Source of the DNA: Lophium mytilinum | Lineage: Eukaryota | Length of the DNA stretch: 64,000 nt | NCBI GenBank assembly: GCA_010093605.1 | Contig: MU004185.1 | Location: forward strand, 1,385,334 to 1,449,333 | Reading direction: 5' to 3' | Shown here: one piece after another, positions 1 through 64,000 of the stretch | Position numbering within the stretch: position 1 is the first letter of the stretch | Layout of the letters: each line of letters opens with the position of its first letter | Program-made: the position numbers and the translations under genes | The notes under the pieces: generated by a model | Told to the model about the DNA's origin: nothing | The model's database searches: none | What the model saw: the letters and a program-made list of their open reading frames with translations, nothing else

Positions 1-1319
1 GGCAGACGAGAGTCCGGCGAGTCGTCACTCACCAGCCGGGAAGAGCTCGTGTGTGCCCTGTTTGAGAGTCGGATGTGCCCGCAAGGGTGCTCAAGGTGAA
101 ACACGCGCGCAAGGAATAGTGATGTCGGGAGCAAGGATGCAAGAAAAGCACATGACATCGGCCGATGGGAGGCAGTTGATACTGGGAAGAGCATTGTATT
201 CCTGTACATAGAGAAGAGAAAGAATCTATGAATAGGAGAAACTTATCGAAACTAGTGATGCTGTTTGGGACGCATTATTTACAGTTTGGATCAAACGGTG
301 AGGGTCTCGGGCCTGCAGGATGGGCAACCTTGTTGCCGCAGCGACTCCCTCACGGCTCGACACGTCAATGGTGAGGCATGGAGGCTGAGCATCGTGACGT
401 TTGCAAGGCGATCCAACCAGCATAGTGCCGTCTACCCATTGGCGGCCGCAGGATATCGTGGATTCGTGAGGATGATAGCGGCCGTTGGCGGATGGACATG
501 CGCAGAGCCCACCCCACATGCGGCGGAGTGCATGCCGTCTCTCGTGCCGCGCGTGGCATCCAACGGCGTGACGGGTGATTTGGATGGGCTGTCGTACCGA
601 GCTTTGCCTGTGCAACTCTGGTGGCCCAGACGAGGCTGTCGCCGTGGTTTGCGCAACGGCAGACAGGCGGCCGGGTCGAGCGGCTCCATCGAATGGTTCG
701 AACAGCGGGCCGTCTGGGCATTCCTATACGGCAACTGCTTCATATGTACGATCGGGGAGCGCGCAGTGGAGCGCGTCTTGTCAGCTCGCACGCAGCAGAT
801 CTCATCTTAACGGCGGTGCGTTCGGCCAGCGAGAGGTCGCAGAGCGGGATCCCCTAGCAGGTCAAGCTTTTTAGCGTCCCTAAAGCAAATTAGCGACTTC
901 GGTCTGCGTTCCAATAGTTGCCCAGGCAAAATCCACAGCTTCACCCGCCCGTGCGACAGCGAGCCCCGAGCAGCCCCTTCACCTCCTCAAACACTCTGCA
1001 GGAGGGCTTCACGATCCTCAAACACTCTCGCTCGCTGTCCTCACCCCAAGTCACTCGTTCTAGCATTGCATTAGCCTCGTCGATAGCGTTCCTGCGCCCG
1101 CTGCAGTGAGCTAGGTACCGGCTCCTCACATCCCGCGCCACCACCAATCACCACATTCGACCCGTCTGCAACACTCCGCATCCTTGGAAAGCGTCATGCC
1201 CGCCTGGGCTTCCTCCTGACCGTCGTCTCTGGCCTGGCTCTTATCCTCCGACATCACCACCAACACCCACACCTCTACGGAACCCCCTCCTCCCACATCG
1301 CCGTCGCCCGGCTCAGGCA

Positions 1320-4300
1320 ATGAGGATGCTCTCCTCGTCGCTGGCCTCCCGGGCGAGCACTATTGCGACCCTCATCGCGTCACTCTGCCTTCTCCGTGGA
1401 GCGACCGCGTTCAATTTTGCTCCCATAGCTTCGCCCGATCTCGACTTGAAGAATCTCGGCCGCGTCGCCCTCGCCGGCGACTTCGACTCAATCTCACTCT
1501 ACCAATTCGAAGGACAGAACGAAAATGCCGCATCGCCGAGCGCTGGCTCGCTGCTCACCCGATTCCCCAATGGCGTCTTCACGTCACTGCAGGAAACCGA
1601 CGGCGAGATCCGCGCAATGTGCCCGTTCATCTCCAATGGTACACTGCAGGGTATAGTCTTCGGAGGAAACTTCACCAGCGTCGGCGGCGTCGCTGCGCAA
1701 GGCATCGCCCTTCTCAACGTCGACAACGCCAAAATTACCGCTCTCCCTGGCCTCAATGGATCTGTCAACGCCCTCATGTGCGACAAAGATACTAGTAGAG
1801 TCTACGTTGGAGGATCTTTCACTGGCGGCGGTGCGCAGAACGCAATTGTGTGGATAACGGACTGGACAAACATGCCATTCTCAGGATTTAATGGACCGGT
1901 TACGTCTATCGCAAAGGCTTCCAATGGCAACGTTATCTTCGGCGGAACGTTTGATGGATTGGGAAACACCACGACGCCGAAAGAGAAGGATGTCCAGGTC
2001 ATTCCGGTCAGCTCCGCCAATATCAGCGCCGTCGCAACGACGACGACCGCCGGCTTCACCGATCCACGAAACATCATCTGCAAGACTGGGTCACAGGATG
2101 GCCCAGGAAACACCTGGCTGTTGCAAGACAACGCTCCCGGGTTCTGGCAGGCGAACTTTGGATTTGGCTTCCAGCCGTCCAAGCTGCGTCTCTACAACAC
2201 TGTGCAGTCTGATCGAGGTACCAAGGAGTGGCGCTTCACTGCACTCCCTGACGGTGGCATCATGAACTTTACCTACACTAATACCGCTGGCGAGACGGCA
2301 TACTGCGATTCTAGATGTCCACTACCGCAGAACAACAACACCTTCCAGGACTTCCACTTCGTCAATACAGTTGGGATGAACAGCTTCCGCATCGACATCT
2401 CTGCCTGGTACGGGAAAGGAGCAGGGCTCAGTGGCATTGAGTTGTTTGAGAATGACATCTACTCGTTCGCTGTCAACGATTTCAACGAGCCTCTTTGCGA
2501 TGGTGTCAGTAGTACTGGAGCGAGCTCATCGTCTACTGGCCCCTGGAGTGTCTCCCCATCTGGACAAAGCAACGCTCAATACTTGACCGCCACCTTGCCA
2601 GGACCGAACATCACTGCCGACTCCGCCGAGGTCGTTTTCAAGCCTGACATCAAACAGTCTGGCAACTACACTGTCACCATCTTCACTCCCGGATGCACCA
2701 TAGACGGCAACACCTGTGCAACTCGTGGCCGGGTCAACGTCACGGGCAATATGGCTGCCTCGACTAGGTCGGGTGTGCAGCCATTCCAGTCCGTTCAGCT
2801 CTTCCAAACCAATATGTTCGACAAGTACGATCAGATCTATTACGGTTACGTGGATGCTAGCAACGACGCTTTCCGCCCTACTATTACGCTTACTCCCGTT
2901 GCTGGCCAGACAGGACCCTTGACAGTTGTAGCCCAGAGAGTCCGGTTCGAATTGAACTCCCCAACCACAGGCGGCATAAACGGCTTGTTCGAATATGAGG
3001 CAAACAAGCAGGTTGTCAGCAGCGACTTTTCTACTTCCGCTATTGACGTTGCCGGCGCCGGTTTGAGTCCTAGTCAGGCTCCAGTCACGTCTCTTATTGT
3101 AGATGGTGACACCTTGTACGTCGGCGGCAACTTCACAGGCGACGGATTCAGCAACATCTTCTCAGTTAGTGGCGGAAATGCAACCAGCCTTCCCGGAAAA
3201 GGCCTGGACTCAGAAGTTTTGACGTTGTACCAGAATGCTAGCACCCTTTATGTCGGCGGTAACTTTACCAATACCGAGGATGGCAAGAGTATCGGCCTGA
3301 AGGGCGTTGCTGCGTATTCGACCACTACCAAGGCATGGCAGCCTCTTGGCGGCGGTGTCAATGGAGTAGTCATGTATCTGGTGCCTGTCCCTCTCAACTT
3401 CACTGGAGAGAACGCCGCAGAAGAATGCCTGTATGTCAGCGGTACTTTCGACAGCGTGTTCGGCTTCGGCAATGACAAGACGTTCTCGGCGGACAATTCC
3501 GCCATTTGGGTCCCGTCTCGCCAGAATTGGCTACACAACCTCAACCTCACCACTATCTCCATCTCCGGCGTGCTTATGGCCCAATCCGAAATTCCTGGCT
3601 CCGCACCAATCTTCTCTGGATCCGTCAGCTCCCAAGCCTTTGGCGCGAGTGGTGCAATACAGCTTACTTCGGGCAAATCTATGGGACTCGGACAGTACCC
3701 GATCAGCGTTCAACCACAAAGTTCGTCCGTCTCGTTGCGCAAGCGAGCTATCAATGGCCAGCAAACTATTTCTGGGGTTGTGACTGGTCTCATTTACACG
3801 GAAAACAACCTGAATATCACGCTCTTGGCTGGCCACTTTGCCGCCACTGGATCTGATGGTGCCAATATCACAAACTTGTTATTCGTCAATGGCTCAAACT
3901 CCGACAGTGTTACTGGAATGGGTGACGGTATTGACTCGGATTCCGTATTCCTGTCCCTCGCAGCTTATGGAACAACTCTGTTTGCGGGAGGTGTCATATC
4001 CGGGAAGGTTGATAACAACGACATCGAGGGATTGGTTCTTTACGATCTCAACAACGCCACATATGCCAACACTCAGCCCGCTGGCCTTCAGGGCAGCGAC
4101 GCCGCAGTGACCGCTATTGCACCCAAGCCGGATTCCAAGGACGTTTACATCGGCGGAAACTTCCTGTCGGCGGGAGCTTTAAGTTGCCCATCTGTGTGCA
4201 TCTGGAGTACCGAACGCAGTCAGTGGGTGTCGCCTGGGGATGGTCTCTCAGGCAACGTCTCTTCCATGACCTGGATCTCCAACAACAACCTTCTTATCGC

Positions 4301-5151
4301 TGGAAACCTTACCGTTAATGGTAATACCACAACCCTGGTAACATTCAACGCTCAGAAGCATGAATTTACCGAGTTCTCTGGAGCTAGCACCGTTCCTGGT
4401 GCAGTTACTGCGTTCTGCCCCGCAAACAACGATGGCTCGCAGTTCTGGGTCGCTGGCACCGCTAGCAACGACACGGCTTTCCTGGAGAAGTTCGATGGTG
4501 AGAAATGGGTCCCAGCTGCTACTGGCCTCGGTGCAGGTACCGACATCCGCGGTCTCCAAGTCCTCTCTCTATCCAAGGATCACGACAAGACCGATCTCCT
4601 TGAGAATGACCAGATTCTACTTGTCTTAGGACAGGTCAACGTCACCGGCTTCGGCAACGCATCTGCGGTATTGTTTAATGGAACGGCCTTTACCCCCTTC
4701 ATCCTGTCGAATACGGGTACCAATAGCCCAGGAAGCCTATCCCAAGCCTTCGTAGAGAACCCTCAGAACTTCTTCAGCACCAAGAGTAGGTTCACCATTT
4801 TCGTCAACGACTACGATCGGAGGAGCCTCTAGTCACATTTCTTACTCCCTTATCCCCCTTCCCATGCACCCCCATGCCCAATGTATTATAGCTCTGGAAC
4901 CTCGACTAACCGTCTTAGAAAAACATCTTGCCCTCGGCTTCGTCGTCCTCATCGGCCTGGCTATCGCTCTTGCCATCACCTTCCTCGTTGTCGTCCTCGG
5001 CATTCTCGCCGAACGACTGCGCAAAAAGCAGCAAGGCTACGTGCCGGCCAACCAACAGATGTTCGACAAGAGCAGCAACCTCAATCGGGTTCCGCCGGAA
5101 CACTTGTTCGGCACGCTACACGGCAACGGCAACGGGCGAGGTCCACTCTGA
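1320..5151 (+). CDS. RAX2: Rax2 cortical polarity/morphogenesis protein (signal peptide, large beta-rich ectodomain, C-terminal TM helix)
   Basis: 1170-aa ORF with signal peptide and repeated VGGNFT-type motifs. Intron 4786-4918 (GTAGGT...CTAAC...TAG) joins it to a TM exon 'KHLALGFVVLIGLAIALAITFLVVVLGILAERLRKKQQGYVPA'. Confidence 0.9.
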
Positions 5152-5611
5152 TGCTAAGGAACTACTTGAAGCATCTCTCTTCTTTACGACGTCACGGGCT
5201 TGTGGGGGGTTTTTCCGACACTTTGTACAAAGTTTCCGTCACGGAGTTTCAATGGTACGGAACCGGGGCGCACCCGGAATTGGGAGGGACGAGAAAAGTC
5301 CTCTCTTGTCGATCGATTTTGGTTTCCCATATGGTACGTATGGGTGTGCATCTAGAGGCGTTCTGCGTGGTTTTTATCTTGCCCAATATGCCCCACAACA
5401 TCCCCTGGCGGTTTGCTGGATTCGTGGTTCCGCTGGAAGGCGGTGGATGGTTAGGAACAGTGGTTCGGTTGGTGGGTTGCAAATTCTCTGGACTGGCGAC
5501 CGGAAAACAATCCTCGACCAACTTTCTCCTGGACCGGCGACTTTACAGCTTCGTCGCATGCATAGCGACTCCCCCTCTACTCGACTTTCCCCTTTTTTCT
5601 TGTGTGTTGTT

Positions 5612-5628
5612 TTCTCTCTCTCTCTCTC
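5612..5628. repeat. (CT)n microsatellite
   Basis: Run of tc dinucleotides downstream of RAX2. Confidence 0.7.
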
Positions 5629-6374
5629 GCCCACAGCAGCCTTTTTTGGTCTTGCTCTTCTTGATACCACGGATACGATTGCCTACCCGAAACTCGAATC
5701 GCACCGACTATACTCCGCCGTTTTAATGTGTTACTTTCCAATACCTTTTCCGGGCGATGCGATGGATGGGAGGATGGCAAGTAGGTTGGATGGATGGTGG
5801 ATGAGTGGCGATGAGTCGGTGGATGTAATTAATTGGGCGGGAGATGGGGATATGCGGTGTTAGAGCGACGTCTCGCTCTGACTGGGGAGGGATGAGAGCG
5901 AAGTGGCGTGCATGGGTTCCTTAGCTATGGGGGGTATGCTAAGGGTAGATAGCATTGAATGGATATTCAATGGGAAAACTTTATATGAGTGGTGTACTTG
6001 GTGTGGTGTTCGTGTTGGTGATGCTTGCGTGCTTTTAGGGAGTCAGCCCGCGAAGAGCAGACTACTACAACTGGAGTCTCGGAGGGAGAGGTGCCCACGT
6101 GAGGGCAACAAGAGATCACAGTCGTGCAGACTTCTCCTTTGTTACCATTTACCGTTTAGTCACGTGTCCTCTAATCAGCTACTGCTTACAAAACGTATGG
6201 GACGGTGACAATAGTGTACGTTCGTCTGGCCAAGCGATATATCAAAGACTGAAGTATCTACACCACGAAGCAAAAACGCCCTCTCCAATGCTCCCGATCA
6301 AAAAACTCCGGTCATGGTGTTCCCTTCCAATGCCCGAAGCGCCTTTCATAATGCTTTGCACATATCCATCTAAT

Positions 6375-8375
6375 CTAAAGCTCATCCCGCCTCGGAAACT
6401 TAAACTCCCAGCTCCGCGGCCGCATCGGCAGCCCGAGCCAGTAGTCCCAAACGCGGGACATCTCAATAATGAAGATCTTGAACCTATAACCAGTAATGGA
6501 ATTGTCAGTTTTGCGTTCCACTGACTTTTTGAAAGATTGTGCCGACGGTGGGATATCGGTAGAAACTCACACTTTCTCGGGTATCGCCAACCAGCTCTTG
6601 AACACGTAGATGAAGGCGCGGGAGACGAGATCGTACTCCTCCCAAAACTCCTCCATGAACGTGAGGCCCGCGCGGTTCGAGCGCGTGAAGTCAGGGAAGC
6701 CATCATCATCACCCTCGGGCTCCTGCGCGTCCTTCTCCGCGTCGACGTCGAGGGAGAGCTTTGCTTTGACGGCTTCCGCTTCCTCCGTCGGCCACGCCTC
6801 GACCGTCTTGACGCCGTCGCGCTCGTCGATCATGCGGCGGAAGTGCTTGATCGCCGTCAGGCTGTGGGAAAGGCGGTCCATGGTGTTGAGCAGCGCGACG
6901 AGCTCGGTGCGACGCAGCGGCGGGTCTTTGCTGGAGTCGTTCTCGTCGAACTCGAAGAGGACTTTGAGCGCGGTGCCGTAGCCGGCTGTTTGCACTTTGC
7001 CCCATAGCCGGCACTTGTCGCAGCCGACGCAGTCCATGATGCGCGATACGTTGCGGAAGCGGTTGCGGAAGTCTTCTTTCAGCGTGACGCCGGCCCCCGG
7101 CTCGCGGAACATGACGGACTCATCGAAGATGGCGGCGCCGGAGGGCATGGCGGAGGCGAGGCGGAGCACCATGGCTTTGGTGATTTGGTCCTGCTCGGGG
7201 TCGGCCGAGCAGAACTCGTAGTCGGCGACGTGCTGTTTTATCTTGCCGACGGCGCGCAGGATGAGGGCGTAGTTGAAGTAGAGGTTCGAGATGCGGTCGG
7301 GGAATTTGTGCAGGCGTTGTTCGTAGCAGGCGAGGTTGGGGGACCATTCGCCCGTGGTTTGGTTGAGGTAGTCCCAGCATAGGTGGGAGGAGATGGAGGC
7401 GTGCATGCCGCTGACTACGCGGTAGAAGACGCGCTTCTCGACGCAGTCGTCGTCGAATTCTATGGGTTCGAAGCCGGACGAGCCGCCCTGCGCGATGGCG
7501 GATTGGACGCTGGCTTGCACGCTTTGCTCGCGTAGGATGTTCCCTAGAGCATTCGCGGCTTCGAAATTGGGTCCTCCAAAGCCCCCGAGGAGGTTGTTGC
7601 CGCTGGATAGTTCCGCAGGTTTCGCTGGCTTGGAGAAGCAGTTTTCGCGGTATATGGCTTCCCAGACCTGCTGAGACCCAGCACCGGCATAACCAGTGAA
7701 GCGCTCCGGATTGTCCTTCAGGCTCACGTAGTCGCCTTTTGCGCTTGCCCCCTCATCGTCCGGCACGCAGAAGTCTCGCTCGTCGCATTCGTCGTCGTAT
7801 TCCACCACACAGCTCTCTCCAACATTTTCTCCCAGCTTGCCCTGTAAAGGCTTGGCTTTACGCTCTTTCTGCTGTCTCTTGCCAGGGTGCTGGGCTGTTG
7901 GTCCCTCCAGTCTTCCCAACTCATGTGCCCGCCAGACTAGCGGAATGTCCTCTTCATTCTCTAACGTATTCACAGCACAGGCGCGGTTCCCACACATGCC
8001 ATTCTCGTCGGACCAGAAGGGGCATTTCTTATTAAACAGGTTCAGGCGGTAGTGGGAGAAGAAGTCGGTATTCTGGGTAATCGAGTGGAGGTACGGGTGG
8101 ATGGCGTCGTTGAGGCTCTCGAGGGTGGAGTAGGAGGCACAAGCATCAGACACAATAGCCCCAGGTTCAAACTGCGGCACACGTTTAGGACTCTTCCTCT
8201 GGATCTGGATCTGGATCTCCACGGCGCCCGCGGGCGCGGGGCACGTGAAGGAGAGGTTGCTTACTTCGCACACGTTCGGTGGGAGCGGATGTGACTTGGT
8301 GGCATGCGATGCCGCGCGCGACGTCCCAAGCAGTGCGAACACTGCCAGGTAGAAGCCGTGCGCTGCGGTTCGCAT
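6375..8375 (-). CDS. ERO1: ER oxidoreductin Ero1
   Basis: Signal peptide, CPFW...CGNRAC shuttle region, NPERFTGY, and the CVGCDKC (CxxCxxC) active site. Probable intron near 8165-8260. Terminal intron 6484-6570 adds an exon ending ...FPRRDEL*. Confidence 0.95.
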
Positions 8376-9001
8376 GGTGCTGTTGCTGTCCGAGCCAGGC
8401 CTTGAGGTACTCCAGGTATTAGCAGAGGTCCATCCAGTCCAGAGTCCGAGGCGGAGAGTCCTACTTACAGGCAGAGCACTCTGATCGAATATATGTATAT
8501 TCGGCGTTTACGAGCGGGTCGGAGGGATTGGCCAATCGCCTTATTGAAAGTTCGGGGTCAAAGAGGACAAATGGGGGTGCTAGGAAGTGGGTGTTGAGGA
8601 CATGGGCGTGGCGGTCGAGACAAAGGAAGGAGGCTATTCAAGGGCAATATAAATTAATTGAGGGAGCGATACATGACACGGGGAGGACAGCAATATGTTA
8701 GTGAAACTCTTAGAGTGATTATATTTGGAGCTATACAGGGGCGGCTACAGATTGGAAATCAGGCCATGCTGTTGGTTTGGAATCTGTCCTTTTGCGCCAC
8801 CACGCACCGCCACCGGACGAGATTGATGCGCGGAGGGTGGCGGCGGGAAGCGATCCATGTCTTTCAGACCCTTGCAATATCAGACGACGAAGGGCCTATC
8901 GAATGCTTTAAGTGACACGTTGGTATGCACCCATAAACTTGGCTCACTTTTCTACCATCCTGAAATCCCTGGGATAGACCAGCCCGAACCTTTAACAGAA
9001 A

Positions 9002-9668
9002 ATGGCACAAGAAGCACCACCATCCACTGCTCCATGGCACGCTGCATTCCCCTCTCCACAGCACACTGCGCCGCTCGTCACACGCGAAGACGCTCTTGCA
9101 GAGCTCGGGTCGGGAAGACTGCTTCTCGTTGACGTGCGCCGGACCGACTACGAGGGGGGGACTATCAAAGGGAGTCTTAATCTGCCGGCACACAGTTTCT
9201 ACTTGAACCGGGCCGCGCTCTACGACCTCTGTACGCGAGCTGGAGTTAAGGATGTGGCGTTCTATTGCGGTACGTATTCTGCTTAGGCTCTCATAAGGCT
9301 GAATAGGCTCGAGAGCCTCATCGGCACGTGGTGGCTCGTGGAGGGCGCTTGTGTTACCTTCTAGAACTATTCTATGAGACAAAGAATGAAGCGGGAGTTG
9401 CAATACACCATCGGAGGCTTGTCATGGGTGGCATTCCGGATATCTGTTGTCCCCACGCTGAAGCTTGGCCATAGGTTCGTCCAACGGTCGAGGCCCCCGG
9501 TGTTCGGGCTGGTTCGCGGACTTCATATCCGAAAAGGGGGGCGAATCGTCTATACGGGCGTTGACTCTAGATGGTGGGATCAAGGGCTGGGTCAATGCAG
9601 GTGGAAAGTTCCTCGAGAGCATGGAGGGATTTGAGCCGGAATATTGGAAGCAGTTTGCACAAGAATGA
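9002..9668 (+). CDS. Cdc25-like rhodanese-fold phosphatase / arsenate reductase (Acr2/Ibp1-like)
   Basis: Two exons joined by intron 9270-9474 give LVDVRRTDYEGGTIKGSLNLP...FYCGSSNGRGPR (CX5R loop)...LDGGIKGW. Confidence 0.85.
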
Positions 9669-10233
9669 GCCACTTGTTAGATGCTACTCTATCCTAATCA
9701 ACGTGCCTCAACTAAAAGATTCCTTCGAACACATAGCTTCAAGATGACGCAGGTACCGTTGATTAGAAAAGACGTCCGTGAGCTGACTACACTTGCGGAA
9801 CCTACAGCAGCCCCTAATTGTAGTAGTCTGTACGACTTTATCCACATCATTTCAGGATAGCGCTAACTGAGGTGATCTGGCGATATTACCATTTGCTCTA
9901 ATGCAGAACCTCCATCTCGCTCAAAATTGTAAAAGTCAATCAAGGCTTTTTATAAAGTTCCAGACACTTCCACACAAGATCGTAGCTTGCTCAATTTTCT
10001 TGAGGACGGCACGAGCCCTTCTTGAGGTTAACGGATTCAACTACCATAACTCTAATCTATAGATTTCTGTAGTGAATCAGATTGTATTCAAGCGATATGG
10101 TGAGCTGATGTCAGGGTCCAAAAGGCCCAAGCTTCGACCTCACCCCTGTGTTCAGCCTCGCAGATCATAAGCAACATCTCAATTGAGCTGCACACAAGAC
10201 GGCCGTCAGATTCATCCTTCAGCCCCATTCTCA

Positions 10234-11493
10234 ATGGCTCTCCCCTCCTCGCAAGTGCCTTCGCTAGGCCATGTTCTCGTAACGGGCGGCTGCGGCTTCC
10301 TGGGCCACCACATCGTCGATCTCCTGCTGGAACGTCACCCTCAGACCCGCGTCTCCGTACTCGACCTCCGCACGACCTCGAACCGCAGCTCGAACCCCAA
10401 TGTCTTCTACTACGATGGCGATCTCACAGACAAGGATGCGACCAAGGCGCTCTTCCAGAAATTGAAGCCTGAGGTGGTGATACATACCGCAAGCCCTCAC
10501 CACAGTGCAAAAAATGATATCCTGTATAAGGTGAATGTGGATGGGACGAAGGCGCTACTGGAGGTGTCCCAAGAGACGGGTGTCAAGACCTTCGTGCATA
10601 CGAGCTCTGCAAGCGTCATACATAACCCCGAGGAAGAACTAGTCAATGCGGACGAGACATATCCATTGATCGCGGGAAAGGAACAACCTGAATATTATAC
10701 CAGCACAAAGGTGGGTAACATCCCCTGTTATTCATTGCGCATTCGCTGTGGTATTGCTGGCTTCTACTAGTCTCTCGTAAAGCACATTACATTGTCATAG
10801 GTATCTCATACGTAGAGCGCTAATTGAACACAACATCAGGTCTGGGCCGAATCAGCCGTCCTCGCTGCCAACCGTACTCCTGCCTCTTTCCTCACCTGCG
10901 CTATCCGTCCTGCTGGAATATTCGGCGAAGGCGACGTCCAATTGCTGCCCAAGATGCTGAGCGCCTACTTCAAAGGCCAGCATAAGTTTCAGATCGGCGA
11001 GAATAAGAACCTCTTCGATTTCACCTACGTGAAGAACGTCGCTCACGCGCATCTCCTCGCCGTTGTCGCTCTCCTTACTACCCACAAAAAGCTTCCATCG
11101 ATTCCTCTCGACACAGAGCGGGTGGATGGTGAGGCATTCCTAGTCACCAACGGCCAGCCAGTATACTTCTGGGACTTTCCTCGCCAGGCATGGAAGGAGG
11201 CGGGCAACACGCTGCCTATTGAATCCGTCTGGCACTTGAGTTTCGGGACTATGATGGTGGTGGGAAGCTTGCTGGAGTCGGCATGCTGGCTACTGGGAAA
11301 GACGCCGAATCTCAACAGGCAACAGGTTCAATACAGCTGCTGGACGCGATATTACAACATTGACAAGGCGAAAAGGAGGTTGGGTTACAAACCTATCGTG
11401 CCGCTCGAGGAGGGGATCAAGAGGGGAGTGAGGTACATCTTAGAGCAAAGGGAGAAAGAGGCAAACGGGCTTGCAGCGAAGAAGAACTTATAA
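10234..11493 (+). CDS. ERG26: Sterol C-3 dehydrogenase/C-4 decarboxylase (3-beta-HSD family)
   Basis: VLVTGGCGFLG NAD-binding motif, YTSTK (YxxxK), IRPAGIFGEGD, FDFTYVKNVAHAH, GEAFLVTN. Intron 10711-10839. Confidence 0.9.
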
Positions 11494-11856
11494 GCTCTAC
11501 TATACGAATTTAGTGTTATGACAATCGGCTTGCTTGTAATGTACGTAATGGGAAGGGTGTGTGTGTGCATAGTACGTTCTACATCTCTATTACCCGTATA
11601 ATGCTAGTATGTATGTCATAGAAAAGCATTTCTTTGGGGAAATTCATCGCGTGTCTGTGAAAGCTCTTACGCATCGAATTTCAAGAAAGTAATATAGTTA
11701 TCATTCAACACTGTTCTAACGCCATTTCAACTTTGTGAGAGCTCCAGCATCAAAATACTACCCCGGATCCTACGTATGTACGTAAAAATGACAGAGGGTG
11801 ATGTGTATCCCCTTCTCTACCTCTTCTTTCGATTCTGTGCCGCGACTTGACTATTA

Positions 11857-13164
11857 TTAAACATTGCCAGTGATCTTGCGCTTGACGATACAGCCCAGGT
11901 TCTGTCTTTTCCTCCTACCCCCACTCGTCCAGTCGATCGGTCCCGCGGGTGTCTCAGGCGTCTCAATCTCCTCTTTCTCAAGCTTGCGCTTCTTCGTGAA
12001 AGCTTGGCGAGAGAGCTCAACTACTATTGAGAGATCGTTCACCTTGACTTTCAAAGCATACGGGAAACCCAGCTTGTTCTTCAACGCCGCCTCACCACTG
12101 GCCGCAGACTTGTCCAACAACTTGTCAGACAACACCTACTCGCCCACCCTAGACTCGGCCTTAACTCGGTATGCCTCCTCTCAATCCATCTCACCTCTTG
12201 CTCACCATGACCCTAGACCACGCCCACAACACCTTCCCCATCTCCAAGTACAGCAAGCGCACCGCTACTCCCAAACGCCGCCTCAAAGTCGTACATTGAC
12301 GACATCATCGATGCCAGGCGCAACATAGATGGAAAACCTATCGCAACCAATCTTGCCAACGAACTCCGCGTACTGCTCATGTCGGCGGAGCCCAACGCTC
12401 CAAGGGCCTACCCAGGGATACCCCACGATCTGCAAGAGAGCCTCTCGAGTCTGGCAGAGACGATGGAGGAATGCTACGGAAAACATATCACAAATCGTAA
12501 TGTCAATCAATTGTACCAAAATATCTTACTAACGGTGTCCACAAGCATGCCGCAGAAGACAAATGTTGGAAACATCAACACAACTGCGGCCGCCGACCCG
12601 TACCTCCAAGCCAACCCAGCGATCAAAGGAGCCTTTCTCCAGTTCGTTAGTGACATGCGGGCGAACCACAGCGGGGACCCGGCAAAGTTTGTGGCCCCGA
12701 ACGGGAACCCAAACGCCACATTGTGCATCGTAGGCTCCTATTTCCCAGATCATGCGTTCCCCCTCCTCGCGCTCAAGACGATCTAGGCGCTCCTCCTCTG
12801 TCTCCTCGGCGAGCTCAGCCTCACGCCACGGCTCAGACTTACGCTTTGCCCCACTCTCGCACTCGAAATCCCCGTGCTTAGGATCTGTGCAGAGAGTGAT
12901 CTGAGTAGAGCAGCCAGTACAGCGGATGTAGAGTTAGATTACATCAATGTTAAAGTATTTTTCCCTAGAAATTTCTTTTTAAGTATTAAATTTCTATCCT
13001 TTATAGATATATTCCCCGCAAGAGTTGCATTTTATAGAGAATAGGGCTATAATATAGGAGGTTAGTAGTTTCTTAGCTAACTTAGGACCAGAGTTAGTCT
13101 TTCTAATCATAGCTGGGTCGAAATCGGGAGGATAGTACTTCGAGATGACCTTTCGTTCGGCCAT
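11857..13164 (-). pseudogene. YJU2: Disrupted copy of spliceosomal factor Yju2/Cwc16/Cwf16
   Basis: Hand translation from ATG 13164: [17 protein letters not shown]...[21 protein letters not shown]...VI*LYIRCTGCSTQITLCTDPKHGDFECESGAKRKSEPWREAELAEETEEERLDRLEREEGER. In-frame stops at 12994-6, 12979-81 and 12934-6. The 12754-13164 part is secure; assignment of 11857-12200 as the 3' part is tentative. Confidence 0.85.
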
Positions 13165-13920
13165 GGTGCCGTGTGATGAAGCGAGCTTGCGAAGGTAGTC
13201 GACTAGGAAAGGGTTTGTTGGGTGGTCGGGCTTTACGACCTTTGGTGGGGGTGTCGAAATGGACGTTACGAGCTTCTAGTGGTGGTATTGAGACACCGTG
13301 TAAGCTTGTGGTTTCGAGATGGAAATCTGGAGGTGCTGGCTACCTATTTCAGGAAAGTGCGAAATCACAGCCCCATTAGAGCGCCTTGTGTGTTATTAGT
13401 CTTCTTGGTAGCGATCTGGACCTAATACGGGGCCCCGTGGGGAACGGTAGGCTTGGCGACAGACCGCGGTCTGGTTTCCTCGTCCCACAAAAACAACCTC
13501 ATCATCTCAGCATCTACTCGCTGGTAGCTTCCTCACATGCGCCGTACGTTCGAGAGTGGACTGATTCCTGACCTCACTCACCCACTTCTTGAACTGTCAC
13601 GACCAATATCAAGCAGTTGCTCTAGGGGGTTGATGCTGCTACCGTGGAAGTATGAGCTTTCGTGCTGCAGGACGTGTATAGCTCAGTCCCTGGTAGCGGT
13701 AAGAGATTCTGGAGTAAACCATGGCTGGCCCAAGGTCTGGGGAATGAGGGGTCTTTAAGAGCTGTGTTTTCTTCATTCCTTTCGTTATCTCCACAACCAT
13801 TACCTCTCAAAATTAAAATTCCCATCCTAAGTCTTCTATCTCACAAAAAGCACAATTTTTATCATAACCAACTATCTATTTTCTAAGAAAACAAGTCTAC
13901 CCACAAAGCCACACCGCGCC

Positions 13921-14550
13921 ATGCCTCCTCCCGCAGCACGCACACGCACACTCTCCCTCTCCCTCGCCCACGGAATCTCCCTTCAGACATCCGACCAGCC
14001 CGCCTCCCCGCCCCCCTCCAGCACAACTACTCCCACCACTCCGCGCGCCCCCCGCTGGTCCCACCGCTTCTCCTTCGGCCGCCTGACCGCAGAGATCGCG
14101 GCACTGCCCCTCGACCCTATCCCATATTATCCGAGCTCGGACGCTATTGCCATGCCCGCAAGCACAGCTCCGACCACAGCAACCCCACCCACGTTCGCCT
14201 CCATGGACTGGGCACTGCCTACTTACGACGAGCACTACTCGCCTACCGATAACACTAGGGTGCGGAGACGGGAGAGCGACTGGCCCACCCGCCGGGAGAT
14301 TGAGGCCGAGGCCGGGTTTGCGATTGTGTATCCGCATGAGGCGTCGCAGGGGTCGTCGGTGGAGTATCGCGAGGTGTCGGGGGAGGAGGGGGAGAGTGAT
14401 GATGAGGCGGTGCAGGTTGGGACGGTGCAGGATGTGGGGCGGAAGAGGCGGGGGAGTAGTGTGGTGCAGGGGCTGAGGAAGGGGTTGGGATGGGTGAGGA
14501 GGTTGAGTTCGGGGACTGGGCGGAAGGGGAGTGTTGATGCGGTGGAGTGA
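13921..14550 (+). CDS. Hypothetical low-complexity protein (209 aa)
   Basis: Single ORF with ATG in gccATG context after an AT-rich leader. Pro/Thr-rich N-half, acidic patch, and RRGS/RKGS basic motifs. No family recognised. Confidence 0.55.
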   Translation: MPPPAARTRTLSLSLAHGISLQTSDQPASPPPSSTTTPTTPRAPRWSHRFSFGRLTAEIAALPLDPIPYYPSSDAIAMPASTAPTTATPPTFASMDWALPTYDEHYSPTDNTRVRRRESDWPTRREIEAEAGFAIVYPHEASQGSSVEYREVSGEEGESDDEAVQVGTVQDVGRKRRGSSVVQGLRKGLGWVRRLSSGTGRKGSVDAVE

Positions 14551-14838
14551 GGGTTGGGGTTGGCGTGGAGAGCGAGGGATACCACTCGCGACGTCGTTCG
14601 CTTGAGTCGGCTTTGTACAGCTGTTGGCTCACCTACCTACGGTCTTTAATTTTTAAAAGGTTGCTTCAGCTTCGGTTGTGTAGTCTCATCCCAAACGAAC
14701 ACCAAGACGGATCTGGTTGATTGATGGCAAAGTTGAATGTTTTGCTAAACTAGACATATGACGGCATTGAACCCCCCGTGACACTGTGGCAATACTTTAC
14801 AAGTCCTTCGACTACCAGTGCTTATCCTTTCCATTACT

Positions 14839-15678
14839 TTACTCAGTCTTCGGTTGCTTGTACATGCCCTTGAAGTCCCAGTTGTTCAGGTAGCCACAGC
14901 CAGCCTACAAAAGTGTGAGTACTCTGAAGAAAACCTTTCAATCACTTGATTAGACTTACACTGAGGTAGGTGGCGAATCCCAGCCATCCCAGATAGGGCG
15001 CGAGCAGCCAGCCGCACACAGGGTCGACCTGGCCCCAGATGTAGGCCAGATAGCCCGTGACACCAGTAAGCGCAACGATGTCGACGGTGGCTTCAATGGG
15101 GCGGCGGAGGCCGAAGAAGAGAGGCATCCATAGCAGATTCAGGCCGAGTTGGATCGTGTAGAGAGTGGCTCCTTGCTGGGGCGTATTAGCATTTGTTGGA
15201 TCTCGAGCATGAACAAAAAGCAAGCAATCAAACGAAGGAGCTGTCGCTCTCCTATGTTGGGACGAAGGATAGGAGTTTGACCTCGACGCGTGACCTTAAG
15301 CAAAGCTAAATGAATAAAAGGAAACAAACTACGAACCTTGGCGAGGATCGTCTTGTTTAGGTCAAGCGATGTGATGCCAGCGTTCCACGCGCGGTAGGCT
15401 GTGTAGCCCATGGTGGCATACAGCGCCGTCCATACTGGGCCAAACACCTGAGGTGGAGGGTCGAATGGCGGCTGTTTCAAGGCAAGGTGCTCATGATGCT
15501 TCTTGTCCGCTGCATCACCGTTCATCAGTCACTGGCCAACCTTGAGGCAGAAGAGCGAGAACATACGGCGGGTCGAAAAGCCAATTCCAGTCCCTAGAAC
15601 GACTGGCAGCAAGATTGACGAAGCCGGGTGCTCGAAGATGGAGGCCGGCAGCGTCAGGGACGGCACGTAGGATGTCAT
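14839..15678 (-). CDS. TSPO: TspO/MBR translocator protein
   Basis: Spliced: [11 protein letters not shown]...[26 protein letters not shown]...[14 protein letters not shown]...[15 protein letters not shown]...GYLNNWDF. Three GT-AG introns. Confidence 0.92.
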
Positions 15679-16581
15679 GATGCAAACGCGCAGTGGTTGT
15701 TCTTAGACGCTATTCGGGTACCTGCGCAAGACAGATGGTATAGCTCCCAGTAGTGTCTTGAGCTATGATTGTAAAAGGGTGAATGAATCAGCAGTGAGAC
15801 GGTGTTGCAGCAGACATGGACTCTTTTATGTCTCGCACTTTGTCTTGTCTCCTCATCGCCTGGTGGTCCGACCTGCGGTGACGCGCTCGCTCGCCAAAGT
15901 CACGGGAACGGGATCGGCTAAAGCTAGCGCCAAGCTCCGCAGCCAAGCCGGGCCGAGCGAGGCTGCCGCGCAACAGCCTCATTAGCTCCAGCTCGTCCAG
16001 CCGCCCTCCAAACCTCAACACCAACCTGGACCTCTCGTCAGGCCAGGCCAACCGCACCTTCGTGAGTGCAGACAATACTTGTTAGGCCTCCTCTACCTTA
16101 TTGTTCGTCTCCCTCCCCGTACAAACCCTACCTTAAGCTGCCCTTGCCCTTGTTCGCGGATTCATGCCGCCCCCTCCCAGCTTCTTCTCTTGCCCATCAT
16201 CTCTTGCGGACGCTTATGTCGCTGCGAATGCCGCCGCTTCGCTAGCCGACGTCCTCTTGTTATCACTTAATTAGCCCCGCCCGCTTGTCCCTCGTCACGT
16301 CTCTTCCCCGTTATCATGACGACCGATTCTAACGCGCCATATGGCAAACAGCTTCTCCCGGACGATTGTCGCCATCGCCGTCGCCCTGCCGCCTCCTGCC
16401 TGCCGTCGCAATCGCCTGCCGCCCGTGCGCCGAGACAGCTATAATTGCTTGTCTAGCTGGGGCGACTCTCGTGCTAATCACCAATCCGACACAGGCTCAG
16501 CAGCTACCTCCATCGATACTACGATTCTTCCTCGGCACATGTTAAAGAGTCCTGCCTCTCGTTGAGCAGCGAAAGCCCATC

Positions 16582-19492
16582 ATGGATTCATACCCGTATG
16601 TTTGTCTTATAAACTCTATGCCAAACCATCTTGCTGATCCAAACCATCTTTAGCAACCGTGAGACCGGTGTCGACTCGTACCGCCGCCGTTCGCCTGGTA
16701 AGCAACCACCTTCTCGATAGTCGTTATCATCTTCACCTACACGTCGTCCTACTTCTCGTCATCCACGAACGTAACACTCTCTACTTTACACCTGATCGTA
16801 CAAACCTCATTCTACCCTTTTCCCATCATTCTAAAGTCAAGCCTTCCCCTCCTTATCAGACTCATACTTACTCTGTCGTTTTCAGCAGGCACCGATCGCC
16901 GACCGCGCGGCAGCCGTGGACGTTCTAGATCTCCGCAAGCCATTGACCGATACCAGCCGTCTCGGGATCGGGATGATTACTACCCTGGAGGTGGTCGCGA
17001 CGAGCGCGAACATCCTCGTCGGCGCCGATCGTCGGGTCACGCCGTCCCACCAACGATAGATAGATACGTCCCCGGCCAGGAGTCGCCGTTCACGCCCACC
17101 ATGACGACGAATCCCGTCCCGAACCCGATGACACTCGAGTTCCAAGTTGGCTTCAATTACTTCGCGGAGTGGTGGCGTATGGAACAAGTCATGAAGGAGG
17201 AAAAAGAGCGCGCGAAGAATGGCGGCAGAAAACCGGTGCTGAAGGGTGAGAAAGAGGCTCGGGAGGAGCGAGGAAAAGAGAGGGAGCAAATCCAAATCGC
17301 ATACGACGAGTACAAGGAGCAACTCCAAATTCAAATGGCCCGTACCTTCGTTCGACTCCACAAGAATGAGGAGTGGTTCAAGGAGCGCTATGACCCTGAA
17401 TGCAAGGCTAAATTCCGCGCAAAGCTTGCAGAATTCCGTCAAGCTGCATACGCGCAATGGGAAGCGGATTTGGACTTGGGCGTGTTCGACGACTTTACCC
17501 TCGAGGGAATCTATAAGAACGAGAGCAACGGCGCCGGTGGTGTTGTGGAGAAAGAGGAGGGTGAGACCACTGCGGCTAATGAGGTGCTTGGCGTGGGAGA
17601 CCTCCTGCCCTCAAGAGGCGGCGATCTTCGCGACGAAAATGCCCTCAACCAGCCAACGCTACTCATTAAGACCATATCTCCGTCGGTTAGTCGGGACAAA
17701 ATGGAGGACTTCTGCAAAGAGCACCTCGGAGAGGAAGCCGGTGGATTCAAGTGGCTAAGTTTGAGCGACCCAAATCCCCTCAAGAAATGTCACCGAATTG
17801 GCTGGGTAATCTTGAATCCTGCTGAGGATGAGCCAATGGAAGAGGACCGGGGCGATGGCCGCGACCCGGAAGAACTCGAAGACGCTGCGATCAAGCTTGA
17901 GTCAGAGTCTTCCGCTCCCGTGGGCCCTGCTAGCAAAGCGCTCGCGGAAATCAATGGCAAGACCATCATGGATGAAGAGCGTGGAAACTTTACCTGCCAT
18001 GTGGGAATTCACGAACCGCCCCAGGTTCCGCGCAAGAAGGCTCTATGGGATCTCTTCTCTGCCCCGGAGAGGATAGAGCGAGATCTGCAGCTAGCCGAGC
18101 GATTGGTCGCGAAGATGGATGACGAACTTGGACCCGACTACGATGGTGTCCACAAGATTGAGCACCGTGTGGATGAGCTTCGTAACAAGGGCTGGCTACA
18201 ACCTCCTGTCAATGCTCCAGCCAGTGTCAAGAAGGCGAAGGTGGACGAAGAGCTGGAGGAAGGAGAAGACGCCACTATGGACGACGAGGAGGAAGAAGGA
18301 GCCTTTGAGGACGAGGTCGATGACGAGGAGCTGCTTGCCAAGAAGAAGAAGCTTGATCTTCTGATTGAGTACCTTCGTCGAGTGTTCAACTTCTGCTTCT
18401 TTTGCGTCTTCGAGAGTGACTCTGTTCACGAGCTTACTCGCAAATGTCCCGGAGGTCATCTTCGTCGACCGCGGTCCAGCCTGACTACTGCCGCGAAAGC
18501 AACTGCCAAAGCTACAGCAGAGGGTGCCCCGTTTCCGTACAAGAAGCAAGAGTCAACCGGAGACGCGGAAATGGCGTTGTCGCCAGTGGAACAGAAAAAG
18601 ACGCCGCAGCTTGGTGTCAAAACTCAGCAGCAACTCCAGCGCGCTTACAACTGGGTCAAGACTTACGAAGACAAGTTGCTCCAAATTCTCGAGCCGGATA
18701 GCGTGGATATCAAGAAGCTGGGTGGTAAGCCACTCGAGGAGGCTGTCGAGGACGAACTCACGAAGCACGTGAGGCAAGAAGACGAGTCCAAATGGCGCTG
18801 CAAGGTTCCAGAATGTACCAAGCTGTTCAAAGGCAGGGTTTTCTGGCGAAAGCACGTCGAAAAGCGCCACCCCGAATGGTTCGAAAAGATGCAGCAAGAT
18901 GTAAGCATAGAGAGGCCGTTTTTCTTAGGATCTAATATGCTCAGAAATACTAATTGAGGTACGATAGGTGAACCTAGTGAATGTCTACGTCTTGGACCCT
19001 GCGCACATTGCACCTTCTCGGAGCGATGCTAACAGCAATGGTCATTTCCCAATGAACAACCATATCACTGCCGGCACACCACGTGGCTTCAACCTCTCTG
19101 CCATGCCCTTCATCCCCGGTGGTGTCGGCAACGGTTTCCCAGGTCCGATGGGTATACAAGCATTCATGAACCCCGGAGGCATGAACATGGGCAACTGGAA
19201 CGGGATGGGGGATGACGATCGACACCAGTCTGGACCTCGACGAAACGGAGGCAATAGGTTCAACAATCGGGCGCCGGGCCCTTACGATCGACAGCAGCGA
19301 GACGGACGTAATCAGCGCTGGAACTCTGGTCGTTTGACGCCTCCGCGAGGGGGCGGTCGTCCTGGCACCGGCCGGAACCTGGAAGGTGGTCCTGGTACGT
19401 TCCAATCCCGCGATGTCATCCCAGAGCGAAAGCTTCGCAGCTATGAGGACCTAGATGCTGTTGGCGGCAGCAACGCCGAGCTCAACTACTAG
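16582..19492 (+). CDS. ARS2: SERRATE/Ars2 family cap-binding-complex adaptor (S. pombe Pir2-like)
   Basis: Small 5' exons MDSYP/NRETGVDSYRRRSP and an RS-rich N-terminus. Motifs FVRLHKNEEWFKERY, YLRRVFNFCFFC...CPGGHLR and C2H2 finger CKVPECTKLFKGRVFWRKHVEKRH. C-terminal RSYEDLDA. Intron 18901-18967. Confidence 0.9.
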
Positions 19493-21072
19493 GTCTGTGC
19501 ACACAGGCTTGACAACGTCTGGCTGTCTTCGATGCACTTTCAAAATCGAGGGTTTGTGTGATGCTGTCCTTTCCTGGCGCGTGGGTCATGTCGTCTTAGG
19601 TTGCATATGACGAGGATTGGAGTGGGCAGGCAGCCTCATATCTGGCTTGCACTTGTAAGAGTATTTGGGGGTTGGGTTCATCCGATTTTGCGCTTCGGAA
19701 TGCTGAGAGGCCATTGTGCTTGGGGCTTTCGTAGCTTTCTTCCCTTTCTGGGGCTCCGTTTGCGGACGAGCTCGGGCTGCCAGTTAAAAAAGGGAATTGA
19801 TGCAATTGACCTATTTTCTTCCTTTGGTGATTTGTTTTACTAATCATGAACATTGGGCCTATTCGCGCAGCCGTGTTGTTCAGCACCGTTTGAGGGCCTC
19901 TGATACACTGTGGAAAACTGCAAAGCTATGGTTTTGGCAAGTGTAATAGCTCTTAGGGCCACCCCAGACGGTGTTAGACTGCGGGGTGTATGTCTCAATA
20001 TGCTCCGTTTCACTGACAATAAGATTCCATAATCTACGCTATGCATACAGGTTTATCACTGTTTGGCCCCAATGTTGCTCACTCAACACCACCGTGGGGG
20101 GTAGCCTGGATGTTTAGTAGCTAATAAGGCAAGAGGCAGTCCAATCTACATTGCTTGAAATTCAACATCGCGCTCAGATCTTCGAGATGCTGTGGAGTAC
20201 TCCAAGCGGTGGCGAGTCAGTGGACCAGACTTATGGGCTGTCACTGTATAGTACCCTTTCTTGCCACTGGCAGAGGTGCCTCAACGGCTGCTCAAGAATA
20301 CTAAAAATATACAGAGGTAAGAGAGCTCCGTTTTGAACAACGAGCAAACTTGCCGGGTCCCCTCAAACAGCAGTGATGGAGGAGTCGCGTACGGAGTAGG
20401 ACTAGGAGCTCCATGGTGGGGTGTAGGCTAAGCTTTGCTGCGGGGCTGGCTTCCAAGATTCCACTTCGCATCACTTCCCAGTTTAGAGACGCCGTTGCGG
20501 CGGCCGGTGAGCGTTCAGAGACCCTTGCCCGGCCGTGTTGCCGTGAGCATTACATTGGATGTTCAGGGCGCTTTCTGCTTCGGTGCTGGACGCGCTTTGT
20601 CACATTATTGAGCCCCTCAGCCCTAGAGCCGCTGTGCCGCCCAAGTGTGAAGCCGCCCTCTAGCTGCGCCATTCCCCGGTGACGGAGACGACCTTGGCAC
20701 AAGACAAGCTAACGGCCTTCTCCAAGAAAGTTGACCATCTGCCCCGGTGCACATGGCCCCGAAGGCCCCTCTACCGACCCTCCACACCACCAAAAGCTGA
20801 CGGCTGCAGCTTCCCTCTTACTTGATCCCGGCCGCATCACTAGCTAGGCCTTTGTGCGGCTGACTTGACCTTCTGCCGCTTCGGGCTTGTCCCACCATTC
20901 GCACTGCTTCCTGGCCCATTTCACTACCCTCTCTTGGCTGCCCAGCGAGAAAGACAACCATCTTCTTGGCCGCCACTCGTCATTGACACGCGTCGATACT
21001 TCAAGCCTTCCCTAGACCCTATACTCCGATATCTTCCTCCCGACCATCCTACATCGCACTCCGAGGCACAGC

Positions 21073-24000
21073 ATGGTGGCCCACGACAACACCTCTCCGC
21101 AACGTCAAGCTCCGGCCCTCAAGTTAAACGGTGCAGTCGAACCAACAACCATGGACACCGTCCCGCCCCTTCAGAGCTTCGGCGAGCCAGACTCGAAGCT
21201 CAAGAGGCCGGTACCAGCCAGAGCGGGCACCTCGAATTTCTCGAAACTATCTACAAACACTGTGCCGCCGGAGGGATCCATTCTTACCGGGAAGCAGGAG
21301 CATTGTGAGTAGCTGCAACCGACTTCCTTGGAAGTAAATAGTAACAGCTTCCGCAGATCTAAAGCGACAGTTACTTTCCAAACAAACAAACTACGAGATA
21401 GCAGAGCTCAACTCACCCACTGCGCTCCAGCGATTTGGCGCCCCGTTCCGCTCAGACGCCGGAGAAGTTCCCCCAGAAGACTCCGAACTGCCCATCCTCC
21501 GCTACATATTCGTACACCATGTTCGGAACTTTCCGTTCCTCGACAAGGCCAAGGAGAAGGAGTTTTGGCAGGACAAACTACAAATTGTAGGTTTTGCGAC
21601 TGGGCAAAGTCCAAAAATAGGTGCTAACGGAGCTATTGCAATCTTGTAGTTCCTAGAATCATTTGCGAACAAGCACATCTCATCCTCGGAAGATCGCTTA
21701 GAAGAGACAAAGCGGAGGAAACTGGCCGGGAAAGCCGAGAAGTTGGTGGAACTGATGATGGTGTCCGGCATACCTACAGCCTCAGGATACGAAGAGCGCA
21801 TCCGTTTCTCGGAGCTTGAGGTTGTCGAGCGAGGGGCCAGTGAGAATGGCCTTGTTGTCAACGTTCCCAGCGGCCACGACATAAACGGCTGGGACGTCAA
21901 CGTAGCAGGAGTGCGAACCATGTCTGTCAAAAAGCACCTTCGATACCATACACATGCGGTAGGTAACAAGAGATTCACCAATTCATTGGTCGAAAAAAGG
22001 TTGAAAGTCGCTAAAACAACAATAGGAATTTCTCCTCCGAGTCAAAAAGGCTGGACAACCGGAGATCTACGTTGGTCGCCGTTACGCCGATTTCGTACAA
22101 GTCCACAAACGAATACGACTGGAGCTACCCGGAAAAGTCTTGGCTCCCCTTCCAAGGAAAAACAAGAAGAACTCGTTGCTGCGATCAGACGCAGATGATG
22201 ATGCGGATTCGATTTCTTCGGGATCAACGCAAGAAGCCCCAGAGCCTTATGACACTGGAAATAGCGGCGGTGGCTTACGAAGCTACTTATTTAGTAACCA
22301 CCGTCGAAACGCATCCACTTCTTCTCTGAGAAGTGATAAATCCCCCCTGAGAAGTGGTAAATCCCCACGAGCATCCGTTGATAATGTTGCTTTCAAGGAG
22401 CCCCGAGTTCTATATAGAGAAGAGCAACGAGTCTCTCTCCGCGCTTTCCTGCGCACGTTTCTGCAGAACGAAATTATCTCTCAGTCAAGCGCAATGCTAC
22501 AGTTCTTGACCGGAAACCCGATCGAGTTGAACGAGGAAGAAATGGAAGATATCGACAGGCGGAAGGAGATGGATGAAAAGCGCATGGAAGAACAGAGGCA
22601 GTTCTACGAGATTGCTAGAAGGCGAGCAGCGGAGCTAGACGTACATATGGAGAAGTTTCGGCGAGACATTGTTGAGCGCAGTGAGTGCGCTGGTTCTCGA
22701 ATCAATTGAGCATATACTAACCTAGAACAGATGGCCTGTCACACTTGTTCCGGGAAATCCGCGAGAAGACCACGATAGCACAGCTTAAACCTGAATATCA
22801 GAAGTTTGCCGAATGGCTTCGGATAGAGTAAGTCTTCCAAATCACAGCATAAACCAATACTAACAGGATTCAAGAGTCGCTGCCACTCTATATCATCTCT
22901 TTCTTGCCGAGGATAACTCTCCAGAACTCTTTGCTCAAGCGAAGAGAATTCACTCTCTCGTACCATATACCCTTTTGAAAAACGTCATTCGAATAGCCAA
23001 CCCAGCGGCCGTCATGAATGGAGTTCTAGATCTGTTCCTGGCTCAACCCTTGGGCGCTCGTTCCCTTATGCAGCGCATGTTTGGAATGGCAATCAACGAT
23101 GGAGTAAAATCAGTTCAGAAGTCTATCGATACCCTAGCCTCAACTAAGATCCAGGACCCTGTGCTAGTTGAGAAAATCAAAGCTTTCACCCAAGCGAGCG
23201 AGGACATTAAAGAAGCGATCAGGCTTGAGGCGCAAGAGGAAGGCGTCGATGTTGTTGTCACGATTCTCCGGTCCGAGCACATCTCGCCAGAGCTCACATC
23301 GGAGCAAATAACTAAAGTTTTCAACGCTTACGTCGCGTGGAATAGCGCCGTAGAAAACACTCGCAGCCGTTCGATGAGCCGAAAGTCGAGTAGCTTTAGT
23401 GCACTTAGCACAGTCAGCAACAGCACGGACAAGTTTGTTGATGAGGAGATGCGAAGTGGCGCGGAGCTGTTTGCACATTTGAAACAGCTTCTCAAGCTGT
23501 GTATGAGGCAGCGCGATAAGTTGATGATGATGCAGATTATCGAAGAGGTCAGATACCCCTTTTCGCAACCACGATGGTTTTGTTTACTGATGCCAAACAG
23601 CCGACAACCCTACACCTATTCCGCGACCTATTTTCGATCTTCTACGAACCTCTAGTGCGCGTCTACAAATCTGCGAACGTCTACAACAGCATCACAGACT
23701 TCGCCATGTTCGTCGACGACACCATCAAAACCATCGAGGCCGCCCAGCGACAAGACGTCTCCGCCGACCCCAATCAAACCGTCCAGTCGTTCATCGACCT
23801 TTGCGCGCGGCACGAGGATGACTTCTACAAATTTGTGCACGAGGTCCACATCCACGACAACGGGCTCTTTGACCAGCTCATGGGCTGGTTGGAGGGCATC
23901 CTCGAGTTCCTCCGCAAAGGACCCAGGGGCGGTGGAAAGCTAGACATGAATGCGCTATTCCAGGGCGCCATGGACTCCGGCCTCATCGACAAACGCGTAG

Positions 24001-24464
24001 CAGTCCGCGAGATCAATTCGTTAATCCGCTGGCAAACGGCGCGCAAGAAGTGGCATCAGGACAAAACAAGGCAGAAGATGGCGTCTAGTGGAGGCGACGA
24101 GGCGGACGGGATGATGGGCGGAGGGATTGCGGGGTTCAAGAGCAGCGATTTTGGTCTTAACGAGGTGAGTGCCTGCTTCTTTGGTCTTCAAGAATAGATC
24201 AGATATACTGACCTATCTTTCCAGCTCGACCTCCAAGACCTCGAACTCGACGTAGAAGACGACGACTTCTACGAGAGCGAGAGCGACGAAGACATGGACG
24301 ACGAGGAAATCGCCAACCCCATCGCCGCCGAGCGCAAGCGGCGGGCGCGCGCGCAGGAGCGGCTGAGGCGGACGGCGGGCGAGCCGAAGAAGCCGCCGAT
24401 TGTCGAGCTGGATAAGATGCATCCGAGTTTCCTGGCTATGCTGAGATCGGTGTTGGCGGAGTAG
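21073..24464 (+). CDS. PX-domain protein with PX-associated domains (yeast YPR097W/Lec1-like)
   Basis: Multi-exon: LTGKQEH/YLKRQLL...ALQRFGAPF...FPFLDKAKEKEFWQDK...EDRLEETKRRKLA...REEQRVSLRAFLR...IANPAAVMNGVLDLFLAQP...FYEPLVRVYKSA. Confidence 0.88.
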
Positions 24465-25334
24465 ACAGACGCTGTTGTTGCTGGAGACGGGGATGGGAAT
24501 GGGTGTGTGTAGTAGACGTGGCGATGAATCGATGATGATACCTATGCGATGCGGGCGTTTTTTTGAGCTTTGGGATGACCCGTTGGGATGTGGGGAGGGG
24601 TGAATATGAGTGGGCCTGGGAATGGAGGAAAGACATTGTTAGCTTTGTTTGCTGTGGATAAGCGTGAGATAGGCGGGCTAGCTGGTGGCTGGTTAATACG
24701 TTGGGCTGACGCCTGGAGAGGGCGTTTGTTCGCGGTACCTGCTTTTGGTTGTTTGTGGGTTGCGATTTGCTTGGGGAAAGAGATGATGAAAGCGATTCCT
24801 GGGACAGTAACATATCGGAAGAGAGGAATGGTTCGAGAGACAGGGCCCCTTTATATCTCTAGGCCGTCTAGTGTACGAGCTAACGTTGATAAGATGCCAA
24901 ATGGAGTGCACATTGCACATAATCTATGGAAAAGCTAGATTGGTTAGACGCTGTGGCCCCTATGGGTAGACAACGACGACCCTCGCCGTCCTCTAATGTC
25001 AACAAAAGTCACGAATCTAACCGTTCGAAGCTTGAACTGTTAAACGTAAGTGTGAAAGTGCATTCCAATGGCCTTCATACTTGAAGGGCTATTTTATTCG
25101 ATTTTCGTAATCTACTCTCGGAACGTCGTCCAAACCAGTATTCCGGTATACTCTCTGACCCTATTTGAATCCACGACCACCGCGCGGTCGGGCACTGTCA
25201 CGTCACCTTAGGCTTTTCGATTGAACCGCCGGCGTCCGGACTTTCCGCTGTGATCCCAAAATGACTGAATACCAAACGCCTTACACCAATGTATGCTTAG
25301 GAGTTATCGTTCTCCTTACGCAGCGGCTCGAAAC

Positions 25335-26343
25335 TCATAAAAGGAGGGCATTGATGCAGCCATCATTTTCCGGGTTACTGTAGCATATTAGCATCATCTT
25401 CGTAAAAACTACGACTAGACGAGATGAACTTGACTTACTTCGTAATCTGAGCATAACGACCCCATACTACCTTCCCGCCTGCCGTGACCAAGCCAAGATC
25501 GCTCACATTGACCTCAATGATCGTGCCCCGAGTGAGCACACCAAGCTGTGTGTACATCGGGTTCTGGGGGTTCTTCTTGACGGATATGATGGGAAGTTGG
25601 ACTGTGACTGCGAGCTCGGTGTGCGTAACGTTGGCCTTCTTGTACCGCAATCCCATAGGCCGAATAAAGCGCTCGTACTTGACGGGTCGGCGAGTGAAAT
25701 CAGGCCCAACAAAGGTAGGCTTTGTGACCACCCTCTTCCATCCCTTCTTTCTGTTTCGACGTTAGAATCGGCACTCTTCTAAGTAGGAAAGCGGGGGTGG
25801 CCAGGAGATACTTACTGTGTCTTCTTTCCTGTCTTTACGACTGAGAACATCTCCTCCTCAGATATGCCCTTGACCTTCGCTACAAATTATCAGCAGTGTT
25901 TGATTGCAGCGGTCCGATCAAGCTTACGTAGCGGAACGCTAAACCTAGCTGCCTTCTCATTGCGCTTCTGCTTGATGGCGCTGGAAAGCGCCTTCGCATT
26001 CTTCTCAGATGACCGATCCAGCAGATATTGTGGCAGTGGCGTGGATGACGGTTCGGCGGCTTCGCTGCTCTTGACATTTCGTTCCTCATGCGCCCTAATC
26101 GTCTTCTTCATCTGGATCTTCTCCTTCCTCCTCTTCTGCTGATACAGCTTCGCTCGGAGACCGCGGAAGTTCTGCGCATTTTCGCTGCCCTTGTGCTGCT
26201 CACGGGCTATGCGCTTGCGTTTTCGTTCTTCGTAGTCGAAGCTGTAGGATAATTTAGGGCCAGTCGCTCGGGAATACTGTGCGCGAGACGTACCGCTTGC
26301 CATGCTGCTTCGCATGTCTTTCCATATACTCATTCTGAGGCAT
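25335..26343 (-). CDS. NSA2: 60S biogenesis factor Nsa2
   Basis: MPQNEYME...[16 protein letters not shown]...RGLRAKLY...[28 protein letters not shown]...[13 protein letters not shown]. Four short introns. Confidence 0.95.
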
Positions 26344-26543
26344 TGTGACGGTAGTTCTCCCTTGGCGGAGGGGGGATAAAGTTTCGTGCTGGAGGGGCGG
26401 GAATGCGAGAGGTTGAAGAGAAATCGGGCGGGCGCCAAGATTTCGCCGGCCGGATCAACTAATCCGCCGTCTACAACTTTTGACCTGGGGCTTCTCGTCC
26501 GCGTCCAAATATCAAGGTATCAATTGCTTCCACAAATCTCACT

Positions 26544-27254
26544 ATGATATGCCGCCGTGCTTTCCTCGAGGCACGAAGTGCGCTCTCGTCATCCCTCAGG
26601 CCTCAACTCCGCGCCATCACAACCGTCTCTCACACCACCGACCCCTCGAGCATCCCCGAGACTCTCATCAATCCCGGCTCCATCTCTAAGAAGTCACCCA
26701 AATCCGCCGCCATTGACCCTCAATCGAATTCGCTACCTATGGCTATAACGCAACAGCCGTCACCACTACCTGCGACTCACATCTCCATCGAAGCCCCCGC
26801 GACCCCCTCCGCTCTCACAAAGAGCGTTAAGGAACTCCTCCCTCTCCTCCGCGCGCAGCCACCGTGGTACATTACCACCCACATCCATGGACGCCCATAC
26901 CTCATCACAGCCGGCGACACAATCCGCCTACCCTTCCGGATGCCAGACGTGCAACCCGGTGACATTCTCCGGCTGAATCGCGCGACACATATAGGCTCAC
27001 GCGACTTCACGCTGCGCGCACCAGCGCCAATAAAGGGCACGCGGGATGGACCGGGGAAGACGCTGTATTTGGATGAGAGACTATTCACGTGCCGGGCGAC
27101 GGTTTTGGGGACGGAGAGCGAACCGATGCGGATTAAGGAGAAGACGAAGAGGCGGCAGCGGCATATTAGGACGGTGAAGAGCAAGCACCGGTTTACGGTT
27201 TTGAGGGTTATGGAGGTGGATGTTAAGGATGTGGGGGAGGTGGAGGGGGCTTAG
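26544..27254 (+). CDS. MRPL49: Mitochondrial ribosomal protein bL21m
   Basis: Arg-rich presequence; HIHGRPYLITAGD, IGSRDFTL, KEKTKRRQRHIRTVKSKHRFTVLRV. Confidence 0.9.
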   Translation: MICRRAFLEARSALSSSLRPQLRAITTVSHTTDPSSIPETLINPGSISKKSPKSAAIDPQSNSLPMAITQQPSPLPATHISIEAPATPSALTKSVKELLPLLRAQPPWYITTHIHGRPYLITAGDTIRLPFRMPDVQPGDILRLNRATHIGSRDFTLRAPAPIKGTRDGPGKTLYLDERLFTCRATVLGTESEPMRIKEKTKRRQRHIRTVKSKHRFTVLRVMEVDVKDVGEVEGA

Positions 27255-27595
27255 GCATTTTGGAATCTATGGGCGAAGGAATGAGAGACGTCAAACGCAT
27301 CAATTGTACAATAAATGTGGAGATATGATGGGCAACATTGGTCAGCTTTCTGAATCATGTATATAAAGGTCTCTCCGGTCTCTTTGGACCAGAAGCTATC
27401 CCTCTACCAATGGGTATATCCGTGTCAAGATTCAGGCGCAACTTCGAGATGCTCTGCTAGTGCTCATGTTCTTTTCCTTCTTGGAACCAGCTAAGGCTTT
27501 GGACAAATACATAACCTTGCCTTCGGAGCTGGAGTAGCTAACCTCTCATGGCATGTTTTGCTATGATATCTTTGCATTCTCTGAAATTCTGTGTC

Positions 27596-28900
27596 TCAAT
27601 GCACCATGTGAGCCGCATAGTAGTCCTGCTTATGTTAGCACAAGAGCGACAGGTTGTCTAGCAGCTAACTCACGGGATATTGCGTCTGTATCATAGTCGT
27701 CACCTTCTCTACCTCCTCTGACAGACTCTGGACATTAGCATCCCACTTCCTCAGTTCTCTACCAACGATCCTCTCGGCATGGCCAGTCTTCCTCTCTCCA
27801 CTCCCTTCGCCCTCGAAGAAGATGAACCGGTCAATCTGGTCGATGTGGCCAGCCAACCGCCCTTGTTCTATCATCTGTGCAGCGTATGTCTCAGCCCGCT
27901 CGGCATCCACACCAAGGAGCTCACCCAACTGATCAAGCCCAATGTTGTTGTAGAGCCGTGAGGCACCTAGGAGGTTGTGCTCCAGCACAGCTTTGTCCAG
28001 TACTGTTGACCCATCCGAGGTTTTCGCCAGTTGATGGGGAGAGAGCTTCTCAGCGAACGTCTTGACTTCCTTGGGAGACAGCAACCTATCGAAGAAGATC
28101 TTCTCTAGAATGCCAAACTCCTCGACCTGCGAAGCCCGATCGTCCTTGTACAATCTCGCCAGTGTCCGACCGCGTTGAGGTCCAGCAGGTGCGAGGACAG
28201 CGCACACGATAGCCGCAGAGAGAGCTCGCAACCGCTCATCCTCGTCGATGATAGTCTCGAAACTCAGGTTCTGGTAGGCCTGGCTAGCTTCAAGGAAGCT
28301 GCGCTGAGAGTCGAGAATCCTAGCCCGACTGAGTTGGAACTGCAGCCTGGTTTCTTTGTCGTGCACACCAAAGAGAACATTCTTCACGCGATTGATATAT
28401 CCAAATGCATTCGTCGGGTCGTCCTCCTCGAGATAGCACCGCACAATCCGAATCCACACCTTCGCCTTGTCGTCGTCCGACACCGCGCGCTGAGACGAGT
28501 CGAGCGTTATCCTCTGTAGGATTTGTGCAGAGCTCCGAAAGTCCTCCTGGGTTTCGTACGCATCCGCTAGTATCTCCTTGATCTGCGTATCTTGCTCCTC
28601 GTATGAGACTACTTTGGGCGCTAGTAGCTCCAGCACCTTCTGCCCCACTTCAATTTTGACATCTGGATCCTTCACGTGGCGGAACTGGTCGACGAAGGCG
28701 GCGAGAAGCGGGCGGGAGGCGACTATGCCTAGCGAGTCTCCGAGAAGTGATCTGACGTAGGTGATCAAGTTGCCTGGTAATGTGTCGGGGGTGGAAGTGG
28801 TGATGATAGCTTGGAGAAGCTCGTTGTACCCAGCAGACTTGTCGGCTGCCGTAGAGGATTCTACCCGCGCGAGGGCTGAAGGGACGTCTAATGCAGGCAT
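27596..28900 (-). CDS. CSN4: COP9 signalosome subunit 4
   Basis: AVLAPAGPQR, LYKDDR, DGSTVLDKAVLEHNLLGASRLYNNI (PCI domain). A terminal intron adds DYYAAHMVH*. Confidence 0.93.
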
Positions 28901-29185
28901 GGTGGATGGTGTGGAAGGAGAGCTCGTGGTTGGTGGTGTTGGAATAGTTTGATGATGCGGAGTTGGCGGAGGTGATGAGGGGAGCTCTAGTTAGGCAGCA
29001 AGTCACCCACAGCAGAAGCTAGTTAGACCTTTTCACCGCTTCAATCACTATGTACAATAGTTTGGAGAGTAACATGAACCAAATCAAAGTGAGGTTCAAC
29101 TTCAATTTGTGCATTTACGCTTAAACGCAGCTTCACTAGGGAATTTATGTAGTCGGGAACACTATATACAGCCCCACTACAGCCT

Positions 29186-30099
29186 TCATTTCTTGGCCGC
29201 AGCTTTCTTGACCTCAGTTTTGTCTGATGCAGTCATACGTGTCTTGTACTCTCGCGGGCTCTCCATATCCTTTGCCCTCTGTCCACGAAGCCTTTCCCAC
29301 AGCGAAGGTTGTGTCCATATGCCCTTGGTCGCCAGACGCGCTTTCTCCTCCGCCTTCCTGTATTTTTCCTCAAACTTCCCGAATTCGGAACCGCTTTTGG
29401 CTTCGTATATGGTCGCCAGACCGCTCTTGAGCATTTCCAGTCCCACATCCCGCCTGAAAAGCCCTTTGCGAACAAACACCGTAGCTATGACCCGGTCGTA
29501 TTGATCGCGTCGATATATCTTAGCTCTCACGCGCCGATTGAGGATATATGCGGATAGCCAGTCGTAAGCTTCTTTAGAGTATGGCTGTGCAGGGTGGCCG
29601 AAGTGTGCCATTTCAGGTGCATCGATACCGGCTATGCGGATGTGAAGCTGGATATACTTGTGAGCACGGGCTTCGAGGAACTGGGTGCAAGTACATGATG
29701 CTCTAGAGAATTAATACGTACAGTCTTAGCAGACAGTTCATCCCGCCTTTTCGGCACCCTCTTCCATGGAAGCCAGCCCCATCCTGCTATCCTCCCTCCC
29801 GGTGTATGGAAGAATCGGAAATTGTCCGCATCTCCGACGCTCGTCACTTTCCCAAAAAGACTCCGCCGCCTGAAGAGGTCTGGTTTTATGTAGTTGACAC
29901 TGGGTATACGCCGGAGATATGATTTGTACAACCGAATGAGTGTAAGTGTGGTGATTGTGAGGAGGACCGAAGGGACAACAGTGCGAGCTTCGGTGTACTG
30001 CGACCAGTCTGTCGTGTTCAAGCTCTCAGCCCATGATACAGGGCGCTTTCTGTCGCTGTCATCGACGTTGTGCGGATTCTGCGACCAAGGCCATCGCAT
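29186..30099 (-). CDS. LCL3: Staphylococcal-nuclease-like endonuclease Lcl3
   Basis: N-terminal [20 protein letters not shown], intron 29648-29721, [24 protein letters not shown]. Confidence 0.9.
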
Positions 30100-30399
30100 T
30101 GTTGGCTCTGCTTGGTGGTGATGGTGATGTTAGCCTGAGATCCCTGGCCATTTTCTGGTGGACCGTCACTCGTGCACGTGCACGCGGGCCGGAATATCAA
30201 CTTGAGCCAAAGACATTAATATTGTCACTTAGATACCCAGAAGGCGAGGGAACTCGTTGTTTGATATAATTTCTTGATTAAGTGGTGTATTCTGACGATC
30301 TCATTTGTCAAGCTATCTCTAGTGTTCAATGGTCTAATATATGATCTAGGTACCTAGGTAGCGTGCCAGGAGATGTGCTGCTAATATCGCTGCTATCAT

Positions 30400-32068
30400 C
30401 TACCTCGAACCCTCGTTGGTTCGGCTCTTCAACTTCGTCCACCCATTCACGCCCCTCGATTTTCCTTGTCCCATGTCCTCGGTCTCAACAGCTGCGGTGG
30501 CGGCTGTAGCTGCTGCAGAAGTAGCTACACTCATGACACTGCGGGTATCGTCTGTCAGACCTGTGTTTCTCCGCTTTGGCCCAACAAGGATGGGCTCTTC
30601 AGCGATCACATCGTCCATACCGTGCCACTCTTTCTGGTCCAGCACCTCCCAGCCTTGAACTTGCTGATCAGCAAGTAGCATAGCGCTCAAGCTGTCAACG
30701 ATCTTAGGTGGTGTCAATTTCCAGCCTCGAAGATAACCCGCGTTTTCAGCGGCCCCGAGGAAAGAGTGCGAAGTCCCGTGGGAAAATTCACCGAATTTGA
30801 CACTCGCTCTGGAAGGTCGTGTCGGGGTTCCGGTCTGGCTCCTGCCATTACCGGATGTGAGCTCTCTTCGCGAATCGGTTCTGGTCGTAGAAGGTCGGTG
30901 GCCCTGCTCAAGAAGAAGACGGAACAAGTTTCTTCCCAAGGAGCAGACATCTTCCCACTCATTGAACTCATCCTGCAAGCCTTGGGTTCGGCACAACCAA
31001 GCTACATCGTATGCCAGGAGTGACACGCCTTCCAGGAACATGGCGTACGCCTGCGGGTCTTGCGTAGCCAGGTCCATCAACGGTCGATCAATAAATAGTG
31101 TCCGGGGTCGCGGGAGAGGCCTGTGGTGCTCAAAGCTTCGCGATGCATCTGGGCTATTGCTTGTAGAAGCTGTTGGCGTAGTACCTGGGAAAGGAACGTC
31201 TCGAGATTGATAGGAGGAGGATGGAGAAAAAATCGTTGGTAGGGGATAGTCTCGGTGTGGTAGTGTAACCTCGGCGGGGAGGCGGACAGTGAGATAGTGA
31301 GATATTTGAACCACGAGCTGAGCTACAGCTGTGATCGAAGCCGAAACCTCGAAGAACGAAGCATCTGAGAAGTTTAGCTATTACCCATAGTCCTACTTAG
31401 GTGAGCCTACTGTTCAAGTCTCGGAGGTCGACAATCGGAAGGGTATCACCCGGACCGATGTAGTATATATCGTACAAACCCCCGTCTTTAGCCTTCCGCC
31501 ATTTCTGCTTCAAGCCAGAGAGCTTGGCAGCTTCTTCGCACAATGTAACACGAGCCCTTACGGTGTAACTGTGATATTTATCCCAGTTGTGTTTCGTCTC
31601 GTTGATACTCTCTTGTACATTATCCAGTTCCTTCTTTCGTCGTGCGGTGATGTTATGCTGCACCGACTGGAGGTCGGAGTGACGCTGGGCCAGGACAGCC
31701 TTTCGAGCAGCGTATTCCTTCCTAGCTTGCTCTAACTGCTGTTGTAGCATAGAAGCATGCTCGTTGATTTGGGTTGTGGTCTCCTTGATCAAGGCAGTCT
31801 CAGCCTTTGTCTGTTCTAGCTCCGCGCCCATGGTGCACTTCTCCCGGTCTACCATTATAGTCGTGTGGGAGTTTCTGATGCTATAGTGCGTCTCTGCACT
31901 CTCATCTCCTTGGACGACGGCCGTGACGCGCCTTGCCTCTTGCTCTCGGTCTAGGAGAACTTCTGCAAGCTGCGCGCGGTGAGGAAACAGGGTGGCTCGG
32001 GCGCATGTTGCGCAGTGAAAGGGCGATGGTTCTGAGCCTATGGCCCTGTTGCAGACAGTACACTCCAT
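30400..32068 (-). CDS. Atg14/Vps38 (UVRAG-like) class III PI3K complex subunit
   Basis: MECTVC...FHCATCAR cysteine pairs and a long coiled coil. One short intron near 31.37-31.41 kb. SHYLTVRLPAEVTLP, PRPRTLFID, FLEGVSLLAYDVAWLCRTQG. Confidence 0.82.
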
Positions 32069-32530
32069 GGTGTGAGAAGAGGTGGTCGGTTCGAGGTTAT
32101 CCAACCGGTGGTGGTGTGTGTATGGAGAGCGAAGCTGTAAGGCAGCATGATTGCGGCAGGCGGCTCTTAGGGTATTCAACGCTCCATATTCACCAGCCTG
32201 CGATAATTACGTTTTGAAGATGGCGATAGCAAAGGCCGTACGGGCGAACTGTAGATATAAGCGGCGTGTATTTGTAGGGGCGATGTGAGGGAACATCAAT
32301 GTGCGAGATGTAAGGTGGGAGGTCATGTACCCCAATGACGCCGGAGCCAGATCCCTGCATTTCTAATCTTGGCAAAACGCGGACCTCCACCCTCACCTCC
32401 GTGCCTTAGGCCCCCACACCCCCACCACCTAACCACAACTGAGGTCAAGGTCACGCTTCTGAGAGCATGGAAACATGACTTGATCATTCACTCACCCACA
32501 GCAACTGACACTGCTCCTCACAGCCCTCTC

Positions 32531-33322
32531 ATGGACCTTCCCTCATCCGGACTTTCTGATCCTCCATCATCGCCTGCATCCTGTGGCCAACCAGCGATTC
32601 TAAACATCGTCACTGATCGCAAAAGGTCCTTCGCCGAAATGGTTGATACTCGCCAGTCCAAGAACGGACGAGCTAGAGAGCCCATCCCTACACGAAGGGA
32701 AGAGCGCTCACAGAGCCCAACACTTACCGCGAAGGGCGAAGGGCGATCGTCTCCAGACTCGCAAACTACTCAGCGCCAGATTCTTTCGGACGAAAACGAT
32801 GCTCCAGAGCTGAATGGAGCAGAAGCAACAGAGCCCGTCGACCCGGCTGAGAAGATTGAGGACTTCGACTGGGGTAATCTCGAAGAACGGTACCATGACG
32901 CTATGGACAAGAACATTGATGTCGAGCAACGACTCACGGAAGAATGGGACGACCTTATGAATGTAATCAGCTCTACCCTTGTTTAGCATCTTCTTTCGAT
33001 ATTGATCTTGGTCCACAGTTCTTCAGCATATGGCAAGAAGCCAGCAAGCACCACGAGGTCGATCGCTCGTTCAGACGGTAAAGCCCTTGATCAACGCTGT
33101 GTATAAGAATGCAAGTACTGATATACTATGCAGCCTTCGGACGCGGACGGCTCACGTGCAAAACTCGGAAGAGAACCTCGAGAAAACGAGGGTTCATTGT
33201 AAGTGACGCTTTGCCACGGCTAGACAACTGGTATCTCTCCATGAGCATAGACTAATCACTTCGCAGACATTCAAGTCGTCAGGGCTTTCGAGAGTGCGTT
33301 AGACCTGCTGAACACGCGCTGA
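32531..33322 (+). CDS. Hypothetical fungal protein with C-terminal coiled coil
   Basis: Three canonical introns splice EDFDWGNLEERY...LMN/FFSIWQEAS...FRR/LRTRTAHVQNSEENLEKTRVH/YIQVVRAFESALDLLNTR* into one frame. Confidence 0.72.
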
Positions 33323-33944
33323 AGGCAATGACCGACGTGCTCTCCAGGTGCTCTGAACCTTACCCTTCATCACCGAGGATGGCAACAAATGTTCACTGAG
33401 GCGCCCTGGACTGTTTCCGGGAAATCTGAACGAGTTCATTCGCCGGCTGCATCGACTCCTGACCGCCGTCATCAAGCGTCCCCCGAAGATGTGTATCCAG
33501 GGTCTGATTTCCATCTGAAAAGGTGTACCGTCTTGTAGGCGTTGGCGGAATACCCTGTGTTTAGTACTACTATTTGCTTGTCTGTTGTTTGTTTTGCACA
33601 TGCATAGCGTTGCCTGGCGTTTGTTTCTGTGCCACATAGTCGTAACTTTTTCTGCTATGTTTCAATTGAGCTTTCTATATAAACGCCTAGTCCATCATCT
33701 ATACTTCTTGTGACCCAGGTCTATTTTGCCCATCGGGCTTAGTGAGCCCTAATGGTGGCTATATCGCATCACAACATGTCCAACTGCTCAATATGAAAAC
33801 AAAGTCTATGTAGCCTCGGTCAAAGGTCTTTGACCAGTGGTAATACTGGAAAAAAAAAGGGTACAAAAGACATCAGATGCGCGGGTATGCAGAGATGCGA
33901 TTCCAAAAAGCTCCCATATGTTCAGAGCATAACAACAAGAACGC

Positions 33945-35316
33945 TCATAGCAGAGGGTTAGATCGGTACTCTGGCACAACCCCATTCGTCTGGGACTTCT
34001 CGGCTTGGTTCTCGGCGTCGAGTCCGTTCTCAACGGCCGGTTCTTGATCCATGAGCCACTTTTCGGCCTCGAGGGCTGCCACACATCCAGAGCCTGCCAC
34101 TAGTTAGCTTTTGTGTACTGCAGATGAGAACTCGAGATCTACTGACCTGCACTCGTGATGGCCTGTCTGTACCGCTTATCTTGTACGTCTCCGGCGGCGA
34201 ACACGCCCTCGACGCTAGTTAGACCTCTACCGGCCTGTGTGATGAGATAGCCATCCTCGTCCATGTCAAGCTGCCCCTTGAAGAGTGTGGTTGCTGGGTC
34301 GTGTCCCACAGCGTAGAACAGACCCCTTGCTTCGATTTCTTGCTCCTCTCCAGTGACGTTGTTCTTGATAACAAGAGATGACATGAGCCCATTCTTTTTC
34401 TCCTCGCCCTTTATAAGCACACCGCTATGGTTGAACTTGACCTCAACCTTCGGGTGCGTCGTCAGACGGCGCGCGTTTGTCCTGCTGGCCCGTAGTTTGT
34501 CCCTCCGTACCAGGACTGTAACCTTCTTGGCCTTCTTCGTCAGATACAATGCCTCTTCAACGGCTGAGTCGCCTCCACCAATGACAACCAAAGACTGATC
34601 TCTGAACATGGGCAGCGAGCCATCGCAAACAGCGCATGCTGAAACACCATTGCCCCAGTACTGGGTTTCTCCGGGCAAATCAAGCCTTCGAGCCTTTGCG
34701 CCTGTGGCGATTATCACCGAGTCCGCGGTGTGCTCCTCCGGTTCGATCTCCTCATCGTCTCCCATGGGGTGTAGCCAGTATTTGAAAGGGCGGGTCTTTA
34801 GGTCGATTTTCGCGACAGTCTGGGATACGATCTCGGTGCCGCATTCTTCGGATTGTTCGCGCATTTGGTCCTACATCGCGAGGTCTATTAGCCGGTTTCC
34901 TTATAATCTTGTAAGGGAAAAATAGGGCTTACCATCAATTTACCGCCCTGGATCTTCTTGAAGCCGGGGTAGTTCTCGACTTCGTCCGTGGTGGTCAATT
35001 GTCCGCCGGCAGCGATTCCGAGCGCGAGGAAGCCTTCGTATAGGACCGCTATTCCAAGATTAGCCAATATCCACACGGCCACGAGGGATCAAAGTACACA
35101 CGATTCAGATCAGCCCGAGCGGCATAAATGGCGGCTGTATGGCCAGCTGGGCCGGAGCTGTAGTCTGTCTGTCAGCATGTGTTGCCAGACAAGAGGTGTC
35201 GCGTGTGTGGGGAGCAACAACGCGTTTGACGTACCCAATGACTGCCGGTTCTGTTAGCAATGGGCTTTCTAGCGGCAAGACTGGAGGCGAAACTTACTGA
35301 CAACTTTCGAATGCAT
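33945..35316 (-). CDS. TRR1: Thioredoxin reductase (low-MW, fungal/bacterial type)
   Basis: [20 protein letters not shown] (assembled via a 7-nt micro-exon), [16 protein letters not shown], active site [33 protein letters not shown], ends YRSNPLL*. Confidence 0.96.
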
Positions 35317-35559
35317 ATTCCGGGAGCCTCTGGCGACTGTAGATAGAGGTTTAGGAAGTTGAGGGAGCCCCGCGGCAGCCGAGTTTCGCTGCTGGAACGA
35401 TGCGGCTGCTGCGATCGGGATTGCAAGGGAAGATAATATGGGAGAGGCACTGGCTCTGCGAAGAGTTGAGGCGAACAGGATGGCGGCTGGCGAGGTGGGT
35501 TGCTTTGTTGTACTTATTCACTCGGGCACGAGGGGTGTTGTCCGAGGCTGTCGAAGATC

Positions 35560-35565
35560 TTTATA
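35560..35565 (-). promoter_or_regulatory. Candidate TATA box of thioredoxin reductase
   Basis: TATAAA on the minus strand about 80 nt upstream of the proposed CUG start, with a CCAAT/ATTGG at 35569-35573. Confidence 0.4.
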
Positions 35566-36335
35566 GAGCCAATAGTGGGGGAATCCTCTAGAAGTTCGAT
35601 GTGCAGTGACAATTACTCTGGCGCAAGGTGTAGGGTATGGCGTGGATTTGTGAGGGCAGGGAGTGACAGATGATGAAGTAGATCGTGGTGAGTTGCAAGA
35701 CAAATGTAAATTTGGTTGCGATATCGCCATCGATGCCGATGGCCGTCTAGCCCTCCCGCCCTGCTTACGAACCGCGACTTCGAGACCTTTGGGGATTTAT
35801 CACGCCCGAAACCCCACCGACAGAGCCTGTCCCACCTCTATTTGTCCATGCTATTCTGGACCCTTCGTCCGGTGCGTGATTCAGGAGCCGAGCCGAAATA
35901 CTACCTCCTACATACAAATATGCGCCTCGGAACTTCAGCCGACCAGGATACAAAGAGTACTAACACTGGCGGGCCTGGAAACAGTGCATTGTCATCAATA
36001 CTTACCCCTTGTGACCATGTTCTATTCGCTCTCTTAGTGCTTTAATCAATGTGCGATAACTGGATGATGCGAGGTCGTTAAACCGTTCATACGGTAAACT
36101 TAAGGCCATCTGAGACATCAGAACGGCGCATACAAACTGGACGTGTGACCTGTCGCTCCAGATCGGTGTCGCTCCTTCGAGGTCTACAAGCAGCAGAAAG
36201 GGAGTATATGCAGATACATAACAAGGCACTATCACGACGTCATAGGACTTCGCATGTATAAGCGGGATGCGCGATTCCGAATCAACGTCTCAGCCCTGTT
36301 AGGCCTGTGTACAGCAGATCCACTATGATATACCA

Positions 36336-38102
36336 CTAGTCCTCCGCACCCGCTCGCTTTCTCAAGTTCTCAATACCGTAAAAGATGTCCTGCAACGCAG
36401 CTTGTTTCCCAGGATTCTCCGCATTGGCCACTTCCACCTCTCTTCCAAGCAGACCATCGCCTTGTGCCTGGTCATTGAGCTGTTCGAGTATTACGTCTAG
36501 TATGGATGTAATACTATATCCACCACTTGAACCTGGCGAAAATGCTTGTATCCGATGTGGAACGTCCTATGGCAGTTATTAATTATGATCATGGAGAGAC
36601 GGGTGAAGTGGCTAGCCACTCACTTCTTTCTGACGCAGCATTGTGGTAGATCCGGGCTCACGTGTATGGTCGATAGACACTATGATGACCTCCGTGCTCT
36701 GGCCAGATTCCAAGAGCGTCAGGTCCAGAGGATTTCCAACTAATGGGAGAGTCTGCTGCAGACTAGAGACCTTCTTTTCGCTATCAATCTTGAAAAGAAA
36801 CAAGGCTGGTACCCCTTCACAGGTCACAAGCACGCTATCCTAGCCTAGGCTTAGCGATCGGTATGGACTAAAGCAGTATGAGAGATATTACCCTTGAGGA
36901 TGAAGACGGAATCGCCCAGATACCTGAAACAGCAACTTTAAGGTCTCCTTCACTCTCCTGTGGCGGTCTAGCATGCTGGGGATGTGCTTTGAAGAAATCC
37001 AGCACTGGCTGCTTGATACTGATCTTTTCCAGCATACGACTGTTCAGCCAATCCCAGACAATGAGATCATCATCTCCACCACCGGATATGAGGTCTCCAG
37101 AACCTGTCAGACAGAGCTTGCTGACGAACTCCCGGTGGCCTTGACAAAAGCCTTCAATGATATGAGACTGGGGGGGTCCTCGCGATATGCGAATATGTTC
37201 GTCACGATCGGCAGTAAAGATATAGGTACGGGGCTTTGCTTCTGCCTTTTCTCCTGCGATTTCAGCGTACAAAATGTCAGTAAGCATTGACACATGCCCC
37301 AAAAGGAGGTCATGTTTGAACTTGAGAGGCCCCTTCGTCTTAGGCTGAAGTTTCTGCTTAAGTTGGTCCTCGAGAGCTTTTCGATTTCGTCCCGAGTGGA
37401 CTGTAAGTGGGGTCGCCGTGGGAACGAAAGACGCTGATGTTTCCTTCTTCTCCTGCGCGGCCACGAAAATGTCGTCGGCATCTGTGGGAGACGGTACGAG
37501 TGGGAGGGCGTAGACATCTCCGAACTTGTCTGCACAAAGAATAGTCGCGTCGTTTTCAATTAGTGTCACCGCGCAGGGCCGCTTTGGCATAGGCCTTGAA
37601 CAGTGTTAATTATACAATCGTCAAATGCAAGACACGTGTCTCACCTTTCACTTAAGGGTTCCAGTCGACCGGTCAGGTCGAGGCGAAATACACGAAGACA
37701 TTTGTCTTCTGCAGTGACGGCAACGAGATGCTGATAATCGCTGGTGACCACTAACTTGGACACATTGGGAGGTTCTTCTGCCTGTTTCGATAGCTTCACC
37801 TTCTTCCCGGGTGGTTCTTGCGGCTCGTCTGCGTGCACAGGCTCCTAACAATGCTTAGCTCTCACTCGTTATACGTGACAGTCTTCTGCCTGAAAGAATC
37901 AGATCAACGTTTCATCAAATCCCCCAATTCAAGGGTTTTCACTCACTACAGGCTCTGATATCTTCTGTGACGACCAAACGGATGTAGCGCCGCTGGAATG
38001 GCAGGAGTAAATTCTCGGGCCACTTGCAGCAAGCAGTACCCACGAGCTGTGATCCTGCGGGTCTGGTCTACAAGCCTGGACACACTGGAAAGGAACTGCC
38101 AT
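36336..38102 (-). CDS. TRM82: tRNA m7G46 methyltransferase WD40 subunit
   Basis: MAVPFQC...VTAEDKCLRVF...MPKRPC...CADKFGDVYALPL...LLGHVSMLTD...TADRDEHIRISR...SGGGDD...YGIENLRKR. Several introns. Confidence 0.92.
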
Positions 38103-38337
38103 CTTTCCTTTCGTACGGATGAAGTGATGTTAGAGGACTGGAGTCAGTTATGTGATCTGCATAAATTGTTCAAGTTAGCCTTGCTCAACGCGGCTAGCGC
38201 TCGCTTCGCACGGGCCCCCACTCCATTTTGCTTTCACGACATCTTGGAGAGCTGCCGGGCCAACTCCATCGTCTCTCCATAATTCAACAACACACGTTCA
38301 AGTCCTTAAACATCCCGGATTCTCATATACGAAGATC

Positions 38338-39503
38338 ATGGGGGGCAGAACCGCCAACAAAGCCGGCTACTTCGACAAGCTCAAGGCTCTCCTCGAGGGT
38401 AGGCGTCTCCTCCCGCGCATCTATGGTGCCAGCAATTGACCTTCGCGTAGAGTACAAGAGCATCTTCGTCGTCACTGTCGACAATGTCTCGTCCCAGCAG
38501 ATGCACGAGATCAGGCAGAGCCTCCGTGGTGAGGGTGTCGTCCTGATGGGGAAGAACACCATGGTGCGCCGCGCCATCAAGGGCTTCATCGCCGAGAGCC
38601 CAGAGTACGAGCGCATTCTTCCCCACGTTAAGGGTAAGCGCTGCTGTCTGGTTCTGTATTACTGGCATTCGCTGATCTGCTGTAGGCAATGTCGGATTCG
38701 TCTTCACCAACGCCGACTTGAAGGAGACTCGCGACAAGATTCTCTCCAACCGTGTCGCGGCTCCCGCTCGTGCTGGTGCTATGGCTCCCCTCGAGTACGT
38801 ACAAATCTGAGGTTAAAGGCTAGAGAGCATGGATGTTGACTGAATGTGTAGCGTCTACGTTCCTGCTGGTAACACCGGTATGGAGCCCGGTAAGACCTCG
38901 TTCTTCCAGGCTCTCGGTGTCCCCACCAAGATTGCTCGTGGTACCATCGAAATCACCACGGACTTGAAGCTCGTCGAGGGCGGAACCAAGGTCGGAGCTT
39001 CCGAAGCTACTTTGTTGAACATGCTGAACATCAGGTATGTATCTGCTGAACTCCCTCGGGTCACAACGGAGGGCTAATGCCGAAACAGTCCCTTCACCTA
39101 CGGTATGGGCATCTCGCAGATCTACGACAACGGTCAGACTTTCGCGTCCGACGTTTTGGATATCGAGGAATCTCAGCTCCTCAAGGCGTTCTCCTCCGCC
39201 ATTGCCACCATTGCTACGATCTCGCTCGCGACTGGCTACCCCACCCTGCCATCTGTCATCCACTCTGTCGTCAACTCCTACAAGAAGGTCCTTGCTGTTG
39301 CTATTGAGACTGAATACGGCTGGGATGAGATTGAGGAGCTCAAGGATCGCATCCAGAACCCTGACAAGTACGCGTCTGCTGGACCCACCACTACCTCCGG
39401 TGGAGGAGATGCCGCACCTACCAGCGGCTCTGGCCCAGCTGAGCCCGAACCGGAAGCGGAAGAGTCGGAAGATGAGGACATGGGCTTTGGTCTCTTTGAT
39501 TAG
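38338..39503 (+). CDS. RPP0: 60S acidic ribosomal protein P0 (uL10)
   Basis: [16 protein letters not shown]...[12 protein letters not shown]...[16 protein letters not shown]...[14 protein letters not shown]. Four introns. Confidence 0.98.
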
Positions 39504-40013
39504 AGAATTCATCGCAATTTCTTCAAGGCGTTGTCACGATACAACCTCCATGAAATTCGGCTCAGGTACAGAACATGCTCATGAGTGAAGACTCAGCCCA
39601 AAACTTTAAAATCAAACCAAGAATACTATGAAGCAGTGATGTCTTTTTGATCAGGATTGAGCAGCAAACATCTCGGCCACTATACATACTCAGGTACGTT
39701 CTTCTTCTTTCATTTATTTCCCGCGGATGATTACACATTTTTAACCCTGAGTTCTTCAATGAGGATTCAAACGCAACAACAACTCTAATTTTTTTATGAC
39801 GCACTACAACTCGATACAAATCTATGTTCTGTTTGCTAGTCTTTGTACTAATCGAGTTCCATAGACACCCGTAGATCTCGTTCGATCAGCCAATGCCCGT
39901 GACTACCATGCTCGAGCCACAGGTCTTGACATACCATCTCTATTCGTGTGAGCGTCTGTGACATGGACTGTGTCAAGCCATATGCGCCGCTTTCACGCTC
40001 TGACATGCTTCTC

Positions 40014-41108
40014 CTACAATCGCCCCAAATCCAGTCTCACCCAGTAAACAGTCCACCAAGGCTTTCCTCCCAGACTCTTGCAAACGCTCTCACTCTGAAC
40101 ATTACCCTGATAAACATCCGCGTGTGCCCAATCATCTTGGTTTTCCTCATCCTCTGCAGTGTTTGAGACATTATCCCTGAACAGCTTCGAAGCGAGAGAC
40201 TTGGCAATCCCACGGCCTCTGAATTCCGGCTTGACATGGAGAGACGACAAGCTTCCATCATGCCCCAAAAACACCCATGCAATCGGCTTCTCAGAATTCG
40301 ATGGGAACACAGCAAGACTCTTCAACTGCAGCAAGGTCGCAGCTGCACGCGGGATAGCGGTCCCAGCTTGCACAGTCGCGATATCTTGAGCGCGAACTTC
40401 GCCCCACCGTAGTCCTTCTGGCAGTGGCTTCGGAGTAGGCGTGCTGGATACTTTCAAGATGAATTTCCCGCATGGTGCGTTGAGACCGGGAAACTCCTCA
40501 CGCACGAGGTGCCGCTCGGTGAGGACGGGTAGAAGCTTCGAGTTCAGGGTTCCCAGCGTTAACACCGTTGGGATCAGGAGGTGGGTGAGGTACGCAACGG
40601 GTGGAACGTCTTCTATAGAGAGACTAAGGCCTTTGAAGCTCTGTAACGAGGTTGCGGTGGCGGCTAGGTCGAGGTGTTTCTGGTTCTCCGGACGGATCGG
40701 GGGGAGAGGGAAGGTGGAGGCGTGGCGGAGGGTAGATAGGAATAAGGAAGTGCAAGTAGGACATGATAACTTTTCTGCGTTCTCGGTCTCATCACTGCCT
40801 TGTGAAGCTGATTCGACGCCGTGACTAGCATGCTCAGGTACTTCGCCGCTTACAAACACCCACATCTCGGTCTCGGGGCGGGATGAACGGTCGAAGAAGC
40901 AGGCTGCGAAGCATTTCGGCCATTGTGGAGCGGTAGAACTTTCTTGTTCTGCGGGCGGGAAGGTAGCTAAGACGTGAGCAGTCGGGCTTTGGATCTGAGC
41001 TTGTATCCGTCGGTACAGCGGGATGCTGTATGGGAGGTATGAACGGAGTGCTTGGAGGAGAAGAGGGGAGGTGGCGGGGTGCTCGTAGACTTTGTCGGTG
41101 TACGACAT
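40014..41108 (-). CDS. GNAT-family acetyltransferase (FR47-like C-terminal domain)
   Basis: Intronless; PYSIPLYRRIQ N-terminus and acetyl-CoA motif A SLHVKPEFRGRGIAKSL, then NVQSESVCKSLG. Confidence 0.82.
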   Translation of the reverse strand: MSYTDKVYEHPATSPLLLQALRSYLPYSIPLYRRIQAQIQSPTAHVLATFPPAEQESSTAPQWPKCFAACFFDRSSRPETEMWVFVSGEVPEHASHGVESASQGSDETENAEKLSCPTCTSLFLSTLRHASTFPLPPIRPENQKHLDLAATATSLQSFKGLSLSIEDVPPVAYLTHLLIPTVLTLGTLNSKLLPVLTERHLVREEFPGLNAPCGKFILKVSSTPTPKPLPEGLRWGEVRAQDIATVQAGTAIPRAAATLLQLKSLAVFPSNSEKPIAWVFLGHDGSLSSLHVKPEFRGRGIAKSLASKLFRDNVSNTAEDEENQDDWAHADVYQGNVQSESVCKSLGGKPWWTVYWVRLDLGRL

Positions 41109-42722
41109 TGTAGAGGCTGAGTTGCGCAGTCTTTTGGTGTTGATGGAACTGTTATATCCAGGCGTGTTCAAGGATCATTTTGAGTCATACAGAGGCTTGA
41201 AGGATTTCAGCACTCGTGCATGACGAATATAGACTGTTGTCCAAAGTTGACGTTCGGTCACCTAGCGCGAAAACCAAAACAGACACTACCGTACAAGGTA
41301 ACGAGTTCGGGTGTCTTAGGGTAGGAACAGTAATCTTCTAGCCAATGGATTTTTTAGCCGGTCAGAAGTCGGTCATAGCTAGAGAAAGATGGATACTAGG
41401 ATCGACTTTTATATCGCATTAGTTGACCGGACGTGAAGACGTTTGAGGACTTAGAGGACCTGCCTATTCTGTTAATAGTTTAGGGAGGTTTGGCGAAGGT
41501 GTGGAGGTTTTCTATGTCAAGGTGGTGCAAAGGCTTTCCCTCCAGATCATTCCCATCGAGTCAAACATACCTCCATCTTCAGCAGAAACGCCGTTACGCT
41601 TCTTGACTCGGTTCTGAAAATACATCAAAAGACCACAAGCAGTGACTGGGAAGTATACACAGATCCAATGCTTGCTCACGGAACCGACCAACAAGACGCA
41701 GGATGACAGAAGTAGCGACAGCCATAAATTCTAACCAGTCGAACACTTCTCTTGGAATGGATGAAGAGAGACCGCAGTATCATCTTTAGAATGCCATTGA
41801 GACTATTGATTACGAGTTCATCACAGCGCAAATATGCGTTCCACGGCGTCTGCATGTCTTGTGCATACAGAGATGCTTGAAACACGTGGAGTGTTCGGAA
41901 ACACAACCCCATAGGAATGGGCAATTTTGCATTCGTCTCTCGGGACCGTTGGCAGTAGTAGTTTGGTATAAGATGATATTGTCATATATGCGAGGTTCAA
42001 AACAGCTAGATTCTTATATAGAATAGTTCTAGCAACATGGGTCACACTCCCTTCCACTCTTTAAACCACAACCCTCACCACTTTTTTCTCAGCGATAAAA
42101 TCATCTCTTTCAAGAATCTTCCGTTCTCCCAAAAGCCAGGAAAGTAATGCAAGCAATGTCCGCCGATCATGGCTTACTCACACTCGCTCCATGCACCCCT
42201 CCTCCACAAAACCTCTAAAAATAGTACCCAAGTACTTGAGCCTTCATGTCGCACTACTCTGATCTTCCTGTTCTCCGCTCAAAGCAGCATGTCAAATACG
42301 CCATTATGCCCAGAATAAGGCTTACATACGGCTCCTCCGCTCCCAGAACGTTGTGCAGAGGTTGAGTAAACATTTCACGCCAGACACACTCACAAATGCG
42401 AAAGGCTAAACTCCGAAATCTCGTCTCCAATCCCACCCCAACGGGAGGTACCCGGTGCTCGGGCCGCTGGAAATACCGGGGATATGCATGCTGGACGTGC
42501 TGCATAGATTAAATGCAGGGTCTATAATTAACCTTACCGATCCTCTTTCGCGAGCGAATGCTTGGGATGTTCCAATTTGGAGGTGGGTCTTGGATTTACC
42601 AAGACGGCACTTCCTAGTAAGGCTAGGAGAAGGTGAGGATATAAGTTCGATCTTGCTGCTTCCGACAACGTAGGCCTCTTCACCACTTCTTTTCAAGTCA
42701 TCCTTCAATCAAGTTCGAAACC

Positions 42723-43843
42723 ATGGTTTCCGCCGCGCTGGTTGCGAAAGTCCTCTCTCAAGCTGTGACTCTAGCGGTGCATAGCTGGGAATACGGGACT
42801 GTGTGTGAAGCCTTGCTGGAATGGAAGAATCCCGAATGGTCTGTCTTCGGCGCAGATCCGTTTCCGGGTGGGAAACTGCCAGTCTTGAACGTGGACCAAG
42901 TGGACGCTTTGAGCTATGCCAAACCGCATATCCGGACGGATAACGACACACTCATCGATGGTGCTGGTGAGTACAACTCTGCTCGATATTCAGCAATAGA
43001 GCTTTATACTAATTACCCTATTCAGGTGCCGCAGGCGACCCAGCCTCTCTCGGCGTGCCAGCCCTCCTGATCGGGAAGACGGACAGCGTCTACACCGACG
43101 CCGCAGTCCGGCAAGAAAAGCACCTCATGAACGTGGTCCCGCGCTGGCCCAACGGCGCCATCTCCCAGCGTGAATCGCTCCCCGAGCTATGGGCAGACGA
43201 AGTGTACATGGCTCCTCCATTCCTAGCCTACTACGCGGTAGCAAAAAACAACCTGGCTCTAGCAAAAGAATCCGCTCGCCAATGTCTCCTCTACCGAGAC
43301 GTGCTTGTCACACCTACCGGGCCCTGGTACCACATCACCGGCCCGCAAACCACTGACTTCGGCCTCTGGAGCACCGGCAATGGTTGGGCCGCAGGAGGCA
43401 TGGCACGCGTCCTCGCCACCCTTCGCAAATCCCCCTTTGATAGCGCCACTAAGATTGAGCAGAGCTCCCTCACCGCCGCCATCAAGCACATCATCGACAG
43501 CGCCATAGCTCTCGACACTGATTCCTCCGGTCTGCTGCGAAACTACCTCAACGACACCACCTGGTTCGGCGAGATTTCGGGCACCGCGATGCTGACAGCG
43601 ACAACGTTCCGGCTGGCTGTGCTAGCGCCGGATAGCTTTGGCGGGAAGTATACGAAGTGGGCAGAGAAGAAGATGGGGATTGTGGACGCGGGGATTGACA
43701 CGGGGACGGGGATCGTAAGCCCGGCCATCAATCCGCTGAATTGGCATGACAAGACGCCGTTTGTGACGGGAAGTCCGGAGGGGCAGAGTTTTGTTGTGCT
43801 GATGCATGCGGCGTATAGGGATTGGAAGGCGAAGAAGAGGTGA
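42723..43843 (+). CDS. Six-hairpin glycoside hydrolase, GH105/GH88-like
   Basis: HSWEYGT...DGA/GAAGDPASLG (intron about 42967-43025), LWADEVYMAPPFLA, WSTGNGWAAGGM, FGEISGTA, SPEGQSFVV. Confidence 0.82.
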
Positions 43844-43897
43844 TTTGAATGCGGCGTATAGGGATTGGAAGGCGAATAAGAGGTGATTTGAATGCGG
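43806..43897 (+). repeat. 43-bp tandem duplication spanning the GH105 stop codon
   Basis: atgcggcgtatagggattggaaggcgaa(g/t)aagaggtgatttga twice plus 6 bp of a third unit; one mismatch. Confidence 0.92.
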
Positions 43898-44436
43898 AAG
43901 GGGAGGAAGATGCTCAAAGGTCTACTGAACGAATGAAGGAAGAAAAGTGATTTCTTTTAATGACGAAATGGTCTAAAGGTGGACTTTGATCGTCCCTCAG
44001 AAAGATGAATTATGATGGCTGATTACGTCTATCGATATTGATTTGAATGAAAAGTCTATGCAAACCTACTTGCTAACAGTGCTATTTTCCCTCTCAAACT
44101 TCTAGTATAGTCCTGACTTACTCCTCAAACAGCGGCGAGAGTCGTTTACAGCGTCTGTGTCCGCTCTCACTCTCTCACTCTCTCTCTCTCTAGAAGCTGG
44201 CCTCTCATCTGGAGCTCGCACGATGCACTGGAGCATGTCCAACGGTGGCGACCAAGTGTCCACAACCTCTTTTCCCAAGTGCCGCAAGACCCTCTGGGAC
44301 GGCTCTGCCTCTTATTTTAGGATGTTGTGTCTCATTTAGGGCTTGGACGATGCACTGGGGCACCTCAGAAAGTAGCAAACAGATATCCCGTTCCAGTCTT
44401 CTAGATGTGTTTTCTGATTCCATGTGTCCACTGGTC

Positions 44437-45830
44437 TCAAGTAGAAGGCCCCTGAGGCACCCAGGGACTCGGATGAGGAGTATCCGTAAACCCAGGCGTG
44501 TGCGCAGGGCTCGTACCGAACCTAAGCGTTTGCCCAGGACGCGGGCTTTGACCCGGACTTATCGAAGACGTCGAACTGAACCTGGGACGGCTGAAGTTAG
44601 GTCGTGGACTAAGGCCCGGACTATGACGCGGACTAGGCCTTTCAGGACTCGGAGTCCTGCTATCGCTGTGCGTCTGCGCTTCCAGACTGGAGTAATCGGC
44701 CGAGTGATGAGGCGCCGGATTATGTTTCGGCATGAACGTCGCCATCTCCTCGCCATGGCTCCCATCGCGCGCATGCCGGCTTGGAGTGGCGGCGAGCGAG
44801 AAGTGCTTCACCCCGCGCTCAGACTCGTCGTGCTCCTCCCAGAAAGACTCCCAGCCTGCGAAGAGGGGGAGCGCGAGGAGGAGTACGGGCAGGAACTGGC
44901 CGAATCCCCATTCCTTCTCGCTCCCTCGGATGTTGACTGATGCTACTCCTAGGGCTTGTGTCTTATGGAGTGCGATACCCCCATATGCGATCCCATAGAT
45001 CGCGTAGAGAGGCGCTAAGAACCAATTGCGGATGAACGCCCACCCCTTGAGTATCTTCCCCTGCTTGTGCTCGAGGAAGTACATCGCGATGACGATGGAA
45101 AGGTGTCCACCGATCGCGCCGACCAGCAAGACGCCCCATCTCCCCGCAAACGCAGCTTTGAAAGGCGGTCGGTGGCCCTGGTAGAAACACGCCAGCGGAG
45201 ACGACGCGTGCAGGCCAGCGATGTTATACGAGTACGCAATATACGACGTATACCCCAACAGCCCGAGATTCCCCATCATAAAGAAGATCCTCGGTAAGTT
45301 GACCCACGGGTTCGCGACGAAGAAGTTGCGCAGGGCGACGAGTGTCAGCAGATGCGTGACGGTGGTCAAGAAGGCGAGTTCGACAACGATTACGAAATGG
45401 TAGACGGAGAGCTCGCAGTGCTTCAGGATGGCGGTGAATTGGACGGCTAGGCCGGTGACGAGCTGCGTGTCGCTGAAGGCGAGGAGGTTCTTGCTGAGGA
45501 TGCGGAACCAGAACATGTGCGTGCGCCAGTTGTAGTGCTCGCGGGAGTAGTCTTTGGCGGGCAGCTTTTGGATGTGCTTCCGGGAAAAGGCGCGGATGGA
45601 GTTGTAGCGCTCGAGGAACATCACGACGAAGGCGAGTACGAAGGCGAAACAAGTTGTGGTAATGAATGATATTATGACCTATCAATCCGGTTTTAGTGTC
45701 GCACGAAGTAGGAGTTGTATGTAATGAGAGAAAAACTTACGCCTATACCCGCAATATCTGGATTCGCTGGTACGACTTGGTTTTGAGAAATGCAATCGAC
45801 CTTGAACTCTTTACAGGTGAGGATCGTCAT
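44437..45830 (-). CDS. Multi-pass membrane protein of unknown function
   Basis: Exon 1 MTILTCKEFKVDC...NPDIAGIG, intron, then VIISF...FSDTQLVTGLAV...LSVYHF...EWGFGQFLPVLLLALP. Several TM helices and a Ser/Pro-rich tail. Confidence 0.8.
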
Positions 45831-46629
45831 CTTGAAGCCGTAGCGATTTTTTTCTCGACGTTCGGGGGAACGCGGTCCAGATGGCCAAGCTATATGTCTT
45901 ATCGCTCTGTGACAGTTTCACCATCTGACAAGAGGCTGAGGTTGACCCTGTGAGGTAACGGGGCGTGCCGCAGCAGCTAGGCGGAACTTGAAGCCACAGG
46001 TGTGATGTGCCAATGTTGGAGGCAGTGCGCCGGGTACTGTTCTAGGCATACGGCAGAGAAAGTTCCTTCTTCTACCCGCCTCCACCTTCCTTTCAGTACG
46101 CTATAGAAAGCTATCTGCGAAGTTTGCCTCTTCTTGGGTTCGACAAAAATTGCCCAGCCTTGTAACAGGTTCCTAAAATAAATCAGACGTGTTTGATCGT
46201 AGTTGGGGGCGGACACGTGCATGACGAAGTGGGGGCGGTGCATGTCTGAGCCTCCCCCGTTGCACCCCACCATCTCTTCTGCAAAGATACTCTTTAATAG
46301 TTCTGTAGTAACGTTGCATGTGTGCTCAATAATCATTCAATATGCAATCGCAGACATTTTGGACATAACAATGGCCAATGGTGCCAGCCTTTCCGCCCAG
46401 CCAACTATATGCTCATGCGATAGTGCAGCCAAGCCGTATCGCAAGCAGAAAAATTATAATCAGGTACAGTGAAAGCGCCGGCAGAATGCATAGAAACGAA
46501 ATATTGAATAGCCGCTCTACCCCAGCATCGAAGGAAGGCCTGCTTGCTCCAAAGCTCATGCATCACCTAACTCTTACTCATTCCACGTCTTTCGTCACAA
46601 GGCCCGATTATCTTCTCTTCACCTCCTGT

Positions 46630-48232
46630 TCAATCCTTCCGGCCTTTCCCAAGACTTCCATTAGTGCCACCATTTGATATGCTGGACTTCTCCGAGACTG
46701 GCGATTTTGAGGGTATGGTCAAGCAGTTGATACCCAAGTACTCGCAGATCCTGCCGATAACCAGGACCGCCCAGTTCGCATAGACGATGCCCGCGAAGAC
46801 GAAGTAGCACCAGAGGTACATATACTCGGTCTGCGCAGAGATGGGAGCAAAGAGATCTCCGATAATCGGAAAGTATGGGAAGTTTATAGCCACTCCTGCA
46901 ATTATCAGAGGTGTCAACATGACTGTGTACATTGGGAAAGGCTGATGCGTCAGGTGCGCGAGAATAATCTTCGTCGTCATCCGGCCAAAGACGAGGGACA
47001 TAGTCAAGCAAAACAGGACTAGGTGGTTGTCTGTGAGGAGATTCGAATGCGGTGACCCTAGCCACGCGGCAGTTGAGGCGACAAATATTACCATTGGCGT
47101 CCATTCAACGAAGAGGGGGAGAATGGATAGGCCTTGGGCGCGTCGGGCTTTTGATACGTTGACGATGCAGGCTGGGAGATGCGCGATCAGGAAGCTGGAA
47201 ATGAGAATTGGGACCCATAGGTCTCGGAAGGTCGTTTGTCCAATGTGAGGCTCGAGTGAAGGGAAATGGGCTATGAGTGGTGTCGACCACATCTCAGGGC
47301 CGTAGTACCCAGAAAGAATCATTATAGTACATGCGAGAATGAGGCCCTCTGCTCTAGATTAGTGAAACCGCCTCAACGTAATGATAAGTAGCAGCCTATG
47401 CTCACCTGTTGGCCCATTGAAGTATCCAAGGTAGAGAGTATGGGTGTGGTAGGTCTCCCAAGTGGAGAAGAACATGGGGAGACAGGGTATTAAAGCCGTG
47501 AAGGCGCCGGTCTTGGTGGGTCCGTACCCCATCGCAGCAGTCTCTAGAAGACTAGCAAGCGTGCAGTTGAGAGAGTCAATGCCGTGACTGTAATCCGATC
47601 AGCATGGTGTTTATAAATTGGAGGATGGCCGAGTTGTGGCATACTCGAATAGCTCTCCCAACCCACTCGACGTCCCGGTTCTGCGTGCTTGTTTGCCATC
47701 CACATTGTCCATTGTGGAATACCTAGTAGTCCTCTCGTCAGCGCTGTTCTAAATATTGCGGTCCAGGCTGCTTACATCCACAATCCAATTGCAAAGCTGT
47801 AGTACAACCATGACGGACCCTTTATCCGAGCAAATGTCAGTTGGCCGGCGTGTCCAACAATCCCAGAGAGTATCATCTTACAGGTCCAACCAGGTCTGGC
47901 ACGAAAATCGATAACAATGCTACGTTTCCGAGTATGAAGAAGAAGCCAAGTAGGGTGACCATGTTCGGCGCGAGCCACAGCGGGAGGAGTTCGACGAAGC
48001 CATTCCACTGCGCATCTTATAGTCAGACAAGGCTCTAGATGGAATGTTATAGGGGTGTCTGGTCGTACGTAGTGCTTGAGGATGTAGCGTGATATTAAGG
48101 ACTTGTCGACACTAGAGTATTTGTATGTCTTGAGATGAGCGAGAGCTTCGTCGGACACACATTCGTGCGCCGCTTTCTCTATGACAGAACATGTTAGCAA
48201 TGAGTCCTGTGCCGGGTATGCAAACGACCCAT
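46630..48232 (-). CDS. Choline/ethanolamine phosphotransferase (CDP-alcohol phosphatidyltransferase, Cpt1/Ept1-like)
   Basis: LKTYKYSSVDKS, WLAPNMVTLLG, DNVDGKQARRTGTSSGLGELFD/HGIDS (CDP-AP motif), WETYHTHTLYLGYFNGP. Multiple introns; start codon approximate. Confidence 0.9.
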
Positions 48233-49330
48233 ATGCGGGCGGCCGTGAAGGTGGTGTACGTACTGCTGCTCGGCTTCATGTTGGGGGAGGTCGTCACAGG
48301 GAGCGGGAGAGACATGGGCCAGGTGTTTGATGTAGACTTCGCGGGGTGAGTTTTGCTATGACGATATAGTCAGGGCCATATCAAGGCGGTATAAGACACA
48401 AGGGCAGGCGTCTGTTGAGGTTGGGAAGTGACGGGACGTCAAGTTTGGCAGCGGCGCAGATATTCTATAATCTCGCGATCGGAGGGCCCGGGACGACCAG
48501 GGCCCACGTACCTGCAAGCAAGATCCGCAGAGTCGTGGGCTGAGGGCATCAACAACTCGCACGTGAATTCATTACGCAACGTCAAATGTGCAGCACCCTA
48601 GCATCAATTGAGACACAGAACAGTCGTGAAGGGAGTGGCATAGGGATTGATCTCGAGTCTCAACATGACTCGTGACCTACCAAATCGATCGCGGGGACTG
48701 GCCCAGGCGGAGTTTTGGTACTGGACCCTTTCACGTGCTTGCACTCAGCAAAGTACTTCTCGGATCTGATAAGGCATGTATTCGAGAGCTTCTTTCATTG
48801 GAATGTTCCGCTCCGGGTGCTTAGAACTACCATGAAATGATTCTGCATAGTTATATATGTACATACATACCATCTCTTGTCAACACTATCAAAAACTCGA
48901 TTACTATGAGCATAATCCGCTTTGGATGAATAGTGAAATCGCTAAACGGCCTCATGCCGTACTATCTGCACAATCGGAGAAGGTCGTCGTAGACAAAGTG
49001 GTAAAATACTCATTCCGTCCGATCTCGGAAGACACATGAGCACTCCATGAAGTTATAGAAAGGCATTATTGATCTAGCTGAGAGGCACTAGACTTCATCT
49101 CAGTATGCAAAGGCCCAAAGCTTCTTCAATCGTCTAAGCAGACATGCAATTATGATTAATCCCTGTAGCCGTCCCATGCGAGCATAATCCCTGAGAGCGA
49201 CCCAATCGCCGTCTCAATAACCTTACCAATTCCCCATTAATCAGTCCCAAGCTTTTCATCATTGGCCGTCAAAAGAGCGTCAAATTACATCCAGATTCTT
49301 AAGCTAGCGGACCGTCTCCCCACAAGACAT

Positions 49331-51467
49331 TTACTTTTTCGTGGTAGTCTTCGCAGTCGTAGTTGTCTTCTTGTCATCACTTTTTGTCGTCGTAGTGGCC
49401 TTGGTGGTAACCGTCGTGGCCGCTGTTGTGCTCGTCTGTGCGGTGGTAGACTTAACGCTACTCTGGAGGGTAGAGGGCACTGCCGCGCTCGGGTTGTTCC
49501 AGTATGATACTAGGGCTTCCTCAACTTTGTCAATATCCTTGTACGCATCAAGGAGGTACAGCTCATTGATACGCTCTTTAATGTGCTCCTCCTCGAAAGC
49601 GCTGTCCGTGATATCTTTAGAGCGGAACCGCTGCTCCATGGGGTCGATAAAGTGGGTGGTTTCGGGGTAGCCAAAGTGTTCCAGCACGGTAACGTTGAAG
49701 GCAGCCATCATGTCGTGGTCCTCGTGAATCAAGTTGTGGCAATGGAACATGTACACGCCATCCCAGGGGGCATAGCGAGCGATGACTCGAACAGTCTCAC
49801 CAGTTCCTAAGAAAACCACGTCTTTTAGGGCCACCTTCTCGTACTCAAGAACGGGACGACTCCCGCCGGTGCGTGAAAGAATTTGCATGTCGATAAGATG
49901 GATATGAACCTGTTACCAATCAATTAGCCGAGTTCTTCGAGAATCATCGTCGGTAACTGTCCAAGAGGCAAAGTAAAGATGACACAGGAGAAATTTACCG
50001 GATGAGACCATCCGCCACCTCCGTTTTGCAATTCCCAGATTTCCACTGCTCCACGTGGAGGCTTCGCAATGATACGGTTCTCAACTTCAGAAAACGTCAC
50101 GCCATTGATCTCCCATTCGCCATTTGTTCGCTCAAAACGGAAGGTCCTGTCAACTCCGCTCTTTAGCGGCGGGAAGGGAACTTCCCTTAAAGGTGATGGG
50201 ACGTTCCCGTTTCCTTGCTGGCTCGTAACCGTGTTTCCAACAACAAATTTCATGACCTTGTCGGTGCTGTTGTAGTCCTCATCGGCCTGTACTTTGCGGT
50301 TGTTCCTGAGTGTGACATTCTTGCCTGCGAATTGGGTGAAGTCGAACACCATTTCCCAGCGCTCGGCCATCGAGATATGAAGAAGATCCGATGTAACTGG
50401 CATGCTCAATAACCCAGCGTCGGAACCGATCATCTGGAACGGAATCTTCGTTCCCAATGCACCATCAGCTTCAAACCATAGCTGGAATGCACGGCTGATA
50501 GACGTATCGAGAAATCGGAAACGGTATTTGCGTGGCTCGACCTTGAAGTAGGGCCATGGCTGACCATTGACATGTATCACATCGCCGTAAAGACTGACAG
50601 TCTCAGAGGCAGGGCTGAACAAGGTACCGTCACTGTTGTACTGTTTGGCGGCAAGAGCCAACGGGATGTCATAATCCCCGGCCGGTAGGCCTAGGGCATC
50701 TTCGGCGGGGTCGTGGAGAATGTAGAACCCGGCTTGGCCAAAATAAGCATTCTCGGCAGTGTGGTGGACAGCGTGATCCTAGACAGTGTTAGTGAGGGTT
50801 GCGTCATAGAAAAGCCAATAGCACATACATGGTACCACAGAGTGCGGGCGTTCTGCTTGTTTGGATAGTCTGCAGGGAGCACATCGGATTAGACTCCAAA
50901 TCCCAGGGTAATATTTCGATCCGCTTCGGGCTAGTGAACTTACAATAATCCTTATACTGGCCCTTCTGTGTGGTGTCTTCGGCCCAGCCATCGAATGGCG
51001 CTCGGCCTGCTGAGTGTCAGAACTAGAATGTTTCTTGGGACGTTTCAGAGCCATACTGTAACTTCCATGCAAATGAACCGAATTGGCCAAGTCCCCGTGG
51101 TTGATGAATCTCAAAACAGCCTCTCTTCCACGCTCCATGTGGAATGTAGGGCCTGGTGAGATTCCATCGTATCCGATGAGCTGGGTTTTACCCAGGCCGG
51201 GATAAACTTGCTGCTCCAGAGGTTTAATGTCGACTTCATAGTAGTCAATGACCGCGCCGGTGGTTTGGTTCACATATGATCTACAAGCATAAGTAGCTGC
51301 ATTCCGAATTGAGGATCTGATGCTTACGTTTTTGGCGTCTTAACTGGAGGAAGCGGGAGTGGGAACTGGTAGAAGTCCTTGTACACAGGACTCAGCCACT
51401 TGTCATCGCCTGCGAGAGAAGTTCCTGCTAGGAGTGCCACAAGGGCAAGACACCGGAGGCTTGTCAT
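49331..51467 (-). CDS. Secreted multicopper oxidase, bilirubin oxidase/CotA-like
   Basis: Signal peptide MTSLRCLALVALLAGTSLA. Copper motifs SVHLHG, WYH/DH, WSHP/VHIHL and HCHNLIHEDHDMM. Thr/Lys-rich C-terminal tail. Confidence 0.93.
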
Positions 51468-52724
51468 GGCCAAGGAAGGAAGAGACGTATCCACAGCGTA
51501 CACGTCTTTGGGTAATACCAAGGAAAGCTTCTTTGAAAGCCACTGATCGCGATGCTGAACAAGTTCTGAACGAAGGCTGGGCTAATTTATATCTTTCAAA
51601 CTCCCTCTGCCAGCTCAAGAGCTAGCCACACCTCGTATCGAGAGGTTAACGCCCGACAGAGCCTTCTCTCCGAGCCGAAAGTGCTCGAGTGCTGTCCCCT
51701 TCATGGGATCCACTTCGACTCTGCAAACGCGAGGTCTTGGGAGGCATTTTCGAGGCTTCATGGGCGTCCAGACTTCCCCTTCTCCGTGCTCGGCGCCATG
51801 TCTGGAGGCGTAGAGCCAATATGCGGCCTTGGAGTGAAGCCTTCGGCACGACATTCATGGCTTGCGGCTAACACGCGGGCGAAAGTCTTGAATCTGAGCT
51901 CCATGCACTACCGCGCAGGATCGAGTGGCTTAAAGGTAGCTCATGCTGCATGCACACTGATAATAGGTTGATCCTGGTTATACCCTCATGGCTTTGATAG
52001 CACGTACGAAGTAGGAAACAACGGCACTTTAACACGCATACACTCGGATAGATTCATACAGCATGACTTGTAGGGACATAGGAAGAAGGACGACCAAAGA
52101 AACTCGCTCCCCAGCTAGATCCTAATAGAAATATATGCATAGAGTCCTAATGAGCAAAGGAAAGCGAGTGCGTCAGGTTTGGCCAGTCGAGGATGGGCTA
52201 TTGTCAAGAACGCACATAATTAGAGAAGTGGCGTAAGCCACAGAGCGCATATTCAGGCGGTCAGCCCCGCCCCCGACGAAAGGCGAGGAGGGCGGAAGAG
52301 GTGACAGCTGGTCGGAAGACTTCCAGTATGGTAGTCCGACTGGAGCGCGCGCGGTCAGTCCTGGGATCATGGCCCAGAGGATTGCTGAAGTTAGCTAGAT
52401 GCGGAGGCTAATCGACTCCTCGGTCCTCCCGGGCTGCACGATCAAACATCGCGTTCTCTTGGACGGGGACACGGAGCTAGGGATGGTTGGTGGAGAGTTG
52501 GATGGGCAAGGTCGTAGCTGAGGGCGGAACGGTGGAGTGGAACCGCAATCTAGAGCTACGTGCCAAAAAATCCAAGAGTCTCTTTTCCGCCACGCCAAGG
52601 AACCAAGACACTTCCACCACGAGGGCTTGTATTCCCACCCTTTCGGTTGGACCACGATAGACCATGGCCCGGTGACCAGGTAGGAAGCGGTCTGATCCCT
52701 GATCTTCCAGTTGGGTGCCGGTTT

Positions 52725-52768
52725 GGATCCGGGCAGGCCGATTGCGTAGGCCGATTGATCACGTGCTC
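52725..52768 (+). repeat. Left TIR of MULE
   Basis: ggatccgggcaggccgattgcgtaggccgattgatcacgtgctc; reverse complement of 56917-56960 with one G/A difference. Confidence 0.92.
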
Positions 52769-55700
52769 TTGTAAACAAACTTAACCGAATTTTATAATTT
52801 TTATAAAATTATTAAATTAAACTTAATACTAATTAAATATAAATAACTATTAAATTATATAGCGCCCTCTTTAAATTCTATAGCCTTAATATTCTAATAT
52901 ATATACTTACCTCTAGTAAATTTAGAGAACTTAGGCCCTTTAGAAGTAGCCGGGCGCTTTCTATTTTATACTATATTTTTTATTATTTTTTTTACCTTTC
53001 TATTCTATTTCTTTCTATTTAATAAGGGTTCTTCTATATAGTTCTTATTTTTATAGTTAGGCTTATTATTATTAATACTAAGAATTATCTTATCTAGGCC
53101 CTAATTATCTATTTTATTATATCTATAGTAAATTCTATTTATATAAGTTAAATAAGGACCCCCTATAACTATAGTATATCTAGAAGCTAGAGAGGGGGTA
53201 GATATAGATAAGATTATCTATAAAATAAGATAAGAATCTCTATTAGAAGTGCCCTATAGTAGTAGCTTACTATCTAGATAGTTAAAGAATATTATATTAT
53301 TAATAACTTTCTTCTCTATTTACTTTTCTTTCTTTTTATTATACTTTATAGAGTACTCTACCTTATTAAAAGGCTCTATAGCCTTAGTAGTATTATCTAC
53401 TATATTTTTATTATTTTTATCTAGCTTCTAAAGCTCTATATAGTTATATTATAATAGATTAAATTAAGGTTAGTAAGTAGCCTTATAGGCGGCCTAAGTA
53501 GCTCTTTTTTTTTTAGCCTTCTTTTCTTTATATACTATAATATTAGCTAAACTCTTAGCTAACTCTATACTAGTTAAAGCCCTCTAATTTACTTTACTAT
53601 ACTTCTTTATAGGTTATAGGTAATAAACTAATAAAGGTAGAATAGTAAACTCTATATTACTTAGTACTAGCTAGAGTTTACCTTTTCTCTTTAAATATAA
53701 GGTAATTTAGCCCTCTAGCCCTTCTAACTTAGTAGTAATATAGCTAACGTTATTATCTAGAAGCCTATTAACTTAATTAATAAGGTAGAGGGCTATATTA
53801 TATATTCTATTAATTTTAATAGCCTAATTTAATACTAGATTACTCTCTATTATAATACTATCTATAAAATAAGGCGCCTATTCTTTCTTAGCTATTATAT
53901 TCTATACTAGCTTCTAGCAAGGGTAAATAAGGCCTAATAGAATAGCCTTATCTATAAGAACGCTTTAAGAGAGGAGATAGAGGTATAGAAGACTAAATTA
54001 GTAAGAATTATTATACTTATAATTAGATAGAGACTAATCTTTATCTATATATAAAGCTAATATAGCTAATAATATATTCTTAGCCTTATAGAGTAAATTA
54101 AATACCCTCTTAAGTATAAAGTATATAATTTTCCTATTTAATTTAGTAAAGTAATAGCTAAAATAATTAAGTATAATTTTTCTTAGAAGTATAATCTTAT
54201 ATAAATATTTCTTAGCTACTAACTTACTAAATAGAATATTTATCTATATCTATAAATTTTACACGCACCTTTTAAGACTTAATTAGGGGTTTATAAAGTA
54301 CTTTAAGGCGTAATTTATACCTTTAAAATATATAGAGCCGGCTATACTAAAATTTAAAAGCTTTCTAGTAAGGTATAAGTTAAGAAAGTTAAATAAGAAA
54401 ATAAGATAAGGCTAGTAGTATAATAGGTACACCGCCTATAATATAATATATATAGAGTATATATAGACTACCTTTATATATTTTTAGTTTATAGTAAGTA
54501 TATAGATAAAAATAGGTAGGCTATAGAGCCTTATATATAAGCTTACGCCTACCTATATATAAGATTAATATAGAAGGTATACTAAGTATACCTCTATATA
54601 CTAAATTTTTATAATATACCTATCTTTAATATGCGTAGAGTATATAGATAATAAAAATAATAGAAAAATTTAAAAATATAATAAAAAAAGCTCTAAAACT
54701 TACTAGATATAGACTATTATTAAGTACTTCTCTTTAGCTATATATATATTCTTAAACTAGGGCTTATTAACCTCTTAGAGCTTATCTAGAATTATTTTAT
54801 AATTTTTTTTAAGGTTCTCTATAGTTAATAACTTTATATATAGCTAGAATAACTTCTTTACCTCTATATAATATATAGTAGTATAGTTTTTACCTTTAGT
54901 AATACTCTTATTAATTTACTTTTTTATTACCTTTACTCCGTGCTACTAATAGAGCTAGAGAATAATACTAAGAAACTACCTCTATAGTAGCGCGGCTCTT
55001 AACCCTTTTCTAAAGTCTACTATAATTACTTTAGACCTATAATCTTTAGGCTAAATAGAACCCTCTATATACTCTAATATAAAGCTCTAGAAAATAGCGT
55101 CCTTCTCCTTTTAAAGAAAGAATATAGCTAAAAAGAAGCGGTTTATATTAAATACGCTAGTAATAATTCTAAGCTTTAATTTAGCCTAATTTATATTAAA
55201 AGTGGCGTCTATTTAGTAGTAATAATTAGTAATAAATCTCTAGCTAAAGGCCTCTATATTCTTAGTCTAGAAAACTATTTACTAGAGATTATAGGCTATA
55301 TATTTATCTATATATAGATTAACTTTATATATATATTATAAGTAGTATTTAAAGCCTATAGTATAAAGGTAGAGCTCTAAAATAAAGAGGGTATTCTTCT
55401 TTATATACTAGTTAGATAGAAGAGTATATAGGTCTTACGCTAGATTATAGTACTTTTTTTTTAATATACTTAGCTCTTAGAGGTTTAATTAACGCCTAGT
55501 AGTTTTATATATTTTACCTATTCTTTATAATTTAATTGCCCTCTCTATAGCCTTATAGGCCTCTAGCTAGTAATTTTAGTAGTAAATATATATAAATAGA
55601 TTTAGTATTATTCTATAAGCCTTATTATCTTCCTCTAAGTATTTTCTATAGTAATCTAGGTACGTAATTATAGAAATCTAGGCTATTTCTATACAGCCTT

Positions 55701-56916
55701 TATATATTTATATCTAACTAATATATATACTCTATAAGTAATTAAACTTACCTATAATAGTTCTCTTCTTCTACTAACTATTCTTCTACTTTAATTTACT
55801 TAATTAGTAATAGTTCTAGGTTTCTAAACTATAGTATTTATACACTATATAGATTACCTAAACTTTTAATATCTTAGTACTAGATCTAGAGTCTCTAACT
55901 ACTAGAAAGCCTTTAAAAAAGAAGTAATCTATATAGCGCTTAATACCTTTCTTCTATAAGTTAAACTTCTTACCCTTAATAGGTTCTAGAAGGTAGTAAA
56001 TAGATATTTAATTAATTACTTTTTATATAGAGGTAATAAGATTTAAATATAACTAAATATCTAGAATCTAAACGCGGCGCTATAGAGGTAGTATAAGAGA
56101 GCCTAATTATAGCTATAGTTTATCTAAAGAGGGGCGTGTAGGTCTAGAAGTATAGTATTAAGAATTAATAAAGTTATAGTATTTTTAAGTAGATAATAAC
56201 TTAATAGATTATAGAAGTAGAGGAAACTTATTAGAGTACCTAGGTAGACTACTTTTAGTATAAATAGTAGGGGTAGAAGTTTTTAGAGGTATAGAACTAG
56301 AGCCCTATATACTTAGCTAATAAGAGAGAATATATAGAGGTATAAGAGGGGTTAATTTAATTAGAATTAGCCTTTTTTTATAGCTAGATATATAGCTATA
56401 TAGCTATATATAATACTAAATAATATAAATAGGCTAAATAAAGGGCTAATTAAAATAGAAAGGCTATATAGAAGGCTGCATAAATAGTAAGTATAGTAAT
56501 AGAACTATATAAAGTAGTAGAGGAGGCCTTTTAATTAAAGATTTATATAAAGAAAGAGGGCTTCTATTATTATCTAATAATAGATTAGATATTATAAATA
56601 TAGAGAATAGATAGAAAATAAAAATAGAAGAGAGAGAAGCTATTTAATATTAAAATTAATAAAATTAGTAAGGATTTCTATAATAAATATACCTATATAG
56701 GCGCGTTAAGGGCGCAGTTCCCTACTATTAATTAATAATATATTCTTATAGCTAACTAACTAAAAATATACTAGATATAATATATATATATATAGCTATT
56801 AATTTATTATATTAGATTAAAGTTGCGATAATTATTAGTGGAGTTGTAATTTTTTGTATAGGGCTATTCTAACATGGCCGTGTTTTAATTTTGTGAAGTT
56901 TATAATATAGGCGAGC

Positions 56917-56960
56917 GAGCACGTGATTAATCGGCCTACGCAATCGGCCTGCCCGGATCC
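56917..56960 (-). repeat. Right TIR of MULE
   Basis: gagcacgtgattaatcggcctacgcaatcggcctgcccggatcc. Confidence 0.92.
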
Positions 56961-59900
56961 TGGCCGGTTGGGTGCCGCAGAGCTAATTACGGCACAGATC
57001 GAGTACGTAGGACCAGCCTAGCTGGAGATCGATCGACCACTACGGAACCTCCAAAGATTCCAATTCGCCTTGTATTATCGTGTAAAGCGTAGGCTTCCCG
57101 AGGCGCTGAAGTAGCCAGCGTGGATCATGGACCATTTGAGCCAGTCATCTGGCCCACTGGAGCGGAAGTGAGCCTTGCGTGCTCACCTTGCCCGATTCAA
57201 GCCGTGGAACCTCAGCTCCTCGTGTCTAATAGTGTGTTCGGGCACTATTCCCGCGGACGACCCAGGCCGTACTTCCTCATGCGGACCCCACAAGCACTTG
57301 GCCCCTGACCTTGCCAATTCTTTGGGTCGGTGACACAGCAGCATTCAGACCCGCACTGTACACTCCATACGTGTCAGGCATCATCCATACCGTGTATGAG
57401 TCTATTGCCACAACAAAAGGAACTTCGCATTCGACCACCTGAAGCTCTTGCGGTGGTATTTGGTATTTCCGCCAGCTTCTTTGCGTATTGAATCAGTGTA
57501 CCGTGGCGGCATATATATGAGAATAAGTTGGAACACCTCACACATCGTGCCATTTCTGCTTGGGAGGATCCAATCAGGATCGTGAAATCCCTGCTGAGAC
57601 ACCAAGGCAATCCCCTCGTAGGCTGCAGAATCTGCTCTGCCGTCGACTAAAATAGGACTTCTCACCCCTTCAGTCTGCCGTATTATGTTCTCTTCAGCCT
57701 CCCACACCATTTCAATCCTTCGCATATGGACTTCAAGAGCATCCCAGCAAGTGTAAAGACCTGTAGTCCACTCGCTAGGAAAGCCCTCCTTCTGTTGCCT
57801 CCAGACTCGTCGGGCCTTCAACCAGAACCTCGGCGATGGGCGACACCGCGTTCAAGCCTTCTCATGCGCAATCTATCGGAGAATTGCATGCAGAGACTAA
57901 CAACGGACATGGCCTGAGCGACCAGCCACTCACATCTTGCGCTTTTCCGAGATGTAAGCCCGGAACACCCCAGCTGGGCCTCTTTTGCTTCAGTGGGGGA
58001 TGGGCGTCGCAAAGCCATAGCTGAGGCATGATCTGATTGACATCAGTACACTCCACTGTGACCCTTTTGGGAACATGACTCGTTGTAATAGATAATGGAA
58101 GCGCTCACATGACACGGCAGTTCTCTGCCTTATGTACAATCGCGCCGAAGGTTTGCCAAGCTGAAACATAATATCCTGAAATTCTAGGGTCCCCAGGCTT
58201 CCCGGAACTGCTCAAGACCATATGTGCAATTTTCTCCGAGTGGGAACTCTATGATACCTTCCTTACCAATTGCGAGGATTTTCACATGCCTCTCCAATAT
58301 TAATGACTGAATTCAATGCACTTATGTCTCTAGCTTTCTCGTTGCGACATAAACATAATCAGCAGAATCTACATTGGCGCAGTAGATTACTTGGTTCTAG
58401 GTCTTTGCCCGCTTGTTTCTTCATTCGATAGCACACCAGTTTCTCAAAACACTCCTTATCAGACTCGTTTCACATTCGATCATGTCACGAAGCACTCTTG
58501 GTCTTTACAAGAGAGGGTAGAGCCTCTTTGAAAATCTCTTGAACTCATATCCCATATCTCTACCTCTCCCACTCCAAGTGCTCATATTCCTGGAAGAAGG
58601 CTCCTGAGATGAAAAGTGTTTGGATATGCCCTTTCAGTCCCAAATCATCGTCAAAGATAAGATCAGTACAGAGTCTAGCATGCATAAGAAATAGCTTAAG
58701 ATTAGACAAAGAAGACCCGATCCGTAGCTCTGTGGCTAGAATCGCCGCATCTAGCCTTGCGCTTTTATATCAAGCGAAACTACCAAGGCCTTGGCTCCTA
58801 TCATTGGCACAGTGTGGATGTCTAACCCCATAGCTCCCCAAGCTTCCACTCCTTTCACCAGTGATTCTCAAGCTGAGAAGAGATCTCATCTGGTGACATT
58901 TAGCGACATTATAAGATATCATGGCAACATCATTTGGCTGAGGCAACGCCTCAAAACCGTACTTGTCTTTGGCATGCGAACTCGATCGTCTTACGCATTT
59001 AATTAATGCACAATGGAGATTTGGAGCAGGATGATGAGTGTCCAGAACTCCTAGGGCGCATGCTCCATGGACTCGTGCCCATGCGGTACGAAAATGAGGA
59101 ATCCAAGATGCTGTACCGAACGAGAAGCGGGCAAGTGATTCACAGGGGGGTGAAGGGACGGGCGGTGAGATGGGCAACTTGGGATCGGCCCCTCTTTTTC
59201 GATGGAGGAAGCGGGACGGCCGGCTGATCTGAGGAGGGTCGGAGAAACGAGAATTTGTTCAGTCAAGGCAACCTTTTTGATCGCTTGAGCCCCAAAACAC
59301 GGACTTGCTCGGGAAACGATCCAAAGCTGACAACTCCTCAGCTCTCCGCTACTGCCTTAAAGCGAACTAGCTAGTGGCTGCATACTGACGTACTAGTGTC
59401 CAGCGTCTTCAGCTCTCCACAGATACTTCGAATTGGGTCAGCTGTACTGATTGCATATCAATGTATTTGAGAGCATTGGGCTCGTCACAGGGCATACGAT
59501 TACGCAATCAGCATGCATGAAGCACGCCTCCAAGTTATCACTGCAGAGAAGCGTATTTTTATGGAGCTGATCGTACTGTCCAGATACCCAATTGGCTGTC
59601 TCTTGGCTTTACAAACCAAGGGTTGTAGGTACCGTGTTGGCAAGGGTGTTATCGTGCTTTTCATGGACCAGTTGAGCTCGCAGTCAGTTTACATAAGTTT
59701 CAAATACTATTGCGTCATTTATGTCTATGCTGCTAACACCTTTCTTCAGCTTGAAGGGCCTCTCTTACATCTCGTGCCTTATTTGACTACAATCATACTG
59801 GCTAGCATTATGTTGTATTCAAATTTGTAGTATAACACATACCCACAGATCCTCGGCTCAGCAGATTAGAAGGAAAGCTTCAGGACCTACCAAAGGTCTC

Positions 59901-60258
59901 ATGATGATATTCTCTCGTCTGAATGAGACACCTTTTGCAAAGCTGAGCAGATAAGTCTGGAAGAGGGGTACCAAATATGCATATGCGCGTCGGGAAACCC
60001 TCGCACCCCACCCGCTCGCTTGCCCGCAATGATGAGTGGCCGCCCAGGAGTATCGATCCAGCTGTAAATTTCAGCTTGACCAGGCCTCAGCTAGCCACTT
60101 ACTGTAGGACAAACGAAGGCTTTACGTGAAGTATTTAAACCCATGATTAACATCGTTCCCAACGTCCATCATCCACACAATACTCGAATCATCTTTACGA
60201 GTAACCTCATCCATACTTCTTCAGTTCCTCAACTTTGAAACACTTTTCCAATTACACA

Positions 60259-60612
60259 ATGTCTCAGCAACAAGCCAACCCCAAAAAGGTCGACTCGATC
60301 AGGATCCTCATTGAGAACCGTCAAAACGCAGGCACAGAACCCGCAACCTTCTCTCCAGACATCCGTACCGACGGCACTCTCTTCAATTTTGGAAGCGGGT
60401 TCAGTCAGCCACCACTGCTTCCCAACGCTACAAAGCCTATTTTCGCTACCCACATCTCGCACAACAATTCGAATTATATTCTCTCGATTGCCACGTCCGG
60501 AAATGCGACTGCACCTCCTTCGGCGATAGAGGCTGGAGTGCCTGTTGCGCTTAATGGAGGTCAGAAGGTCGATATTCAGCAATGGACTATCATGCCGAAT
60601 CCTAAGTTTTAA
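60259..60612 (+). CDS. Small orphan protein (117 aa)
   Basis: acaATG start, TATTTAAA at 60132-60139, pyrimidine/CA-rich leader, AT-rich trailer. No family recognised. Confidence 0.55.
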   Translation: MSQQQANPKKVDSIRILIENRQNAGTEPATFSPDIRTDGTLFNFGSGFSQPPLLPNATKPIFATHISHNNSNYILSIATSGNATAPPSAIEAGVPVALNGGQKVDIQQWTIMPNPKF

Positions 60613-61038
60613 GGCGGGATTTTATAGCTATCTTTGCGGCTTAGGAAAGAATCCTATATATCGTCTTTATCTTTGGGGAGCCAGGGAACGACACAGTACG
60701 CAGAAGGATTTGAGGACAGCGCTGAAAAGATATCTGGTTTTTCCTAGAAATGAAATAATGACTCGCTTTGCAACTTTTATCTTGAGATCTACTTTTTTGT
60801 TTAACATTCGTAGCCTATAATTGCTAAGAACTGCGTTCAGTATCCATCTCTACCAACTAAGTTTTGGCACCAGCAAGAACACAAGTAGAGTGATCAATGT
60901 ATCAACCGGTTGTCCTGAGGATGAAATTTACCATAGGCAGCAATGACTGTCGGATGAGATCAGTCATGAAAAGGCTCAATGACTTGAACAACCCAATGAA
61001 GGTCGTTCATACTGGTACTGCAACTATAATGGCCTGCT

Positions 61039-61618
61039 CTACAACTTTTGAATCAGTCCCTGCACGTGCGGCGTCTGCATCACCACTTTCTGCTGGACCA
61101 GTACTGCTACGGCAGGATCTGGCTCCCAGTTCGGCTGCTGTTGATTATCGCATATATACGGACACTCTCTGTACTGATATTATTTACCGCAGAGGCAGGG
61201 CCGTAGGCCAGGTTCTGGCAGCGGGCGGTTTGTAGAACCTGTGCTGCTGCTAGTGCTAGAAGGCACATGTGGTGTATTGATTCCAACCCCCTGCAGCGTT
61301 GTAGCGAATGCTGCCTGGCTTATGGCCGATCTAGATGCTGCAAGCGTACCTTGTCGTTGTGTGCGGTATTTGTTCATGAGCTTGATAAGGCAAGGTGGAT
61401 ATTTCGCTGCTGTAGCACAGCGCCGGGCGTGCTTCTTTGTTCCTCTGGTAGCTAGAGAACTTAGGGTCATTCTCTTGAATTGCTGAGAGAAAGTCGTGCT
61501 GCCCTCGCTTGCTAGTAACCTTAGGCAGGTTGAGAAGCACACACTCCTTGTAGTAGGTTGACCAGTCCTGTAGCTAGCGCTTAACGTATGATGACTCAGG
61601 AGCGGCGGACAGCTTTGA
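61039..61618 (-). mobile_element. Degenerate Ty1/copia-like gag fragment
   Basis: YVKR*LQDWSTYYKECVLLNLPKV...HDFLSAIQENDPKFSSY, a frameshift, then LMNKYRTQR...SQAAFATTLQG...RPCLCGK*YQYRECPY...PNWEPDP. The last part is a damaged CxCx3Hx4C knuckle as I recall from ascomycete copia gag. Confidence 0.6.
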
Positions 61619-62736
61619 GGGCGGTCCTGATGCTGCTAGCCACTGGAAGAAGATTGGCTTGATCACCCATACTTGGCCTTGATGAAAGTCGGTAAATAGA
61701 ATGGATGAAGATAATGAAGAGAATGTTGGGACATGGATTAGTATGTGCTAGGACCTCCCCATTTCGAAGCCACGAAAACGGGCTTCTTGCCGCATCAAAG
61801 GAAAGAAACTACCAATTTTCAGATAGCTTATGCGGAACGATAATAAGGAACAAGAAAAAAGTCATGATGATGGTAGAAAGGTAATGAGAGGGGAAAGAAA
61901 TAGATACGGGATGAGGTTGTCGTAAAAATTGGCACGTGCACACGCTAGCTTACTATAGTAGACAATTCGCAGCCGAGATCTCCCTTTTCACTATCAGCAT
62001 CTACATTCGCGTTGGACTCATCACAATCTCGATCCTTTGATACACTGACTGATCAGTCATCTGGGACACGGGCACAAAAGGGCATGAGCTTCCAGTCGTC
62101 CTACATAAACGCCGAGCTCGATTAGTTCTAGCCTTCCCGGTCGGATCCCGACACAACGCCCTTAATCAAATGAATGAAACACGCACGCGGTGTTTCCAAA
62201 CGAAGATCACCTCGCATTCGCAACTATCTCACCTTCTCATTCGACCGTCTCTTGCCAAGCGCTATGTCAATCTTCGAACACGAAGGCGGCTGCGAAAACC
62301 ACATCTTTCTCCACTTCATGAGTTTCAAAACTCACCATTCTCGACCTAACCACGCCCACATGCTTTGTCCATATGTTTGTCTGCTCTACTCATCACAAGT
62401 TTAACATGGTCTAGGATGCTACCCCGAGTCGCTACCAATGTAGGACCTAGTGTGACATGAGGCTTGCGCTGACCCTGACCCTTCATCGCTACGAGATAAT
62501 ATGGAAAATGCGCCTACTTAAACATGCCTTCGCTTTCCCCCACTTGCAACTCCATCTAGTAGTGAGAACGTCTTGAAGACATTTCCACTTCATTCATTCA
62601 TTCCTTTTCATCTTCACGTTCATTACATGGCATAGACTGCCAACGCTCTTTTCAAGTCCACTCCCATACCTTCATTACTGTGTCAGCTCAAGACCATTGA
62701 ACGCGCCATACACCGACCAAAAGCTTCATATTCATC

Positions 62737-64000
62737 ATGCATTTCCAAACTCTCCTTCCATTCGTCCTCGCCGGTCTGGCAACCGCTCACACCGTCCCTT
62801 GGGTCAAAGGCATGTACTGCATCAACGGAACGTCCCACGAAGACGCCCCCAACACCAACACGGCGGTCAATCCCCTCTACAACCTCGCAAAAGCCGACTG
62901 GTGGTTCCAACACGATCGTGGCTGCGACGCATATCCCCCAGACGAAGGCGACATCCTCGAATTACCTGCCGGCGGTTCCTTCGAAGTCCAATTCGCCCAC
63001 AACCGTGCGCAGACCACTCTCTCTTACGACGGCCAATTCACATCTATCTGGCCCGATGGCAAAGAGCACCCCGAGGACTGGTCCGGACCAGGTAACCCAC
63101 CAGAGTGTATCACGGACGGGACTGGAGCTCTACACACGAACAATCAGACCATGGCCGCCGGCTCCGCGTTCGCTATCTCTTACAACTCTGAGCTCTCTGA
63201 CGTGACAAGCGAGAACCTTGTAGTCTTCACCGTGGCTGCTCACACGCCATGGAAACGTCTAGCTTCATTTGATGTCCCCGCTGCGCTGCCTGCTTGTCCT
63301 CCTGGTGGCTGCCACTGCGCCTGGCTCTGGATCCCGAACGGTTGCGGACAACCGAACATGTATATGGCCGGCTATCGATGCAACGTCACTGGCGCTACGT
63401 CTACCACACCCGTTGCGAAGGGGCAAACTCCCGTATATTGTCCCGATGACGCGAGCAAGTGCGTCAAGGGCGCGAAGCAGATGGTCGTATGGAACCAGGC
63501 GGAGGGGAACAATGTTGAACTTGGAGCTTGGGAGTACCCAACGTACAGCGAGAAGATGGGATGGAGCAATGGCGCGCAGAACGATATTTTTGAGGAAGGT
63601 GCTACAGCGCCTTCGGTTGCTTCTGGTCACACTTCGGCTGCTTCTACTCTTGCAGCTGCAAGCTCGGCGCTGGCCTCTGCGGCTACCACTGTTTTGTCTT
63701 CTTCTAGTCCCGTTGCGTCTTCTTTGCCCGCTTTTACGGTCAGCTCATCGACAGCTTCGCCATACTACCCAGTCCCAAGCAACAGCACAAGCGCAGCCTT
63801 TGGGACGACTGGCTACGGCACCGGCCACGGCACGGCACCTGCTGCGAGCTCGACAGTGATTTCTGCCGTCGAGGTTGCCAGCTCCGCGATTGCCTCCGTT
63901 TCTTCCGTGTCCATATCCACAGTGATCTCGACTATTACCGCACAGGCGCCTACCATTACGCACAACCACCATCACCATGCTTCGACGAACGCTGCGGAAC
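62737..64000 (+). CDS. AA14-like lytic polysaccharide monooxygenase, 3'-partial
   Basis: Open frame with no stop to the window end (absent from the ORF track). MHFQTLLPFVLAGLATA|HTVPWVKGMYC...NTNTAVNPLY...WWFQHDRGCD...LELPAGG...HNRAQTTLS...LHTNNQ...CPPGGCHCAWLWIP...NMYMAGYRC...CVKGAKQ...GAQNDIF, then a Ser/Ala/Thr linker. Confidence 0.8.
   Translation, partial: MHFQTLLPFVLAGLATAHTVPWVKGMYCINGTSHEDAPNTNTAVNPLYNLAKADWWFQHDRGCDAYPPDEGDILELPAGGSFEVQFAHNRAQTTLSYDGQFTSIWPDGKEHPEDWSGPGNPPECITDGTGALHTNNQTMAAGSAFAISYNSELSDVTSENLVVFTVAAHTPWKRLASFDVPAALPACPPGGCHCAWLWIPNGCGQPNMYMAGYRCNVTGATSTTPVAKGQTPVYCPDDASKCVKGAKQMVVWNQAEGNNVELGAWEYPTYSEKMGWSNGAQNDIFEEGATAPSVASGHTSAASTLAAASSALASAATTVLSSSSPVASSLPAFTVSSSTASPYYPVPSNSTSAAFGTTGYGTGHGTAPAASSTVISAVEVASSAIASVSSVSISTVISTITAQAPTITHNHHHHASTNAAE

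Follow-up and report, generated by a model that had tools for sequence, protein, structure and literature searches.

A YJU2 pseudogene in Lophium mytilinum with a short RIP-type hypermutated patch and an antisense insertion

RIP, which mutates duplicated sequence by C>T changes, is a standard brake on gene duplication (PMC12543289). The rule given for Neurospora is 80% identity over 400 bp, and RIP mutates both copies of a repeat (PMC3017866, PMC10294615). When repeats are closely placed, RIP can make do with 155-220 bp of perfect homology or with 36% interspersed identity over 500 bp, and in Neurospora constructs the mutations span the extent of the homology (PMC4858203). Endogenous genes are among the recorded targets: in Stagonospora nodorum, RIP-degraded gene copies have been described in a Rad5/Rad6 cluster and in histone H3 repeats (PMC3017866). 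In the Dothideomycete Zymoseptoria tritici, a duplication was lost in 11 of 23 tetrads (PMC10294615). RIP has also been reported in Cenococcum geophilum, a relative of L. mytilinum (PMC12910237), and in the part of that paper drawn on here L. mytilinum itself appears only for transposon ages and as an annotation source.

Here, we describe a copy of the gene for the first-step splicing factor YJU2 (PMC11585973), located in a window of 64,000 nucleotides of L. mytilinum DNA, the whole stretch that was analysed and to which the positions below refer unless a contig is named. The locus is almost certainly a dead YJU2 copy bearing a genuine patch of C>T/G>A changes. A search of largely open-access main texts returned nothing on YJU2/CWC16 duplicates or on this locus.

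The YJU2 pseudogene and its relatives in the genome

The 5' piece of the pseudogene occupies 12754-13164 on the minus strand and comprises codons 1-137, the zinc-finger N-terminal domain, interrupted by three stops in the frame that begins with the ATG at 13164: TAG at codon 57 (12996-12994), TAA at codon 62 (12981-12979), and TAA at codon 77 (12936-12934). With the stops read as X, a profile search matched this piece to PF04502 (Saf4_Yju2) at E=5.3e-35 and 122 bits against a cut-off of 27.8, and the motifs by which the original prediction had recognised a Yju2 N-terminus are present. It had also placed the stops where orthologues carry Arg, and Arg indeed stands at all three positions in each of 122 other YJU2 proteins, a set made up of the best 119 of 4653 database matches, one cluster member and the genome's two open copies. 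The four zinc cysteines of the two CxxC motifs (Cys 46, 49, 82 and 85), each found in 122 of 122 homologues, are retained. At the stop positions the nearest open copy reads CGG, CGC and CGG; stops 1 and 3 are explained by transitions alone, and stop 2 requires a CGG or CGA ancestor or one transversion. With three stops and about 60 codons replaced, the pseudogene has no intact reading frame.

Two DNA runs cover 10000-14800 without any difference, and as they are possibly the source of the assembly they do not count as independent. One contig of 3401 nt with four GT..AG joints, obtained from a run on a different sample in a separate study that we take to be RNA, has no differing letter and spans the stops. 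Because the same letters recur in an RNA contig from another study, an assembly error is unlikely. The contig continues through the neighbouring 3-beta-HSD family gene (ERG26-type; 10234-11493, plus strand, one intron), which we take to be ERG26, a single contig being no proof of a single transcript.

The genome searched (43.4 Mb in 49 contigs) holds four PF04502 loci: the pseudogene, an open copy on the same contig (C5), a YJU2 gene on contig C7 and a gene on contig C10. The C7 gene is an open YJU2 of 276 codons in a single ORF. The C10 gene is a distant family member that appears to be of the Saf4 type; the pseudogene is 64-69% identical to the two YJU2 copies and 31% to this gene, which places it on the YJU2 rather than the Saf4/YJU2B side. 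The open C5 copy (C5:1511069-1511824, minus strand, 252 codons) lies 113 kb from the pseudogene on the same strand. The database record of its 252-aa protein is that of L. mytilinum itself, followed by ordinary YJU2 proteins at 56-72% identity, and among chains of spliceosome structures it matched human YJU2 at E=2e-46, YJU2B at 3e-16 and Saf4 at 2e-11. This copy evolves fast, departs from residues that 121 other proteins keep invariant, and has no close database relative; as judged from sequence, it may be a lineage-specific spliceosome paralogue.

The pseudogene and the open C5 copy are sisters: both carry 10 residues that few or none of 121 other YJU2 proteins have, and a quick tree, with both as long branches, groups them at an SH-aLRT of 96. 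A clade of the sister copy and the C7 gene was neither supported nor rejected (AU p=0.074). Identity between pseudogene and sister is 68% overall and 179 of 233 (77%) outside the patch, where 60% of silent sites differ over 77 codons (dS about 1.2, dN/dS 0.11); between the two open genes dN/dS is 0.14. The YJU2-derived sequence outside the patch contains no stop and no frameshift. Because a dS of about 1.2 is coupled to a dN/dS of 0.11 and no lesion lies outside the patch, the pseudogene copy was long functional and its sister is no fresh duplicate, contrary to the simple recent duplication that had been supposed. The intact copy expected elsewhere does exist, in the form of the two open YJU2 genes on C7 and C5, and the PF04502 match and the genome copies together bear out a duplicated host gene rather than a transposon. 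The RIP scars that an intact copy might have borne are found on neither gene: over the region equivalent to the patch, GC is 0.57-0.58, with TpA 6-8, CpA+TpG 19-25 and CpG 16-18, and there is no TpA excess or loss of CpA and CpG.

The C7 gene stands head to head with a TPR gene (CDC16-like), which we take to be CDC16. The same head-to-head pair of YJU2 and a CDC16-like gene is present in 41 of 80 fungal metagenome loci and thus constitutes a conserved gene pair; of the 80 metagenomic YJU2 loci, many of them short, 0 have ERG26 or any other neighbour that was tested for the C5 copies. Because the CDC16 neighbour recurs at these loci and the neighbours of the C5 copies do not, we regard C7 as the ancestral YJU2 site, and the synteny beside ERG26 that had been proposed as a check concerns a site that is not ancestral. 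The readable part of the pseudogene is intronless, as had been pointed out; this is uninformative, the ancestral copy being itself a single ORF. As regards a processed pseudogene, the N-terminal frame is uninterrupted in 65 of 80 metagenomic YJU2 loci and the C7 parent is intron-free. A segmental duplication that included neighbouring genes was rejected: window positions 1-30000 match the sister region in the YJU2 pieces and one 56-base stretch only.

The hypermutated patch and the search for its partner

Alignment to the sister copy reveals a RIP-type hypermutated patch of 178 bp at 12934-13111, with a sharp edge at 12934 and a softer one towards 13134; its limits come from a likelihood scan of the alignment that rewards C>T/G>A changes and are post hoc, which makes p-values optimistic. 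Within it, 47 of the 99 sites that are C or G in the sister read T or A (24 C>T, 23 G>A), compared with 15 of 135 outside, and the ratio of C>T/G>A to reverse changes is 47:5 inside and 15:12 outside. Transversion rates are equal, at 11.0% in the patch and 11.6% outside. The original prediction had described TpA-rich, CpA-poor damage of a transition-biased, RIP-like kind, confined to about 12930-13110 between normal flanks. Both points survive when those limits are kept and the sister is aligned under protein guidance: the ratio is 43:6 within them, 12:11 in the 3' flank and 4:1 in the 5' flank.

Base composition agrees. The patch has a GC of 0.29, 28 TpA, 8 CpA+TpG and 1 CpG, against 0.58, 8, 19 and 18 in the same region of the sister, and the drop in GC with gain of TpA and loss of CpA and CpG is localised to about 12900-13150. 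One large repeat excepted, no other 200-base stretch in the window is as rich in TpA. In 814 kb of genome, scanned with a filter that was tuned on the patch, six such islands were found, namely three of 4-6 kb, two microsatellites and the patch itself.

CpA is the most frequently mutated context of the patch, at 26 of 31 sites when the neighbouring base is taken from the pseudogene and 10 of 14 when it is taken from the sister. In a control repeat of the same window (52.7-57 kb), 111 of 136 CpA sites are mutated, and its copies differ almost solely by transitions (366, against 4 transversions), a finding that bears on RIP activity in the species. CpG and CpT are both mutated more in the patch than in this repeat; for CpT the counts are 15 of 36 against 51 of 719, the patch figure being inflated by ordinary divergence. 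Of the 19 transversions in the patch, 15 fall at third codon positions and therefore predate the death of the gene. The damage was thought to cover the most conserved part of the gene, which does not describe its extent: the patch takes in a variable linker (codons 18-31) as well as the first zinc motif, and it stops right before a block that shares 28 of 30 bases with the sister and is not hypermutated.

At 52725-56960 the window holds an AT-rich element of about 4.2 kb, bounded by terminal inverted repeats of about 44-55 bp. Contigs C22 and C3 carry full-length copies at 91% identity, nearly all differences being transitions, and short copies retaining both ends are present on C1 and C2; the element looks like a RIP-mutated DNA transposon.

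Neither a 2.2-kb query nor the patch by itself found a closer copy in DNA searches of the genome, and at the DNA, protein and family levels all genome matches were confined to the pseudogene, its sister, the C7 gene and the Saf4-type gene. Three transition-blind patterns of 35 places matched only the patch itself and the sister, or the patch itself and chance-level sequences; the extra matches numbered 3 and 2 where controls gave 1 and 2, and were attributed to chance. Nothing but the sister copy emerged from purine/pyrimidine scans of 214 kb and 814 kb. The two DNA runs contained no further similar contig, a weak result in that the sister copy itself is absent from those contigs. Direct or inverted repeats enclosing the patch were limited, in 11500-14200, to short pairs at chance level. 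Leakage of RIP from a neighbouring element was rejected, the nearest RIP-mutated element being 40 kb away. On another contig, at C6:1065161-1066100, two adjacent AT-rich microsatellite blocks of TA and CTAT/ATAG resemble inverted copies of each other.

The genome contains three loci with C5-methyltransferase domains, one on C4 and two on C9, which we guess from size and layout to be of the RID, DIM-2 and DNMT5 types. The patch has the excess of C>T/G>A changes without excess transversions, and the same CpA preference as the genome's repeats, that mark duplicates mutated by RIP. The classical requirement of a duplicate with at least 80% identity over at least 400 bp finds no counterpart in this possibly incomplete assembly, in which the nearest copy is 68% identical overall and 77% outside the patch, nor does a second mutated copy, since the sister and ancestral copies keep a GC of 0.57-0.58 together with their CpA and CpG, a result that is silent on a lost partner. 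The mutation spectrum is that of RIP but the partner is missing from this assembly; we infer RIP, from the spectrum, as the most likely cause of the hypermutation.

The antisense insert and the spliced plus-strand RNA

Death by RIP as sole cause, as first proposed, is not the whole account. YJU2 similarity returns on the same strand at about 12020-11925 (sister residues 199-237, 45% identity over 40 aa), within a 3' piece placed by protein match at 11857-12030 (minus strand, upstream edge approximate) that has normal GC and a frame that stays open until a stop in a comparable place. Between the two YJU2 pieces, the alignment places a foreign insert of about 720 bp (12031-12753, plus strand, low edge approximate), which replaces about 60 codons (sister 139-198) and whose high edge abuts the YJU2 homology at 12753/12754. 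An open frame of 189 codons in the insert (12217-12786, plus strand) has a sole homologue among 1.84 billion representatives, an uncharacterised 229-aa protein of Mytilinidion resinicola (E=1.2e-5, 32-34% identity), and the alignment with it terminates at 12753, directly abutting the YJU2 piece. No Pfam family matched the frame, no longer homologue of the insert or further relative of the Mytilinidion protein was found, and the Atlas gave no usable match for the insert, its homologue matching only unnamed clusters (0.91). The genome contains no second copy of this orphan gene, which is present solely as the truncated fragment 12217-12753; its original locus seems to be lost or unassembled. The pseudogene carries two lesions, the hypermutated patch and the antisense insertion of an orphan-gene fragment.

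The RNA contig shows that the plus strand of the locus is spliced. A GT..AG intron of 48 nt in the insert (12169-12216, plus strand) is absent from the contig, as is one of 49 nt (12497-12545, plus strand) in sequence that still aligns to the Mytilinidion homologue and whose removal shifts the homologous frame. A third GT..AG intron, of 57 nt (12730-12786, plus strand), crosses the junction between insert and YJU2, its donor lying in orphan-gene coding sequence and its acceptor in antisense YJU2 sequence, and for this reason it should be younger than the insertion, a reading based on one homologue and one contig. The last exon (12787-13838, plus strand) runs antisense over the YJU2 5' piece and the patch. 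The spliced RNA contains only short frames, of 139 and 155 codons. The longer is a predicted chimeric frame (12471-13044, plus strand, spliced) made up of a short out-of-frame start, 62 orphan codons and 85 antisense-YJU2 codons, and ends at a stop within the mutated patch; its antisense part is also open in the sister copy, so its openness may be mechanical. The plus-strand RNA is probably a read-through or non-coding RNA with cryptic splicing.

Origin of the patch and comparison with known systems

An old duplication would have placed a YJU2 copy on contig C5, and a second duplication of that copy would have generated the two same-strand copies that are now 113 kb apart. Both were long under purifying selection, as their substitution rates show, until the copy beside ERG26 died recently through two lesions visible at the locus: an antisense orphan-gene fragment replaced about 60 middle codons, and a stretch of 178 bp was hypermutated by C>T/G>A changes on both strands, so that three invariant Arg codons became stops. 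The extent of RIP would have been set by a short near-identical duplicate of this stretch alone, which may since have segregated away, been deleted, or be absent from the assembly. As it stands the locus would yield no YJU2 protein, its plus strand being transcribed and spliced via cryptic introns. YJU2 is essential, and the ancestral C7 gene presumably provides its function in the cell.

That a short near-identical duplicate of the patch, since lost or unassembled, triggered RIP is a proposition we hold at roughly even strength. A length of 178 bp is below the rule of 400 bp and 80% identity, yet about 40% of C/G sites are mutated on both strands, which is heavy for a near-threshold repeat; the absence of the partner from all genome searches and a CpT share above that of the control repeat also count against it, and the lost duplications of Z. 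tritici went before RIP, without mutations (PMC10294615). RIP might instead have read the imperfect, interspersed homology of two old paralogues, the diverged sister 113 kb away being the trigger, in which case mutated sister alleles would have been purged by selection and recombination and those of the dispensable copy would have drifted to fixation. With transitions ignored, the sister is indeed the only sequence of the assembly related to the patch: it matches a purine/pyrimidine pattern of 35 places with 0 mismatches, it scores 87-90 of 100 in 100-base windows where the rest of 814 kb reaches at most 78, and identity before mutation could have been as high as 0.88-0.97 in 60-base windows around 13071-12967. 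RIP does sense 36% interspersed identity in constructs, in which, however, the repeats were closely placed and not 113 kb apart (PMC4858203), and RIP is described as striking both copies (PMC3017866). The sister has no scar (GC 0.58, TpA 8, CpA+TpG 19, CpG 18) although silent changes would have been tolerable, the 28/30-identical block beyond the edge escaped hypermutation, and the patch and its surroundings have diverged equally in transversions, with outside identity at 179 of 233 (77%). We consider the sister an unlikely trigger. Another candidate is a gene-conversion tract of about 180 bp, imported into an unmutated allele from a fully RIP-mutated allele or ectopic copy that arose in another lineage after duplication of the whole gene. 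Such a tract would account for heavy mutation of both strands in a short stretch, the sharp edge at 12934, the clean flanks and the absent partner, but two border exchanges with a donor diverged by about 20-25% would be required, which mismatch repair should oppose; moreover the assembly contains no donor, and one edge is soft. Conversion tracts in fungi have medians of 284-950 bp, of which 178 bp is short but still in range (PMC10294615). On balance we find such an import rather improbable.

A further reading involves no repeat at all. Methylation following convergent transcription has been described in promoter regions, where it is dynamic (PMC3764098), and at this locus an antisense transcript across the promoter and 5' part of YJU2 could have led, by convergent transcription and cytosine methylation of the DIM-2 type, to a scar of deamination. 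The spliced plus-strand RNA is antisense to the patch, a 1173-aa open frame with a C5-methyltransferase domain (putatively DIM-2) is present, CpG and CpT are also heavily mutated, and no partner is required. Against this, 100-base windows over 13151-13800 have a GC of 0.46-0.59, so that no depletion is seen upstream of 13164; CpA, as in RIP, remains the context most often mutated; and no minus-strand transcript was seen; moreover, we know of no report of such methylation leaving fixed patches of mutation, and we rate its involvement as quite improbable. Finally, the stops might be assembly errors, as the two DNA runs may be the assembly's own source, or the gene might be alive and rescued by sexual-stage RNA editing, A-to-I correction of stop codons being known in fungi (PMC10776026). 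The spliced contig, from another sample and study that may not include the sexual stage, differs at none of its 3401 nt, stops included. Editing as described turns TAG into TGG, with TAA as an uneditable control, and is reported in Sordariomycetes and Pezizomycetes (PMC10776026). Here one TAG and two TAA stand at invariant Arg positions in a split gene that lacks about 60 codons, and first and second codon positions of the patch carry 25 further or coincident C>T/G>A changes. Error or editing is already largely refuted and is, in our judgement, highly improbable.

We doubt, without dismissing it, that RIP-type hypermutation occurred here in the absence of any near-identical repeat, whether through a paralogue of about 77-80% identity 113 kb away, with one-sided scars, or through antisense transcription alone. 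Were either trigger real, old diverged paralogues would not be safe from RIP-like killing, and the common assumption that RIP spares paralogues less than about 80% identical would have to be revised. If a short duplicate was the trigger, as we prefer, the locus is a tidy, ordinary instance of RIP on a host-gene copy. In either event, the lineage long kept three YJU2-type genes under purifying selection despite RIP, and the fast-evolving extra copy is still open; the short, heavy scar with no visible partner offers a natural test of the minimal homology for RIP outside laboratory constructs; and the intron across the rearrangement junction, composed of former coding and antisense YJU2 sequence, can be dated as younger than the insertion.

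RIP-killed copies of host genes are already known, and the oddity here is the missing near-identical partner. Compared with the YJU2/CWC16 (CCDC94) family, PF04502, the pseudogene is alike in its N-terminal peptide, four zinc cysteines and downstream helix region and differs by three nonsense codons and the replacement of about 60 codons, and the C5 paralogue lineage is fast-evolving and altered at otherwise invariant positions. The A-to-I-restored pseudogenes of Fusarium graminearum are similar in being conserved genes with in-frame stops, but the L. mytilinum locus differs in its two TAA stops, in having Arg rather than Trp positions, in its many missense changes, in its split gene, and in belonging to a fungal class for which the part of PMC10776026 drawn on reports no editing. 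The S. nodorum cases (PMC3017866) likewise involve host genes and no transposon, inactivated by C>T/G>A changes with a CpA preference; those are multi-copy families with their partners present, whereas here a single patch of 178 bp has as its nearest relative an unscarred copy of 77% identity and a dS of about 1.2. In the Neurospora constructs with short or interspersed homology the repeats are close and both present, whereas here nothing but the diverged sister is found within 214 kb; in its scale, however, the patch resembles these constructs, in which the mutated stretch is likewise on the order of 155-220 bp and has defined edges (PMC4858203).

Follow-up and report, generated by a model that had tools for sequence, protein, structure and literature searches.

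The window analysed here, a stretch of 64,000 nucleotides of contig MU004185.1 from Lophium mytilinum, carries on its minus strand a thioredoxin reductase (TrxR) gene of six exons, one of which is a micro-exon of 7 nt. The upstream neighbour of this gene is co-directional with it. Exon 1 of the annotated coding sequence (35298-35316; MHSKVV plus one base) opens with the annotated AUG (35314-35316; context ggaatATGc, A at −3), the start of the cytosolic isoform. It is followed by the micro-exon TCATTGG (35235-35241), exon 3 (35102-35157), exon 4 (34933-35048, its boundary set to give a GT..AG intron), exon 5 (34147-34870; CAVC redox centre and NADPH domain) and exon 6 (33945-34093, stop codon included). 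The exons were placed with RNA contigs and the joined coding sequence, the micro-exon consisting of the letters that lie between both joints in RNA contigs X1 and X4. All five introns are spliced out in X1, an RNA-derived contig identical to the window, and the six joined exons encode a protein identical letter-for-letter to P0002, a database protein of 356 amino acids whose source label is thioredoxin reductase of L. mytilinum (Dothideomycetes) and whose annotated start is the AUG at 35316.

The enzyme scored 368.5 bits against TIGR01292 over residues 4-321 (cutoff 343.45), which identifies it as a low-molecular-weight thioredoxin-disulfide reductase. The CAVC redox-active disulfide, the GxGxxG/A motifs for binding of FAD and NADPH and the sequence GVFAAGDV are all present in P0002, the motif definitions being those given in the available part of a study of the Fusarium enzyme (PMC6416177).

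An open, AUG-free frame precedes the annotated start

Upstream of the AUG at 35316 the reading frame remains open for 67 codons and is closed by an in-frame TGA (35518-35520, minus strand). Thirteen codons 3′ of this stop lies a CTG (35476-35478), the candidate near-cognate start. Its surroundings read gccgccATC-CTG-t, with A at −3. The eight bases that precede it (−8 to −1; 35479-35486), CCGCCATC, form the conserved initiation context in the 12-sequence alignment described below. An ATC is also found in frame immediately 5′ of the CTG, at 35481, and the +4 base that follows the candidate CUG is U, as against the preferred G. Translation from this codon would add an N-terminal extension of 54 codons (35317-35478), a putative mitochondrial presequence, with a net charge of +6 and a composition that includes 5 Arg, 12 Ala and 9 Ser and neither Asp nor Glu; the peptide ends in ...GSRN, placing Arg two residues before the native Met. 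No ATG occurs in any frame from 35730 to 35316.

A TATAAA, a candidate promoter element, is situated 87 nt upstream of the CTG (35560-35565). A similar sequence, TTATAAAA, is seen at a comparable distance in the relative L020.

An earlier note, made from the letters of this DNA, had described the 67-codon open frame, the AUG-free leader, the CTG in strong context, the acid-free peptide of 54 residues with its Arg near the native Met, and the TATAAA further upstream. The present analysis confirms each of these, and the CTG context, the open frame and the anatomy of the region are as first described.

Relatives retain the near-cognate codon within its context

The scan of metagenome contigs used a pattern in which Arg two residues before the native Met was obligatory. 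Forty-four stretches fitted this pattern, of which 23 were confirmed as TrxR loci, and the frame upstream of the ATG was open in all 23; one locus (L015) was cut, which left 22 usable. These comprise 15 distinct extension sequences from about 11 species-level groups. For sequence comparison, 14 distinct extensions were analysed together with that of the window (15 versions in total), the L010 group (99.7% identical to L001) being left out.

The codon that matches the CTG at 35478 was CTG in 11 and GTG in 11 of the usable loci and ATG in none, with A at −3 in every case, such that the start is non-AUG throughout. From the near-cognate codon to the main ATG, no ATG was present in any frame at any of the 22 loci; further upstream, an ATG appears in 14 loci and in the window, the nearest being 212-409 nt away. 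The earlier note had proposed conservation of the open frame and CUG context in orthologues as a check of its reading; the codon is indeed retained as CUG or GUG in a strong context at 22/22 usable loci, and neither stops nor frameshifts were found in the leaders of close orthologues, as that reading predicts. Wherever sequence comparison could reach, none of the outcomes that the note lists as refuting was seen.

Alignment of 12 sequences revealed how sharply this conservation is bounded. The C at −7, G at −6, C at −4, A at −3, the TG of the codon itself and the TT at +4/+5 were invariant (12/12), and C at −8 and at −5 was kept in at least 90%, giving the consensus CCGCCA-N-N-(C/G)TG-TT; the 20 nt preceding this context displayed no conservation in the same alignment. 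At the protein level, amino-acid conservation starts exactly at the near-cognate codon, with the motif (L/V)F-x-x-x-F-R-R-A, and the peptides encoded 5′ of it are unrelated among loci. Upstream of the codon, the distance to the nearest in-frame stop varies: 3 codons (L006), 6 codons (L005 and L007), 13 codons (the window) and as many as 76 in other loci. Given these in-frame stops, the start cannot be further 5′ in L005, L006, L007 or the window.

Five extended proteins that begin with M (P0103, P0129, P0131, P0132 and P0163) could be read as instances of an ATG start. All five come from Logan gene calling, and a JGI model that shares their 90% cluster, P0127, reads V at that codon. Thus, the M in the Logan calls is most likely a gene-caller convention for GTG.

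The alignment output likewise prints M for references that begin with GTG.

Distribution and annotation of the extension

The extension itself is a poor query. Its open reading frame yielded no match to longer proteins, a phmmer search against 1.84 billion representatives returned a single match (E = 9e-4) to an unrelated repeat protein, and no NCBIfam family matched it. A protein atlas likewise gave no usable match. By contrast with the searches of the extension, a search with the enzyme part recovered gene calls from relatives (P0006, P0069, P0103 and P0109) that run on 5′ of MHSK and align with the extension, and a profile built from the extensions found 19 proteins. By source name, the profile matches include the Dothideomycetes Stagonosporopsis vannaccii, Boeremia exigua and Hortaea werneckii, and Staphylotrichum tortipilum of the Sordariales; L022, L023 and P0137 likewise belong to this Sordariales-like type. 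Amino-acid blocks of the extension are conserved between the two classes. Given that the extension is present in both, it predates the split of Dothideomycetes and Sordariomycetes.

In existing annotation the leader is either ignored, with gene models of 356-360 amino acids, or fused to the upstream gene (P0124, P0126, P0128 and P0135).

The extension has the signature of coding sequence

Frame 0 was open in 15/15 distinct versions of the extension, whereas stops were present in the +1 frame of 12/15 and in the +2 frame of 9/15, and the length differences among versions all preserve the frame. Pairwise dN/dS values fell between 0.09 and 0.52 in 14 of 19 comparisons; of the remainder, three were saturated at synonymous sites, one had dN = 0, and the pair L022/L023 gave 3.1. 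Variability by codon position was 57/30/90. An excess of synonymous changes in frame 0 was detected in six of seven pairs (p from 2.6e-5 to 0.005), and shifted-frame controls for those six pairs yielded an excess in none of 12. The most significant value came from the window and L020, which differ by 22 synonymous and 13 non-synonymous changes (pN/pS 0.24, p = 2.6e-5, in frame 0 only). The exception was the Sordariales-like pair L022/L023, with 1 synonymous against 8 non-synonymous changes in frame 0 and p = 0.033 in the +1 frame, a result that derives from only nine differences, adjoining indels.

Between the window and L020 the extension is 80% identical without an indel; over the 160 nt 5′ of it, identity falls to 50% and there are indels of 11, 6 and 5 nt. 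Insertions of +2, +3, +1 and +1 occur upstream of 35520 in the relative X3, the +2 being shared by X4, and no indel is listed within the extension for either.

These data bear directly on whether the upstream frame could be an untranslated 5′ leader, open by chance or kept as a regulatory element of RNA or DNA. An open frame of 54-67 codons at 58% GC is not in itself very rare, and the +1 frame of the window is equally stop-free over the same stretch. Set against this are the frame-specific synonymous excess in 6/7 pairs, the in-frame nature of every length difference, the open frame in 15/15 versions and the blocks conserved between classes; moreover, no conserved RNA hairpin that might assist the near-cognate start was found downstream of it (consensus energy −1.24 kcal/mol). 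An untranslated leader is therefore very improbable as an explanation. Judged by its substitution pattern, the extension is evolving as protein-coding sequence in one frame, and the comparisons support the view that the upstream frame is under purifying selection and not open by chance.

The composition of the extension resembles that of a presequence

Presequences that direct proteins to the mitochondrial matrix typically have no acidic residues, are basic and rich in Ser, Thr and Ala, and carry Arg at −2 of the processing site. Across the 15 versions the extension is 42-55 residues long, has a net charge of +4 to +8 and consists of Ser, Thr, Ala and Leu to 47-61%; Asp and Glu are absent from 14, the other, L023, having one Glu. 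The Arg at −2 from the native Met is encoded by CGA, CGG, AGG and CGC in different lineages, and this use of four synonymous codons suggests that it is the amino acid itself which is selected. The related loci lend no support to this Arg, given that the pattern by which they were fetched demanded it; it is, however, present in 4/4 of the extended proteins that the search with only the enzyme part recovered (P0006, P0069, P0103 and P0109). The hydrophobic moment did not set the extensions apart from composition-matched shuffles: out of 2000, between 62 and 960 reached the observed value. We therefore infer a role in mitochondrial targeting from a composition that fits, with a hydrophobic moment no better than that of shuffled sequence.

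The coding signature and the conserved start are silent on destination, and an extension that is translated from CUG/GUG and selected could serve a purpose other than that of a matrix presequence: delivery to the intermembrane space, the ER/secretory pathway or another organelle, or action as a regulatory or degradation tag. In keeping with this, two Arg precede the moderately hydrophobic segment ...ILSSLAIPIAAAASF, which could also resemble a signal peptide; the test of amphipathicity by hydrophobic moment was not significant; and an 18-residue non-AUG extension of yeast Gpx3 is reported to target the intermembrane space (PMC5368413, in part). On the other side stand the 42-55 residues with no acidic residue in 14/15 versions, the net charge of +4 to +8, the richness in Ser, Thr and Ala throughout and the conserved Arg at −2. 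The situation in Neurospora crassa also argues for the matrix: the available text of a preprint describes a mitochondrial thioredoxin, TRX3, with no known reductase, and one thioredoxin reductase (TR) without an N-terminal signal, the fungus being said to be one that "seems to lack a mitochondrial TR" (bioRxiv 10.1101/2025.04.24.650474). On balance, a destination or function other than the matrix seems unlikely, and a mitochondrial targeting presequence is the reading that we favour for the extension.

Transcripts of relatives include the near-cognate codon

In relatives, the leader can be followed in mRNA. L001-L007 are spliced contigs in which MHSKLVIIGSG... is contiguous, and 7/7 contain the near-cognate start codon together with 30-388 nt upstream, a stretch that has no ATG. 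Three of them, L001, L003 and L004, were compared by Blast with genomic loci of the same organisms; in all three the introns are removed and leader and genome are colinear. A spliced contig of 450 nt from a relative (X4, about 97% identical) reaches 35657, which is 179 nt 5′ of the CTG. For the window itself, the identical RNA contig X1 passes through the CTG and merges with both neighbouring genes; given that it runs into those genes, X1 says nothing on the 5′ end, and more generally assembled contigs do not define one. Both the AUG-free sequence and the mRNA contigs of relatives extend beyond 200 nt 5′ of the start codon, and an AUG-free zone of this size suggests leaders longer than the position of the TATAAA implies.

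Partition of the enzyme might alternatively reside in two classes of transcript, with long mRNAs that carry the CUG, short mRNAs starting between the CUG and the AUG that give the cytosolic form only, and leaky scanning as a minor contributor. Alternative transcription start sites are known for some Cryptococcus aminoacyl-tRNA synthetase genes with dual-localised products (PMC7049704, in part). Yet the spliced contigs of relatives contain the start codon and 30-388 nt upstream in every case, which leaves room for additional short transcripts, and leaky scanning on one mRNA would need just such an absence of ATG between the near-cognate codon and the AUG as is seen at 22/22 loci. We regard two transcript classes as an improbable basis for the division, and prefer leaky scanning on a single mRNA.

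Discussion

The data presented here are best accommodated by a model in which two proteins are made on the same mRNA of a low-molecular-weight TrxR gene of single-copy type. Of the ribosomes that scan it, a minority would initiate at the CUG at 35478, within the strong and conserved context CCGCCAUC-CUG-UU (GUG in some lineages), and thereby add 54 residues with a basic character, no Asp or Glu and much Ser, Ala and Leu. The extension would work as a cleavable mitochondrial presequence; after processing at the Arg −2 site, the mature enzyme would differ hardly at all from the cytosolic form. Most ribosomes would bypass the CUG, meet no AUG in any frame and initiate at the AUG at 35316, with A at −3, to produce the cytosolic enzyme. 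We infer from conservation, composition and the AUG-free leader that ribosomes initiate at the CUG, that the product is imported and cleaved, and that leaky scanning divides the two isoforms. Taken as a whole, the proposal that one gene feeds both cytosol and mitochondria through a CUG start, leaky scanning and a presequence is probably correct. The earlier note had interpreted the locus in the same manner, with one gene supplying both compartments, and comparison with relatives supports that interpretation as the probable one.

The kind of system envisaged is an established one, for which the fungal TrxR is proposed as a new case. In Saccharomyces cerevisiae, the single genes ALA1 and GRS1 reportedly produce mitochondrial isoforms by near-cognate initiation. 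Near-cognate starts are reported to yield mitochondrial isoforms of aminoacyl-tRNA synthetases in yeasts and Cryptococcus, in a class of dual-localised genes termed DualNCC, the contexts in Cryptococcus genes of the ArgRS/LeuRS type being cccaccAUU and gccaccACGAUU, according to the accessible part of that study (PMC7049704). The TrxR gene resembles ALA1, GRS1 and the Cryptococcus ArgRS and LeuRS genes in having an AUG-free in-frame extension, a near-cognate codon in strong context and a downstream AUG for the cytosolic form. It differs from these in that TrxR is a redox flavoenzyme and in that the start is CUG/GUG, and is non-AUG across two classes of Pezizomycotina.

Closer in function are other disulfide reductases. 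Yeast GLR1 is said to yield cytosolic and mitochondrial isoforms from alternative translation starts, and in both GLR1 and the thioredoxin reductase of Plasmodium falciparum the upstream and downstream starts are two AUGs. For the P. falciparum enzyme, two isoforms from alternative in-frame starts are described in the available part of PMC3009606. In each case, as proposed here, one disulfide reductase gene serves cytosol and mitochondrion; the difference is that the upstream start in the present gene would be non-AUG. S. cerevisiae has instead a two-gene arrangement, TRR1/TRR2, for the cytosolic and the mitochondrial enzyme (bioRxiv 10.1101/2025.04.24.650474; PMC6416177; both in part). The enzyme family and the need for a mitochondrial thioredoxin reductase are the same, whereas in yeast the need is answered by a duplicated gene with its own presequence and the present gene would supply the two compartments alone. 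L. mytilinum may also have a separate TRR2-like gene.

Two further systems offer partial parallels. In N. crassa, the extensions of cpc-1 have a near-cognate start of conserved position and context but variable codon identity, and are under purifying selection with dN/dS of 0.285 (PMC5487733, in part). They thus provide a precedent within Pezizomycotina for a conserved near-cognate N-terminal extension, although cpc-1 encodes a transcription factor and its extension, which plays no part in targeting, serves to circumvent control by uORFs. Gpx3, discussed above, is likewise a thiol-redox enzyme that gains a mitochondrial pool through a non-AUG extension; the extension in that case is short and targets the intermembrane space, whereas that of TrxR has 42-55 residues and the composition of a matrix presequence.

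A search of the literature for a link between fungal thioredoxin reductase and a mitochondrial isoform of non-AUG or near-cognate origin found none, with the reservation that genome-wide lists of extensions (e.g. that of PMC7049704, or Neurospora profiling) could name the gene. Filamentous fungi possess a mitochondrial thioredoxin and a peroxiredoxin; searchable literature places only one TrxR in them and treats it as cytosolic. In Fusarium graminearum, TRR-GFP expressed from the native promoter gave uniform fluorescence, which the authors read as cytoplasmic (PMC6416177, in part). This result weighs mildly against a large mitochondrial pool and would not reveal a small one.

Whether the arrangement has the full reach that its distribution hints at is a question on which we are evenly divided. 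The wider proposal is that filamentous ascomycetes of at least two classes, Dothideomycetes and Sordariomycetes, and possibly most Pezizomycotina, N. crassa included, do not have a "missing" mitochondrial TrxR, but have employed a single gene with a CUG/GUG-initiated presequence since before the classes split, the weak non-AUG codon being likely to set a low and possibly stress-tunable ratio of mitochondrial to cytosolic enzyme. If true, such a low ratio would be invisible both to GFP tagging of the whole protein and to genome annotation, and the phenotypes of TrxR knock-outs in fungal pathogens of plants and humans would have to be re-read. The locus also exposes what may be a systematic annotation error, in which an open leader is ignored or fused to a neighbour, and it presents a precise target in the form of one codon in one conserved context. 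For fungal redox biology the interest lies in a possible answer, down to a single codon, to what published work presents as missing: a hidden isoform, if real and conserved, would be the reductase that mitochondrial thioredoxin needs.

Gene Structure and Transcription of the Thioredoxin Reductase Region

The thioredoxin reductase (TrxR) gene contains a micro-exon of only 7 nt (TCATTGG; 35235–35241, minus strand), flanked by introns of 56 and 77 nt and confirmed by spliced RNA contigs. The corresponding "VIG" piece between introns is likewise present in the genomic TrxR loci of relatives. Upstream of TrxR lies a co-directional neighbor with WD-repeat-like sequence (36868–37605, minus strand), and downstream lies a convergent gene (32339–32986, plus strand). 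A single RNA-derived contig of 4857 nt (X1), identical to the window, spans TrxR and both neighbors, three genes in all. Given that X1 crosses all of these genes, overlapping transcripts or read-through are suggested for this compact region.

Leader and Annotation

Among the window and the related TrxR loci from metagenome contigs (L001–L023), every locus reaching so far lacks an ATG in any frame over the 212–409 nt 5' of the near-cognate start (CTG 35478 in the window). This suggests that TrxR leaders are long and are held free of AUG. The nearest upstream ATG in the window (35730) falls within a stop-to-stop frame of 92 codons (35518–35796, minus strand), which shares the extension's reading frame and terminates at TGA 35520, the same TGA that closes the extension frame. 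No counterpart of this 92-codon frame was found in relatives, and it probably reflects chance.

Among public models of relatives, P0124, P0126, P0128, and P0135 join TrxR to an upstream gene via read-through of the open leader, and most others start at the downstream AUG. Thus, the extension is systematically mis-annotated in public models. The N-terminal segment of another such model, P0159, resembles the convergent downstream neighbor in the window.

Conserved Promoter Blocks

Comparison of the window (about 35585–35625, minus strand) with the region upstream of the start in metagenome locus L020 revealed two short conserved blocks, AATTGTCAC and CTTC-N-AGAG-N-ATTCC, within an otherwise unalignable promoter. 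Both sit about 110–140 nt 5' of the CTG. They resemble AP-1 (Yap1-type) and heat-shock/Skn7-type elements; if they are such elements, they would fit an oxidative-stress gene.
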